Assembly (NCBI GenBank): GCA_027622795.1
Contig: JAQBZA010000001.1
Span: forward strand, 1 to 38,994
Length of the DNA stretch: 38,994 nt
Source: Planctomycetota bacterium
Lineage (GTDB): Bacteria; Planctomycetota; Planctomycetia; Pirellulales; UBA1268
Direction of reading: 5' to 3'
Part shown: positions 1 through 38,994 of the stretch, one piece after another
Position numbering within the stretch: the first letter of the stretch is position 1
How the letters are laid out: each line of letters begins with the position of its first letter
Position numbers and translations under genes: made by a program
The notes under the pieces: generated by a model
Told to the model about the DNA's origin: nothing
Databases searched by the model: none
The model's input: only the letters and a program-made list of their open reading frames with translations

Positions 1-2
1 GG

Positions 3-1196
3 GTGGCCGTGAAGGGAGGCTACTCGGGCCCCGCCGTCGCCAACGGCCGCGTCTATCTCACCGACTACGATCGGCCGGCAGGCCCACTGGCCAACGCCCC
101 CAACGACCGCACGCAGTTGGCCGGCCGCGAGCGTGTGCTCTGTTTCGAGGCGACCACCGGAAAGCTGTTGTGGAAACATGAATACGACTGCCCCTACGCG
201 ATCTCATATGCCTCCGGACCGCGGTGCACGCCGACCGTCGCCGATGGCAAGGTCTATGCCCTTGGCGCCGAAGGGAATCTCACCTGCCTCGACGCCGTGA
301 CGGGCCGCGTGATCTGGGCCAAGGACTTCAAGAAGGACTATGCCGCCCCCACGCCGATCTGGGGCTTCTGCGGCCATCCGCTCGTCGATGGCGACCGTCT
401 CATCTGCCTTGTCGGCGGCGGCGGCAGCGTGGCCGTGGCGTTCGACAAAGACAGCGGCCAGGAAGTCTGGCGGGCTCTCTCCGCAAGTGAGAGCGGCTAC
501 TGCCCGCCGACCATGCTGGGGGATGGCGACACGAAGCATCTCGTGATCTGGGATGCCGACAAGCTCAACGGCCTCGAGCCGGCGACGGGCCGCGTGCTCT
601 GGTCGGAGCCGCTCAAGCCGATGTATGGCATGTCGATCATGGCGCCGCAGGTGGCCGACACGCCGTCCGGTCGCGTGCTCTTTGCCAGTGGGATCGGTCG
701 CGTGGGGGCGCTCTTTCGGCTCGCTGCCGATGGCTCGACCGCGGGCGTGGTTTGGCGGGGCGCGCCCAAGACCGCCGTCTACTGCGCGAACAGCACGCCC
801 TTCATCGAGGGCAACGCCATCTACGGCTGCGACTGCGATACGGGCATGCTCACGGCGGTCGATCTGGCCACGGGCGAGCGGCTCTGGGAGACGCCCGACG
901 CCACGATGGGAGGCAGCCGCCGCGGCAAGCACGGCACGGCCTTTCTGGTGCGGCATGAGCCTGCCCAATCCTCCGCGCCGTCGGCCAACCGCACCTGGAT
1001 CTTCAGCGAGACGGGCGACCTGATCCTCGCGGAGCTTTCGCCCCGGGGGTATCGCGAGCTCGCGCGGACGCACATTCTCGCGCCCACCAACGAGTGCTTC
1101 GGCCGCGAGGTGGTCTGGAGCCATCCGGCCTTTGCCGGGCGGTGCGTGTTTGCCCGCAATGATCAGGAACTCGTCTGCCTTTCGTTGGCGGAGTGA
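3..1196 (+). CDS. PQQ-like / BamB-like beta-propeller repeat protein (5' end cut by window edge)
   Basis: Frame is open from the window edge. It has repeated units with the 'G.l.alDa.TG...W' signature typical of PQQ-enzyme-repeat beta-propellers (DGKVYALGAEGNLTCLDAVTGRVIW, LNGLEPATGRVLW, LTAVDLATGERLW). Confidence 0.7.
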   Translation: MAVKGGYSGPAVANGRVYLTDYDRPAGPLANAPNDRTQLAGRERVLCFEATTGKLLWKHEYDCPYAISYASGPRCTPTVADGKVYALGAEGNLTCLDAVTGRVIWAKDFKKDYAAPTPIWGFCGHPLVDGDRLICLVGGGGSVAVAFDKDSGQEVWRALSASESGYCPPTMLGDGDTKHLVIWDADKLNGLEPATGRVLWSEPLKPMYGMSIMAPQVADTPSGRVLFASGIGRVGALFRLAADGSTAGVVWRGAPKTAVYCANSTPFIEGNAIYGCDCDTGMLTAVDLATGERLWETPDATMGGSRRGKHGTAFLVRHEPAQSSAPSANRTWIFSETGDLILAELSPRGYRELARTHILAPTNECFGREVVWSHPAFAGRCVFARNDQELVCLSLAE

Positions 1197-1207
1197 CGCT
1201 GGGCGGG

Positions 1208-1248
1208 CTGCTGCGGCCGCGGCGGTCGACGTCTGCTGCGGCCGCGGC
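1208..1248. repeat. Two copies of the 16-nt direct repeat CTGCTGCGGCCGCGGC (1208-1223 and 1233-1248), each containing the palindromes GCGGCCGC and CCGCGG
   Basis: Read directly from the sequence. Lies 12 nt downstream of the beta-propeller stop codon and upstream of tRNA-Pro. The self-complementary cores could pair with each other or fold locally, so a terminator or processing role is possible but unproven. Confidence 0.6.
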
Positions 1249-1332
1249 AGGCCGACATTGTTTCCGCCGGCTCCGATCGGTACTCTTTCAAGAGTTCCCT
1301 CTGGTGTCTGTATTCTTTTCAGCCACCTTCAT

Positions 1333-1407
1333 CGGGGCGTAGCTCAGCCTGGCTAGAGCGCTACGTTCGGGACGTAGAGGTCGCACGTTCGAATCGTGTC
1401 GCCCCGA
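1333..1407 (+). tRNA. tRNA-Pro (anticodon CGG)
   Basis: Manual cloverleaf: acceptor CGGGGCG/CGCCCCG, D stem GCTC/GAGC, anticodon stem CTACG/CGTAG with loop TTCGGGA (anticodon CGG). Variable loop is AGGTC, T stem GCACG/CGTGT with loop TTCGAAT, discriminator A. CCA is not encoded. Length 75 nt. Confidence 0.9.
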
Positions 1408-1452
1408 CTCACCTTAAACTCTTCGGCCGGCCGTGAGCCACACCCATTTCGC

Positions 1453-2247
1453 TCACGGGGCCGACAGCGCCTGCCGCATCATTGCCGGTCGGTTCGTGGT
1501 AATTCCCACGGCTCCGAGCTCCGCAAAGAATCGGGCGTCATCGGCCGCATCGACCGTCCACACATGAAACTCAGCGACGCCACCGTTACGCAGTTGCTGC
1601 ACAAACTTCTGATCCACAACCTATCGTCTGGCCTGAAGCCCGACGCCGTCGGCACCACACCGAAGAACTGTTTCGAGAACCTGCCCGGCCGTCGGTCGCC
1701 ACTCGTTCGACCCCGTGCGGGTTTCCTTGAAACTCGTCAGCCAGTGGGCTTTCACTCCCGGAAGCCGCTTCTTGCAGGCGGCGATCGTCCGCTCATCGAA
1801 TGCGATCACGACAAGCGATGAGGCATCGGCGGCGCATTGCTCGACAACCCTACCGAGTGGCTCCACGATCTCCGGCCCCGTCTTGAGTTCGATGAAGAAC
1901 CGCTTCCCTCCGGGCATGATCTCCAAGACTTCTTCGAGCGTACAGCACGGCTGTCCAGAGAATGCCGGGGCTTTCCAGCGGCCGAAATCAAGGCCACGAA
2001 GATCGTCGAGTCGGCTCTCGGCGACGACACGCTTCACGCCACACGTCCGCCCGGTGTCGGCATCATGGATGCAGCCGACACGGCCGTCGGCCGTGAGGCG
2101 GAAGTCTCCCTCGATCGCATCCGCCTGCTGTTCCCATGCCAGCCGAAAGGCTGCGAGCGTATTTTCCTGGGCATCATGGGAAGCTCCGCGATGGGCAGTG
2201 ATCATTTGTGATTCGGCCCGAGAACCACTCATCACCATGAGCAACAC
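1453..2247 (-). pseudogene. Glycerophosphodiester phosphodiesterase (GDPD family) interrupted by an in-frame TAG at 1621-1623
   Basis: The listed ORF 1621-2247 carries the GDPD N-terminal signature ITAHRGASHDAQENTLAAF...IEGDFRLTADG. Directly after its TAG, in the same frame, 55 more codons read VVDQKFVQQLRNGGVAEFHVWTVDAADDARFFAELGAVGITTNRPAMMRQALSAP*. That is the conserved GDPD C-terminus (hvWTVd...lGvdgitTnrP). Offset 1621-1453 = 168 nt, divisible by 3. Confidence 0.75.
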
Positions 2248-2255
2248 CGTTACGA

Positions 2256-2852
2256 TCAGGGCTTCTCTACCCGCATGACTGGTGACACTTCGTCGAGCCG
2301 AAACTCCTTGCGGCTCATCGCCTCATAATGGTGGCCGATATCGATCTGCTCGCCTGTCGTCACACGATTGCCATGCTCGTCGAGCCGAGCATTCATCGTC
2401 GCTTTCTTACCGGTGCGGCAGATCGTCTTGATTTCGATCAGGTTATCCGCCCACGCCAACAGATACTTGCTGCCCTCAAACGGCTCCCCACGAAAATCGG
2501 TGCGAATCCCGTAGCAGAGAACAGGGATCGAGAGCTGGTCACAGACACAGGTGAGCTGGAGAACCTGCCGTGGCGTGAGGAACTGAGCCTCATCGATCAG
2601 CACACAGTGCACCGCCCCCGCCTGCTGCTCCCGCCGAATCGCGTCATGGAAATCGTAGGTGGCGCCAAAAGCGATGGCGTCGGCTGCGATCCCGATCCGG
2701 GAATGGATGCGGCGCTCACCGGCACGGTGATCGATCGCCGGGGTGTAGAGAAGGGCCCGCATGCCCCGCTCCTCGTAATTGTGTGCCGACTGCAGGAGCG
2801 TGGTGCTTTTCCCGGCATTCATTGCCGAATAATAGAAATACAACTGCGCCAT
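2256..2852 (-). CDS. tdk: Thymidine kinase (TK1/Tdk family)
   Basis: [18 protein letters not shown]-loop N-terminus, [36 protein letters not shown]. Collinear with enterobacterial-type Tdk. 198 aa. Confidence 0.9.
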
Positions 2853-2854
2853 GG

Positions 2855-3610
2855 TTATGACGTCCTTCTCGTGGAACCAGACCGACCGCGGCCCGTGTTG
2901 GGAATCGAAATGCCGAGGGCCCGCAACTGCTTCTCGGCCTGTCTCGTCCAGCCGCGATTGGCTGCCGGGCTCGCCGGGCTCGGGTGGAGAATCGTTCCGA
3001 TCGGTGGCCCGTCATCACCCAGAGCCACCGCGACCCGCCCAGCGGCAAAACTGCCGACGCCGATGACCCGCTTCGGGGCCAGCCACGCCACCAGCCGCCG
3101 GAGCGCCTCGTCGCACGCGGTGAACAGTGGCTCCCGCTCTTCGGCTGGGAGTTTATCAGGAGTGCGATTGCGACCCGACTCCTCCATGAAAACGAGCGGA
3201 CAGTAGTTGGTAATGAAAAACTGGTCACTGAACTGTTTCGGCGTCTGGTAGCGATCCCGGGCCCATCCCCAGAGCCGCCGCCCACTCACCTCGCTCCGGG
3301 TACACGAAAATCCTTCGATCGGTCGCTGGGGATGAACCACCGCCGGTTGATCGACCCGCTCGTCGATCTCAAGGAAATCGCGAACCAGGCTCACTTCACC
3401 AAACGGCACACCGGTCTGCGCCATGCCCCAGGGCCCTGGGTTCATCCCCACAAGGAGCGCCTCCGGCCCCTGCTTGGCATAACGCCGCAGATAGGCTTCA
3501 TGCGGACGCCGGGCGTAGACCAACGGGTTGTAAACGCACGCGCTTGGTGGGGCAAACGTCAGCCCCGCAACTTCTTTGGCGAGCCAGCGTGAAATATCAA
3601 GTGGACTCAT
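2855..3610 (-). CDS. SMUG1-type (family 3) uracil-DNA glycosylase
   Basis: Motif [18 protein letters not shown] and motif [14 protein letters not shown] closely match the SMUG1 signatures ([16 protein letters not shown] and HPSP.NP.AN.GW). The stop codon lies 2 nt upstream of the tdk start codon. Confidence 0.8.
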
Positions 3611-3780
3611 GGGCTGCGCTCGTCGCCATCTCGAACCTATCTGATCATCATGTATTTGACTGTTGCCGTCATAAAACTTTCAAACGGAATCGCATGCGCT
3701 GCTTGCAGCCACGATGTATCCAAAACGCATCCAAGAAAAAGCCACCCGCTAGAGAGCATTGACCTGCCCCCCTTAAACGA

Positions 3781-4008
3781 GGCCACTTCGGGAGCGACAA
3801 TTCCGGGTGGCCGCAACCGCACAGGGCTGGTCTGTCGGAAGACGAAAACCTAACTTAACTTTCGGTGCCGTACTGGGGGGCAGGTCAGAAGCGGGAGACG
3901 ACAAACGCCCGTGAGTACGGAGAAGCGAATTCAGCCCCATGAAAGAGAATTGGGTATTCTTTCCCCGCCTAGATCGTGAATACCCGGTTGGCATGGCGGC
4001 GTCAACCG
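3781..4008 (+). promoter_or_regulatory. Cluster of four stem-loops in the low-GC leader upstream of the sulfatase gene (candidate structured 5' UTR or small RNA)
   Basis: H1 at 3781-3812: GGCCAC..CGGGA-GCGACAA-TTCCG..GTGGCC. H2 at 3868-3920: CCGTACT...GGGC...GCCC...AGTACGG. H3 at 3952-3985: GGGTATTC-18 nt-GAATACCC, a perfect 8 bp stem. H4 at 3985-4008: CGGTTG-12 nt-CAACCG. Strand and function are not established. Confidence 0.25.
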
Positions 4009-4074
4009 AAAACCTGTCGTTCTGATATGATCGCCGGTCTTACCTAGTAGCCGCTTCATCGTTGTGACTCGAAA

Positions 4075-5553
4075 ATGACCATGAACAGAACTCGCTTCAT
4101 CCATGTCTTTGGCCACACGGCGTTACTGATTGCCTGGCACACAGCATTCTTGGCCGACAGGATCATCGGGGCTGAGCCACCTTTGGCTGGCTCAAAACCG
4201 TCGATCCTGTTTCTCTTTGCAGATGACATGACTTATGAGGCAATCCGTGCCTTTGGTCACACCGACATCGATACACCAAACCTTGATCGACTGGTCGCCC
4301 GGGGCACGACGTTTAGCCATGCCTACAATATGGGATCGTGGAGCGGCGCTGTTTGTGTCGCCAGCCGCACCATGCTGATCACTGGTCGCAGTGTCTGGGA
4401 TGCGAAAAACATCTACGCCACCACCGATGCAGAGCGACAGGCCGGCGTGCTCTGGCCCCAACTGCTGCAAGCCGCGGGCTATCGCACCTTCATGACAGGC
4501 AAGTGGCATATCCAAACAGACGCTGCACGGTGCTTTGACGTCACCCGACACGTGCGACCCGGCATGCCGAAAACCGTGCCCGCCTCGTACAACCGCCCGC
4601 CGGCTGAAGGTGCCGACCCGTGGGATCCGACCGACGTCAGGCTTGGGGGTTTCTGGGAAGGGGGCCGCCACTGGAGTGAGGTGACGGCAGACGATGCCAT
4701 CGCTTTTCTCGGTGACGCAGATGGCGACGCCGGGCCAGCATTTTTCTACATCGCCTTTAACGCCCTCCACGATCCCCGACAGTCACCGCGGGAATATCTT
4801 GACCGCTACCCTGTGGAGCGGATCGCGGCACCGCAACCGTTTCTTCCAAAGTATCCCCACGCCGAAGCGATGGGCGCCGGTCCGGGGCTTCGCGACGAGA
4901 AACTTGCCCCGTTCCCCCGTACCACACAGGCCGTCAAGATCCATCGACGGGAATACTACGCGCTGGTGACTCACCTTGATGATCAGATTGGTCGCATCCT
5001 CCGCGCCCTTGAGGCATCTGGCGAGGCTGACAACACATGGATCTTCTTCACCGCCGACCACGGGCTGGGAGTAGGCCACCACGGCCTCATGGGCAAACAG
5101 AACCAATACGACCATTCGATTCGGGTTCCGTTTGTGGTCGTGGGTCCTGGGGTCGCCGCAGGCGTGACCGACCCAACGCCGATCTATCTGCAGGACGTGA
5201 TGCCGACCACCCTTGAACTGGCCGGAGCAGTGCGGCCAGATCATGTCTTTTTTCAAAGCCTCCTGCCACGACTATCCCGCGGTGCAGGGAAGCCTCCAAC
5301 GGCCCCCTATGAATCGATCTATGGAGGCTACCTCAATCTGCAGCGGTCGGTGAGCCATGCGGGCTGGAAGTTGATCGTGTACCCGAACTCCAAAACTCTG
5401 AGGCTCTACCACGTCGCCGAGGATCCGCAGGAGACAATCGATTTGGCCACCCAGCCGGAACACACCGAGCGGTTGCGTGATCTCTGTGACCGGCTCACGG
5501 CGCTGCAACGCGATCTCGGTGACCCCCTCGACCTGTCGGCACTCCGACCGTAG
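4075..5553 (+). CDS. Type I sulfatase (arylsulfatase A-like) with signal peptide and variant C-x-A-x-R active-site motif
   Basis: PSILFLFADDMTYEAI, TPNLDRLVARGTTFSHAY, active-site stretch GAVCVASRTMLITGR, later FFTADHGLGVGHHGLMGKQNQYDHSIRVPF. Hydrophobic N-terminus HTALLIAWHTAFLA. Confidence 0.85.
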   Translation: MTMNRTRFIHVFGHTALLIAWHTAFLADRIIGAEPPLAGSKPSILFLFADDMTYEAIRAFGHTDIDTPNLDRLVARGTTFSHAYNMGSWSGAVCVASRTMLITGRSVWDAKNIYATTDAERQAGVLWPQLLQAAGYRTFMTGKWHIQTDAARCFDVTRHVRPGMPKTVPASYNRPPAEGADPWDPTDVRLGGFWEGGRHWSEVTADDAIAFLGDADGDAGPAFFYIAFNALHDPRQSPREYLDRYPVERIAAPQPFLPKYPHAEAMGAGPGLRDEKLAPFPRTTQAVKIHRREYYALVTHLDDQIGRILRALEASGEADNTWIFFTADHGLGVGHHGLMGKQNQYDHSIRVPFVVVGPGVAAGVTDPTPIYLQDVMPTTLELAGAVRPDHVFFQSLLPRLSRGAGKPPTAPYESIYGGYLNLQRSVSHAGWKLIVYPNSKTLRLYHVAEDPQETIDLATQPEHTERLRDLCDRLTALQRDLGDPLDLSALRP

Positions 5554-5626
5554 GCCGGTCGCGCAGCCGTTGCATTGCGTGGGCGACGGGAATCAAACGG
5601 CCTGCTTCCACCGGTCATCGCATGTG

Positions 5627-6805
5627 TCACAAGAACGGCGTGGGCAGCAACACCGCGTGATGATCAAAGAGAATCCGCGTACCCAATGCCGCTACCATTG
5701 GCGCAAGAAACAGGATTGCAAGGTAAGCCGTCAGGGCAGCCCAACAGCCAAAGCTCACGATAACTCGGGTAGCGAGTGAGGCCTGGTCGGGCCGTGCCAT
5801 CGCTCGTGAGACAGCCCAGCCAACCGCCAATCGCCCTGGCAGGATGAGGAGCACGAACAGCGGCGTCAACAACCAGACTGCATCCCGTGGCGGTACGACG
5901 ATCTTGAGTACGTACAGTGGCACCGTGAGAATAAGAAGAAGAAGAAGTGCCATGAGCATTGCAAACGGTGCACGACGAAACCATTCCCGCACCAAAGCCA
6001 CGTCGATGAAAGCGGTGATGCGACCCGTAGCTGCGTAATGAGCTTGCAGGAACGGCACCCACATCAATGCCAGGGCAAGCAGGATGCCGCCACACAAGGA
6101 GACAAGCGGCGCAATGGGGCGATCAGAAATCCGTGGCATCGCAAAGAGCAGCGTGGGCACAGCCACCCATGCCATCCCCCCAAGAAACCCACCAACACCA
6201 AGTCGAAATGTCTTCCCGGGAGCGAGTACGTCAGACAGCCGACCTACGGCGGCCGCGCTCGCACTCCAAAGAGTTCCGGCCCGCACGGCTCTCACGACGC
6301 GACGGATATTGTGAATCGGACGGATAAACGCCAGTGGACTCGGCCCCGCTGCGAGGGCGAATAGTAAATGCACGGCCACACCGGCGGCGACGATTGCCCG
6401 CGTACGTTCCCATGCAATTGCCGTTGTTGAACCCGGATCAACGAGTGCGGCATCAGCAGCAGCGAAAGCGACGAGCCGCACGACGAGGAGCCACGCCCAA
6501 ATCCCGATTGCAGCGGCCCCCAACCGCGGTACGACTCGCAGCCACGGCAGGCCGTCGTGCAGCCGACCTGATCGGGCAACACGGCCCTCCGCATCGAGCA
6601 TCCAGCCCAGTGCGAGGAGATTGAGCACCGGTACGGCTGCAAGTAACGCCACGAGCATGATGAGCGTCAGACAGCCGGCCATACACGTCACCAGCCAGGC
6701 AACAGCCCGCACCGGGTGGCGCAGAGGATGCGGAGGCGGACCAAGCTCCCAGGGGGCCGTCTGTTCAGGAGTTCTGAGCAACTCAGCGCTAGCCATGACT
6801 GACAT
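5627..6805 (-). CDS. Polytopic membrane protein of unknown function
   Basis: Long ORF with about 8-10 hydrophobic segments. Start placed at ATG 6805 (MSVMASAELL...), because the 68-codon upstream extension of the listed ORF overlaps the divergent DUF1549 gene and is Arg/Pro-rich. ATG 6796 is an alternative start. Confidence 0.55.
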   Translation of the reverse strand: MSVMASAELLRTPEQTAPWELGPPPHPLRHPVRAVAWLVTCMAGCLTLIMLVALLAAVPVLNLLALGWMLDAEGRVARSGRLHDGLPWLRVVPRLGAAAIGIWAWLLVVRLVAFAAADAALVDPGSTTAIAWERTRAIVAAGVAVHLLFALAAGPSPLAFIRPIHNIRRVVRAVRAGTLWSASAAAVGRLSDVLAPGKTFRLGVGGFLGGMAWVAVPTLLFAMPRISDRPIAPLVSLCGGILLALALMWVPFLQAHYAATGRITAFIDVALVREWFRRAPFAMLMALLLLLILTVPLYVLKIVVPPRDAVWLLTPLFVLLILPGRLAVGWAVSRAMARPDQASLATRVIVSFGCWAALTAYLAILFLAPMVAALGTRILFDHHAVLLPTPFL

Positions 6806-6879
6806 CGTAATAGAGAATGGGGTGGATGTGGTTCGAAGACTGGCTACCGTTGTCCAGTCCCTTTGCCGGTTGTGTTGTG

Positions 6880-8544
6880 ATGCCGCAATCATTTCGTGAT
6901 TTACTGCCGCTGATTTGGATCGTGGCCGTGGTCGGAGCAGTGGTCGGATCCGTGGTGGCTGCTTCCCGATCGACCCTGCCGTCGCACCCCTGGGAAGTTG
7001 AGCCACCAAGCCAGGTCACCCGTGAACTGGCTGCCCGAATCGACGCCGTCATCAACGTGCAGATTTCAGCCGCCGGCCTTGAGCCGGCGGCTCTGGCCGA
7101 AGATGTCCTGGTGCTGCGGCGTATGTGGCTCGCGCTCGCAGGCACGGTCCCCAGCGTTGAGGAGCTTCGTCGCTTCGAGGCTGATTCACGGCCCGATCGA
7201 CTCGAACGGTGGCTCGCCGGAATTCTCGCCGACCGCCGTTCGGCAGACCATCTCGCCGGCCTCCTCGCCAGTGCCCTGACCGGCAACGACGGTGGGCCAG
7301 CATTCGTGTTTCGTCGCGATCGCTTCACATCATGGCTCGCAGATGCCCTGCACGCTGGTTGGTCATTCAAGGGGATTGTTGCAGAGATGGTGGCCAGCAC
7401 CGGGCTTTGGACCGGCACCCCGGCAGTCAACTTTGTGACCCAAGCAGCTAGCGCCGGCCAAGTTGATGAGAATACGCTCGCCGGCCGCGTGGCGCGATGT
7501 TTTCTCGGGATTCAGTTCGATTGCGCCCAGTGCCATGACCATCCATTCGCACCGTGGACGCAAACACAGTTTGAGGGGCTTGCCGCTTGCTTTGCGACAG
7601 TGCGTATTTCACCGCTGGGCGTGCGCGACTCCGGTCCGGCAGTTCTTCGGATCGAGACGCCCATGGCTTCCGCAGGAGCGATGCCTCCACTCACGACCGA
7701 TCCTGACCTCAAAAAGCCGTTCATCGCTGGCCGCCGAGCTGTCCCACAGGTTCCCTTCGGCCAACCCTGGTTTACCGGCTCGGGATCTTCCCGCGCGAAG
7801 CTCGCAACATGGATCACACACGACGAAAATCGGCGTTTCGGGCGCGCTGTCGCCAACCGCTGCTGGGCCATCGCGTTCGGCCGCCCATGGCATGAGCCGA
7901 TTGATGACGTACCCGATCCCTCCGTGGAGCCAGGCGAAAGTGATCTGCTGGACATTCTTGGCTGTGACTTCTGCGCCGGGACTGGCGACTTGCGGCAGAC
8001 GCTGGCAGCGATTTGCTCGACCGCGGCCTTCCGGCGAGCCTCGGCTCATCCTGGGCTCAATGATCCATCTCGGGCAGCGGCCGTAACCACCTCATGGGCG
8101 GCCTTTCCGCTCTCACAACTTCCACCTGCAACCATGATCTCCGCGATGATTCAGGCCACTTCACTCCGCACGATCGACCCCGAATCACCCCTTTTTGTGC
8201 GAACGATTCGGTTTCTGCGCGCAGTTGATTTCATGCGGGAGTACGGCCGTAGTCACCCACATGAGCCAGCCACAATTCCTCAGGCACTCGTGCGGCTGAA
8301 CGGCCGACTGGCCCGGGAACTCTGTGAAGCCAATGTGTTTTCAGGGCCGGGGCGGGTCGCTGGGCTTTCCCAATCCAATACATCAAGGCTCGACACGGCG
8401 TTTCTTGCCTGCCTCAGTCGTCACCCCGATGCAAGTGAGCAGCGGATGCTCATACCGCTTCTCGAAGCTGGCACACCTGCACGAGGTATTGAGGATCTAT
8501 ATTGGACGCTGTTCAACTCAGCGGAGTTCTGCTGGAACCATTGA
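6880..8544 (+). CDS. DUF1549 (PSCyt2) / DUF1553 (PSD1) domain protein
   Basis: DUF1549 core FLGIQFDCAQCHDHPFAPWTQTQFEGLAACF and the typical DUF1553 C-terminus IEDLYWTLFNSAEFCWNH. Start chosen at ATG 6880 (MPQSFRDLLPLIWIVAVVGAVVG, an N-terminal anchor). ATG 6817 is also possible. Confidence 0.8.
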   Translation: MPQSFRDLLPLIWIVAVVGAVVGSVVAASRSTLPSHPWEVEPPSQVTRELAARIDAVINVQISAAGLEPAALAEDVLVLRRMWLALAGTVPSVEELRRFEADSRPDRLERWLAGILADRRSADHLAGLLASALTGNDGGPAFVFRRDRFTSWLADALHAGWSFKGIVAEMVASTGLWTGTPAVNFVTQAASAGQVDENTLAGRVARCFLGIQFDCAQCHDHPFAPWTQTQFEGLAACFATVRISPLGVRDSGPAVLRIETPMASAGAMPPLTTDPDLKKPFIAGRRAVPQVPFGQPWFTGSGSSRAKLATWITHDENRRFGRAVANRCWAIAFGRPWHEPIDDVPDPSVEPGESDLLDILGCDFCAGTGDLRQTLAAICSTAAFRRASAHPGLNDPSRAAAVTTSWAAFPLSQLPPATMISAMIQATSLRTIDPESPLFVRTIRFLRAVDFMREYGRSHPHEPATIPQALVRLNGRLARELCEANVFSGPGRVAGLSQSNTSRLDTAFLACLSRHPDASEQRMLIPLLEAGTPARGIEDLYWTLFNSAEFCWNH

Positions 8545-8557
8545 GCAGATCACTCTC

Positions 8558-9886
8558 ATGAAACGAATGCCCTTGGAGTCGGAAAATGTGATCCTGTGTA
8601 ACGCGTTGCCCGCTTCGGAGGAGCCGCGCGTGATTATCTCGGGGTCGCGACGCCATGTGCTGGCCGCTGCAGGCGGGCTTGGGGTGTCGTTCATGCTCCC
8701 CTCCCTGCGCGCACGAGCAGCGGCCCGGCGGGGCCGTGAGCGGCCGCGGTCACTCATCACGCTCTGGCTGGCGGGAGGCCCGAGCCAACTGGAGACGTGG
8801 GATCCACATCCGGGAACAGCCATTGGCGGCCCCACGCGGGCCATTTCCACGACCATTCCAGGCCTTCAGATCGCCAGCGACTACCCACGAGTGGCGGAGC
8901 GGCTGGGGAGATTCTCCGTCATTCGTTCCCTTGTCTCACGTGAGGGAGACCATCAACGCGGCACTCACGCCGTCCGTACTGGCTACCGCCCCGATCCCGT
9001 GCTTTCCTATCCGGCCCTCGGCGCTCTGCTGGCCCATCAATCGCCTCCAACTGGGCTCGATATTCCAGCCTATGTGGCATTGGGGGCCGACGCCTTTCCC
9101 GGCCGTGGCGGCTACCTTGGCGGCCGCTTCGATCCCTATCGCGTGTTCGTACCCGGATTCGCTGGCCAGAATCTGGTGCCACACACCAACGGTCCACGGC
9201 AGGATCGGCGACTGACGGCCCTGCGTGGTCTCGATATGCACTTCGCAGCGAGCCGTGGCGTCCCCGTTGCCGCCACGCTCCACGACCATACGCTCGAAGC
9301 GGCGCTTGCAATGATGTCGAGCGAACAACTCGCGGCCTTCTCGGTTGTGGCAGAACCGGCCGCGGTACGGTCAGCCTACGGGGAGACTTCGTTTGGTCGT
9401 GGCTGCCTTGTCGCGCGGCGGCTCGTCGAAGCTGGAGTGCGGAGCATTGATGTCACGCTGCAGGGCTTCGATACCCATGCGGCAAACTTCACAAGCCATG
9501 CGGCGCAGGCGACGATTCTCGATGGCGCTTTGGCGGCACTCATCGACGATCTCGCCGATCGTGATCTCCTCGAATCTACCGTCGTGCTTGTGACGGGAGA
9601 GTTTGGTCGTACACCGCAGATCAACCCGCTCGAGGGCCGTGACCACTGGCCACATGGATTTTCCTGTTTGCTTGCCGGGGGGGGAATCGCGTCGGGGCGC
9701 GTCATTGGAGCCACCGATCCCGAGGGAAGGTTGCGGGAGCCTGAGCATCCCGTAACCGTTGCGGACCTGTCGGCTACGGTGCTCGCAGCCCTGGGCATCG
9801 ATTGGCAACGCGAACTGATGACCCCACTCGGCAGACCGGTGAAGCTCGCGGATGGCACACCGGTCGTGGGATTGATTTCCGGATGA
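8558..9886 (+). CDS. DUF1501 domain protein (sulfatase-fold) with Tat-type signal
   Basis: SRRHVLAAAGGLGVSFMLPSLRARA twin-arginine-like signal. LWLAGGPSQLETWDPHPG, SLVSREGDHQRGTH and TGEFGRTPQINPLEGRDHWPHGFSCLLAGGG are hallmark DUF1501 blocks. Start at ATG 8558, 13 nt after the upstream stop codon. Confidence 0.85.
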   Translation: MKRMPLESENVILCNALPASEEPRVIISGSRRHVLAAAGGLGVSFMLPSLRARAAARRGRERPRSLITLWLAGGPSQLETWDPHPGTAIGGPTRAISTTIPGLQIASDYPRVAERLGRFSVIRSLVSREGDHQRGTHAVRTGYRPDPVLSYPALGALLAHQSPPTGLDIPAYVALGADAFPGRGGYLGGRFDPYRVFVPGFAGQNLVPHTNGPRQDRRLTALRGLDMHFAASRGVPVAATLHDHTLEAALAMMSSEQLAAFSVVAEPAAVRSAYGETSFGRGCLVARRLVEAGVRSIDVTLQGFDTHAANFTSHAAQATILDGALAALIDDLADRDLLESTVVLVTGEFGRTPQINPLEGRDHWPHGFSCLLAGGGIASGRVIGATDPEGRLREPEHPVTVADLSATVLAALGIDWQRELMTPLGRPVKLADGTPVVGLISG

Positions 9887-10161
9887 CGCAAGACTTTTTC
9901 GGGTGATTGCGGCCAGCGGCAGGGGCGTATTGTTGCGGTCGAGGTTCCTCGGGAGGCCTACTCGGATGGATCCGCCGCGGCATTGATGCGGATGGTAAAT
10001 CACTGGCTTGCGGTAGCCAATGAGATGCGGTCAACGAGCGGTGGAATGTTTTTGCCGCATTCCCGCGGCTCATTGCCCACCAGCCGCCGGTAGCGGTAGA
10101 GTGCCGAATCTGGGACGGAGGTGTTCCCGCCGAATGTGCAAATCGCTGGGAGGGATCGGAA

Positions 10162-11121
10162 ATGCCTGATGACATGGCAACGAACGTGTCACCTGCCACT
10201 CGTGCGGCGAATGCGGCACTGATGATGAGTGCCGCACTTCGCTTGGGCGTGGGCCTCCCGTCGGGTGTGGAACAACAGTCGGCCGAGGCACTCGATGCGG
10301 TCGCGTCATCACTCCGTCAAGGTGATGGACATGCCCCGGCTTCCACGATTGATGCTCTCGTTACCACGGTGCCTGCACCCGCTCGCGGTATCATGCGGCT
10401 TGCCCTCGCGGTAGCCGACGTACGACGACTGCTTACAGTACTCGACCAGATCGTGGCCAGCGATCGGTGGAATCGCTGGGAAACGAGACTTGCCTTGGCC
10501 TACCCGACAGGCGTCTGCCTCGCGGCATTCGTTGGGATAGCTCTCGTTGCGCTGGTCAACGAGCCGTCCTTGAACGCACTTGCGGAGTCAACCGTGTTGC
10601 CCCAGGTGCCGTCGGCACCCGTGCCCCACCCGGTCTGGGAGGCCGTGTCTGTGCCGGCAGCGACGTCGGCGGGAGGGGTACTTCTCGGTGTTCTCGTCTG
10701 GTGGAGCCGAAGCGGTATCCGTGCCAAAGCGGCGCGCCAACGGGCTGCGGTTGCCTGCGAAGTCGAGGCAATCTTTACGGAAGTTGAGCTCGATCATCCT
10801 CGGCGAAAAAAGATTTTGGCTGATCTTGCGGCTGGAGAAGGCTCGGCGCTCGCCGGTCCGTTACAGCCACCGTTGGCTCTGGCCGTCGCGGCCTTTCCGT
10901 TGGCAGAACGGTCAGCAGCGCTCCGTGAAGTAGCAACTCTCTACCGCCACACAGCCGAAGCCGACAGAACGGCCAGACGGGCGCTGCTGCCGGCAGGAGC
11001 CAGTGTTGTGGCGGGGCTCGCCGTGCTGCTCTTCGGCATCGCGCTGTTTCTGCCGTTGGTGCAGTTCTTCAGTCGGATCGCAGCCATGCCGGCGGCCCCG
11101 CCATGGAGTCCTGGCCTATGA
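10162..11121 (+). CDS. GspF/PilC-like platform protein paralogue A (most degenerate of three)
   Basis: A GGGAGGG Shine-Dalgarno-like element sits 7 nt before the ATG. It shares with the next two ORFs the segment 'ALAYP + TM helix + x-P' (RLALAYPTGVCLAAFVGIALVALVNEPSLNAL). It also shares a terminal TM helix (LLFGIALFLPLVQFFSRI), which is the layout of T2SS-F family proteins. Confidence 0.45.
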   Translation: MPDDMATNVSPATRAANAALMMSAALRLGVGLPSGVEQQSAEALDAVASSLRQGDGHAPASTIDALVTTVPAPARGIMRLALAVADVRRLLTVLDQIVASDRWNRWETRLALAYPTGVCLAAFVGIALVALVNEPSLNALAESTVLPQVPSAPVPHPVWEAVSVPAATSAGGVLLGVLVWWSRSGIRAKAARQRAAVACEVEAIFTEVELDHPRRKKILADLAAGEGSALAGPLQPPLALAVAAFPLAERSAALREVATLYRHTAEADRTARRALLPAGASVVAGLAVLLFGIALFLPLVQFFSRIAAMPAAPPWSPGL

Positions 11122-12011
11122 CATCGTTACTATCGTCATATGTGCTGCAAGCCATCAGTCGACATCACAGCGCGGCGCGGCTCGTCAGGGCACTTGCTGA
11201 GGACATGCCCGCCGCCCGGGGACGACCTTGGCAAGCGATCGCAGATGCACTCGATTCAAACGATGTCGATATGGCAAAACGGATCGACGCTCCAGATGCT
11301 CAGTATTGGCTTCCACTGATCGCAAGCCGCCGGAATGACCCGCAGATGCTGTCGCGTCTGGTGCGGGCGGCTGGCCAACGGATGCAACAAGCCTCTGGAG
11401 GCTGGGCAGCACTGGCTTATCCGTTGGTCATTGTCGGATTTTCCATCGTAGTGATGATCATTCTCTCGGTACTCGTCATGCCGGTTTTTTCCGACATGTT
11501 CACTGACTTTGGCCTCGAACTCCCGGCGGCCACAAGGGCCGTGATTGGTTTCATGGGGTTTCTGGCCACGGGCTGGGGCCCCCTGCTCGTGGCGCTGGGC
11601 GTGATTGCAGTGGGCCGCTGGATCCTTATTACCCGATCACCCCGCGGCCCCGGCATAGCTGAAGGGTTCACGCGCAACCTGGCAATGCTTGCCGAAGCCG
11701 GCCTCCCTCAGCAAGACGCCATCGCGCTTGCGGCTACCGCAGTCGGAGTGCCTCCGGCAGCCGCAGCATCCGGGAACCGTCACAGACCGATTGAGGTCGT
11801 TGTCGACATGGCACTTCATCATGAAGCAAAAGCATCCGCAATTCTGCTGTCAGCGATCGCCGACTGTCATGCGGATCGCGCCCGCAGCAGTCTGTGGTCC
11901 ACCCAGTGGCTGATCGGTCCGGTAGCCATTGGCGTGGTCGGACTTCTTGTGGGCCTGATCATGATTGCACTGTTTATGCCACTTGTCAGACTTGTTTCCG
12001 GACTCTCGTGA
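11118..12011 (+). CDS. GspF/PilC-like (T2SS-F family) platform protein paralogue B
   Basis: AALAYPLVIVGFSIVVMIILSVLVMPVFSDMFTDFGLELPAATRAV matches the canonical GspF/PilC block (YP-TM-vvP.F..mF...g..LP..T). Second domain is FTRNLAMLAEAGLPQQDAI and the terminal TM is LIMIALFMPLVRLVSGLS. Start placed at ATG 11118, which forms an ATGA overlap with the upstream stop codon. ATG 11103 is an alternative start. Confidence 0.75.
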   Translation: MTSLLSSYVLQAISRHHSAARLVRALAEDMPAARGRPWQAIADALDSNDVDMAKRIDAPDAQYWLPLIASRRNDPQMLSRLVRAAGQRMQQASGGWAALAYPLVIVGFSIVVMIILSVLVMPVFSDMFTDFGLELPAATRAVIGFMGFLATGWGPLLVALGVIAVGRWILITRSPRGPGIAEGFTRNLAMLAEAGLPQQDAIALAATAVGVPPAAAASGNRHRPIEVVVDMALHHEAKASAILLSAIADCHADRARSSLWSTQWLIGPVAIGVVGLLVGLIMIALFMPLVRLVSGLS

Positions 12012-12031
12012 TACCCCCGCCGGGTCGACGT

Positions 12032-13048
12032 ATGCAGCTGTTCTCAATCGTCACAAATGCATGGAATGCTTTGCCAAGCCGTGCCTGCAGCGCGACCGAA
12101 TCGATGTCGATTTTGCGAATTCTGGCCGCCTGCGCCCAGGCTCAGACCGCCATGCCGCCGATGCTTGCCGCTTGGGCCCGCTGCCAGCGTGCCGCACAGG
12201 CCAACCGCATCGACGCCATCGTCGACGAACTCACCCGGGGTGTTCCCTTGGATGCTGCACTCGCTGCCTCTGGCAGCGCGATGCGGGATGATCACCTCAT
12301 CGCCGCTCGTTTTGCCGCCAAAACCAACCTACTGCCACAGGTAATACCAGCAGTCGTGAATGTTACCAGCGGGCTATCCTGGCGGTACCGCTCAGCACTT
12401 GGATACCTCGCGGTGGTTCTCGTCATATTTCTGGGTGTTTCAGGCTTTCTGTCACTGCGAGTCATGCCTCTCTGGGCCCAGATTCTTCATGACTTTGATA
12501 TGGATGTCCCGTACAGCGCGATCGTTGCTCAAGCGATCTCACCGTACATCGTCGCCACCAACGCAGGCCTACCGATCCTCGTGCTAGGAGGATTTCTGCT
12601 CATAGCCTCACGTCGGCTAAGGAGATGGCTTGCCAGACCCTTTCAGGCTGGTGAGAGACGGGCCGCAGCCCTCGATCTCTTGGGGATCGCCCTCAGCGCC
12701 GGGCGGCCGCTCCCGGAAGTGGCTCACCTCCTGGCGGCATCTCAGCAGAGCGATCAGAGGTTGACGCAACGCCTGGAGGCCATCGCCACAGATGCCAGCG
12801 GCATGGCCCGCAGTGGGTTGCTACGACCCGTTGAACTCGAGCAATGGGAGCGGCTTTTGACTGTCGCCGACCAAGGCTGGCTTTTGCGGACGGCCGCTGC
12901 GCGACGACGGGAGCGAACACGACAGCGTTGGACACTCGCAGCCGAGTTGATCGTGCCGGTGGGTGTGGCCCTGATGGGCTCTCTCGTTTTGATCGAAGCA
13001 TTCGCGGTGCTTGGGCCGCTTCGCTACCTTGTGCAGACGCTTTCATGA
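12032..13048 (+). CDS. GspF/PilC-like platform protein paralogue C
   Basis: IDAIVDELTRGVPLDAALAASG (F-domain-like), RSALGYLAVVLVIFLGVSGFLSLRVMPLWAQILHDFDMDVPYSAIVA (same block as paralogue B), DLLGIALSAGRPLPEVAHLL (second domain), terminal TM ALMGSLVLIEAFAVLGPLRYLV. Start at ATG 12032, 20 nt after the upstream stop codon. Confidence 0.6.
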   Translation: MQLFSIVTNAWNALPSRACSATESMSILRILAACAQAQTAMPPMLAAWARCQRAAQANRIDAIVDELTRGVPLDAALAASGSAMRDDHLIAARFAAKTNLLPQVIPAVVNVTSGLSWRYRSALGYLAVVLVIFLGVSGFLSLRVMPLWAQILHDFDMDVPYSAIVAQAISPYIVATNAGLPILVLGGFLLIASRRLRRWLARPFQAGERRAAALDLLGIALSAGRPLPEVAHLLAASQQSDQRLTQRLEAIATDASGMARSGLLRPVELEQWERLLTVADQGWLLRTAAARRRERTRQRWTLAAELIVPVGVALMGSLVLIEAFAVLGPLRYLVQTLS

Positions 13049-13482
13049 ACGTCCTGTGGCACAATCCTGTACGGCGTGGTATTTCGAGTATTGAAATGCT
13101 CGTCGCCTTCTCATTAGTACTTACCGCGATGGCTTCAACGGTGCCGCTGTTCGTTCGGCATCAGCGGTTGCTGGCCGAGTCCCGCAGGGAGCGATTGGCG
13201 ATCGAGGAACTGGCCAATCAGGCCCAGCGGCTTCTCTCGCTCGAGCCGGACGAGGTGGATCGGTTTCTGGAGACACTGACACCGTCTGAGATTGCCCGCC
13301 GCCACCTCAACGATGCGGTCATCCACTTCGAAACGAGGGCCTCCGAACTCGGTGAGCGGGTCGTGCTTTCACTTCGCTGGAAGGACACAGGACGACGAAA
13401 TGCCCCCCTTCTGCTGGCCGTCTGGCTACCACCCCGGGGCGCCGTCAATGCTGCCTTTTCCCCGCGGGAGTCGTCCCCCTGA
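13045..13482 (+). CDS. Small pseudopilin-like protein with prepilin-type N-terminus
   Basis: N-terminus MNVLWHNPVRRG|ISSIEMLVAFSLVLTAMAS: a basic leader, then Gly, Glu at +5, then a hydrophobic helix (class III signal layout). The ATG forms an ATGA overlap with the upstream stop codon. Confidence 0.6.
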   Translation: MNVLWHNPVRRGISSIEMLVAFSLVLTAMASTVPLFVRHQRLLAESRRERLAIEELANQAQRLLSLEPDEVDRFLETLTPSEIARRHLNDAVIHFETRASELGERVVLSLRWKDTGRRNAPLLLAVWLPPRGAVNAAFSPRESSP

Positions 13483-14093
13483 TGGCGCACACGCCTTTCT
13501 CACCGCCACCCGCCGCCAGAATGCCTTACGCCGGCATGAGGCGTGGCGCTTCGCTCGCCGAGTTGCTGGCTGTGATGGCATCGCTCGGGGTGGTGCTGAG
13601 CGTAGCCGCGGGATTGGTGCATACCGCCATGCGGCTGCAATCGACCTCCCGACAAGACCTCGAGCGCGACCGCACAGCAATGCGTCTTGCACGTCAGTTT
13701 CGACATGATGTGCGACAGGCAGAAGCCGTGACCACCGTATCCGTAGTAACCGGAGACGACGATGGAGTCACTTCTCCGGAAACACTCGTCGAGTTTTCCC
13801 TCACCGCAAAGATGAACGTCAGGTACCAAGCAAGTCTTCAGCAACTCACGCGACAGGCCACAGCAAACGGGCGAACGACACGGGAAGACTACTTTTTTGC
13901 GTCGCCGATGCAGTGGAACGTGACGCCAACGGATCGATGCATCGTCCTCAACGGCCGTGCCTTGACCCGTAACCCAGCGCGAGGCCACCCGCTTCGGCCA
14001 CTCGACGTCGAGATTGTAGCCGTGACCACTGGTGCACAGATCAAGGAAACCAAATCACCGCCCAGCAACCGCGCCACCAAGAGGGCACCATGA
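13482..14093 (+). CDS. Pseudopilin-like protein with prepilin-type N-terminus
   Basis: MRRG|ASLAELLAVMASLGVVLSVAAGLV with Glu at +5. The start overlaps the upstream stop codon by 1 nt (TGATG). Confidence 0.6.
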   Translation: MAHTPFSPPPAARMPYAGMRRGASLAELLAVMASLGVVLSVAAGLVHTAMRLQSTSRQDLERDRTAMRLARQFRHDVRQAEAVTTVSVVTGDDDGVTSPETLVEFSLTAKMNVRYQASLQQLTRQATANGRTTREDYFFASPMQWNVTPTDRCIVLNGRALTRNPARGHPLRPLDVEIVAVTTGAQIKETKSPPSNRATKRAP

Positions 14094-14578
14094 TGGCTAG
14101 GCAGAAGCACATGGTCGCTCGTCAGGGCATCGCGATCGTCATCGTGATCGGCTGTCTGGCAGCATTTTCACTGGTTGCACTTGCAATGCTCCGTGGAGCC
14201 GTGCTCACACGGCATGTATTTCGAAGTGAACACCATCTGCGACAGGCAGAGCTGCTGCTCGACGCGGCTGCCACGCGCACGGCGGCACGACTCGCAGCAG
14301 ATGCATCCGCCGCCCCCAACTCCCTCGACGAAAATTTGGTGATCCCTGCTGACGCAATCACTGGCAGACACGATGCGCGCATCATGATCGATGTCTCACC
14401 CGGAGATGGAGAGGAAAATCCATCGGCATCAGGTTCATCACGCTGGCGCGTGCGGATTGTCGTCTATTATCCGATCGACGGCCCGCATGCCGTCCGCCGA
14501 ACACGCGAAGTGTTGCTCCCTGCGCCCAATCCCAAACGACAAGCCGCCCGACACCATTTTCAGGAGACTGCGTCATGA
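14090..14578 (+). CDS. GspK/PilX-like minor pseudopilin candidate (no Glu at +5)
   Basis: MMARQKHMVARQG|IAIVIVIGCLAAFSLVALAML: a basic leader, Gly, then a hydrophobic helix with Ile at +5, as in Glu-less minor pseudopilins. ATGA overlap with the upstream stop codon. Confidence 0.5.
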   Translation: MMARQKHMVARQGIAIVIVIGCLAAFSLVALAMLRGAVLTRHVFRSEHHLRQAELLLDAAATRTAARLAADASAAPNSLDENLVIPADAITGRHDARIMIDVSPGDGEENPSASGSSRWRVRIVVYYPIDGPHAVRRTREVLLPAPNPKRQAARHHFQETAS

Positions 14579-15453
14579 CATTCCACGGCCGCATCAGCAA
14601 CCCGTTCAATCGCCACCAGGGTTTCACTCTTGTTGAATTGCTCGTGGTGATCGCCATCATCGGGGTTCTCGTAGGCCTCCTCCTGCCGGCTGTCCAGGCG
14701 GCTCGAGAGGCCGCTCGTCGCTGTAGTTGTGCGAACAATGTGACGCAGATCGGGCTTGCCCTCCATAACCACGAGTTTCACCTGGAAAGCTTCCCCGCAG
14801 GTGTGACCGATCCGGACGGCCCTGTTCGGAACATTGAGGAGGGAATGCATGTGAGTTGGATCGTCCGAATTCTTCCCTACCTGGAACAAACGGCACTCAG
14901 CCGTAACTTCGATGAGGCAGAGGGAGCGTATGGTGCGGTCAATCGTCCTGTCCGCGAGGCATGGATTTCATCTCTCATCTGTCCTTCATCACCTGAACCG
15001 GGACGCCCCGACTCAGAGATCGGTGGCATCGGTCACACAACATATGCCGGCTGCCACCATGAGGCTGAGGCTCCGATCGATGAAAATAACCATGGGGTTC
15101 TTTTTCTCAACAGCAGCATCACATTCAGCGATATCGAAGATGGCAGTTCGAACACCCTGTTGATTGGGGAGCACTTTCTCGGGGTTCGTGACCTTGGTTG
15201 GGTCTCTGGCACCCGTTCAACGCTTCGCAACACGTCACAGATCGAAGAGCCGCAGCAAAACCGTACTCCCGAGCAACCAGCACCCGACCCGCTCTTCGTG
15301 GGCGGCTTCGGCAGCTATCATCCCGGAATGTCGATGATTGGCATGGCTGACGGCTCGACTCGAGCGCTTGCCAACACCATGTCGCCCGCCATACTTCGCC
15401 AACTTGGTAACCGCAGTGACGGTGAGATTCCCAAGCAGAACACGCGGGAGTAG
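14575..15453 (+). CDS. DUF1559 'H-X9-DG' protein with canonical prepilin-type cleavage/methylation N-terminus
   Basis: RHQG|FTLVELLVVIAIIGVLVGLLLPAVQAAREAARRCSCANNVTQIGLALHNHE is the stereotyped planctomycete DUF1559 N-terminus. The C-terminal SYHPGMSMIGMADGS fits H-X9-DG. ATGA overlap with the upstream stop codon. Confidence 0.9.
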   Translation: MTFHGRISNPFNRHQGFTLVELLVVIAIIGVLVGLLLPAVQAAREAARRCSCANNVTQIGLALHNHEFHLESFPAGVTDPDGPVRNIEEGMHVSWIVRILPYLEQTALSRNFDEAEGAYGAVNRPVREAWISSLICPSSPEPGRPDSEIGGIGHTTYAGCHHEAEAPIDENNHGVLFLNSSITFSDIEDGSSNTLLIGEHFLGVRDLGWVSGTRSTLRNTSQIEEPQQNRTPEQPAPDPLFVGGFGSYHPGMSMIGMADGSTRALANTMSPAILRQLGNRSDGEIPKQNTRE

Positions 15454-15457
15454 ATCC

Positions 15458-17638
15458 ATGCATGGCAACACAGCCTCTTTGCGGACGCTTCTATCCCTGA
15501 TGATTTTTTGCTCTCCAGTGCTCCTGCTCTATGTCGCTGCTGGAGCAGAGTCTGGAGACACTGTGTCTCTTCCGATCTCCGGGGACGACGACTGGTCGCA
15601 TCACGATTTCTGGCAGACAACCAATGGCAAGCCTGTTTCGGATGGCTGGCGGTTTGCGGATGGTGCGGTGTCTCTTGTCACTCCCGGCAAGGGCGGAAGT
15701 ATTGTTTCACGCCCCCTGCCCCCCCACTTTGAGCTCAGTTGGACATGGCGGATCGAAAAAGGCGTGAACAGCGGCTTGAAATACCGTGTCCGCCGCTTCG
15801 GAAACAGTCTTTTTGGGAATCACTATCTCGGCCTCGAGTATCAGATCATTGACAGCCGTCCAGAGGACACCTCCGTAGGGTCGACCGCCGCGATTTATGG
15901 CTTGGTGGCCCCGATCGCCGAGAAGACACTCCACCCACCCGGCGAGTGGAACACGGCTCGCATCGTTGCGATCGGAGACCATGTTGAGCACTTTCTCAAC
16001 GGCAAACTGGTCGCTGCCGCCAACACGACAGGGCCGGCCTGGGAGACCGCCATCGCCCTGAGCAAATTCTCCGGCAGCACAGGCTTTGGTCAGCCACGGG
16101 AAGGCGACCGCATCATGCTCACGGATCATGGGGGCCGGGTCACATACAAGGACTTTCATTTCGTACCTCACCCGTCTCCGTCCCCCGAGGTCGCGCATCT
16201 CCCGGGACCGTTTCTCGCAAATGCCACCCGCAACGGCTGGGCAACCAGCGACAGCGTCGTGATTTGGACGCGAACGACGAAACATCGTGAAATGCTGGTC
16301 GATGGCCTGCCATTCGTTTCTGTACCTCCCACCGAGGCCGCGCGGCTGGCCAAGCTTGACGACGCCCCGAGACTGCTTGCGTTACAACTTCCACCCGGAG
16401 CCACTCTTGAAGACATGTTCGGAGCCTGCCCTGGGGCGAGCGGGCGGGTTCGGCTGTCCTACTACCCTGACCAGCAGCGGCACAAAATACGGCATGCTCC
16501 CTGGAAGTTAACCTCTGGTGAAAATGATTTCACCGCCCAGTGGCATCTGGAAGGGCTCACCCCCAACACCCGTTATGTGACGGTCATCGAGGCGCAGACT
16601 GCTGACGGCAAGCCCTCATCGGTGCTGCTTGGTGGCTTTCGCACACCTCCGAACTCACACCAGGCGGAGCCGCTGCGATTCTGCATGACAACGTGTCATG
16701 ATTTTCTTCGCCGTGATGACGGCCTCAATGGACATACCATCTACGGAGCCCTGGAGAAGCTCGCCCCCGACTTCATCGTCCATGCTGGTGACATCGAGTA
16801 TTACGACCAGCCTGATCCCTGGGCCCTCACCACACAGCTGATGCGGTTCAAGTGGGCGCGGCTCTTTGCTCTCCCTGCGAACCGCCACTTTTACAATCAC
16901 ACGACGTCCTATTTCATCAAGGACGACCACGACACCCTAGCTGACGATTGCTGGCCTGGGCAGACGTATGGTGCGGTTTCGTTTGAAGAAGGCGCGAAAC
17001 TGTTCAACGAGGAACAATTCCCCTCGCGACATCCTCGTTACGCCAACATCCGGTGGGGACGTGACATTGAGATCTGGCTCCTCGAGGGCCGAGACCACCG
17101 CAGCCCCAACACGGCGCTCGACGGCCCGGAAAAGTCGATCCTCGGTATACCGCAACGGACCTGGCTTTTTGAAACCCTCGCAGCATCGAAAGCCGACTTC
17201 AAGCTTGTCTTCAGTCCAACCCCAATCGTGGGGCCCGATCGATCGGGAAAGCGCGACAACCATGCCAACACGGCCTTCTCCTGGGAGGGCGAAGAACTTC
17301 GCGAACGGCTCTCACAGATTCCTGGGGTGATCGTTTTCTGTGGTGATCGCCACTGGCAATACGCCTCCGTCGACGAGACCGGTCTCTGGGAATTCGGATG
17401 CGGCCCTGGCAGTGAGAAGCATCAGCTAGGCTGGAAAGCGGGGGATGCGAGGCCAAAGCATCGGTTTCTCCGCGTCGCCGGTGGCTTTCTCTCCGGTGAA
17501 CTCGTCCCGTCCATCGGCAAGAACAAGCCCTCATTGACCATTCGCCATCTCTCTGTCACCGGTGAGGAAGCGAGTCGGTTTGTCTTTCCTCAGCCGTCTT
17601 CAAAAGCCAAGAGATCGCGTTCACAAGCAGCCGATTGA
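15458..17638 (+). CDS. Exported fusion protein: DUF1080 (3-keto-disaccharide hydrolase-like) + PhoD-like metallophosphatase
   Basis: Sec-type signal LLSLMIFCSPVLLLYVAAGA. DUF1080 blocks are NSGLKYRV, GLEYQIIDS, AAIYGLVAP, GEWNTARIVAIGDHVEHFLNGKLV. PhoD-like blocks are FIVHAGDIEYYD, YFIKDDHDTLADD, VIVFCGDRHWQYAS. Start at ATG 15458, 4 nt after the pseudopilin stop codon. Confidence 0.8.
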   Translation: MHGNTASLRTLLSLMIFCSPVLLLYVAAGAESGDTVSLPISGDDDWSHHDFWQTTNGKPVSDGWRFADGAVSLVTPGKGGSIVSRPLPPHFELSWTWRIEKGVNSGLKYRVRRFGNSLFGNHYLGLEYQIIDSRPEDTSVGSTAAIYGLVAPIAEKTLHPPGEWNTARIVAIGDHVEHFLNGKLVAAANTTGPAWETAIALSKFSGSTGFGQPREGDRIMLTDHGGRVTYKDFHFVPHPSPSPEVAHLPGPFLANATRNGWATSDSVVIWTRTTKHREMLVDGLPFVSVPPTEAARLAKLDDAPRLLALQLPPGATLEDMFGACPGASGRVRLSYYPDQQRHKIRHAPWKLTSGENDFTAQWHLEGLTPNTRYVTVIEAQTADGKPSSVLLGGFRTPPNSHQAEPLRFCMTTCHDFLRRDDGLNGHTIYGALEKLAPDFIVHAGDIEYYDQPDPWALTTQLMRFKWARLFALPANRHFYNHTTSYFIKDDHDTLADDCWPGQTYGAVSFEEGAKLFNEEQFPSRHPRYANIRWGRDIEIWLLEGRDHRSPNTALDGPEKSILGIPQRTWLFETLAASKADFKLVFSPTPIVGPDRSGKRDNHANTAFSWEGEELRERLSQIPGVIVFCGDRHWQYASVDETGLWEFGCGPGSEKHQLGWKAGDARPKHRFLRVAGGFLSGELVPSIGKNKPSLTIRHLSVTGEEASRFVFPQPSSKAKRSRSQAAD

Positions 17639-19199
17639 ATTCCGGTCGTGCAAAGTCACCCTCATGGCCGAGGGATGTGTAAAACGATGCTCCTCCATCC
17701 GGTCGAAGAAATGTCCAGGCGACCGGTTCGATCTGGCCTCCGAAGGCCGCGCTACCCAAGAGGAGCGGCGTCGTGTCGGACGCCAGCGGAGAAACCACGT
17801 AGAGACTTCCGCTCGAAGGAAATCCGGTGGTCGGAATTCCCTGGAGGATTGGATTCGTACCGCTTTCGGCGGTTCCCTGCACGGTTACGCCGACATCGGC
17901 CGGTAGGTGGTTGGTGTAATGGCCCCCAAACACTTCTCGGTCGAACTCAGGCCAATCCTCGAGTCCGTCCGGGGGCGATTGGTTTCGCAAGTGAAACGCA
18001 TGGCTGGCAGTCCGGATGCCCAGGACCGGCTTCGCGGCTGCGACATGCGCCCGAATGTGGCCAATTTGCTCAGGTGGCAGCGGCCGGCGACGAACACTTA
18101 CAACCAGCAGATCCGCATCGCGCACTCGTTCGATTCCCGGGAATGATCCCTCCGCCTGAGAATCAAACCACACGAACGACGTCCGACAGAAACCACCCAA
18201 GTGCCGGAGGGCAAAGATCGGGAGCGTAACGGATGTCCGGTACTCGTCTTCGCCTTGGAGAAAGACGACGTGTGGCCGTTTGTCATCCGGAAAACGAAAT
18301 TCCCCGCCATCGAGTAGAGCGCCGCTCGTTGCGGTGGGTGCCCAGTGTCGTTCGATGTGGTCGATTACCAGATCGGTCCCAGTGAAGTGACTGACCTGTG
18401 GAGGCCGCCTCGGGTTATACATCGTATCGGTAAGGTCCCGCACCAGAACGACACGAAAGCCCTGGGCCACCAACTGACGAATCCCAAATGGCCGTCCAAG
18501 CACGCACATATTGGTATGCACGCCAGTGATGATCACGTTCCGAATGTGGCGTTGGTGGAGGAGATCGACAATTTCCTCGGAGTCAGCAATGGCATCCCCC
18601 TCATGAATTTCCAATGTGGCGATCTGTCGCGTCCACGGGAAAGGATCTCCCGGTTGCCATGATCGCTCTCCGTCACAGCCACCGTCTGCGTCATCGATCG
18701 GAAGCGGTGGCTCCTGAGCCGGATCGAGCGGGCACCACTTCGGCAATGATTTTCGTAACTCGGTCGCCGGAACAGATTGGGCCATCCTGCGAGCTGGATG
18801 CTCGGCATAAAAATTCATCGTGCCACTCGGCGAGTGGATGATCAACGCCCCACGGTTACGCGCTGCCACCAGAAATTCGTTGAGTCGCGGTGCCATCTGG
18901 GCCACACGCTCTGCCGCCCGCGGACAGGTGTGGGTGTCCCACATGTCACACACGATGACTGCCGTCTCGTCGGGCGACCACGCAACATCCTCGAATTTTG
19001 TATGAAACCTACGGGGCGGGGAAGCCACTTCGTATTGCGATCGGAGGCGAAGACGAAGTGGCTCCGAAGACTCAGCCCGTACCGCCGCGAAACCGCAGGC
19101 CAGCACGACTCCGACGAAAAAAACCAGCAGGCCGCATCGTTGCGGGGTGTTGGCTGAATACGCCGGGAACTGATGCATCGAAGAACCACCTTTCCTCAT
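17556..19199 (-). CDS. Exported fusion protein: isochorismatase-family hydrolase + ThuA-like domain
   Basis: Signal CGLLVFFVGVVLACGFAAVRA. Isochorismatase blocks are AVIVCDMWDTH and NVIITGVHTNMCVLGRPFGIRQLVAQGFRVVLVRDLTD. ThuA-like blocks are HVVFLQGEDEY...LLVVSVRRRPL and ASFYTSLGHEGDFARPEFNRLLVNAISWL. ATG 19178 is an alternative start. Confidence 0.7.
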   Translation of the reverse strand: MRKGGSSMHQFPAYSANTPQRCGLLVFFVGVVLACGFAAVRAESSEPLRLRLRSQYEVASPPRRFHTKFEDVAWSPDETAVIVCDMWDTHTCPRAAERVAQMAPRLNEFLVAARNRGALIIHSPSGTMNFYAEHPARRMAQSVPATELRKSLPKWCPLDPAQEPPLPIDDADGGCDGERSWQPGDPFPWTRQIATLEIHEGDAIADSEEIVDLLHQRHIRNVIITGVHTNMCVLGRPFGIRQLVAQGFRVVLVRDLTDTMYNPRRPPQVSHFTGTDLVIDHIERHWAPTATSGALLDGGEFRFPDDKRPHVVFLQGEDEYRTSVTLPIFALRHLGGFCRTSFVWFDSQAEGSFPGIERVRDADLLVVSVRRRPLPPEQIGHIRAHVAAAKPVLGIRTASHAFHLRNQSPPDGLEDWPEFDREVFGGHYTNHLPADVGVTVQGTAESGTNPILQGIPTTGFPSSGSLYVVSPLASDTTPLLLGSAAFGGQIEPVAWTFLRPDGGASFYTSLGHEGDFARPEFNRLLVNAISWLLKTAEERQTDSLPHR

Positions 19200-19205
19200 C
19201 AGCGA

Positions 19206-20570
19206 TCAGCCGGGAATCTCATAGCCCCGCCGTGACTCCCGTGACAAAAACGCATTGGCCTGCGGATCATCCACGATCTCACGCGCAGCACCATTCCAGG
19301 TAAGCGGTCGCCCCAAGCGCATAGAGATGTTCGCCAGATGGCAAATCTCGAGCATGCGATTATGGGACCACACATCGGAGATGGGCTGCTGACGCGATCG
19401 CATCGCATCGATGAAATTCGCTGTGTGATTTTCACTCACAGGACCACCATAGACAGCCTCAACCGCTCCTTCCGGGAGCGGCTTCTGATCCAGTTCTTCC
19501 ACCGGGGCACCGGTCAACTTGCCACGATTGACAAAGAACCGACCGTCTGTCCCTTCGAAGAGAATGCCGTTATCGCCCTCACTCTTAATCAGCAGCTCCA
19601 CACCGTTGGGCATCGTGCAGCTAATGGTGAACTTCGTCGCGGCGTTGTAGCGATCATGCACAAGGGGCTCGCCATCCTTGTAGGCAACTGGCAATTCGTA
19701 TTCAACCGGGGTGATCACCTGCGGTGTGTTCGCCTGCTCACCGAGTGCCCAGCATGCAATGTCAACGTGGTGTGCCCCCCAATCCGTCAGTTTTCCTCCG
19801 GAGTACTCATGCCAATTCCGGAAGGAATAGTGGGCGTTGCTGTACAACGGCACGCCGCCGCCATAGCCAGTCCGTAATTCCGGGAGCGCCCGATACGGCA
19901 CTTCTGGTGCAGGCCCTAGCCAGAAATCCCAATCCAACCCTTCCGGGACGGAGGCTTCCGGGATCGATGGTGAACCAGTCATGCCACCAATACCACAGGT
20001 GATCTTGGTGACTGTGCCAATCCGTCCGTCACGGATCAGGGCAATCGCCCGAAGAAACCGCTGATCACTCTCGGTTCGTTGCATGGTCCCGACTTGAAAG
20101 ACCCGACCAGTCGCTTCCACCGCCTGCTCGATTTGCTTGCCTTCGTCGACCGTAAGCGTCAGCGGCTTCTCGCAATAGACATCTTTGCCAGCCTGCATCG
20201 CCTCAATCGCGATCTTGGCATGCCAGTGATCGGGGGTGGCGATCATCACCGCATCAATATCCGCACGGTCCAGGATTCTTCGGTAATCCTTGAAGGCATT
20301 GGGCTTCTTTTGAGCGGCGGCAACCTTCTCCACATGCTCGCCCAAAACCTTTGCATCAACATCGGCGAGAGCCGCAAAGTCGGCAAACTTGAATGATTTG
20401 CTCGTGATCGCCCAGCCCTGATTCCGCAGGCCGATGGTAGCGAATATCGGGCGCTCAAGCACCGAGGCAAACACTCGGTGGCGGGCGACTCCCGTTCCTC
20501 CCGCCAGGACCGCCCCTGTGGCAACGGTCTGACGAAGGAAACCGCGGCGGCTCAGACGTGAAGAACTCAT
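19206..20570 (-). CDS. Gfo/Idh/MocA family oxidoreductase with Tat signal
   Basis: MSSSRLSRRGFLRQTVATGAVLAGG twin-arginine signal. Also IATPDHWHAKIAIEAMQAGKDVYCEKPL and GGKLTDWGAHHVDIACWAL. The stop codon is 6 nt upstream of the isochorismatase-ThuA start codon. Confidence 0.9.
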   Translation of the reverse strand: MSSSRLSRRGFLRQTVATGAVLAGGTGVARHRVFASVLERPIFATIGLRNQGWAITSKSFKFADFAALADVDAKVLGEHVEKVAAAQKKPNAFKDYRRILDRADIDAVMIATPDHWHAKIAIEAMQAGKDVYCEKPLTLTVDEGKQIEQAVEATGRVFQVGTMQRTESDQRFLRAIALIRDGRIGTVTKITCGIGGMTGSPSIPEASVPEGLDWDFWLGPAPEVPYRALPELRTGYGGGVPLYSNAHYSFRNWHEYSGGKLTDWGAHHVDIACWALGEQANTPQVITPVEYELPVAYKDGEPLVHDRYNAATKFTISCTMPNGVELLIKSEGDNGILFEGTDGRFFVNRGKLTGAPVEELDQKPLPEGAVEAVYGGPVSENHTANFIDAMRSRQQPISDVWSHNRMLEICHLANISMRLGRPLTWNGAAREIVDDPQANAFLSRESRRGYEIPG

Positions 20571-20665
20571 AAACTGGCAACTCCGTGGGGTTAAATTTTT
20601 ACCGCATACGAAGAGGCAGCAGATTCAGGTGCTACCCGCCCCATATTTTCCATCAGTCTCTGCAT

Positions 20666-20682
20666 CCCAGAGTCCCTCTGGG
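20666..20682. promoter_or_regulatory. Perfect palindrome CCCAGAG-TCC-CTCTGGG in the divergent intergenic region between the two Gfo/Idh/MocA genes
   Basis: Read directly from the sequence. It lies in the 243-nt divergent promoter region 20571-20813. An operator role is only a guess. Confidence 0.25.
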
Positions 20683-20813
20683 CTTCGACGGATTGAGGAT
20701 GTCAAAGAATACCATGCCGATGGAAGGCGATTGGCGGGAGACGTATCAATCGGTGTATCATCTCTTGGATCTGATCGTTCGCCCCCATTTTCCTCATCGG
20801 GAGTGCTTTTCTC

Positions 20814-22145
20814 ATGCAACGGCCCCGCTCACCCTCACGACGCACATTTCTTGGCACTTCGACAGCCGCTGGGATAATACCCTTCTTCGCATGGACCCAA
20901 CCAACGTTCGCCAATCAGGCGGCCTCCGACCGACCGTTGATTGGTTGTATTGGCCTGGGTGGTATGGGGATGGGTGATGCCCGCGGACACGCAGGATTCG
21001 GTGATATCGTCGCCGTGTGCGATGTCGATCTTCGTCATGCTGAGCGCGCTCGGCATGACGAAAAGGTGGGCAAAGGGAAAGCCGATATCTATCGAGACTA
21101 CCGCCAACTTCTCGAGCGGTCCGATATCGATGTGGTCAGCATCGTCACCCCCGATCACTGGCACGTCAAAATTGCCATCGAGGCCCTTGAGGCCGGCAAG
21201 CACGTTTTCTGCCAAAAGCCTCTCACGCTCACGATCGAAGAAAACAAGTTGATTCGGGCGGCTTGCAAGAAGCATCCGTCACTTCAGTTTTTTATCGGCA
21301 CGCAGCAGCGAAGCGACCGGTCCCGGTTTCTGCGGGCAGTCAACATGGTTCATAAAGGATTGCTCGGGCCGATCAAGAAGGTGACTGTCGGGATCAACGG
21401 CAGCCCCAAGGGCGGTCCTTTTCCCGTGGCCGAGGTGCCCAAGGAACTTGACTGGGACATGTGGCTTGGGCAGTCTCCCTTGGTGGACTACCGCAAGGAA
21501 CGCTGCCACGGAAACTTCCGCTGGTGGTACGAGTACTCCGGAGGCAAGTTTACTGATTGGGGTGCCCATCACGTTGACATTGCCCAATGGGCACTCCGCG
21601 AGGATGAACAGGGCAAGGGGCCTGTTTCCATCGATGGCACGGACGCCACGCACCCGGTGCCATTCAAAAACGGATTTCCTGAGCAGGCCGATGCCTACAA
21701 CACGTCCACCGACTTCGCCATCCAATGCAGATATCCCAATGGAGTTGAAATGACTGTTACGAGTCGGGGAGATAATGGGATTACGTTTGAGGGTGAGAAG
21801 GGCAAGATTTTCGTGAATCGTGGCAAAATCACCGGCACACCCATCGAAGAAAATTGGGACAAGGATCATTTCACCGAAGACGATATTGTGGCGCTGTACA
21901 AGGGAAAGCCTTTTGAGGCCCATAAGAGCAACTTCTTTCGCTGCATCCGCGAGGGAGGCCTGCCCGTTTCCGATGTGTTCAGCCATCTGATCACGATGAA
22001 CACATGCCATCTGACAGCCATCGCTGCCCGGCTTGGCCGAGCCATCACATGGGATTCTCAGGCCGAGGTGGTGATCCGTGACGAGCAGGCCCAAAAGATG
22101 ACGGCTCGAACGCCACGGAGCGGCTACGAGATGCCGCGGGTGTAG
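20814..22145 (+). CDS. Gfo/Idh/MocA family oxidoreductase with Tat signal (paralogue of 19206-20570)
   Basis: SPSRRTFLGTSTAAGIIPFFAW signal. Also VTPDHWHVKIAIEALEAGKHVFCQKPL and GGKFTDWGAHHVDIAQWAL. Collinear with the divergent neighbour over most of its length. Confidence 0.9.
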   Translation: MQRPRSPSRRTFLGTSTAAGIIPFFAWTQPTFANQAASDRPLIGCIGLGGMGMGDARGHAGFGDIVAVCDVDLRHAERARHDEKVGKGKADIYRDYRQLLERSDIDVVSIVTPDHWHVKIAIEALEAGKHVFCQKPLTLTIEENKLIRAACKKHPSLQFFIGTQQRSDRSRFLRAVNMVHKGLLGPIKKVTVGINGSPKGGPFPVAEVPKELDWDMWLGQSPLVDYRKERCHGNFRWWYEYSGGKFTDWGAHHVDIAQWALREDEQGKGPVSIDGTDATHPVPFKNGFPEQADAYNTSTDFAIQCRYPNGVEMTVTSRGDNGITFEGEKGKIFVNRGKITGTPIEENWDKDHFTEDDIVALYKGKPFEAHKSNFFRCIREGGLPVSDVFSHLITMNTCHLTAIAARLGRAITWDSQAEVVIRDEQAQKMTARTPRSGYEMPRV

Positions 22146-22158
22146 CGCAACCGGTCTG

Positions 22159-24135
22159 TCAACGACCTGCCGACGATGTGTCTCGGGACGTGAGCATCGG
22201 AACAGAAATACCCATTCCAATGGCTGGTGAATCAGACTGCAACCCATCATCAGGCCGCGACGGATCAACGAGTCTTGGATCGCTGAACCGCGAACCAATG
22301 TCGTGTCCTGCTTCTTGCCAAGCAGATAGTGGGCGGCCGTTCCAGGTGGGCGTGCCGAGCGTCGGCGAATAGTACAGGTTTGTTCGCAGAATGGTTTCGC
22401 CATTCTGCCAGTTGCCGCCAACGAACTTCGGTTCCCGACAGATGACCACATTGTGCTCAAAGGTAAACGACCGATGCATCTCGTCGCGGGACCGCCGCAC
22501 CCCCCCCTCCCCGCAGTTGACGAAGAGATTATTTCGCACCGTGTTGTCCCGCCCGTAGTGCTGATGAAAGCCGGCTGACTGACAGTTCCACACGATGTTT
22601 TCCTCCAGAAGAATCTCTGATGAGCCCTCATCAGTGTAGAGCCCCCATCCGCCATATTCGTGGCAGGAGATGTCGTGGATGCGATTGCGGCGCACGATGG
22701 TTCCCGGTTGCGGCCCCAGCAGATAGATCCCCCCCATGTCGCTCAGGTGATTATTCCCGATATGGTGGAGTGAGTTTTCCTCGACGATGTTATGGTGACA
22801 AGGAGATTCGCGATAGCCCCACGTCCACCCAACAGAGACTGCCGTGTAGTTTCCGTGATGAACCTCGTTGCGGGTCAGTCGGTTACCGGATGCCTGAAAT
22901 ACGATCAATCCCACCGCACCCAAATAGGTTCTCCCGTAGTCATAAACATTACATCCCTCAACCAGATGATCTGCGACGACCGCGGTCGGGTCTTCTTCGG
23001 GCCGTGTCTCACCAATCCGCACCCCTCCGGCTCCCAGATGGCTGATGTCACATTTGACGATACGACACTCGCGTGATCCCCGCCCAAGATCGATGGCATA
23101 TCCACCCAGTCCACTCAAGCGACATTCCGTGATGGTGATCCGTCGGGCGTTGATCAACCGTATGGCCCCCCGGCGGACGGCGGCGGCCTGTGAGTCAACT
23201 TCACCTTCAGCGGGCAGATCATCGTCGACCTCTCGCAAATCAAGGTTTTGAAGCACCACGTCAGAACAATTCTCGAGGCGGATCAGTTGTGACAGGAGCG
23301 GCACGGTAACCCTACCCCGGGCGGGAAAGTCTCCGGTTGGTGCGAGCACTTGGACAACTTGCCGGCGTGGATCAATCCGCCACTCCCCTGGCATATCAAG
23401 TGAAGACGATTCATTCTCGATCCAAAAGCGGTTTCCGTTTTTCTCTTGGCGATGGGCGTGGAGTTTCCCATTGAGACGAACGGCATTGGCAGCCACATCA
23501 ATCGAATGAATCGGGAACTTGAAGCCCGCCCATTTCTGAAGCGCGACAATCCAGATGCCGTCGTCGGTCGTCCAGTTGGCCACGGAAAGCGTATCTGGGA
23601 TCGGGAGCGTAAACGGAGGCTCAATCGCCAGGGTACCGGGAGATTGGAGCCACCCGACATTCGGTGTCCGGGCACGAACAGCCATCCGCCCGTCGATGAA
23701 GAGATGCCGCGGCTGCCGTTGCCGCAGGCTCATCGGCAGCGGTGCCTCGAAAAGACCCTCCCGGCTGTCCACGGCGATCCATGCATCGATCGCCACCGAA
23801 CCGGTGACGCTGGCAACACCGGTCGCTGGTCCCCGGAGCGTCAGCCCTGAGTCGGCTTCCGTGAGCAGAAGCGGCTGTGACACCTCGTGTCGTCCGGCCG
23901 CCAATTCGATTACTCGCGGGGGGGGCGTACCGCGGGCCTTGATGATCACTCCCTGCAAATCGTCTCCTGGCTCAACGATGCCTGTCGTCACGGCCAACAC
24001 CGAGGTCGCTGGCACCGCGGCCATGATCATCATCTTGAGTGCCCACGGAATCACTACGCCCGTCACCCACTTCATCCCAACACCCTTATTCACAGCGAAA
24101 GCTCTCTGGAAAACGATCCGTTCGATTATTCTCAT
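22159..24135 (-). CDS. Right-handed parallel beta-helix repeat protein (exported)
   Basis: Repetitive N/G-rich turns typical of pectate-lyase-fold repeats (NRIHDISCHEYGGWGLYTDEGSSEILLEENIVWNCQSAGFHQHYGRDNTVRNNLFVNCGEGG). N-terminal hydrophobic segment WALKMMIMAAVPATSVLA. Start set at ATG 24135 (ATGA overlap with the upstream stop codon). ATG 24174 and 24075 are also possible. Confidence 0.7.
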   Translation of the reverse strand: MRIIERIVFQRAFAVNKGVGMKWVTGVVIPWALKMMIMAAVPATSVLAVTTGIVEPGDDLQGVIIKARGTPPPRVIELAAGRHEVSQPLLLTEADSGLTLRGPATGVASVTGSVAIDAWIAVDSREGLFEAPLPMSLRQRQPRHLFIDGRMAVRARTPNVGWLQSPGTLAIEPPFTLPIPDTLSVANWTTDDGIWIVALQKWAGFKFPIHSIDVAANAVRLNGKLHAHRQEKNGNRFWIENESSSLDMPGEWRIDPRRQVVQVLAPTGDFPARGRVTVPLLSQLIRLENCSDVVLQNLDLREVDDDLPAEGEVDSQAAAVRRGAIRLINARRITITECRLSGLGGYAIDLGRGSRECRIVKCDISHLGAGGVRIGETRPEEDPTAVVADHLVEGCNVYDYGRTYLGAVGLIVFQASGNRLTRNEVHHGNYTAVSVGWTWGYRESPCHHNIVEENSLHHIGNNHLSDMGGIYLLGPQPGTIVRRNRIHDISCHEYGGWGLYTDEGSSEILLEENIVWNCQSAGFHQHYGRDNTVRNNLFVNCGEGGVRRSRDEMHRSFTFEHNVVICREPKFVGGNWQNGETILRTNLYYSPTLGTPTWNGRPLSAWQEAGHDIGSRFSDPRLVDPSRPDDGLQSDSPAIGMGISVPMLTSRDTSSAGR

Positions 24136-25817
24136 CGCTCCACCGACCCAGCATGAGAAGCGGGAACCAGCCAATCGAGACGGAACAAGTTGTCAACGAG
24201 CCCATCCATAAACATTGTGCGGTATTGGACGGTCGAGAACCGACTTCCCATACAGAGCCGCCTCCCGAGGGCTCCTTTCGGAACAGGCTGATCGAGGCTT
24301 TGCCGGATCAGCAGAAGATCGTCCGGGCCGACCTGTGCCGGATCCGGACCGGCATCTGACTGCGGGTAGCCGCGGACAATGGCACCGGGGAGTAGCATCC
24401 TCTCGCGTTCTGCCGCTGCGTAGAAGTCTTCCGGCACCCACACGACCCGACCGCGGGCGGCCTCGATTCCGGCGGCATCAAATCCTCCTTCCGGTGGATC
24501 AAGTACCACGGCCAGTCCCGACAGAGCGAGATACGTGGCAAAAACACTCGGTAAAGCCAGCGTCTCAAGCCAACGTGGTTTGGCGATCGGCAACAGTGAG
24601 ACCAGCCCTCCGCCTGCGAGGATCGCCCAATGCAGGGGACCGATCGTCACGTCAGAAAACCGTTGGGCAAGTGCGATCGAGAGCAGAGCAACCCCAGAAA
24701 TAATCACCAAGGCTGCCACACAGGTGGTCGCGAAGGCACTCCGCAGAAGCCGATGCCAATGGAGTGCGACCAGAATGGCGACTGCCGGCATCGCATCAAG
24801 AAGATAACGGCCTGATCGCTGCGTGGGAATGCAGTAGAAGAGAAAAGTTCCGATGCAGACCAGCCACAGGAGGCGCTCTCCCTGGCTGGCCGAATGACGG
24901 AACTGCCAGCCCCGCAGCATCGTTCCGGCGACCGGAAAGGCGAGTAGTCCGGCATGGAGAAACCAGCCCGCAAACAGGCCCCAGATACTCCGCCGTACCC
25001 AGAGAAGTGCCACGATGTAGTTTGGTGCGCCCGCCTGCAACTTTCCGACGTTCTCACCAACGACAAACTGCCGCCAGATCACCTCGGGTTCCGGATCGAG
25101 CAGTGGCCACAGGGCAAACACCCCCAACGCCACGATCGCGGTCCACACTAGCCCGGGCAGTGCTTCGCGGAGAAACGGAACGAGCCGCCAGCCGCGCACG
25201 TGCGCGTGCCAGGCGGCAAGCACAAGACCCGTAGGAGCGAGAATGACGAATGACTTGGCCAGCAGTGCCATACCCAAGCAGCCACCCACGACCGTCGGGA
25301 ACACAAACCGAGAGTGGAACGATTTCGGAGACCACTCAAGGAGGAGCCAACACGGAAGAAAGGTCCAGAAGATCTCCGGGGGATTGGTGAGGAACGGCCT
25401 CCCATACCGAAAAATCCCGAGAAACGCGAGATAGACTGCAGCTGCCAACAGACTCCCGCTGCGCCCCGCACCGACGACAAGAGCCACACGCGCGACGAGC
25501 AGTGCGGTCAATCCAGTCCACACGAGGCTCGGCCAGCGAAGATCGAATAGCGACCACCGCTGGCCGCGATCGGTGGAAAGAATCGCCTGCCAGAAAATAA
25601 ACGGTGGCTTCGTGTCGACCATCACGGGAATGTCACACCGTAACGGGAGCCACGCTCCGCTCTCAGCGGTCTTCCTTGCAATGTGGGCATAGAGGGCCTC
25701 ATCGCCATTCGTCATCGCATGCTGAGTCCCAAGACCATAGACATACGCCGTCACTGCGAGAAGCAGGGTCGCAGTTGCGGTTGCCGCCGATAGCGGTGCA
25801 GAGGGATGTTCTGACAT
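24132..25817 (-). CDS. ArnT/PMT-like glycosyltransferase (GT39/GT83-type, polytopic membrane protein)
   Basis: The first loop NGDEALYAHIARKTAESGAWLPL...DTKPPFIFWQAILS matches the DE...KPPl.YW signature of undecaprenyl/dolichyl-phosphate-sugar-dependent GT-C transferases. There are more than 10 TM segments. Start at ATG 25817 (MSEHPSAPLSAATATATLLLAV); the upstream part of the listed ORF is Arg/Pro-rich and implausible. Confidence 0.75.
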   Translation of the reverse strand: MSEHPSAPLSAATATATLLLAVTAYVYGLGTQHAMTNGDEALYAHIARKTAESGAWLPLRCDIPVMVDTKPPFIFWQAILSTDRGQRWSLFDLRWPSLVWTGLTALLVARVALVVGAGRSGSLLAAAVYLAFLGIFRYGRPFLTNPPEIFWTFLPCWLLLEWSPKSFHSRFVFPTVVGGCLGMALLAKSFVILAPTGLVLAAWHAHVRGWRLVPFLREALPGLVWTAIVALGVFALWPLLDPEPEVIWRQFVVGENVGKLQAGAPNYIVALLWVRRSIWGLFAGWFLHAGLLAFPVAGTMLRGWQFRHSASQGERLLWLVCIGTFLFYCIPTQRSGRYLLDAMPAVAILVALHWHRLLRSAFATTCVAALVIISGVALLSIALAQRFSDVTIGPLHWAILAGGGLVSLLPIAKPRWLETLALPSVFATYLALSGLAVVLDPPEGGFDAAGIEAARGRVVWVPEDFYAAAERERMLLPGAIVRGYPQSDAGPDPAQVGPDDLLLIRQSLDQPVPKGALGRRLCMGSRFSTVQYRTMFMDGLVDNLFRLDWLVPASHAGSVER

Positions 25818-25928
25818 GCCGTCACCATATGCGACGGCCACCCCAATCGACCATCCCGGTCGTGGGTGGAGAAAGCAGCATTCGGAAGGCAGCCATGCGG
25901 CACTCGCCGAAAGCGAACTGAACACAGT

Positions 25929-25963
25929 ATGCTTGCTCCGCCGAAAAGGCGCGAATGCTTGCT
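25929..25963. repeat. 9-nt direct repeat ATGCTTGCT (25929-25937 and 25955-25963) flanking the small hairpin CGCC-GAAAA-GGCG, just upstream of the BNR-like gene
   Basis: Read directly from the sequence. It lies in the 151-nt divergent intergenic region 25818-25968. Function is unknown. Confidence 0.3.
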
Positions 25964-25968
25964 GGAGA

Positions 25969-27150
25969 ATGTTCATGGCGGGACTCTCACGACGCACGGT
26001 ATTGGCAGTAGGCGGAGCAGCCGTCTGGGGCTGGCCGCCGGCGCGGCAGCGCCATCTCCCTCGGATCGCATCCGGGTTTGAGCTTTCCGAGCCACCGCTG
26101 GACAGCGGCCCGGGTCGGTTCACGGCGAGTTTCATAGATCACCATCCTCCACAGGACTACGTCCACTGCCCGTCACTCTGCGATCAGATCGATGGCACCC
26201 TCGTCTGTAGCTGGTACGCCGGCCCCCGCGAAGGACACCCGGATGTCGCCATCTGGATGGCTGACTCACCCGTTTCTGATCGTGAGTCGACTCGGCAATG
26301 GTCTGCACCACGGCCAATTGTCACCCGCCATTCGGTGATGGATGATCTCGACCGCTTTGTTCAAAAGGTCGGCAATGGAGTCGTGTTCACCGATGGAACC
26401 GGGCGAATGTGGCTCGTGTTTGTGACAATCGCCGTAGGAGGCTGGTCTGGCAGTTCACTCAATGCAATGTCATCAATCGATGGCGGACGCTCATGGACGA
26501 AATGCGTGAGGCTTACACTCAGCCCCTTGTTCAATGTCAGCGAACTGGTTCGTGCGGCGCCGGTGCGTCTTGCATCGGGTGAGATCGGTATCCCCATCTA
26601 CCATGAGTGCATCGGCAAGTTTCCCGAGATGCTCTGGCTTCGCCCCACTGCAGACCGCATCATGGCTGTCAAATCGCGCATGGCAAGCGGGCGGGCATTT
26701 CTTCAGCCTGTCGTCGTGCCGACCGGGAAACACGATGCCGTCGCCTATCTGCGCAACTACTCCGGATCCCGATGCCTGATGGTCCAGCGGACTCAGGATG
26801 GCGGACGCACTTGGACAACACCTGAACCTACGTCGCTTCCGAACGATGATTCCAGTGTGGCCGCGGTGCGGCTCTCATCCGGCCAAATTCTTCTTGCCTT
26901 TAACAGCTCACCGCATGGTCGCGAAACACTCTCCCTTGCCGTGTCCCCTGATGGCATTGGACACTGGCAGACGATTACGAACCTCGACCACTACCCTGGA
27001 GCAACTTTTGACTATCCGTTCATGATGCGTGATCGCTGCGGTGCCATTCATGTTGTCTACAGTTGGAAAAAGAAGCGAGTCAGGCATGTCACGTTCAACG
27101 AGGCGTGGGTGACGGAACAGTTCGTCGGACCGGTGGGAGCCGTCCGATGA
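25969..27150 (+). CDS. BNR-repeat / sialidase-like beta-propeller protein with signal sequence
   Basis: BNR (S-x-D-x-G-x-T-W-like) repeats SIDGGRSWT, QRTQDGGRTWTTPE, SPDGIGHWQ. N-terminus MFMAGLSRRTVLAVGGAAVWG. Start at ATG 25969, with 25975 as an alternative. I saw no obvious FRIP motif, so true sialidase activity is not implied. Confidence 0.65.
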   Translation: MFMAGLSRRTVLAVGGAAVWGWPPARQRHLPRIASGFELSEPPLDSGPGRFTASFIDHHPPQDYVHCPSLCDQIDGTLVCSWYAGPREGHPDVAIWMADSPVSDRESTRQWSAPRPIVTRHSVMDDLDRFVQKVGNGVVFTDGTGRMWLVFVTIAVGGWSGSSLNAMSSIDGGRSWTKCVRLTLSPLFNVSELVRAAPVRLASGEIGIPIYHECIGKFPEMLWLRPTADRIMAVKSRMASGRAFLQPVVVPTGKHDAVAYLRNYSGSRCLMVQRTQDGGRTWTTPEPTSLPNDDSSVAAVRLSSGQILLAFNSSPHGRETLSLAVSPDGIGHWQTITNLDHYPGATFDYPFMMRDRCGAIHVVYSWKKKRVRHVTFNEAWVTEQFVGPVGAVR

Positions 27151-27827
27151 ATGCCGACTGGTGGTACCCCGTCATCACCTGGTGGGTGATTATCGCATCC
27201 GTTGCCCGCAGACTGCTTACCATGATCGGCTGGACAGGGTTTCGTCCTGGACCGGCATGGATTCCGCCGTTGCTTGGGGCAGTCGCGTTGGCCCCGATCT
27301 CCGGGCTGCCCCTCGGACGGTGGCTTTATGGCTTGTCGGGTGGTTTCAGTATCCCCTTCATCCTCCTCCTGCTCGACGACACGCTCTCGCCCTTGCTGCG
27401 GCGACCGATTCTCGATGACTCGGAACGGCGCGCAGGAGCATGGTTTGGTGTCTCAGCCGCCGCAACGCTGTACCCATTGGCACTTGGTTTGGGCCCTTTC
27501 GATCCCTATTCCCTCGGTTGGCAGATTCCTGCTGTGTACGGGATGGTGTCGTTCATCGCCGCATTGCTCGCGGCGATCGGAAACCGGTTTAGCCTTGTGA
27601 TTCTTGCCGCAGGAATCGCCTGGCATGCCGGGTTTCTCGAGTCGGAGAATGCATGGGATTATCTCGTCGATCCCATCTATGGTGCCGTCGCCGCGTTGGC
27701 GCTGGTCACTGATGGTGCCGGGTCACTCGTCTCGCGTCGCCGCAAGCCGTCGCTGCCGAAACAGCCAATCGAGGAGATCACTGTTGCGGTAGGCCGGAGT
27801 CCACGAGTCATGCCCTACGCCCGGTAG
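27147..27827 (+). CDS. Small polytopic membrane protein of unknown function
   Basis: MNADWWYPVITWWVIIASVA... with about 6 hydrophobic segments. The ATG at 27147 forms an ATGA overlap with the stop codon of the BNR-like gene. Confidence 0.5.
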   Translation: MNADWWYPVITWWVIIASVARRLLTMIGWTGFRPGPAWIPPLLGAVALAPISGLPLGRWLYGLSGGFSIPFILLLLDDTLSPLLRRPILDDSERRAGAWFGVSAAATLYPLALGLGPFDPYSLGWQIPAVYGMVSFIAALLAAIGNRFSLVILAAGIAWHAGFLESENAWDYLVDPIYGAVAALALVTDGAGSLVSRRRKPSLPKQPIEEITVAVGRSPRVMPYAR

Positions 27828-28457
27828 TTCCGTGTACTTTGGCATACCTCCGGCAGCCTTGACCGCCGCCACCATCGACCGTGACCGCTCTACTGGCACC
27901 ACCTTGTCGTCCCCGCCGTGAAAACACCAGATCGGCAGGCCGACCAGCTTCGCCGCCTGGGCTTCATCGCCACCGCCACAGATGGGGGCGACCGCTGCGA
28001 ACCGGTGGGGCGTCCGCGCGGCCAACTCCCACGCACCGTAGCCCCCCATCGAGAGGCCGGTGAGGTAGATCCTGTCGGGATCGATCGGCTCGGCCGCCAC
28101 CACCGCATCGACTGCCGCAACCGCCGCCGCGAGATCACCCGTCGGCTCGATCGCCAATGGGCTGCTTTTCTTGTCTGACCAGTCGAACGGAGCCCAGCGA
28201 TGATCAGCCCGACATTGTGGGGCTACCACAAAGCACGGATACCGGTCTCGCAACTCGGGCTCGGCCAGCCACGTGGGCAAGTACTTGATTTGGGCGAGAT
28301 TGTCACTGCCCCGTTCACCGGCGCCATGCAGAAAAAGAAGGAGGGGATAGGTCTTGCCCGGCTCACTCTGCGCTGGCCGTAGCAGACGATAGCGAAATCG
28401 TGCTGGCTCGCCGTGCTCCAGCACACTGACTGAATGCTCTTCGTAAACCGTATTCAT
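27723..28457 (-). CDS. Alpha/beta hydrolase (carboxylesterase / prolyl-oligopeptidase-like serine hydrolase)
   Basis: YPLLLFLHGAGERGSDN, nucleophile elbow IYLTGLSMGGYGAW, PIWCFHGGDDKVVPV, LPGVGHDSW (Ser-Asp-His layout). Start at ATG 28457 (MNTVYEEHSVSV). Confidence 0.8.
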   Translation of the reverse strand: MNTVYEEHSVSVLEHGEPARFRYRLLRPAQSEPGKTYPLLLFLHGAGERGSDNLAQIKYLPTWLAEPELRDRYPCFVVAPQCRADHRWAPFDWSDKKSSPLAIEPTGDLAAAVAAVDAVVAAEPIDPDRIYLTGLSMGGYGAWELAARTPHRFAAVAPICGGGDEAQAAKLVGLPIWCFHGGDDKVVPVERSRSMVAAVKAAGGMPKYTELPGVGHDSWTPAYRNSDLLDWLFRQRRLAATRDE

Positions 28458-28525
28458 CGAAATATCGCCCTTGCACGCCGTGAACCGGATGTTGTCGAAA
28501 TAGGATAACCAATTACGGGCACGGT

Positions 28526-29173
28526 ATGATCCTCGGCATGATGACTCCACTTCCTGAGTCTGCAGGTCATGCTGAATCGCTTGCTGGGCTGCACTTGGCG
28601 GCGGAATCGGCGGCCACCATCTGGCAGGCTGTGGCGGCGGAGTTGGCCGCAGCGGCAGCATCCGCACGGCATCCGCTCCACCTCCTCACGGTGGCGACCG
28701 TTGATGCCACCGGAGCTCCCCATGCCCGCACGGTCGTGCTGCGAGGCTTCGATGCCACTGATCGTGAGGTGTGGTTTCATACCGATATCCGCAGCCCGAA
28801 GGCTGAGCAGATCGGTGTCGACGGCCGCGTTGCCCTCCATTGGTACGACCCGGCACGGCGGCTCCAGATTCGCATCGCTGCCACGGCCACCATCCACCAT
28901 GGCGATGCGCTTGCCCAGGCTGCCTGGAGGACCTCGCAGCCAATGAGCCGGGCCTGCTACACGACCGGCGAGTCGCCAGGCACCATCCTGGAAACCGTCC
29001 CCCCCGCGCCGCCTCCTCCCGCTACCGATGACGACCGCGGCCTCGCGGCGTTTGCCGTGATCTGCTGTCGGTTTGAGTGCGTCGAACTGCTGAGCCTCCA
29101 TGCCTCTGGCCACGAGCGGATTCGGCTGCGGCTGACGGGTACCGAGCCGATTCGTGAGATCCTGGCGCCGTAG
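28526..29173 (+). CDS. Pyridoxamine 5'-phosphate oxidase-family (FMN-binding split-barrel) protein
   Basis: LHLLTVATVDATGAPHARTVVLRGFDATDREVWFHTDIRSPKAEQIGVDGRVALHWYDPARRLQIRI is the typical PNPOx-like fold pattern. ATG 28538 is an alternative start. Confidence 0.65.
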   Translation: MILGMMTPLPESAGHAESLAGLHLAAESAATIWQAVAAELAAAAASARHPLHLLTVATVDATGAPHARTVVLRGFDATDREVWFHTDIRSPKAEQIGVDGRVALHWYDPARRLQIRIAATATIHHGDALAQAAWRTSQPMSRACYTTGESPGTILETVPPAPPPPATDDDRGLAAFAVICCRFECVELLSLHASGHERIRLRLTGTEPIREILAP

Positions 29174-29192
29174 CGTCCTGCCTCACCGAAAT

Positions 29193-29966
29193 TCAGACGG
29201 CGAGAAACCGCTGCACGGCGGCCAGAAAGCCAGCCGGAGCTTCGGCATGCACCCAGTGGCCGGCCTCGGGGATCACCTCGATTTTGGCGGCGGGAAAGAG
29301 CCGATGGATCTGGGCGTGGTGACGGGGCTGCACATAGTCGGATCGACCGCCCAACAGAAACAGCGCCGGCTTGCCGCACGGCTGGGCGGCCGTCATGTCG
29401 GGAAAGCCACGAATGGTGTCGAACTCGCGGGCCAGCGTGTCGAGGTTGATCGCCCAGGAGAGTCCACCGGGCCCGGCAACGAGATTGGTGAGCAGAAACC
29501 CACGGATCGCCGGATCGGGAATCGCTTCGCTGAGCAGCGTGCCGACCTCGGTCCGCTGCGCGAGCGTTGCGAGTGGCACCTGCCGCATCGCCCGGATGAA
29601 CACATCCTGCGTGCCGATCGATTCCGCAGGCGGGATATCGACGACCACAAGTCGCTCGACGAGGTCGGGCCGGGTCAGCGCCAGCACCATCGCGGCCTTG
29701 CCGCCCATGCTGTGGCCGATCACGGCGGCCGGCCTACCGACCTGCTGCTCGAGCACGAGGGCGACATCGGCAGCCAAGGAGGGATAGTCGTGGCGACTAT
29801 CCCACGGGCTTTCCCCATGGTTCCGCAGATCGACCGACACCACTCGGTGGGTGACCGCCAGCTGCCTGGCGATTGACGTCCAATTGCGTTTTGAGCCAAA
29901 GAGGCCGTGCAGGATGATGACCGGCGGCCCCGCTCCCATCTCCTGAAAGGCCAGCTCAACTGCCAT
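29193..29966 (-). CDS. Alpha/beta hydrolase (YbfF-like esterase)
   Basis: PPVIILHGLFGSKRNW, VSVDLRNHGESPW, GHSMGGKAAM, IPEAGHWVHAEAP. Start at ATG 29966 (MAVELAFQEMG), with 29972 as an alternative. The 140-codon upstream extension of the listed ORF overlaps the TrmH gene out of frame. Confidence 0.85.
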   Translation of the reverse strand: MAVELAFQEMGAGPPVIILHGLFGSKRNWTSIARQLAVTHRVVSVDLRNHGESPWDSRHDYPSLAADVALVLEQQVGRPAAVIGHSMGGKAAMVLALTRPDLVERLVVVDIPPAESIGTQDVFIRAMRQVPLATLAQRTEVGTLLSEAIPDPAIRGFLLTNLVAGPGGLSWAINLDTLAREFDTIRGFPDMTAAQPCGKPALFLLGGRSDYVQPRHHAQIHRLFPAAKIEVIPEAGHWVHAEAPAGFLAAVQRFLAV

Positions 29967-30837
29967 GCCCATCTCCTTCACCGCGTGGGCCCCGCGCTCC
30001 ATCCGACGAGCGCCCCTCCGACTGTCGTAGGGCTTCATAGGCGAGGATGGCGGCGGTCGCCGATACGTTGAGGCTGTCGGCCACGCCCTGCATCGGCAGG
30101 CGAATCGTCTGCAAACTGATTCGGCCCGCAGCAGCAGCGGCCTGCCATTCGGCCGAAAGCCCGTGCGCCTCGCTGCCGAGCACGATCGCCGTCGCTCCCG
30201 CCAGAGCCGCCTCGTGCCAGAGCGTGTTGCCATCGGGCATCGCTGCAAAAACCTGCCGCCGCTGCTGGGCACACCAGTCGATCGCCGCCTCCGACGAGGC
30301 CACGGCGAGCGGCAGGCTGAAGATCGTGCCCAAGCTCGCACGAATCGCAGCCGGGTTGGCCGGATCGGTGCCTCCGCCGCAGGCAATCACACCCCCGATC
30401 CCCGCCGCATCGGCCGTTCGCAGGATCGCCCCCAGGTTGCCCGGCTTCTCGACGCCCTCGATGACGAGCACCGGCCGGCCGGCAGTCGGCTGAAATTGGT
30501 CGAGATCCCGCGCCGCAAACCGCACAACAGCCACCAGCCCTTCGTTGCGGCTCCCAAAGGCAATCTTCTCAAACGGCCGCCTGGCCAGCGGCACCAGCTC
30601 CACACCCCGCGCAGCCAACGCCGCGACGCAGGCATCGCGAGCCGGATCGGCAGGCCCCTCGGCATCGACAAACACTTCGACCATCTCGACGCCAGCCGCA
30701 ATGCCACGTCCAATCTCTCGCGCACCATCGACGAGCGTGAGCCCCGTCGCACGGCGTTCGCCCGCCTCGCGCAGCCGCATCGCCTGCTTCACGCGTGGAT
30801 TGGTGGAACTGGTGATCATCGGGCGGGGCGGTGTCAT
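29956..30837 (-). CDS. TrmH/SpoU-family RNA 2'-O-methyltransferase (RlmB-like)
   Basis: NPRVKQAMRLRE substrate-binding N-domain. SPOUT motifs are VIEGVEKPGNLGAILRTADAAG, IVLGSEAHGLS and IRLPMQGVADSLNVSATAAILAYE. The ATG at 30837 forms an ATGA overlap with the upstream stop codon. Confidence 0.85.
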   Translation of the reverse strand: MTPPRPMITSSTNPRVKQAMRLREAGERRATGLTLVDGAREIGRGIAAGVEMVEVFVDAEGPADPARDACVAALAARGVELVPLARRPFEKIAFGSRNEGLVAVVRFAARDLDQFQPTAGRPVLVIEGVEKPGNLGAILRTADAAGIGGVIACGGGTDPANPAAIRASLGTIFSLPLAVASSEAAIDWCAQQRRQVFAAMPDGNTLWHEAALAGATAIVLGSEAHGLSAEWQAAAAAGRISLQTIRLPMQGVADSLNVSATAAILAYEALRQSEGRSSDGARGPRGEGDGHGS

Positions 30838-31748
30838 GACGGCCTGGAACGGGCATAGTCGCCCAGCGCGAGGCTGCGACCGGCGGCATCGACGCACTCG
30901 AGCCGGCCCGATTCGCAGTCGGCAAGGCCGAAAACTTCGGAGAGTGTGTCGCGCAGGCGGCGATGGTGCCAGCCGGGCGAATGGCACGTGAGCAGGAGCG
31001 GCCCGCCCTGCCCGCCTGATCGGCCCGAACCGGTCAGCGTGGCGAGATCGGTCAGCAACGGCTCAAGGTCGCGGTCGATCGAAAATGCCTGCCCCTTCGA
31101 CCCATGGCCCCATGACGGCGGGTCGAGCACGACGCCGTCGTAGCGAGCGGCCCGTCGCACCTCGCGGGCCACAAATGCCCGGGCATCGTCGCAGATCCAG
31201 CGAATCGGCGCCTCGCCCAGCCCGGAGGCGGCGGCATTGCGACGGGCCAGCGCCGTAGCCTGCCTGGAGGCATCGACATGCACCACCTCCGCCCCTGCCG
31301 AGGCGAGGGCGAGCGTCGCCGCTCCGGAATGGGCAAAGAGCGAAAGCAGCCGCGCCCCCGCGGGTGTGACCCGATGCAGCCACTGCCATTGCGGAAGTTG
31401 TTCCAAAAAGATCCCCACCTGGCCCGACGGCGCGGGTCGCACTTCAAGCGTGATCGCCGCATCGCCTGCCGGCGCGAGCGGTAACCGCACCTGCCACGGG
31501 TCGGGCAGCGGCTGGTGAAACGTCCATCTCCCTTGGCCATCAGCGTTGCGATCGAAAATCGCTGCGGCTTCAGCCCAGGCCCGCGGCCGCCGTCGTGGTG
31601 GCAGATCCGTCTGCGCCAGGGGCCGATCGACGAGCAGGCCACCGAGCCGCTCGAGCCGGCGGCCACCAGTCAGAGCCGAGCCCCCGTCGCCGCCGAAGTC
31701 GATAAGCCCCCAGTCGCCAGCGGTTTTGTGGTCAGAGGTTCTCATCAT
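30834..31748 (-). CDS. Class I SAM-dependent methyltransferase (RlmI/COG1092-like, no PUA domain)
   Basis: LLSLFAHSGAATLALASAGAEVVHVDASRQATALARRNAAASGL...WICDDARAFV...YDGVVLDPPSWG is the Rossmann MTase motif I to post-IV pattern of the RlmI/RlmK C-domain type. Start at ATG 31748 (MMRTSDHK). Confidence 0.65.
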   Translation of the reverse strand: MMRTSDHKTAGDWGLIDFGGDGGSALTGGRRLERLGGLLVDRPLAQTDLPPRRRPRAWAEAAAIFDRNADGQGRWTFHQPLPDPWQVRLPLAPAGDAAITLEVRPAPSGQVGIFLEQLPQWQWLHRVTPAGARLLSLFAHSGAATLALASAGAEVVHVDASRQATALARRNAAASGLGEAPIRWICDDARAFVAREVRRAARYDGVVLDPPSWGHGSKGQAFSIDRDLEPLLTDLATLTGSGRSGGQGGPLLLTCHSPGWHHRRLRDTLSEVFGLADCESGRLECVDAAGRSLALGDYARSRPS

Positions 31749-31909
31749 CAGCGTCCGCTGGCACACTTGCGTCGAGTGAGGCTTTCCAGCCCAACGCCGG
31801 CCACCTCCATCATCCTGAGAATACCGGATACCCAAGCAACAGGATGATCAGCTGCACTCATTGCGAATCCGAATTGCTGGAGCGACAACCTAGAGATCTA
31901 AGAAAGGTA

Positions 31910-31957
31910 GGCGAGGGGGTCGGCGAACGCTCGAGGAGCGTTGGGCGTATCCTCGCC
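31910..31957 (+). promoter_or_regulatory. Compound hairpin in the leader of the second sulfatase gene
   Basis: Outer stem GGCGAGG (31910-31916) / CCTCGCC (31951-31957). Inner perfect stem AACGCTC (31926-31932) - GAG - GAGCGTT (31936-31942). Lies about 75 nt upstream of ATG 32033. Confidence 0.2.
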
Positions 31958-32032
31958 CGGCGACGAGACTTTTGCCGCCCCCGAGCCGGCGATACACGTT
32001 GGATCGATTCGCGTAAGAAGGATTGGTTCCCG

Positions 32033-33850
32033 ATGAAATCATGCGAGGGTCTGCCGATGGGCTTCCGACTGATTCTGGCTTTTGCCGCGACTACGTTGGC
32101 CGCGGTGGCAGCGACCGCAGCGCCACCCAATATCGTGCTCGTAATCACCGATGATCAGGGCTACGGCGACCTCGGCCACACTGGCAATCCGGTCGTGAAG
32201 ACGCCCCATCTCGACGCCCTTGCGGCCGAATCGACAAGCCTCACCAACTACCATGTCGCCCCCACCTGCTCGCCGACCCGCGCCGCGCTGATGACCGGCC
32301 ACTGGACCGACCGGACCGGCGTCTGGCACACGATCAACGGCCGCTCGATGCTCCGCGAAAACGAGGTCACGCTCGGCCGGCTGCTCCACGACAACGGCTA
32401 TGCCACCGGCATGTTTGGCAAGTGGCACCTCGGCGACAACTATCCCTATCGGCCGGAAGACCGCGGCTTCGACGAGGTCTATCGTCATGGTGGCGGCGGC
32501 GTCGGCCAGACGCCCGATCTCTGGGATAACGCCTACTTCGACGGCCGTTATTTCCGCAACGGCAAGATCACTCCCGCCACCGGCTTCTGCACGGATGTGT
32601 TCTTCCGCGAGGCGCAGCGGTTTATCCGTGAGCAGGCCGTGGCCGGCAAGCCCTTCTTCGCCTACATCAGCACCAATGCCCCACACGGACCGCTGCATTG
32701 CCCCCAGGAATACCTCGATCGCTACGCCGATCAGCCCGCCCCCATCGCCGCCTTCTACGGCATGATTACGAACATCGATGACAGCATCGGGGCCACGCGA
32801 ACGCTTCTCGAAGATTTGGGCATCGCCGACAACACGCTCTTCATCTTCACGACCGACAACGGCACGGCCACCGGCGAGAAGGTGTTCAACGCCGGCATGC
32901 GAGGCAAAAAAGGGAGCGAATATGACGGTGGCCATCGCGTGCCTTTCATCGCCCACTGGCCGGCCGCCGGCTGGAATCGTCGGCACATCAGCAACGTGCT
33001 CTGCCATGCCGTCGACGTGGTGCCGACGCTCGTGGCGCTGGCGGGTGGCACCAAGCCGGCGGAGCTGATCTGGGATGGGCGATCCATCCGCCCGCTCCTC
33101 GATCCGGCAGTCGATCCCGATTGGGCCGACCGGATGCTCGTGACCGACTCCCAGCGGGTGCGCGATCCGGTGAAATGGAAGCAGACGGCCGTGATGTCGC
33201 AGCGGTGGCGGTTGGTCAACGGCCGGGAGCTTTACGACATGGAGGCTGACCCGGGCCAGCAACGCAATGTCGCCGCCGACCATCCCCAGCAGGTTGCGGC
33301 GATGACGGCGTTTTACGACGCCTGGTGGGCTGAACTCGAGCCCACGTTCTCCCAGACCACCGAGATCCATCTCGGCCATCCAGATCATCCGCAGGTGAGC
33401 CTCACCGGCCATGACTGGATCGGACCCGAGCAGGCCTGCCCGTGGAATCAGGGGATGATCCGGATTCGGGCCGTGGCGAAAGAAAGCCGTCACGATGGCT
33501 ACTGGGCCGTGCGAGTCGTCACGCCCGGCACCTACACATTCGCGGTGCGGCGGTGGCCAGCGGAGGCCGACCATCCGATCACCGCTCCGCTGCCTCCCGG
33601 GCCAGGCGTGCCAGGGGCAACGAAGGCCTTTCGCACCACGCCGGGCAAAGCCCTGGCCGCCGTCTCGGCGACGCTCCGAATCGACGGCACCGACTTGGCA
33701 ACGAAGCCCGTGACGGCGACAGACACGCTGGTTTCGTTCACGGCGCCGCTGGCTGTCGGCTCCTATCGCCTTAGCCCGGTCTTTCGCACAGCGGCCGGCG
33801 ATGAGGTGGGGGCCTACTACTGCATCGTCACATCGGCAGCCGGAGAGTGA
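32033..33850 (+). CDS. Arylsulfatase (type I sulfatase, canonical C-x-P-x-R) with C-terminal extra domain
   Basis: Signal LILAFAATTLAAVAATAA. PNIVLVITDDQGYGDLG, active site APTCSPTRAALMTGH, GKWHLGD, FTTDNGTA, GGHRVPFIAHWP. Start at ATG 32033, with 32057 as an alternative. Confidence 0.9.
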   Translation: MKSCEGLPMGFRLILAFAATTLAAVAATAAPPNIVLVITDDQGYGDLGHTGNPVVKTPHLDALAAESTSLTNYHVAPTCSPTRAALMTGHWTDRTGVWHTINGRSMLRENEVTLGRLLHDNGYATGMFGKWHLGDNYPYRPEDRGFDEVYRHGGGGVGQTPDLWDNAYFDGRYFRNGKITPATGFCTDVFFREAQRFIREQAVAGKPFFAYISTNAPHGPLHCPQEYLDRYADQPAPIAAFYGMITNIDDSIGATRTLLEDLGIADNTLFIFTTDNGTATGEKVFNAGMRGKKGSEYDGGHRVPFIAHWPAAGWNRRHISNVLCHAVDVVPTLVALAGGTKPAELIWDGRSIRPLLDPAVDPDWADRMLVTDSQRVRDPVKWKQTAVMSQRWRLVNGRELYDMEADPGQQRNVAADHPQQVAAMTAFYDAWWAELEPTFSQTTEIHLGHPDHPQVSLTGHDWIGPEQACPWNQGMIRIRAVAKESRHDGYWAVRVVTPGTYTFAVRRWPAEADHPITAPLPPGPGVPGATKAFRTTPGKALAAVSATLRIDGTDLATKPVTATDTLVSFTAPLAVGSYRLSPVFRTAAGDEVGAYYCIVTSAAGE

Positions 33851-33859
33851 TCGCCGCGG

Positions 33860-35170
33860 TCAACCATTCGCCGTGGCCGCCCGTTTGAGCTCTTCCTCAC
33901 GCCGCATTTCGTCGAGTGGAGCCACAATCTCGTCGACCCGCTCATTGAACAGATCGCCGATCAGCATGTCGGTGATGTGTCCCTTGAGATGCGGATGCCG
34001 CTTGACGAACTTTCCAAAGTTGAAGCCGTCGTAAAACTCCACCACCAACCGCCGCATCCGCTCCATGCCGCGAATGAAGTCAGGGGCCCAGGCACCGAGC
34101 CGCTCGGCCGAAAGATCATTCGCCTCGAGGGCGTCGGCCACCGCATCACCAGCCAGTTCGCCGCTCTTGAGCGCCAGGAGAATCCCCGATGAATAGAGCG
34201 GATCGAGAAACCCAAAGGCATCCCCCACGAGCACCCAGCCTTTGCCGGCCACCTGCCGCGACCGATACGAATATTCCTTCGCTACTCGCACCGACTCGAT
34301 CATTTCCGCCTGCTCCAGCCGCGGGATCAAGCCCGGGCAGCGGCCGATCTCCTCCTGGTAGATCGCATCGCTGTCTTTCGTGGCCCGATTCTTGAAGAGA
34401 TAGTCGTGCCCCGCCACGACGCCCACACTGACGATGTCATCGTGCAGCGGGATGTACCAAAACCAGCCCTGCTTGTCGTCGAGTTGCAGCACGAGCGTGG
34501 CCCCCTCGTCGCGGCCCGTGCCGCGAGTCGCCCCCTTCCAGTAGCTCCACACCGCCGCCTTCCTGAGTTCCTGATCCCAGTCGCGAAGGCCAAGCCGGCT
34601 CTGGATCATGGCCCCCTGCCCACTCGCATCGACAACCACATCGGCCTCGACCGTGCGGACGAGGCCGGCCTCATCCTGCACCCGTACCCCTCGGGCTCGG
34701 ACCTCGCTGCCGGCGCCATCGAAGAGCACCTCAAGCACCCGGCAGCCCTCGTGCACCTCAACCCCGAGACGGGCGGCATTGCGGAGCATCATCTCGTCAA
34801 ACTCACTCCGCCGCACCTGCCAGGTCTGTGAGCTTTCCTGTGGCTTGTGGTCGGCAAAATAAAACGGTTCCGAGAGCACGCCCCGTTCATTGACGAATTG
34901 CACCGAGTGCTTCTCGACGAACCGGCTACCGCGCAGCGCGTCGAGCATACCGAGCCGCTCAAACACGCCATACGTTTCAGGAATCAGCGACTCACCAACG
35001 TGAAACCGCGGAAATCGCTCCCGCTCAAAGAGGGCGACCCGCCGCCCCCGCTGAGCCGCAACAGCGGCCGCCGTGGCGCCAGCCGGCCCTCCACCGATCA
35101 CAACCACTTCGGTCCGCTCAACTGCTGTTCCAACCATAGTGTGACTGCCTCCAGCGACTCCTTTATTCAT
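33860..35170 (-). CDS. FAD-dependent oxidoreductase with flavin-dependent-halogenase-like motifs
   Basis: VVVIGGGPAGATAAAVAA (GxGxxG), RFPRFHVGESLIP, GWFWYIPL (WxWxIP), GDAFGFLDPLYSSG. ATG 35137 is an alternative start. Confidence 0.75.
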   Translation of the reverse strand: MNKGVAGGSHTMVGTAVERTEVVVIGGGPAGATAAAVAAQRGRRVALFERERFPRFHVGESLIPETYGVFERLGMLDALRGSRFVEKHSVQFVNERGVLSEPFYFADHKPQESSQTWQVRRSEFDEMMLRNAARLGVEVHEGCRVLEVLFDGAGSEVRARGVRVQDEAGLVRTVEADVVVDASGQGAMIQSRLGLRDWDQELRKAAVWSYWKGATRGTGRDEGATLVLQLDDKQGWFWYIPLHDDIVSVGVVAGHDYLFKNRATKDSDAIYQEEIGRCPGLIPRLEQAEMIESVRVAKEYSYRSRQVAGKGWVLVGDAFGFLDPLYSSGILLALKSGELAGDAVADALEANDLSAERLGAWAPDFIRGMERMRRLVVEFYDGFNFGKFVKRHPHLKGHITDMLIGDLFNERVDEIVAPLDEMRREEELKRAATANG

Positions 35171-35242
35171 AGTCGGCAGCCACGGCCAGGCCAATGAAGG
35201 GGGCCGTCGGCCGCAGTAAAGCCGCCTCAAGACCCGTGAAAG

Positions 35243-36076
35243 CTACTGGGAAAGGTACAGCGGCAGCGGGCTGTCACGGAGCAGTTTCAGGGCCGTCTCC
35301 CCAAAAAGCCGCCGCAGGAGAAGGTTTTTGGCACTATTCCCGGCGACGATCAGATCGGCCTCCCACTGCTGGGCGTAGGGCACGATCTCCGTGGCCGGAT
35401 CCCCCCCGGCGAAGTCGGTGTCGACCGACCGGCCATGAGCCTGGAAATAGCCGGCAACCGACTCCAGCCGCCGCTGGGCCGTGGCGGAATCGGAGCCGAA
35501 GTGGACCACCCGCACGGCGGCATCAGCGAACAGTCCCGACTGCACGAAGCTCTTAAACGTCTTCGCGCTTTCCAGCGAGCCCGAGTAGGCGACCAGCACG
35601 CGGCGGATCGGCCGGTAGTGCTCTGAGACCGCGAGAATAGGACGCACACCACTGGCCACGAGCCGCTCGAGGGCGTCGAGCGGCTCGGGTACCACGTCGT
35701 GTTCGAAGAGCCCCTTGAGCCCAAACACGCACATGTCGTGATACCGCACGAGATCGACAGCGATCTCAAAGGGATCGCCCGTCCGCTCCGCCACGCGATG
35801 CGACACCTCGGCGGCGATGCAGCGGTCGGCAAACTTTGCCTCGGCCGCATCAATGTCGGCCTGGGCCTTCTCAAACCGCTGCTGCCGAAGCTGCGACGTC
35901 ATCGCCTCCACGCCCACGCCGATCGGCCGCGGGCCCGTCCACTCCAGCCGCAGCGGGTCGGTGACGGCGAGCCCGAGCAGTTCGGCGCCAAAGGTCTTGG
36001 CCAATTCCACGGCGTGCTCCGTCACCGAAACGGCCGTGCGGCTTGTGCCGAGCCCGACGAGGATTCGCTTGATCAT
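35243..36076 (-). CDS. Tandem-domain universal stress protein (UspA family)
   Basis: Two Usp-like halves: MIKRILVGLGTSRTAVSVTEHAVELA... and IRRVLVAYSGSLESAKTF...ADLIVAGNSAKNLLLRRLFGETALKLLRDSPLPLYL. Confidence 0.8.
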   Translation of the reverse strand: MIKRILVGLGTSRTAVSVTEHAVELAKTFGAELLGLAVTDPLRLEWTGPRPIGVGVEAMTSQLRQQRFEKAQADIDAAEAKFADRCIAAEVSHRVAERTGDPFEIAVDLVRYHDMCVFGLKGLFEHDVVPEPLDALERLVASGVRPILAVSEHYRPIRRVLVAYSGSLESAKTFKSFVQSGLFADAAVRVVHFGSDSATAQRRLESVAGYFQAHGRSVDTDFAGGDPATEIVPYAQQWEADLIVAGNSAKNLLLRRLFGETALKLLRDSPLPLYLSQ

Positions 36077-36153
36077 GGGTGTGCTCCTCTATGCTGTGCG
36101 GATAGGGCTGTACGGATGGGTAGCGAAATCATAGCGTTCCGCTGCCGAGGCCG

Positions 36154-36936
36154 TCAGGGAATCCGCCGCCGAAACACCATCATCGGGTCAGACTCGTCTC
36201 GCACATGGCCGTGGCTCATCGGCTTGGCGAGGATCATGCCCGCCACGAAGCCGGCCACGTGGGCCGAATAGGCCACGCCCCCGCCGCCCCTTGACTGGGC
36301 ATCAAAGAATCCGCTGACGATTTGAAACAGAAACCAGATGCCAACGGCGACATAGCCCGGCACATCGACCATCAGCCGCAACAGGATCACGCTCACTCGC
36401 CGATGCGGATGGAGCACAAGGTAGGCACCGAGTACGCCGGAGATCGCGCCTGAGGCACCAAGGCAGGGCGTGAGGGCCGCGTCGCCGGTGCTGTTTAACG
36501 CCACAAACGCCAGCGACGCCAGCACCCCGGTGGCCAGGTAGAAGATCAGATATTTCATGTGACCCATGTCGTCTTCAATGTTGTCACCGAAGATCCACAG
36601 AAACCACATGTTGCCGGCCAGATGCATGATGCTGCCATGCATGAAGATCGCCGTGAAGAGCGTGAGCCAGACGGGAATCGGCGTCGGCTGGAGGCCGGGT
36701 ACCGGCACCTCGATCACCTGCCCCTGGATATTGATGTCGCGAATCGACGGCTCGGTGACAATATCCTTTCCCGAAATGATCTCGGCCGGCACCTGCACAT
36801 AGGCCATCGTGAAGTCTTCGTTTTGCCCCATCCCCTGGAGCACCACAAACACGAAGATATTGGCGGCCAAGAGCGCGATCGTGACGTAGGGAAACGTCTG
36901 GCGATCTGAATTGTCATCGCCGATGGGAAAGACCAT
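36154..36936 (-). CDS. Rhomboid-family intramembrane serine protease
   Basis: FMHGSIMHLAGNMWFLWIFG (HxxxN region), catalytic GASGAISGVLGAYLV, later AHVAGFVAGMIL (catalytic His helix). Start at ATG 36936. Confidence 0.9.
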   Translation of the reverse strand: MVFPIGDDNSDRQTFPYVTIALLAANIFVFVVLQGMGQNEDFTMAYVQVPAEIISGKDIVTEPSIRDINIQGQVIEVPVPGLQPTPIPVWLTLFTAIFMHGSIMHLAGNMWFLWIFGDNIEDDMGHMKYLIFYLATGVLASLAFVALNSTGDAALTPCLGASGAISGVLGAYLVLHPHRRVSVILLRLMVDVPGYVAVGIWFLFQIVSGFFDAQSRGGGGVAYSAHVAGFVAGMILAKPMSHGHVRDESDPMMVFRRRIP

Positions 36937-36967
36937 AAGATCATCCGCAAAGGAAACGTGGTCCGCC

Positions 36968-38149
36968 TCATGGTGCGAAGCGGTGGACCATAGTGTGCCG
37001 ATAGACCTGCCCCGGGTCGAGTCGTTGCGTCGGCCACTCCGGGTGGTGAGCTGAATCGGGATAGGTCTGCGTCTCGAGGCAGATGGCTGCCTGCTTGGCA
37101 TAAACAGCCCCGCCCTTGCCCGTCAGCGAACCATCGAGAAAGTTGCCGGTGTAGACCTGGATGCCGGGCTGGTCGGTGAGGATGCTCATCGCCCGACCAC
37201 TGGCCGGATCGCGAAGCAGGGCGGCCGGCCGAAGGCCGCCGTCGGGCTGCCAGCCACGAATCACAAAATTATGGTCGATGCCACCGGGATTTTTCCCGTC
37301 GTCGCTCGGGGGTAACTGCCTGAGTCGCTCACCAAGCCGCACGGCCACGCCCCGATCGGGCCGCAGGTCGAAGGGCGTGCCCTCCACGGCAGCGATGTCG
37401 CCGGTGGGGATGCCGCCGGCATCGACCGGCAGATAGCGGTCGGCGAAAACGGTGAGCTCCTGGTCGTGGATCGTGCCGACGGCCTGCCCGGCAAGATTCC
37501 AATATGAATGGTGCACGATGTTCACGAGCGTGGGAGCGTCGGCCGTGGCCTCCATCTCCACCCACAGTTCACCGTCGCGGGTAAGCCGATAGGTGGCGCG
37601 GGCGGTAAGCCTGCCGGGATAGCCTTCGTCGCCGGCCGGCGAGACGACCTCGAATGTGACCGCCGGCCCGGTGGGATCGACCCGCGGCATCCCCTTCCAA
37701 AGCAGCTTATCGAAGCCGATCGTACCGCCGTGGAGATGATGCGGGCCGTTGTTGGCGGCGAGTTGATAGTCCTTGCCGTCGAGCGTGAATCGCGCTCCGG
37801 CGATGCGGTTGGCCACGCGGCCGCAGATCGCCCCAAAGTAGGGATGCCCCTTCAGGTAGCCGTCGACCGCATCGAAGCCGAGGACCACATCGACCGTTTT
37901 CCCAGGCTCGCCGCGCACCGGCACATGCAGGCTCGTGAGGATCGCTCCATAGTCGGTGATCGTTGCCTGCCAGCCACCGGGCACAGTGAGCGTGTAGAGG
38001 TGCGCCTCGCGACCGTCGGGGAGGTTGCCGAAGGCACGCACCGTCGGCGGAGGGATCACGGCAGGTTCAGACACAGAGCGTTCTCCAGAAAACGCCGGGG
38101 TACCGATCATGGCCCCCACCAGCACGACACAAGGCACGACACGGTTCAT
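36968..38149 (-). CDS. galM: Aldose 1-epimerase (galactose mutarotase) with signal peptide
   Basis: GRVANRIAGARFTLDGKDYQLAANNGPHHLHGG, VNIVHHSYWNL, ICLETQTYPDS. N-terminus MNRVVPCVVLVGAMIGTPAFS. Start at ATG 38149. Confidence 0.85.
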   Translation of the reverse strand: MNRVVPCVVLVGAMIGTPAFSGERSVSEPAVIPPPTVRAFGNLPDGREAHLYTLTVPGGWQATITDYGAILTSLHVPVRGEPGKTVDVVLGFDAVDGYLKGHPYFGAICGRVANRIAGARFTLDGKDYQLAANNGPHHLHGGTIGFDKLLWKGMPRVDPTGPAVTFEVVSPAGDEGYPGRLTARATYRLTRDGELWVEMEATADAPTLVNIVHHSYWNLAGQAVGTIHDQELTVFADRYLPVDAGGIPTGDIAAVEGTPFDLRPDRGVAVRLGERLRQLPPSDDGKNPGGIDHNFVIRGWQPDGGLRPAALLRDPASGRAMSILTDQPGIQVYTGNFLDGSLTGKGGAVYAKQAAICLETQTYPDSAHHPEWPTQRLDPGQVYRHTMVHRFAP

Positions 38150-38190
38150 CAATACGCCTCCCAAGGGTGGAGCCGCATTGTACGCAAACC

Positions 38191-38685
38191 TCACGCGGCC
38201 CGCTTCTGCTGGCCACCGCTACCCCGGGCCGCCCCGCCCCCGGCCTCCGCCTCTTCGCGGCGGGCCTCGATCCAGCCGTCCACGCTCCACGGCCCACCGC
38301 CGAAGGCCATTAGCCCGAACAGGCCGCCGCAGATGGCAAGGTTTTTCATGAAGTGAATCACCTGCGCCTCACGGTCCGCCGGATTGGCGAACATCCAGAA
38401 GTCATGGAAATAAAACGTGGCCGCCGCCAGGAAGATGGCCAGGAATCCGGCGCCCATCCGCGTCCATGCCCCGGCGGCCAGTGAGAGGCTGCCGATCAGG
38501 ATCAGGCCGATCGCGCCAAAGAGCATCAGCCGCGGATTGGGAATCCCCTGCGACTGCATCATCATCGCCGTCTCGGTAAACCGCGGCACCTTGCTGCCAA
38601 GCGTGCTGACCAGGAAGACCGCCACCATCATCAACCGCGCGAGCACCGCCATCAGTCCTTGCGCCGCATGTGCCATTTGTTCCAT
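38191..38685 (-). CDS. DoxX-family membrane protein
   Basis: Four hydrophobic helices with the DoxX-like pattern LARLMMVAVFLVSTLGSK...FGAIGLILIGSLSLAAG...FLAIFLAAATFYFHDFW...MKNLAICGGLFGL. Start at ATG 38685 or 38676. Confidence 0.7.
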   Translation of the reverse strand: MEQMAHAAQGLMAVLARLMMVAVFLVSTLGSKVPRFTETAMMMQSQGIPNPRLMLFGAIGLILIGSLSLAAGAWTRMGAGFLAIFLAAATFYFHDFWMFANPADREAQVIHFMKNLAICGGLFGLMAFGGGPWSVDGWIEARREEAEAGGGAARGSGGQQKRAA

Positions 38686-38793
38686 AGCTACGATCCCTCC
38701 ACAAACATCCCGGCAGGCAGCCGAGGGAAGTGGCGGGATAGTCGCGAACCACCCCGCTTCAGGCAAGGCCAAAAGCCCCCTGCTTTTCCCGGC

Positions 38794-38994
38794 TTACGCG
38801 GGCCACGCCGGCTGGTCGCGGGTGATGCAGTGGAGGGCCCCACGACCGCGGACGAGCGCCCGGCAGTCGACCGCCTCGATGCGGCGGCCTGGAAAATACT
38901 CTGCCAGCGTCTGGACCGCCGGCTCGTCGGTCGCCCCGCCAAACACCGGCACGAGCACGATGCCGGTGGCCACATAAAAGTTGAGATGGCTCGC
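38794..38994 (-). CDS. aguA: Agmatine deiminase, C-terminal 66 codons only (5' part lies beyond the window edge)
   Basis: Not in the ORF track because it has no Met. Reverse-strand translation from the window edge reads ASHLNFYVATGIVLVPVFGGATDEPAVQTLAEYFPGRRIEAVDCRALVRGRGALHCITRDQPAWPA*. This matches the conserved agmatine/peptidylarginine deiminase C-terminus (NFY..ng.vivP.FGd..D..A...l...FP.R.v..v......GGG.iHCIT.qqP), including the catalytic Cys. Confidence 0.8.
   Translation of the reverse strand, partial: ASHLNFYVATGIVLVPVFGGATDEPAVQTLAEYFPGRRIEAVDCRALVRGRGALHCITRDQPAWPA

Follow-up and report, generated by a model that had tools for sequence, protein, structure and literature searches.

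Introduction

Among the closest described systems, the platform protein PulF is supported as a trimer with a core of TMS1 and TMS3; TMS2 and the N-domain, which is dispensable, lie at the periphery (PMC10790770). This trimer is based on modelling and crosslinking and not on a solved structure (PMC10790770). In the PulE6:PulF3 model, each cytoplasmic domain contacts the ATPase (PMC10790770). For TadB and TadC a hetero-oligomer was proposed, a trimer of heterodimers (PMC10790770). In Planctopirus limnophila, the essential operon Plim_0410-0401 encodes GspE, PilT, GspE, a single GspF and six hypothetical proteins (PMC10632474). Here, we analyzed a cassette with three platform-like and four pilin-like genes, located on a 38,994-nt stretch of planctomycete DNA (contig JAQBZA010000001.1), hereafter called the window.

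Results

The cassette covers positions 10162-15453 of the forward strand. A first-pass annotation, made from the sequence alone, had described seven same-strand genes chained by start/stop overlaps, and re-reading of the sequence reproduced every coordinate and overlap. The seven open reading frames are as follows.

g1 (F1), 10162-11121, + strand, 319 aa, GspF/PilC-like platform paralogue
g2 (F2), 11118-12011, + strand, 297 aa, GspF/PilC-like platform paralogue
g3 (F3), 12032-13048, + strand, 338 aa, GspF/PilC-like platform paralogue
g4, 13045-13482, + strand, 145 aa, minor pseudopilin-like, small GspI/ComGE-like member
g5, 13482-14093, + strand, 203 aa, minor pseudopilin-like with an unclassified head domain
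g6, 14090-14578, + strand, 162 aa, GspK-like minor pseudopilin, no Glu at +5
g7, 14575-15453, + strand, 292 aa, DUF1559 (SBP_bac_10)/H-X9-DG pseudopilin, candidate major subunit

The gene order is thus F-F-F-minor-minor-minor-major. ATGA overlaps at 11118, 13045, 14090 and 14575, as well as a TGATG at 13480-13484 joining g4 and g5, were read directly in the sequence. As previously annotated, the sole intergenic gap comprises 20 nt (12012-12031). An alternative GTG start at 12008 would close it. Despite this GTG the gap is probably real, because g3 orthologues start with a methionine matching 12032 (MQLF/MPLF/MNLF).

Comparison of neighbourhoods revealed the seven genes in identical order at 14 or more sequence-distinct loci of Planctomycetota/Pirellulales, in no case with an ATPase nearby. 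One copy is located on a 5.2-Mb Lacipirellula sp. contig. The genes flanking the cassette are unrelated from locus to locus; in clades other than that of the window an ECF sigma gene adjoins it. The 4-nt start/stop overlaps are conserved among cassettes, and all seven genes are under purifying selection (dN/dS 0.10-0.59 versus the closest relative, L008). Since the order recurs between unrelated flanks, with conserved overlaps and these dN/dS values, the arrangement is far beyond chance and the cassette is a conserved, self-contained unit. It is widespread in Pirellulales-type planctomycetes and neither rare nor peculiar to the source contig. In public records its genes are already annotated singly as 'type II secretion system F family protein' or 'PulF'. 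The seven-gene arrangement had been suspected to be undescribed, and indeed no account of it was found in the searchable literature.

The presence of three GspF/PilC-like proteins was borne out by profile searches. Pfam T2SSF matched g2 (34.9 bits) and g3 (32.3 bits) in two stretches each, above the gathering score of 25.2, while g1 stayed below this threshold (17.6 bits). In profile-profile comparison, homology of g1 to both g2 and g3 extended across about 270-286 columns (hhalign probability 96.4%, E 1e-9, 270 columns against the g2 family; 96.4% against the g3 family). For g3 against the g2 family a probability of 97.6% was obtained (E 3.7e-12, 273 columns). Judged by Pfam, exhaustive profile search and hhalign, F1, F2 and F3 are all full two-repeat GspF homologues, and they are mutually very divergent paralogues.

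F1 is the most divergent of the three. It has three TM segments, lacks the N-domain, retains Tyr-Pro in TMS1 and ends in a conserved C-terminal tail (...MPxAPPWSPG); TMS3 is its best-conserved segment. The TMS1-to-TMS3 core measures 161-163 residues in 9/11 orthologues, whereas deep clades have an F1 with a reduced first cytoplasmic domain. Positional orthologues of F1 in L035, L036 and L038 had unmarked PF00482 hits. F2 is nearest to ordinary GspF, with both T2SSF repeats, partial NCBIfam hits to GspF/PilC/HofC and a PDB match to M. xanthus PilC (3jc8, E 4.5e-17). Its profile positions 3-297 align with residues ~77-401 of GspFs that are 400 aa long (E as low as 5.6e-39), and the first ~75 residues, the N-domain, are missing from F2 of the window. 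F2 orthologues in L035, L036 and L038 have 403-412 aa and contain PF28597 (T2SSF_N), and in the broader family the N-domain is carried by F2 only. The window is a member of a derived clade in which F2 lost its N-domain. In the MAG copy L013, the F2 reading frame is disrupted. F3 has three TM segments and no N-domain, Tyr-Leu in place of Tyr-Pro in TMS1, and a conserved Glu/Gln in TMS3 (E322).

In each F paralogue TMS3 is better conserved (0.54-0.59) than TMS1 (0.35-0.49), which in turn equals or exceeds TMS2 (0.26-0.36), and the TMS3 sequence is distinctive for each paralogue. Both cytoplasmic T2SSF repeats are conserved in F2 and in F3. None of the three window paralogues has the TMS3 Glu of the proposed PulF ion channel; the residue in its place is Leu/Val in F1, Gly in F2 and Val in F3. 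Therefore, the cassette platform may work in part differently from PulF.

The first-pass annotation had assigned class-III prepilin N-termini to the three small proteins. This holds for g4 and g5, which like g7 contain a G↓xxxxE motif with Glu at +5, but not for g6, which has the same layout minus this Glu. All family hits of g4-g6 lie below curated cutoffs, and the AF2 models are of low confidence. The g4 N-terminus, RRG↓(I/M)SS(F/L)E, is kept in orthologues except L027 and L036, whose called starts truncate it. No Pfam family matched g4; sub-threshold NCBIfam hits were to ComGE in 8/10 orthologues and to GspI/XpsI in 2-3 (best E 1.6e-4). The conserved N-terminus of g5 is RG↓(T/A)SL(V/A)ELL, and its scattered sub-threshold hits were to GspH, prepilin-peptidase-dependent proteins and Verru_Chthon protein D. 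Single-sequence AF2 of g5 was confident only for the N-terminal helix (residues 25-79; overall pLDDT 44). In g6 (RRG↓VAVVMVV), Glu+5 is absent from all orthologues, as in GspK, and the N-terminal part of NCBIfam T2SS_GspK was matched in 6/10 orthologues (best E 2.3e-4, all below cutoff). Single-sequence AF2 (pLDDT 65) predicted a long helix (2-74) and four strands for g6, and this model had no significant match in Foldseek. By motif and these sub-cutoff hits, g6 is GspK-like and not a standard class-III prepilin.

The canonical DUF1559/H-X9-DG pseudopilin was confirmed as g7 (PF07596, 169.9 bits; PF07963, N_methyl, 34.9 bits), with a visible H-X9-DG motif (HPGMSMIGMADG) and the N-terminus G↓FTLVELLVVIAIIG. 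A GspG N-terminal match reached 36.5 bits, below cutoff, and PDB matches were limited to the pilin N-terminal helix. The best-conserved gene of the cassette is g7, with 55-76% identity across cassettes versus 25-54% for the F proteins and a dN/dS of 0.10. It is a candidate for the polymerising (major) subunit.

In agreement with the first-pass annotation, no T2SSE ATPase, secretin or A24 peptidase was found in the window, nor a GspE-type Walker A in any of its frames, and Tdk (SAMNAGKST) is its sole true P-loop NTPase. GspC/L/M were not found at the window locus. About 15 kb of extra flank likewise contained no GspE/PilB ATPase, secretin or prepilin peptidase, and none of the three was present within 8-10 kb of any cassette (or to the contig end where shorter). 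A canonical locus, in which PilC adjoins PilB, was found with the same tools.

Discussion

We consider it probable that the cassette is an accessory type IV filament (T2SS-like pseudopilus) module, with a heteromeric F1/F2/F3 platform and an ATPase and peptidase supplied from elsewhere; it may serve secretion, uptake or adhesion. Every cassette, of at least 14 divergent ones with identities of about 25-95%, has one copy each of F1, F2 and F3 in fixed order. This fixed 1:1:1 co-occurrence, together with order and overlaps, indicates non-redundant subunits made in fixed proportion. Further support comes from the N-domain, which in the broader family is confined to F2, and the reduced first cytoplasmic domain of F1 in deep clades, an asymmetry that would be sensible only within a hetero-oligomer. 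The three proteins would co-assemble into one inner-membrane platform, most likely a 1:1:1 trimer, with a central bundle of TMS1 and TMS3 from each subunit.

Alternatively, F1, F2 and F3 could be independent homo-oligomeric platforms, each for a different pilin, ATPase (e.g. extension versus retraction) or condition, and adjacent through tandem duplication only. Tandem duplicates are common in type IV filament loci (PMC6668835), the strong divergence of F1-F3 would fit sub-functionalisation, and with two GspE and PilT in Planctopirus several motors could exist (PMC10632474). However, lineage-specific losses and gains would then be expected, yet the 1:1:1 set, its order and the 4-nt coupling are kept in all cassettes seen. 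Moreover, if the PulE6:PulF3 model applies, an F1 with a reduced first cytoplasmic domain would be poorly suited to act as a platform by itself. We regard independent platforms as unlikely.

In the heteromeric module, g4, g5 and the Glu5-less g6 would form a priming or tip complex, beneath which g7 would be polymerised next. A prepilin peptidase and a hexameric GspE/PilB-type ATPase encoded elsewhere in the genome would act in trans, as would a secretin in the case of a filament that passes through the outer membrane. That cassette hosts possess these components is our assumption, made from general knowledge and from Planctopirus. Operons of the GspE-PilT-GspE-GspF type, essential in Planctopirus, are a candidate source of the ATPase.

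An ATPase might also be dispensable, the F-like proteins being a membrane channel or ion-motive-force device that forms a periplasmic binding/uptake apparatus with the pilin-anchored DUF1559 and small proteins. An ATPase is never linked to the cassette, the PulF trimer was proposed as an ion channel (PMC10790770), the F2 N-domain is lost in the window's clade, and F1 of deep clades has a reduced first cytoplasmic domain. The Pfam name of DUF1559, SBP_bac_10, and the fractionation of DUF1559 proteins with membranes in Tuwongella would also fit. However, the repeats proposed to contact the ATPase are conserved in F2 and F3, the cassette lacks the TMS3 Glu of the channel proposed for PulF, and every characterised superfamily member needs a GspE/PilB-type ATPase (PMC10790770, PMC6668835). 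An unlinked ATPase also has precedent, as type IVa pilus genes are often scattered. An ATPase-free apparatus thus seems improbable.

The missing ATPase, secretin, GspC/L/M and peptidase, the N-domain loss from F2 and the disrupted F2 frame of L013 might point to a T2SS/T4P operon that was once complete and is now decaying or no longer functional. This reading is very improbable and effectively refuted, since 14 or more divergent lineages have all seven genes intact and in synteny, with motifs and overlaps kept and dN/dS values of 0.10-0.59.

The cassette F proteins share the topology of GspF in the T2SS (Gsp/Pul): Cyto1, TMS1, TMS2, Cyto2, TMS3. As in the T2SS pseudopilus (GspG-K), there are four pilin-like proteins, one of which lacks Glu5 like GspK, and the largest and best-conserved has a GspG-like N-terminus. 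The T2SS, however, has a single F gene instead of three divergent ones, and none of GspE, GspD, GspC/L/M and GspO is linked to the cassette. GspG has a small head, whereas the presumed major subunit of the cassette has a DUF1559 head of about 250 aa; the minor pseudopilins are far smaller than GspJ/GspK and match their models below cutoff only.

Two further sets come from planctomycetes and their relatives. The Planctopirus limnophila operon resembles the cassette in being specific to planctomycetes and in joining T2SS core genes to several unknown proteins found only in this phylum. It is set apart by gene content, with ATPases and one GspF versus three F and no ATPase, and is a plausible source of trans-acting ATPases. 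The Verru_Chthon cassette (TIGR02596-TIGR02600; Verrucomicrobia/Chthoniobacter) is likewise a multi-gene prepilin-like set of the PVC group apart from any ATPase, but platform genes are absent from it, and g5 and g7 match Verru_Chthon proteins C and D in the N-terminal motif only, far below cutoffs.

Obligatory, contiguous multiple platform genes are well known only from TadB-TadC of Tad/Flp systems (and from the Epd pair of archaea). TadB and TadC are halves produced by fission, have a single T2SSF domain apiece and adjoin their own ATPase, CpaF/TadA (PMC6668835), whereas each cassette F has both repeats and the cassette has no linked ATPase. The model of a PulF homotrimer (Guilvout et al. 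2023, mBio, PMC10790770) predicts three platform subunits in each machine, and its TMS1/TMS3 core, peripheral TMS2 and dispensable N-domain agree with the conservation and N-domain loss in the cassette. PulF, in contrast, is a symmetric trimer from one gene with a Tyr-Pro/Glu-Pro channel constriction, while the cassette has three genes and the TMS3 Glu is replaced. The cassette may be a natural three-subunit version of the platform, a component whose subunit number is debated.

The seven genes form a conserved planctomycete cassette

Seven same-strand ORFs had been proposed in the first-pass annotation between 10162 and 15453 (+), and all seven are present exactly at the positions claimed. They were designated g1 to g7, where g1, g2 and g3 are also called F1, F2 and F3.

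10162-11121, + strand: g1 (F1), ORF
11118-12011, + strand: g2 (F2), ORF
12032-13048, + strand: g3 (F3), ORF
13045-13482, + strand: g4, ORF
13482-14093, + strand: g5, ORF
14090-14578, + strand: g6, ORF
14575-15453, + strand: g7, ORF

The described coupling by start/stop overlaps (ATGA at 11118, 13045, 14090 and 14575, and TGATG at 13480-13484) was read directly from the sequence, as was the single 20-nt gap between g2 and g3 (12012-12031). Some callers place the g3 start at a GTG (12008). Since the orthologues begin at a Met equivalent to 12032, the gap is probably real. In GenBank, where the window is a 38,994-bp contig of a "Planctomycetota bacterium" MAG, g2 is a 246-aa hypothetical protein (MDA1038669.1) with a start call that is too short; the 297-aa form is kept in all orthologues. 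The same protein is labelled "PulF" by IMG.

The neighborhood comparison across Planctomycetota that had been suggested revealed that the block of three F genes and four pilin-like genes recurs in the same order with varied flanks. All seven genes were found in the same order in close and mid-range relatives, comprising six GTDB MAG loci, mostly labelled Pirellulales, and several metagenome loci (g2 identity 94% down to 40%). In deeper branches (g2 identity 29-38%) the same block lies beside unrelated housekeeping genes, e.g. ThiC or Amt/P-II. The closest full-length (~400 aa) relatives of g2 are also located in this cassette. In Lacipirellula sp. (WP_428306267.1, 5.2-Mb contig), F2 keeps the T2SSF_N domain, F1 and F3 are clear PF00482 matches, and the cassette is preceded by an ECF sigma gene and a small gene. 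Even the representative ranked ~105th in the g2-family profile search (E 3.5e-19) lies inside the same cassette, and reciprocal best matches from g1-c1 through g7-c7 show position-by-position orthology. As all five matches sampled among the top ~105 representatives were cassette members, the family probably numbers about a hundred or more clusters when grouped at 50% identity. Conservation across cassettes extends to the 4-nt overlaps. Between the window and L008, its 96%-identical relative, dN/dS ranged from 0.10 to 0.59 and was lowest in g7. The first-pass observation holds and its interpretation is supported. The module belongs to the type IV filament superfamily and is a cassette conserved widely among planctomycetes.

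Two of the loci call for comment. L008 (JAYQOK010000011.1), with ~96% nucleotide identity to the window, is recorded as 'Candidatus Kuenenia sp.'; its DUF1559, PSCyt2/PSD1, DUF1501 and sulfatase genes look like Pirellulales, and the bin label is therefore probably wrong. In L013, a Pirellulales MAG locus, the F2 orthologue (10001-10894) cannot be translated as one uninterrupted ORF, with best-segment identity falling to 42%; it is a pseudogene, or else the product of a frameshift or an assembly error.

F1, F2 and F3 are divergent platform paralogues

The claim of three GspF/PilC-like proteins was borne out along two routes. T2SSF (PF00482) matched two stretches each of g2 (34.9 bits) and g3 (32.3 bits) above the gathering score of 25.2. 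The g1 score stayed below it (17.6 bits); PF00482 matches were obtained on the positional orthologues of g1 in the cassette loci L035, L036 and L038, and the homology of g1 itself emerged from profile-profile comparison (hhalign) of the ortholog alignments of the three families. Here, g1 matched g2 with a probability of 96.4% over 270 aligned columns, g3 matched g2 with 97.6% over 273 columns and g1 matched g3 with 96.4% over 286 columns. Because this profile-level homology is full-length despite nearly blank pairwise BLAST comparisons, F1, F2 and F3 are three ancient paralogues. In an exhaustive profile search, positions 3-297 of the g2-family profile aligned with residues ~77-401 of 400-aa GspF/PilC proteins (E to 5.6e-39), and the sole PDB sequence match to the g2 family was PilC of M. 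xanthus. Given this span, g2 is a complete two-repeat platform protein lacking only the N-terminal ~75 residues.

By a simple hydropathy scan, g1, g2 and g3 each contain the three expected hydrophobic segments in the GspF order of cytoplasmic domain, TMS1, TMS2, cytoplasmic domain and TMS3. The Tyr-Pro pair of TMS1 is retained in F1 and F2 and reads Tyr-Leu in F3. A Glu-Pro pair in TMS3 has been reported as conserved across all GspF/PilC homologues. In the cassette proteins (g2 residues 267-268, g1 276-277, g3 308-309) the Pro is retained throughout, but in place of the Glu before it F2 has Gly, F1 Leu/Val and F3 Val. Thus, unlike PulF, the F1-F3 proteins of the window lack the Glu that TMS3 contributes to the proposed ion channel. 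Loss of this Glu was rejected as a cassette-specific hallmark, since Gly-Pro is common among full-length relatives (38 of the 96 closest) and P0029 keeps Glu-Pro. F3 carries a conserved Glu/Gln deeper in TMS3 (E322, g3 residue 322).

Within each paralogue, TMS3 is the best conserved segment (mean pairwise identity 0.54-0.59), followed by TMS1 (0.35-0.49), whose conservation equals or exceeds that of TMS2 (0.26-0.36). The TMS3 sequence is distinctive for each of F1, F2 and F3. The ancestral N-domain is found in F2 only and was also lost from F2 in the clade of the window. The first cytoplasmic domain of F1 is reduced in deep clades: 75 residues precede the TMS1 Tyr in L024, where the ORF is bounded by an in-frame stop, and 21-36 residues in L027 and L029, with a somewhat uncertain start codon. 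The TMS1-to-TMS3 core of F1 measures 161-163 residues in 9 of 11 orthologues, the exceptions being L020 and L022.

A DUF1559 pseudopilin and three small prepilin-like proteins

The protein g7 had been annotated as the one DUF1559/H-X9-DG pseudopilin of the block, and this assignment was clear. PF07596 (DUF1559/SBP_bac_10) scored 169.9 bits (cutoff 23.3), and the N_methyl models PF07963 (34.9 bits) and TIGR02532 (30.6 bits) both passed. The suggested Pfam check thereby placed T2SSF in g2 and g3, and N_methyl and DUF1559 in g7. The H-X9-DG model TIGR04294 remained marginally under its cutoff (18.3 bits, cutoff 19); the C-terminal motif H-PGMSMIGMA-DG is legible in the sequence, as is the N-terminus G/FTLVELL. 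With N_methyl motif, DUF1559 domain and H-X9-DG in this order, g7 is a textbook member of the DUF1559/SBP_bac_10 family.

Class-III N-termini had been assigned to all three small proteins. This holds for g4 (RRG/ISSxE) and g5 (RG/xSLxELL), which are prepilin-type with a Glu at +5 and score below model cutoffs, and only in part for g6 (RRG/VAVVMVV), which has the same layout without Glu5, an absence conserved in its orthologues. The N-termini of g4-g6 are conserved in the orthologues examined, except for two g4 calls with truncated starts. Hence g4, g5 and g7 have type IV prepilin-like N-termini, with predicted cleavage and methylation, and g6 resembles the GspK-type minor pseudopilins, a known exception likewise lacking Glu5.

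Among ten orthologues each, sub-threshold matches to NCBIfam models were seen for g6 with the N-terminal part of GspK (6/10), and for g4 with ComGE (8/10) and GspI/XpsI (2-3/10); g5 gave scattered sub-threshold matches to GspH/Ppd-type models (1-3 orthologues each). At curated cutoffs no GspG, H, I or K was found in the cassette, all matches being N-terminal only and below threshold. Profiles of g4, g5 and g6 matched PDB sequences only weakly, at the N-terminal helix of geopilin. A single-sequence AF2 model of g6 of mediocre confidence (pLDDT 65) showed a helix (2-74) and four strands, and Foldseek with this model returned no significant match (best E 0.88). The corresponding g5 model was poor (pLDDT 44).

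Motor, secretin and peptidase genes are not linked to the cassette

The reported lack of ATPase, secretin and prepilin peptidase genes in the window was reproduced by Pfam scans and a Walker A search in all frames, and Tdk is indeed the sole true P-loop NTPase. Pfam scans of the other window genes returned no T2SSE ATPase, secretin, GspC/L/M, PilM/N/O or A24 peptidase, the remaining genes encoding sulfatases, a PSCyt2/PSD1 and DUF1501 pair, GFO/IDH oxidoreductases, Tdk, UDG and similar proteins. Longer assemblies of the same contig added ~8 kb on the left and 7 kb on the right, with housekeeping and metabolic genes only. Neither PF00437 nor the motif G[PSA]TGSGK[ST] occurred in the window (any frame), in these ~15 kb of extra flank or in the cassette flanks. 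ATPase, secretin and peptidase genes were absent within 8-10 kb (or to the contig end if shorter) of every cassette, and GspD and GspC/L/M were missing from the Pfam matches of window genes and cassette flanks. As a control, a more distant match on a Microtrichaceae contig showed the canonical arrangement of PilM/PilO, PilC and pilin, then PilB. The only gene of the extended neighborhood with any possible pilus-related link lies ~4-5 kb past the right end of the window (L033 3112-4011) and encodes a 299-aa protein with an HHH_3 domain (ComEA-like DNA-binding helix-hairpin-helix).

The genes next to the cassette differ between lineages.

Table. Genes flanking the cassette
GntR, ABC ATPase, 700-aa membrane protein: downstream in L007, L010-L013
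ECF sigma pair: downstream in L027-L029
ECF sigma pair: upstream in L035, L036, L038
PhoD-like gene: downstream in the window and L008

In the first group (L007 7178-13686; also L010-L013), g7 is followed by GntR, an ABC ATPase (GVNGSGKT) and two large genes encoding a ~700-aa membrane protein without Pfam match and a ~1000-aa DUF7133/HEAT/cytochrome-c protein. This flank is conserved only in the ~54%-identity clade. The ABC-type ATPase was rejected as the missing motor, being lineage-specific and of a different ATPase class; its gene is absent in the window, L019, L020, L022, L024, L027-29, L035, L036 and L038.

An ECF sigma gene with a ~120-140-aa gene, possibly an anti-sigma factor, lies directly upstream in the broad clade, with L035 (7676-8600), L036 (7881-8814) and L038 (5540-6494) and downstream in L027 (5308-6278) and L028 (14340-15322); no such pair adjoins the cassette in the window. 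This adjacency suggests regulation by envelope signals in many lineages, where the ECF sigma gene may regulate the module. A promoter/terminator scan performed no better than shuffled sequence (4 vs 1.9, 9 vs 6.4) and was not used.

In the window, g7 is followed by a gene (15458-17638, +) for a signal-peptide protein with 3-keto-disaccharide-hydrolase (DUF1080) and PhoD phosphodiesterase domains. Its start lies only 4 nt past the g7 stop, and it may therefore be co-transcribed with the cassette; the arrangement was seen in the window and L008 only. It is reminiscent of Hxc, a phosphate-regulated T2SS of Pseudomonas that secretes an alkaline phosphatase. The 3' ends of this gene and of the convergent isochorismatase/ThuA gene (-) overlap by ~83 nt (17556-17638). 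Just upstream of the cassette lies the PSCyt2/PSD1 (DUF1549/DUF1553) and DUF1501 pair (6826-9886, +), and a DUF1501 gene is found near another cassette (L028 15413-16897). Since these families are abundant in planctomycetes, such neighbors are probably coincidental. A conserved 389-aa protein without Pfam match is encoded between the sulfatase and PSCyt2/PSD1 genes (5627-6796, -).

A proposed heteromeric platform

For the platform protein PulF, modelling, molecular dynamics and Cys crosslinking support a trimer (Guilvout et al. 2023, PMC10790770). The centre of this trimer is a six-helix bundle of TMS1 and TMS3, with TMS2 and the N-domain at the periphery, and PulF without the N-domain still works; for TadB and TadC a trimer of heterodimers has been suggested (PMC10790770). 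The PulF model has three subunits per machine, and the cassettes always encode exactly three F paralogues, once each. The order of conservation in F1-F3 (TMS3, TMS1, TMS2) links the cassette to the TMS1/TMS3 core of this model. The N-domain, peripheral and dispensable in PulF, is ancestrally present in F2 only and absent from the whole clade of the window, and the reduced first cytoplasmic domain of F1, with its TMS1-TMS3 core kept, is another link. The asymmetric degeneration of F1 is easiest to understand if F1 works within a hetero-oligomer with F2 and F3, and we therefore propose a 1:1:1 platform.

The cassette would then encode a heteromeric F1:F2:F3 platform that assembles g7 into a short filament, with g4, g5 and g6 as primers. 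The machine would be powered by a GspE/PilB-type ATPase, and a prepilin peptidase would do the processing; both enzymes are presumably encoded elsewhere in the genome, as the first-pass annotation had proposed for the ATPase. The essential GspE-PilT-GspE-GspF operon of Planctopirus (PMC10632474) illustrates a possible form of such a core. That a natural heterotrimeric platform is encoded is probable. More tentatively, and a little short of an even chance in our estimate, this naturally heterotrimeric assembly would be intrinsically asymmetric, and each subunit might dock one minor pseudopilin, pre-assembling the tip. In a more radical version, the module would be driven by ion-motive force and have no dedicated ATPase.

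The main interest lies in this probable heterotrimeric platform and in the link of a machinery to a DUF1559 subgroup. Type II secretion systems, type IV pili, competence pili and archaella are all built around a GspF/PilC platform, whose action as a dimer or a trimer is under debate, as is its mechanism. If the working unit is a trimer, a widespread cassette that always carries exactly three divergent, translationally coupled platform paralogues is what one would expect. If the cassette does encode a heterotrimer, this would be independent, evolution-based evidence for type IV filament platforms working as trimers, and the asymmetric complex would be well suited to structural work. As the three subunits differ, each can be tagged, mutated and imaged on its own, and the trimer question becomes testable. 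The cassette also ties a dedicated platform and minor-pilin set to one orthologous DUF1559/SBP_bac_10 subgroup. In Planctomycetes this family is very large (41 to about 100 paralogues per genome) and functionally unexplained, and the cassette, being the first dedicated machinery to be connected with one of its subgroups, offers an entry point into its function. Type IV filament modules would moreover be divisible into a core motor and exchangeable platform-plus-pilin modules.

Comparison with known systems

Membership in the Verru_Chthon cassette (TIGR02596/02599) was rejected because no match reached cutoff: g7 scored 28.2 bits with protein D (cutoff 70) and 13.2 bits with protein C (cutoff 256.5), and g5 orthologues matched these models with E 0.04 or worse. 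Identity with the essential Planctopirus operon (PMC10632474) was rejected on architecture. DUF1559 appears in the literature found always as an expanded, unexplained family, with 68 paralogues in P. limnophila and, in T. immobilis, 91 proteins with N_methyl and SBP_bac_10 that are scattered over the genome and were found in membrane fractions. A literature search for systems with several F proteins retrieved only archaeal PilB-PilC paralogue pairs, and no description of an F1-F2-F3 cassette with four pilins was found in the literature searched, many subscription papers lying outside its reach.

In the classification of the type IV filament superfamily, paired platform genes occur in Tad/Epd only; these pairs are single-domain fission products adjoining their ATPase, and Planctomycetes are not mentioned (PMC6668835). 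Tad/Flp systems have two platform genes with one T2SSF domain each beside CpaF/TadA, whereas each F protein of the cassette spans both repeats; on these grounds the idea that the F genes arose by Tad-like fission was discarded. In canonical T2SS, GspE is encoded with the system, usually adjoining GspF, and GspD and GspC/L/M are present; the cassette has no linked GspE, and none of the other components occurs in it or its flanks. The cassette is not a new kind of system but a variation on known type IV filament machinery.

Follow-up and report, generated by a model that had tools for sequence, protein, structure and literature searches.

Gene content of the locus

The window analyzed here is a stretch of 38,994 nucleotides from a Planctomycetota bacterium. 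ORF calling on this window revealed three adjacent ORFs on the plus strand within positions 10162–13048, here called A, B, and C. The original prediction had placed three ORFs in this interval and quoted peptides from each of them; the ORFs were found as placed, and the peptides are present. The trio opens a cassette of seven genes, which comprises three GspF-like genes (A–C), three pilin-like genes (D–F), and one gene for a DUF1559 GspG-like pilin (G), as listed in Table 1.

Table 1. Genes of the cassette, with positions counted from the first nucleotide of the window
Gene	Position	Strand	Length (aa)	Description
A	10162..11121	+	319	Position-1 paralogue; highly divergent GspF/PilC-family platform protein
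B	11118..12011	+	297	Position-2 paralogue; least divergent of the three
C	12032..13048	+	338 (from ATG)	Position-3 paralogue
D	13045..13482	+	145	Putative pilin-like protein; N-terminus RRG/ISSIE followed by a hydrophobic helix, class III signal-like motif
E	13482..14093	+	203	Pilin-like protein; N-terminus RRG/ASLAE followed by a hydrophobic helix
F	14090..14578	+	162	Putative pilin-like protein; N-terminus RQG/IAIVI, without Glu5
G	14575..15453	+	292	DUF1559 protein; canonical prepilin N-terminus G/FTLVE

The longest ORF for B starts at position 11103 and encodes 302 amino acids; the predicted start was placed at the ATG at 11118 because the B orthologues have 297 residues. The B start (ATGA) overlaps the A stop by 4 nt, and the D start overlaps the C stop by 4 nt. 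Overlaps of 4 or 1 nt are seen at five of the six gene junctions in the cassette, and the B/C junction would follow suit if C started at an alternative GTG at position 12008, which gives a protein of 346 amino acids and a 4-nt overlap (GTGA) with the B stop. These overlaps probably lead to translational coupling of the cassette genes. A scan of positions 9700–15700 for sigma-70 promoters and terminators gave nothing above shuffled expectation that was useful for defining the ends of the operon.

Based on their N-terminal motifs alone, D and F are putatively pilin-like. Most of the compared cassettes share the D motif, and D has a weak match to the ComGE N-terminus in NCBIfam (E 7e-4); a profile search of the PDB with D gave nothing significant. 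The lack of Glu5 in F is a GspK-like trait, and F shows a weak match to the GspK N-terminus (E 0.0018), with no match in the PDB profile search. The N-terminal motif of E is conserved in its orthologues, and the E family profile gave weak PDB matches to the N-termini of solved pilins (geopilin, PilA, and TcpA; E 0.002–0.03). G is predicted to be a GspG-like pilin, with Pfam matches to SBP_bac_10/DUF1559 (E 1.5e-49) and N_methyl (E 1e-8), an N-terminal match to GspG in NCBIfam (E 4.5e-9), and a C-terminal HX9DG match.

Homology of A, B, and C to platform proteins and to each other

The Pfam T2SSF model (PF00482, gathering cutoff 25.2 bits) recognizes B (35.4 bits, in two stretches) and C (32.3 bits, also in two stretches, with a full domain at residues 213–327), whereas A scores below the cutoff (17.6 bits) and has a single stretch at residues 251–298. 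Pairwise BLASTP between the three proteins is nearly blank, with just a 22-aa match in TMS3 for A and B (E 0.002), a 79-aa match in TMS1 and the following loop for B and C (E 4e-4), and nothing significant for A and C, so that profiles were needed. The family profiles align collinearly and nearly end to end, with probabilities of 97% for B and C (hhalign; E 8e-11, 260 columns), 85% for A and B (hhalign; E 6e-6, 259 columns), and 34% for A and C (E 4e-4, 204 columns). Judged from these comparisons of sequences, the mutual similarity of A, B, and C exceeds chance at the profile level only.

In searches of the PDB, the best match of all three family profiles was PilC from Myxococcus xanthus (3jc8/3jc9), with collinear alignments to 3jc8 that span the ends of both domains. 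The E values were 4.5e-17 for B, 4.6e-7 for C, and 0.0019 for A; for A, this was the sole match at E ≤ 10, and it consisted of two collinear stretches, one per domain end. A search of 1.84 billion representative proteins with the A family profile recovered 190 proteins, and Pfam T2SSF was found in 101 of the 121 that were aligned (E ≤ 0.001). Positional orthologues of A pass the T2SSF cutoff directly (P0052 with 67.2 bits and P0109 with 52.4 bits), and P0052 has two T2SSF stretches. In near-canonical cassettes, all three paralogues score 52–73 bits on T2SSF. Through this transitive, profile-level evidence, A is assigned to the T2SSF family.

The idea that A is a nonhomologous protein, similar to the others only in the composition of its hydrophobic helices, or else a decaying remnant, draws on the 22-aa BLASTP match, the Pfam score below the cutoff, the lack of any NCBIfam match, and a Foldseek search with the confident model of A that gave no PDB match. 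It is contradicted by the profile match to PilC alone in the PDB, by the T2SSF domains among the relatives of A and in its position-1 orthologues, and by some 90 invariant columns among 10 A orthologues that are about 50% identical. We consider this idea effectively refuted and its residual probability very small. Profile searches showing A to be unrelated had been named as an outcome against the original prediction, and this outcome did not arise; the prediction that all three proteins share a GspF/PilC-like core has held.

Membership in the family does not extend to strict orthology with GspF or PilC. On the NCBIfam GspF equivalog model (TIGR02120, cutoff 424 bits), B scores 56.3 bits and C 23.3 bits, and A has no match; scores on the NCBIfam PilC models are also far below the cutoffs of 700 bits. 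The matches of B to the NCBIfam GspF, PilC, and HofC models (E 1e-13 to 3e-15) are likewise far below the equivalog cutoffs. The N-terminal domain T2SSF_N (PF28597) was not found by Pfam in A, B, or C, and its loss is the main reason for their short lengths; compared with PilC, the three proteins are approximately 80–100 residues shorter at the N-terminus. In less reduced cassettes (L016, L018, and L020), T2SSF_N is kept by the middle gene alone. This domain is dispensable in PulF (PMC10790770). The earlier ranking of B as the least and A as the most divergent paralogue stands, whereas the description of B as near-canonical does not, given its 56 bits against a cutoff of 424 and its missing N-domain.

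Topology and conserved motifs

Kyte–Doolittle windows identified three hydrophobic segments at equivalent positions in each of A, B, and C; in A, these lie at residues ~114–132, 161–179, and 282–300. The AF2 model of A (pLDDT 88.6) is all-helical, with helix bundles that continue as long TM helices (residues 87–144 and 247–308) and a further TM helix at residues 157–180. Each of the three proteins has the full layout of GspF/PilC, with three TM segments and two cytoplasmic helical domains.

Sequence identity between the paralogues is highest in TMS1 and TMS3 (0.21–0.33) and lower in TMS2, the loop, and the cytoplasmic domains (0.10–0.18). TMS1 and TMS3 form the core of the PulF homotrimer, which has been modeled and validated by cross-linking, whereas TMS2 and the N-domain are peripheral or dispensable (PMC10790770). 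TMS2 has the same hydrophobic bias as the other two segments and yet is unconserved, which means that composition alone does not account for the similarity in TMS1 and TMS3; this also speaks against a merely compositional resemblance of A to the other two.

As a reference for the putative channel, we used PulF residues Y168 (of the Tyr-Pro motif in TMS1) and E370–P371 (the Glu-Pro motif in TMS3). The Tyr-Pro motif is present in A (Y114–P115) and B (Y101–P102), as in GspF/PulF, and reads Tyr-Leu in C (Y125–L126). The same pattern is seen across orthologues: Tyr-Pro occurs in seven of eight position-1 proteins and in all eight position-2 proteins, and all eight position-3 proteins keep the Tyr and lack the Pro. 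An intact Glu-Pro pair is found in none of A, B, and C. In TMS3, A has LP (P277 is kept and the Glu is gone), B has G267–P268 at the site of PulF E370–P371, and C has VP, with E305 four residues upstream of P309. No position-1 protein retains the Glu, and the position-2 proteins mostly have Gly-Pro. A constriction at the TMS3 Glu-Pro motif has been proposed for PulF; as A and B lack its Glu and C has it at a shifted position, a channel function, provided that there is one, is altered here.

The complete three-TMS topology of A and C, together with the strong conservation of the segments that make up the oligomer core, bears on the possibility that there is just one working platform, most likely B, with A and perhaps C co-opted as accessory subunits in place of the GspL/GspM/GspC or PilM/N/O scaffold. 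This scaffold normally links the platform, the ATPase, and the periplasmic parts. Neither A nor C has gained new periplasmic or cytoplasmic domains that would point to such a role, and the scores of all three paralogues in near-canonical cassettes are at odds with it. What fits is that B is always the most canonical of the three and is the one that keeps T2SSF_N in the less reduced cassettes, that A is the most divergent, and that no GspC/L/M or PilM/N/O homologue was found in the cassette or its flanks. On balance, we regard this explanation as improbable.

Conservation, phylogeny, and selection

Thirteen more loci carry an intact A–B–C trio with unchanged gene order, and among them are four genomes that bear the name Pirellulales or Planctomycetaceae; the remaining four loci with the cassette are truncated. 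The close relatives L001–L012 show the same arrangement. An A-like protein is the first gene of the cassette in every sampled context with enough contig (L013, L014, L016, L018, and L019), and a two-gene remnant in L017 fits the cassette pattern. The cassette in L020 was predicted from the tree and was afterwards confirmed. Because the flanks vary among loci, the cassette behaves as a module. Judged by its named relatives, it belongs to planctomycetes of the order Pirellulales.

A neighbor-joining tree of the paralogues clusters by gene position, with bootstrap values of 90% for position 1, 85% for position 2 together with P0159, and 100% for position 3. This grouping means that the triplication is ancient. 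The tree does not bear out the progressive, serial divergence that had been proposed; it gives three position-specific orthologue clades instead.

Median dN/dS values among orthologues are 0.22 for A, 0.17 for B, and 0.21 for C, which shows purifying selection on all three. With a dN/dS of 0.10, G is the most constrained gene of the cassette. For A, comparison with L007, in which A, B, and C are all intact, gave a somewhat higher value of 0.31. No frame disruption was seen in A, and its dN/dS of about 0.2 argues against a remnant in decay. The original prediction had named conservation of the triplet in related genomes and purifying selection on A as checks, and a decaying triplet confined to this genome as an outcome that would speak against it; both checks came out in its favor, and the triplet is neither confined to one genome nor decaying. 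We are very confident in the findings on homology, topology, and the motif changes specific to each position, as well as in those on conservation, gene order, and selection.

Machine partners and comparison with known systems

No ATPase, secretin, prepilin peptidase, GspC/L/M, or PilMNO homologue was found among the window ORFs. The same partners were not found within ~9–10 kb of the cassette in loci L001–L020, except for one secretin-like gene in L019, which lies ~3 kb downstream of the cassette. No frame of the window or of L001–L019 contains a GspE-type Walker A box, and no T2SSE gene was called in L020. No TadA/CpaF or Flp pilin was found near the cassette.

The arrangement resembles type II secretion in that the GspF-like genes, which share T2SSF homology and overall layout with GspF/PulF, adjoin GspG-like and minor-pseudopilin-like genes. 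It differs in that T2SS have one platform gene, whereas here there are three paralogues without T2SSF_N and without linked GspE, D, C, L, M, or O. Likewise, PilC is encoded by a single gene beside pilB, pilT, and pilMNOPQ (L021 is a canonical example), whereas here three genes are found without a linked ATPase. The closest parallel for a platform built of paralogous proteins from neighboring genes is TadB/TadC (CpaG/CpaH), which is thought to be a hetero-oligomer and has been modeled as three heterodimers on a hexameric ATPase. Each Tad protein, however, has one T2SSF domain, so that two genes make up one GspF equivalent and six chains are modeled. Here, two T2SSF stretches are seen in B and likewise in C, and the full three-TMS layout is present in all three proteins, so that three chains would suffice. 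For Tad systems, one to three platform units per ATPase hexamer are still being discussed (PMC11300603). In the open-access literature that we searched, there was no prior description of tandem or multiple GspF/PilC genes in planctomycetes.

Planctopirus limnophila, a member of the same phylum, has a type IV filament-type operon (Plim_0401–0410; PMC10632474) in which secretion genes are likewise followed by planctomycete-specific small proteins. This operon, which is essential and was described as “type II secretion,” was considered as a possible instance of the same cassette and rejected, as it consists of genes for GspE, a PilT-like protein, GspE, and one F protein, followed by six hypothetical genes; it thus combines three ATPase genes with one platform gene, whereas the cassette has three platform genes and no ATPase gene.

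An alternative is three separate platforms, in which A, B, and C each form a homo-oligomer that serves a different subset of DUF1559-type pilins or a different ATPase, be it for extension versus retraction or among the several GspE/PilT paralogues of these genomes. The three ATPase genes beside one F gene in P. limnophila speak for it. DUF1559 paralogues number in the dozens in planctomycetes, with 68 known from P. limnophila (PMC10632474) and 74 from Rhodopirellula baltica (PMC2754498), and the cytoplasmic domains of A, B, and C, which are mutually ~15–18% identical, would fit different partners. Moreover, PilB/PilC paralogue pairs of haloarchaea are reported to act as separate systems that complement each other to a limited extent (PMC6491452). 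The constant co-occurrence of the three genes would be no less expected if each of three separate homo-oligomers were required. Still, the three genes were never found apart, are overlapping and in fixed order, and come with one pilin set only. In a homotrimer, a position-specific loss such as that of the position-3 TMS1 Pro would recur three times in the core, and the cytoplasmic domains of A are degenerate past direct Pfam recognition. We therefore consider three separate platforms unlikely, at about the level of one chance among several.

A possible heterotrimeric platform

Platform proteins were long assumed to be dimers, and a trimer is now favored from modeling and cross-linking (PMC10790770; PMC11300603). 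The GspF trimer rests on these approaches rather than on a solved structure, and F is likewise taken to be homotrimeric in a 2026 preprint. The number of subunits proposed for PulF, three, equals the gene count found here, and the conserved trio fits this recent proposal. The original prediction had suggested a hetero-oligomeric inner-membrane assembly, an idea that is plausible; the specific form of a heterotrimer is our own reading of the data.

We lean, with some reserve, toward a 1:1:1 A:B:C heterotrimeric platform that is served by an unlinked ATPase; the oligomer, the ATPase acting in trans, and the function in filament assembly are what we infer. One copy each of A, B, and C would form a pseudo-threefold heterotrimer in place of the homotrimer modeled for PulF. 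TMS1 and TMS3 of the three proteins would make up a central six-helix bundle, with TMS2 and the divergent cytoplasmic domains on the outside. The six nonidentical cytoplasmic domains could dock on a hexameric ATPase of the GspE/PilB type whose gene lies elsewhere in the genome, and the complex would load the cassette pilins into a short filament, for which D, E, and F would form the priming complex and G would be the fiber subunit. Support for the heterotrimer comes from the fact that the segments forming the core of the PulF model are the parts best conserved between the paralogues, from the position-specific asymmetry of the TMS1 and TMS3 motifs, from the overlapping genes, which suggest matched expression, and from the homology, obligate co-occurrence, ancient triplication in fixed order, and purifying selection seen for all three genes. 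Counting against it are the lost or shifted Glu in TMS3, the failure to find an ATPase or scaffold homologue in the window or near the other cassettes, and the Foldseek search with the model of A, which gave no PDB match. The stronger claim, that this is a natural and obligate heterotrimer in which each position of the GspF/PilC rotor has its own gene, is one on which we are nearly evenly divided, inclining slightly to doubt.

How many GspF/PilC units make up a platform, and how they work, is an open question for every kind of type IV filament machine (T2SS, type IV pili, competence pili, Tad pili, and archaella). This planctomycete operon has three anciently diverged copies of a platform gene that is single in other bacteria, and the retention of precisely three different genes, in constant order and under purifying selection, provides independent evolutionary evidence on stoichiometry. 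The trio may also offer a complex with natural asymmetry that is suited to structural and genetic work. If the heterotrimer is true, comparative genomics alone would fix the platform stoichiometry at three, and strict threefold symmetry would be unnecessary, which would constrain rotary versus gyratory models of ATPase-driven pilin insertion. Each protomer, cytoplasmic domain, and channel residue would then be separately mutable. In addition, the cassette ties a defined assembly module to the enigmatic and hugely expanded DUF1559 family of pilin-like proteins in planctomycetes.

Gene A is currently annotated as “hypothetical protein,” an annotation that is corrected by the assignment proposed here.

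Homology of A, B, and C to GspF/PilC

The window is planctomycete-like in content (DUF1549/DUF1553 and DUF1501 genes, a DUF1559 gene, sulfatases, and a G+C fraction of ~0.61), and the seven genes of the cassette lie on the same strand. Neighboring cassette genes overlap by 4 or 1 nt at five of the six junctions, and the B/C junction overlaps too (GTGA), given a start of C at position 12008. The start of B was set as listed in the table, and not at the longest-ORF start (11103), because the B orthologues have 297 residues.

Features of the cassette, its surroundings, and the compared loci (strand and remarks where available)
Feature	Locus	Coordinates	Strand	Remarks
Cassette A–G	window	10162-15453	+	seven genes
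Gene A	window	10162-11121	+	319 aa
Gene B	window	11118-12011	+	297 aa
Gene C	window	12032-13048	+	338 aa; 346 aa if GTG 12008 is the start
Gene D	window	13045-13482	+	145 aa
Gene E	window	13482-14093	+	203 aa
Gene F	window	14090-14578	+	162 aa
Gene G	window	14575-15453	+	292 aa
Upstream segment	window	6403-10058		about 3.6 kb
Hydrophobic ORF	window	5627-7009	-	460 aa
Hydrolase/PhoD-like gene	window	15458 (first ATG)		4 nt past the G stop
Secretin-like gene	L019	17791-18957		875 aa, running off the locus
Tandem T2SSF genes	L022	84-2634		412 and 432 aa
Split gene B	L012	10663-11847		three overlapping ORF pieces
Split gene C	L002	3933-4920		two pieces

Public annotation describes A as a "hypothetical protein" and B and C as "PulF". 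The public gene calls (315, 246, and 314 aa for A, B, and C) are shorter than the orthologue-supported lengths, and B and C above all seem to have been given starts that lie too far downstream.

Pairwise BLASTP detected nearly no similarity among A, B, and C. Against the Pfam T2SSF profile (cutoff, 25.2 bits), B and C scored above the cutoff (35.4 and 32.3 bits) and A below it (17.6 bits), with a match confined to the final 48 profile positions. The NCBIfam GspF, PilC, and HofC models matched B (E of about 1e-13 to 3e-15) and C (E of about 3e-5) far under their equivalog cutoffs and did not match A. Family alignments A1, A2, and A3, which contain orthologues of A, B, and C, respectively, at 48–62% identity, were then compared profile to profile. 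The resulting alignments were long and collinear for all three pairs, with probabilities of 97% for B–C (E = 8e-11), 85% for A–B (E = 6e-6), and 34% for A–C (E = 4e-4). All three family profiles had Myxococcus xanthus PilC (3jc8) as best PDB match; for A, this was the sole PDB match at E ≤ 10, with two collinear segments aligned, one at the end of each domain. A search of 1.84 billion representative proteins with the A profile gave 190 matches at E ≤ 1e-3, and T2SSF was matched by 101 of the 121 aligned full-length relatives.

Hydropathy placed three transmembrane segments (TMS1–3) at equivalent positions in A, B, and C. The AF2 model of A, built from a deep alignment (pLDDT 88.6, pTM 0.80), consists of two helix bundles, each continuing into a long membrane helix, with an extra transmembrane helix between them. 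Foldseek found no PDB counterpart for this model, which we took as uninformative: an all-helical query was used, and the solved relatives met in the sequence searches amount to one low-resolution model plus one short domain. The T2SSF_N domain is absent from A, B, and C, accounting for most of their missing length. A, B, and C are securely placed as anciently diverged, selectively maintained GspF/PilC-family paralogues heading a conserved Pirellulales pilin-assembly cassette.

Conservation, divergence, and selection

The triplet recurs in related genomes, with family HMMs recovering the order A, B, C in 12/12 loci. The cassette occurs in six metagenome contigs (L001–L006) with different flanking genes and in six species-representative genomes, five of them labeled Pirellulales, Planctomycetaceae, or Planctomycetota. 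The sixth, L007, is 96% identical to the window and labeled "Ca. Kuenenia sp.". The title of this MAG contig (JAYQOK010000011.1) names an anammox planctomycete, "Candidatus Kuenenia sp."; the other named cassette relatives are all Pirellulales, Lacipirellulaceae, or Aureliella, and the label may reflect mis-binning or mislabeling.

Among more distant relatives, P0038, P0041, P0052, P0109, and P0143 are each the first gene of a trio, followed, where the contig is long enough, by three small genes and a DUF1559 pilin; the P0063 contig stops after the second gene. In two loci, a single trio gene is split (B in L012, C in L002) and A and the remaining genes are intact; the splits look like frameshifts, through assembly error or real disruption.

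Less reduced cassettes are found in L016, L018, and L020, where the first, second, and third trio proteins measure about 345–374, 395–401, and 352–366 aa, respectively. The middle protein retains T2SSF_N in all three, and the trio proteins of L016 and L018 score 52–73 bits on T2SSF. L022 carries, at the start of a short contig, two long tandem T2SSF genes, the first with T2SSF_N, followed by a 98-aa gene. The two T2SSF genes probably occupy positions 2 and 3 of a cassette that is reduced even less, which suggests that the trio arrangement reaches proteins of near-canonical length.

A neighbor-joining tree of eight trios and six longer T2SSF proteins grouped the sequences by gene position, with bootstrap values of 90% for position 1, 85% for position 2 together with P0159, and 100% for position 3. 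P0159 was found to be the middle gene of a cassette in an Aureliella MAG (L020). Because the sequences cluster by gene position, the triplication is older than the split of these cassettes, and the genes have kept a fixed order from then on.

The window and L007 share 96.8% nucleotide identity, and all seven cassette genes are intact. Between them, dN/dS was 0.31 for A, 0.59 for B, 0.29 for C, 0.25–0.31 for D–F, and 0.10 for G. Medians over 21–28 more distant orthologue pairs were 0.22, 0.17, and 0.21 for A, B, and C, values that are approximate because dS is near saturation in many pairs. These medians place all three genes under purifying selection. That A is an unrelated or decaying gene is effectively excluded.

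A possible heterotrimeric platform

PulF has been modeled as a cross-link-validated homotrimer, in which TMS1 and TMS3 make a central six-helix bundle, Y168(-P) and E370-P371 form the constriction, and TMS2 and a dispensable N-domain lie at the periphery (PMC10790770). A 2026 preprint likewise considers F "most plausibly a homotrimer". In the trio, identity between paralogues is 0.21–0.33 in TMS1/TMS3 versus 0.10–0.18 elsewhere, and the same two segments rank highest in conservation among orthologues; TMS2 is equally hydrophobic yet not conserved. The TMS1 Tyr-Pro is kept in position 1 (7/8) and position 2 (8/8), and position 3 keeps the Tyr and has lost the Pro (8/8). Nearly all proteins retain the TMS3 Pro. 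Position 1 has lost the Glu before it, and position 2 mostly has Gly-Pro, with Glu-Pro kept only in L018; in the window subclade of position 3, a Glu lies four residues upstream of the Pro.

The best mechanistic reading, which we favor with some reserve, is that A, B, and C would form a 1:1:1 heterotrimer in place of the GspF homotrimer. The gene number equals the stoichiometry proposed for the trimer, none of the three genes is ever found without the others and their reading frames overlap, the conserved parts are the trimer-core segments, and homotrimers would sit poorly with motif losses that depend on gene position. Three separate homo-oligomeric platforms serving different pilins or ATPases seem unlikely. 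Downstream of the trio, D, E, and G have prepilin-like N termini (G|xxxxE) and F lacks Glu5, as does GspK, with weak profile support for the pilin assignment of D, E, and F.

No genes for a GspE/PilB-type ATPase, secretin, prepilin peptidase, or GspC/L/M/PilMNO were found in the window. One true platform, with the other paralogues re-used as scaffold subunits in place of the absent GspL/M-type proteins, would fit this gap; given core segments conserved in all three paralogues, we regard it as improbable. All frames of the window and of L001–L019 lack a GspE-type Walker A box, and the called genes of L020 include no T2SSE ATPase; therefore, we infer that the partner ATPase must be encoded elsewhere in the genome. 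The only other secretion-machine component found near any cassette is the secretin-like gene (Secretin_N) of L019, about 3 kb downstream on a 154-kb contig.

The cassette contrasts with the actinobacterial locus L021, where a single PilC lies in a classical pilus cluster with PilB, pilin, and PilM/O. The literature searched contained no account of three platform genes in tandem. The nearest published idea is TadB/TadC as a trimer of heterodimers; the number of CpaG/CpaH heterodimers per hexamer is still given as one, two, or three in a Tad study. Provided that the heterotrimer is confirmed, the cassette would be of moderate to high interest to the type IV filament field.

Flanking genes

Cassette flanks in distant relatives are quite unlike those of the window (cyclase and esterase genes upstream, GntR and ABC genes downstream), and the cassette therefore behaves as a movable module. 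The window and L007 differ by an indel at the upstream border: the upstream segment, which carries a DUF1549/DUF1553 gene and a DUF1501 gene directly upstream of A, is absent from L007, and the two are otherwise collinear. The gene after G encodes a protein with 3-keto-disaccharide-hydrolase-like and PhoD-like domains; in this genome, it and the cassette may share a transcript, and it is no cassette neighbor in more distant relatives. The hydrophobic ORF contains many hydrophobic segments and overlaps the 5' end of the DUF1549 gene, which lies on the opposite strand; the ORF has no match whatever in Pfam or NCBIfam and is conserved in part in L007.
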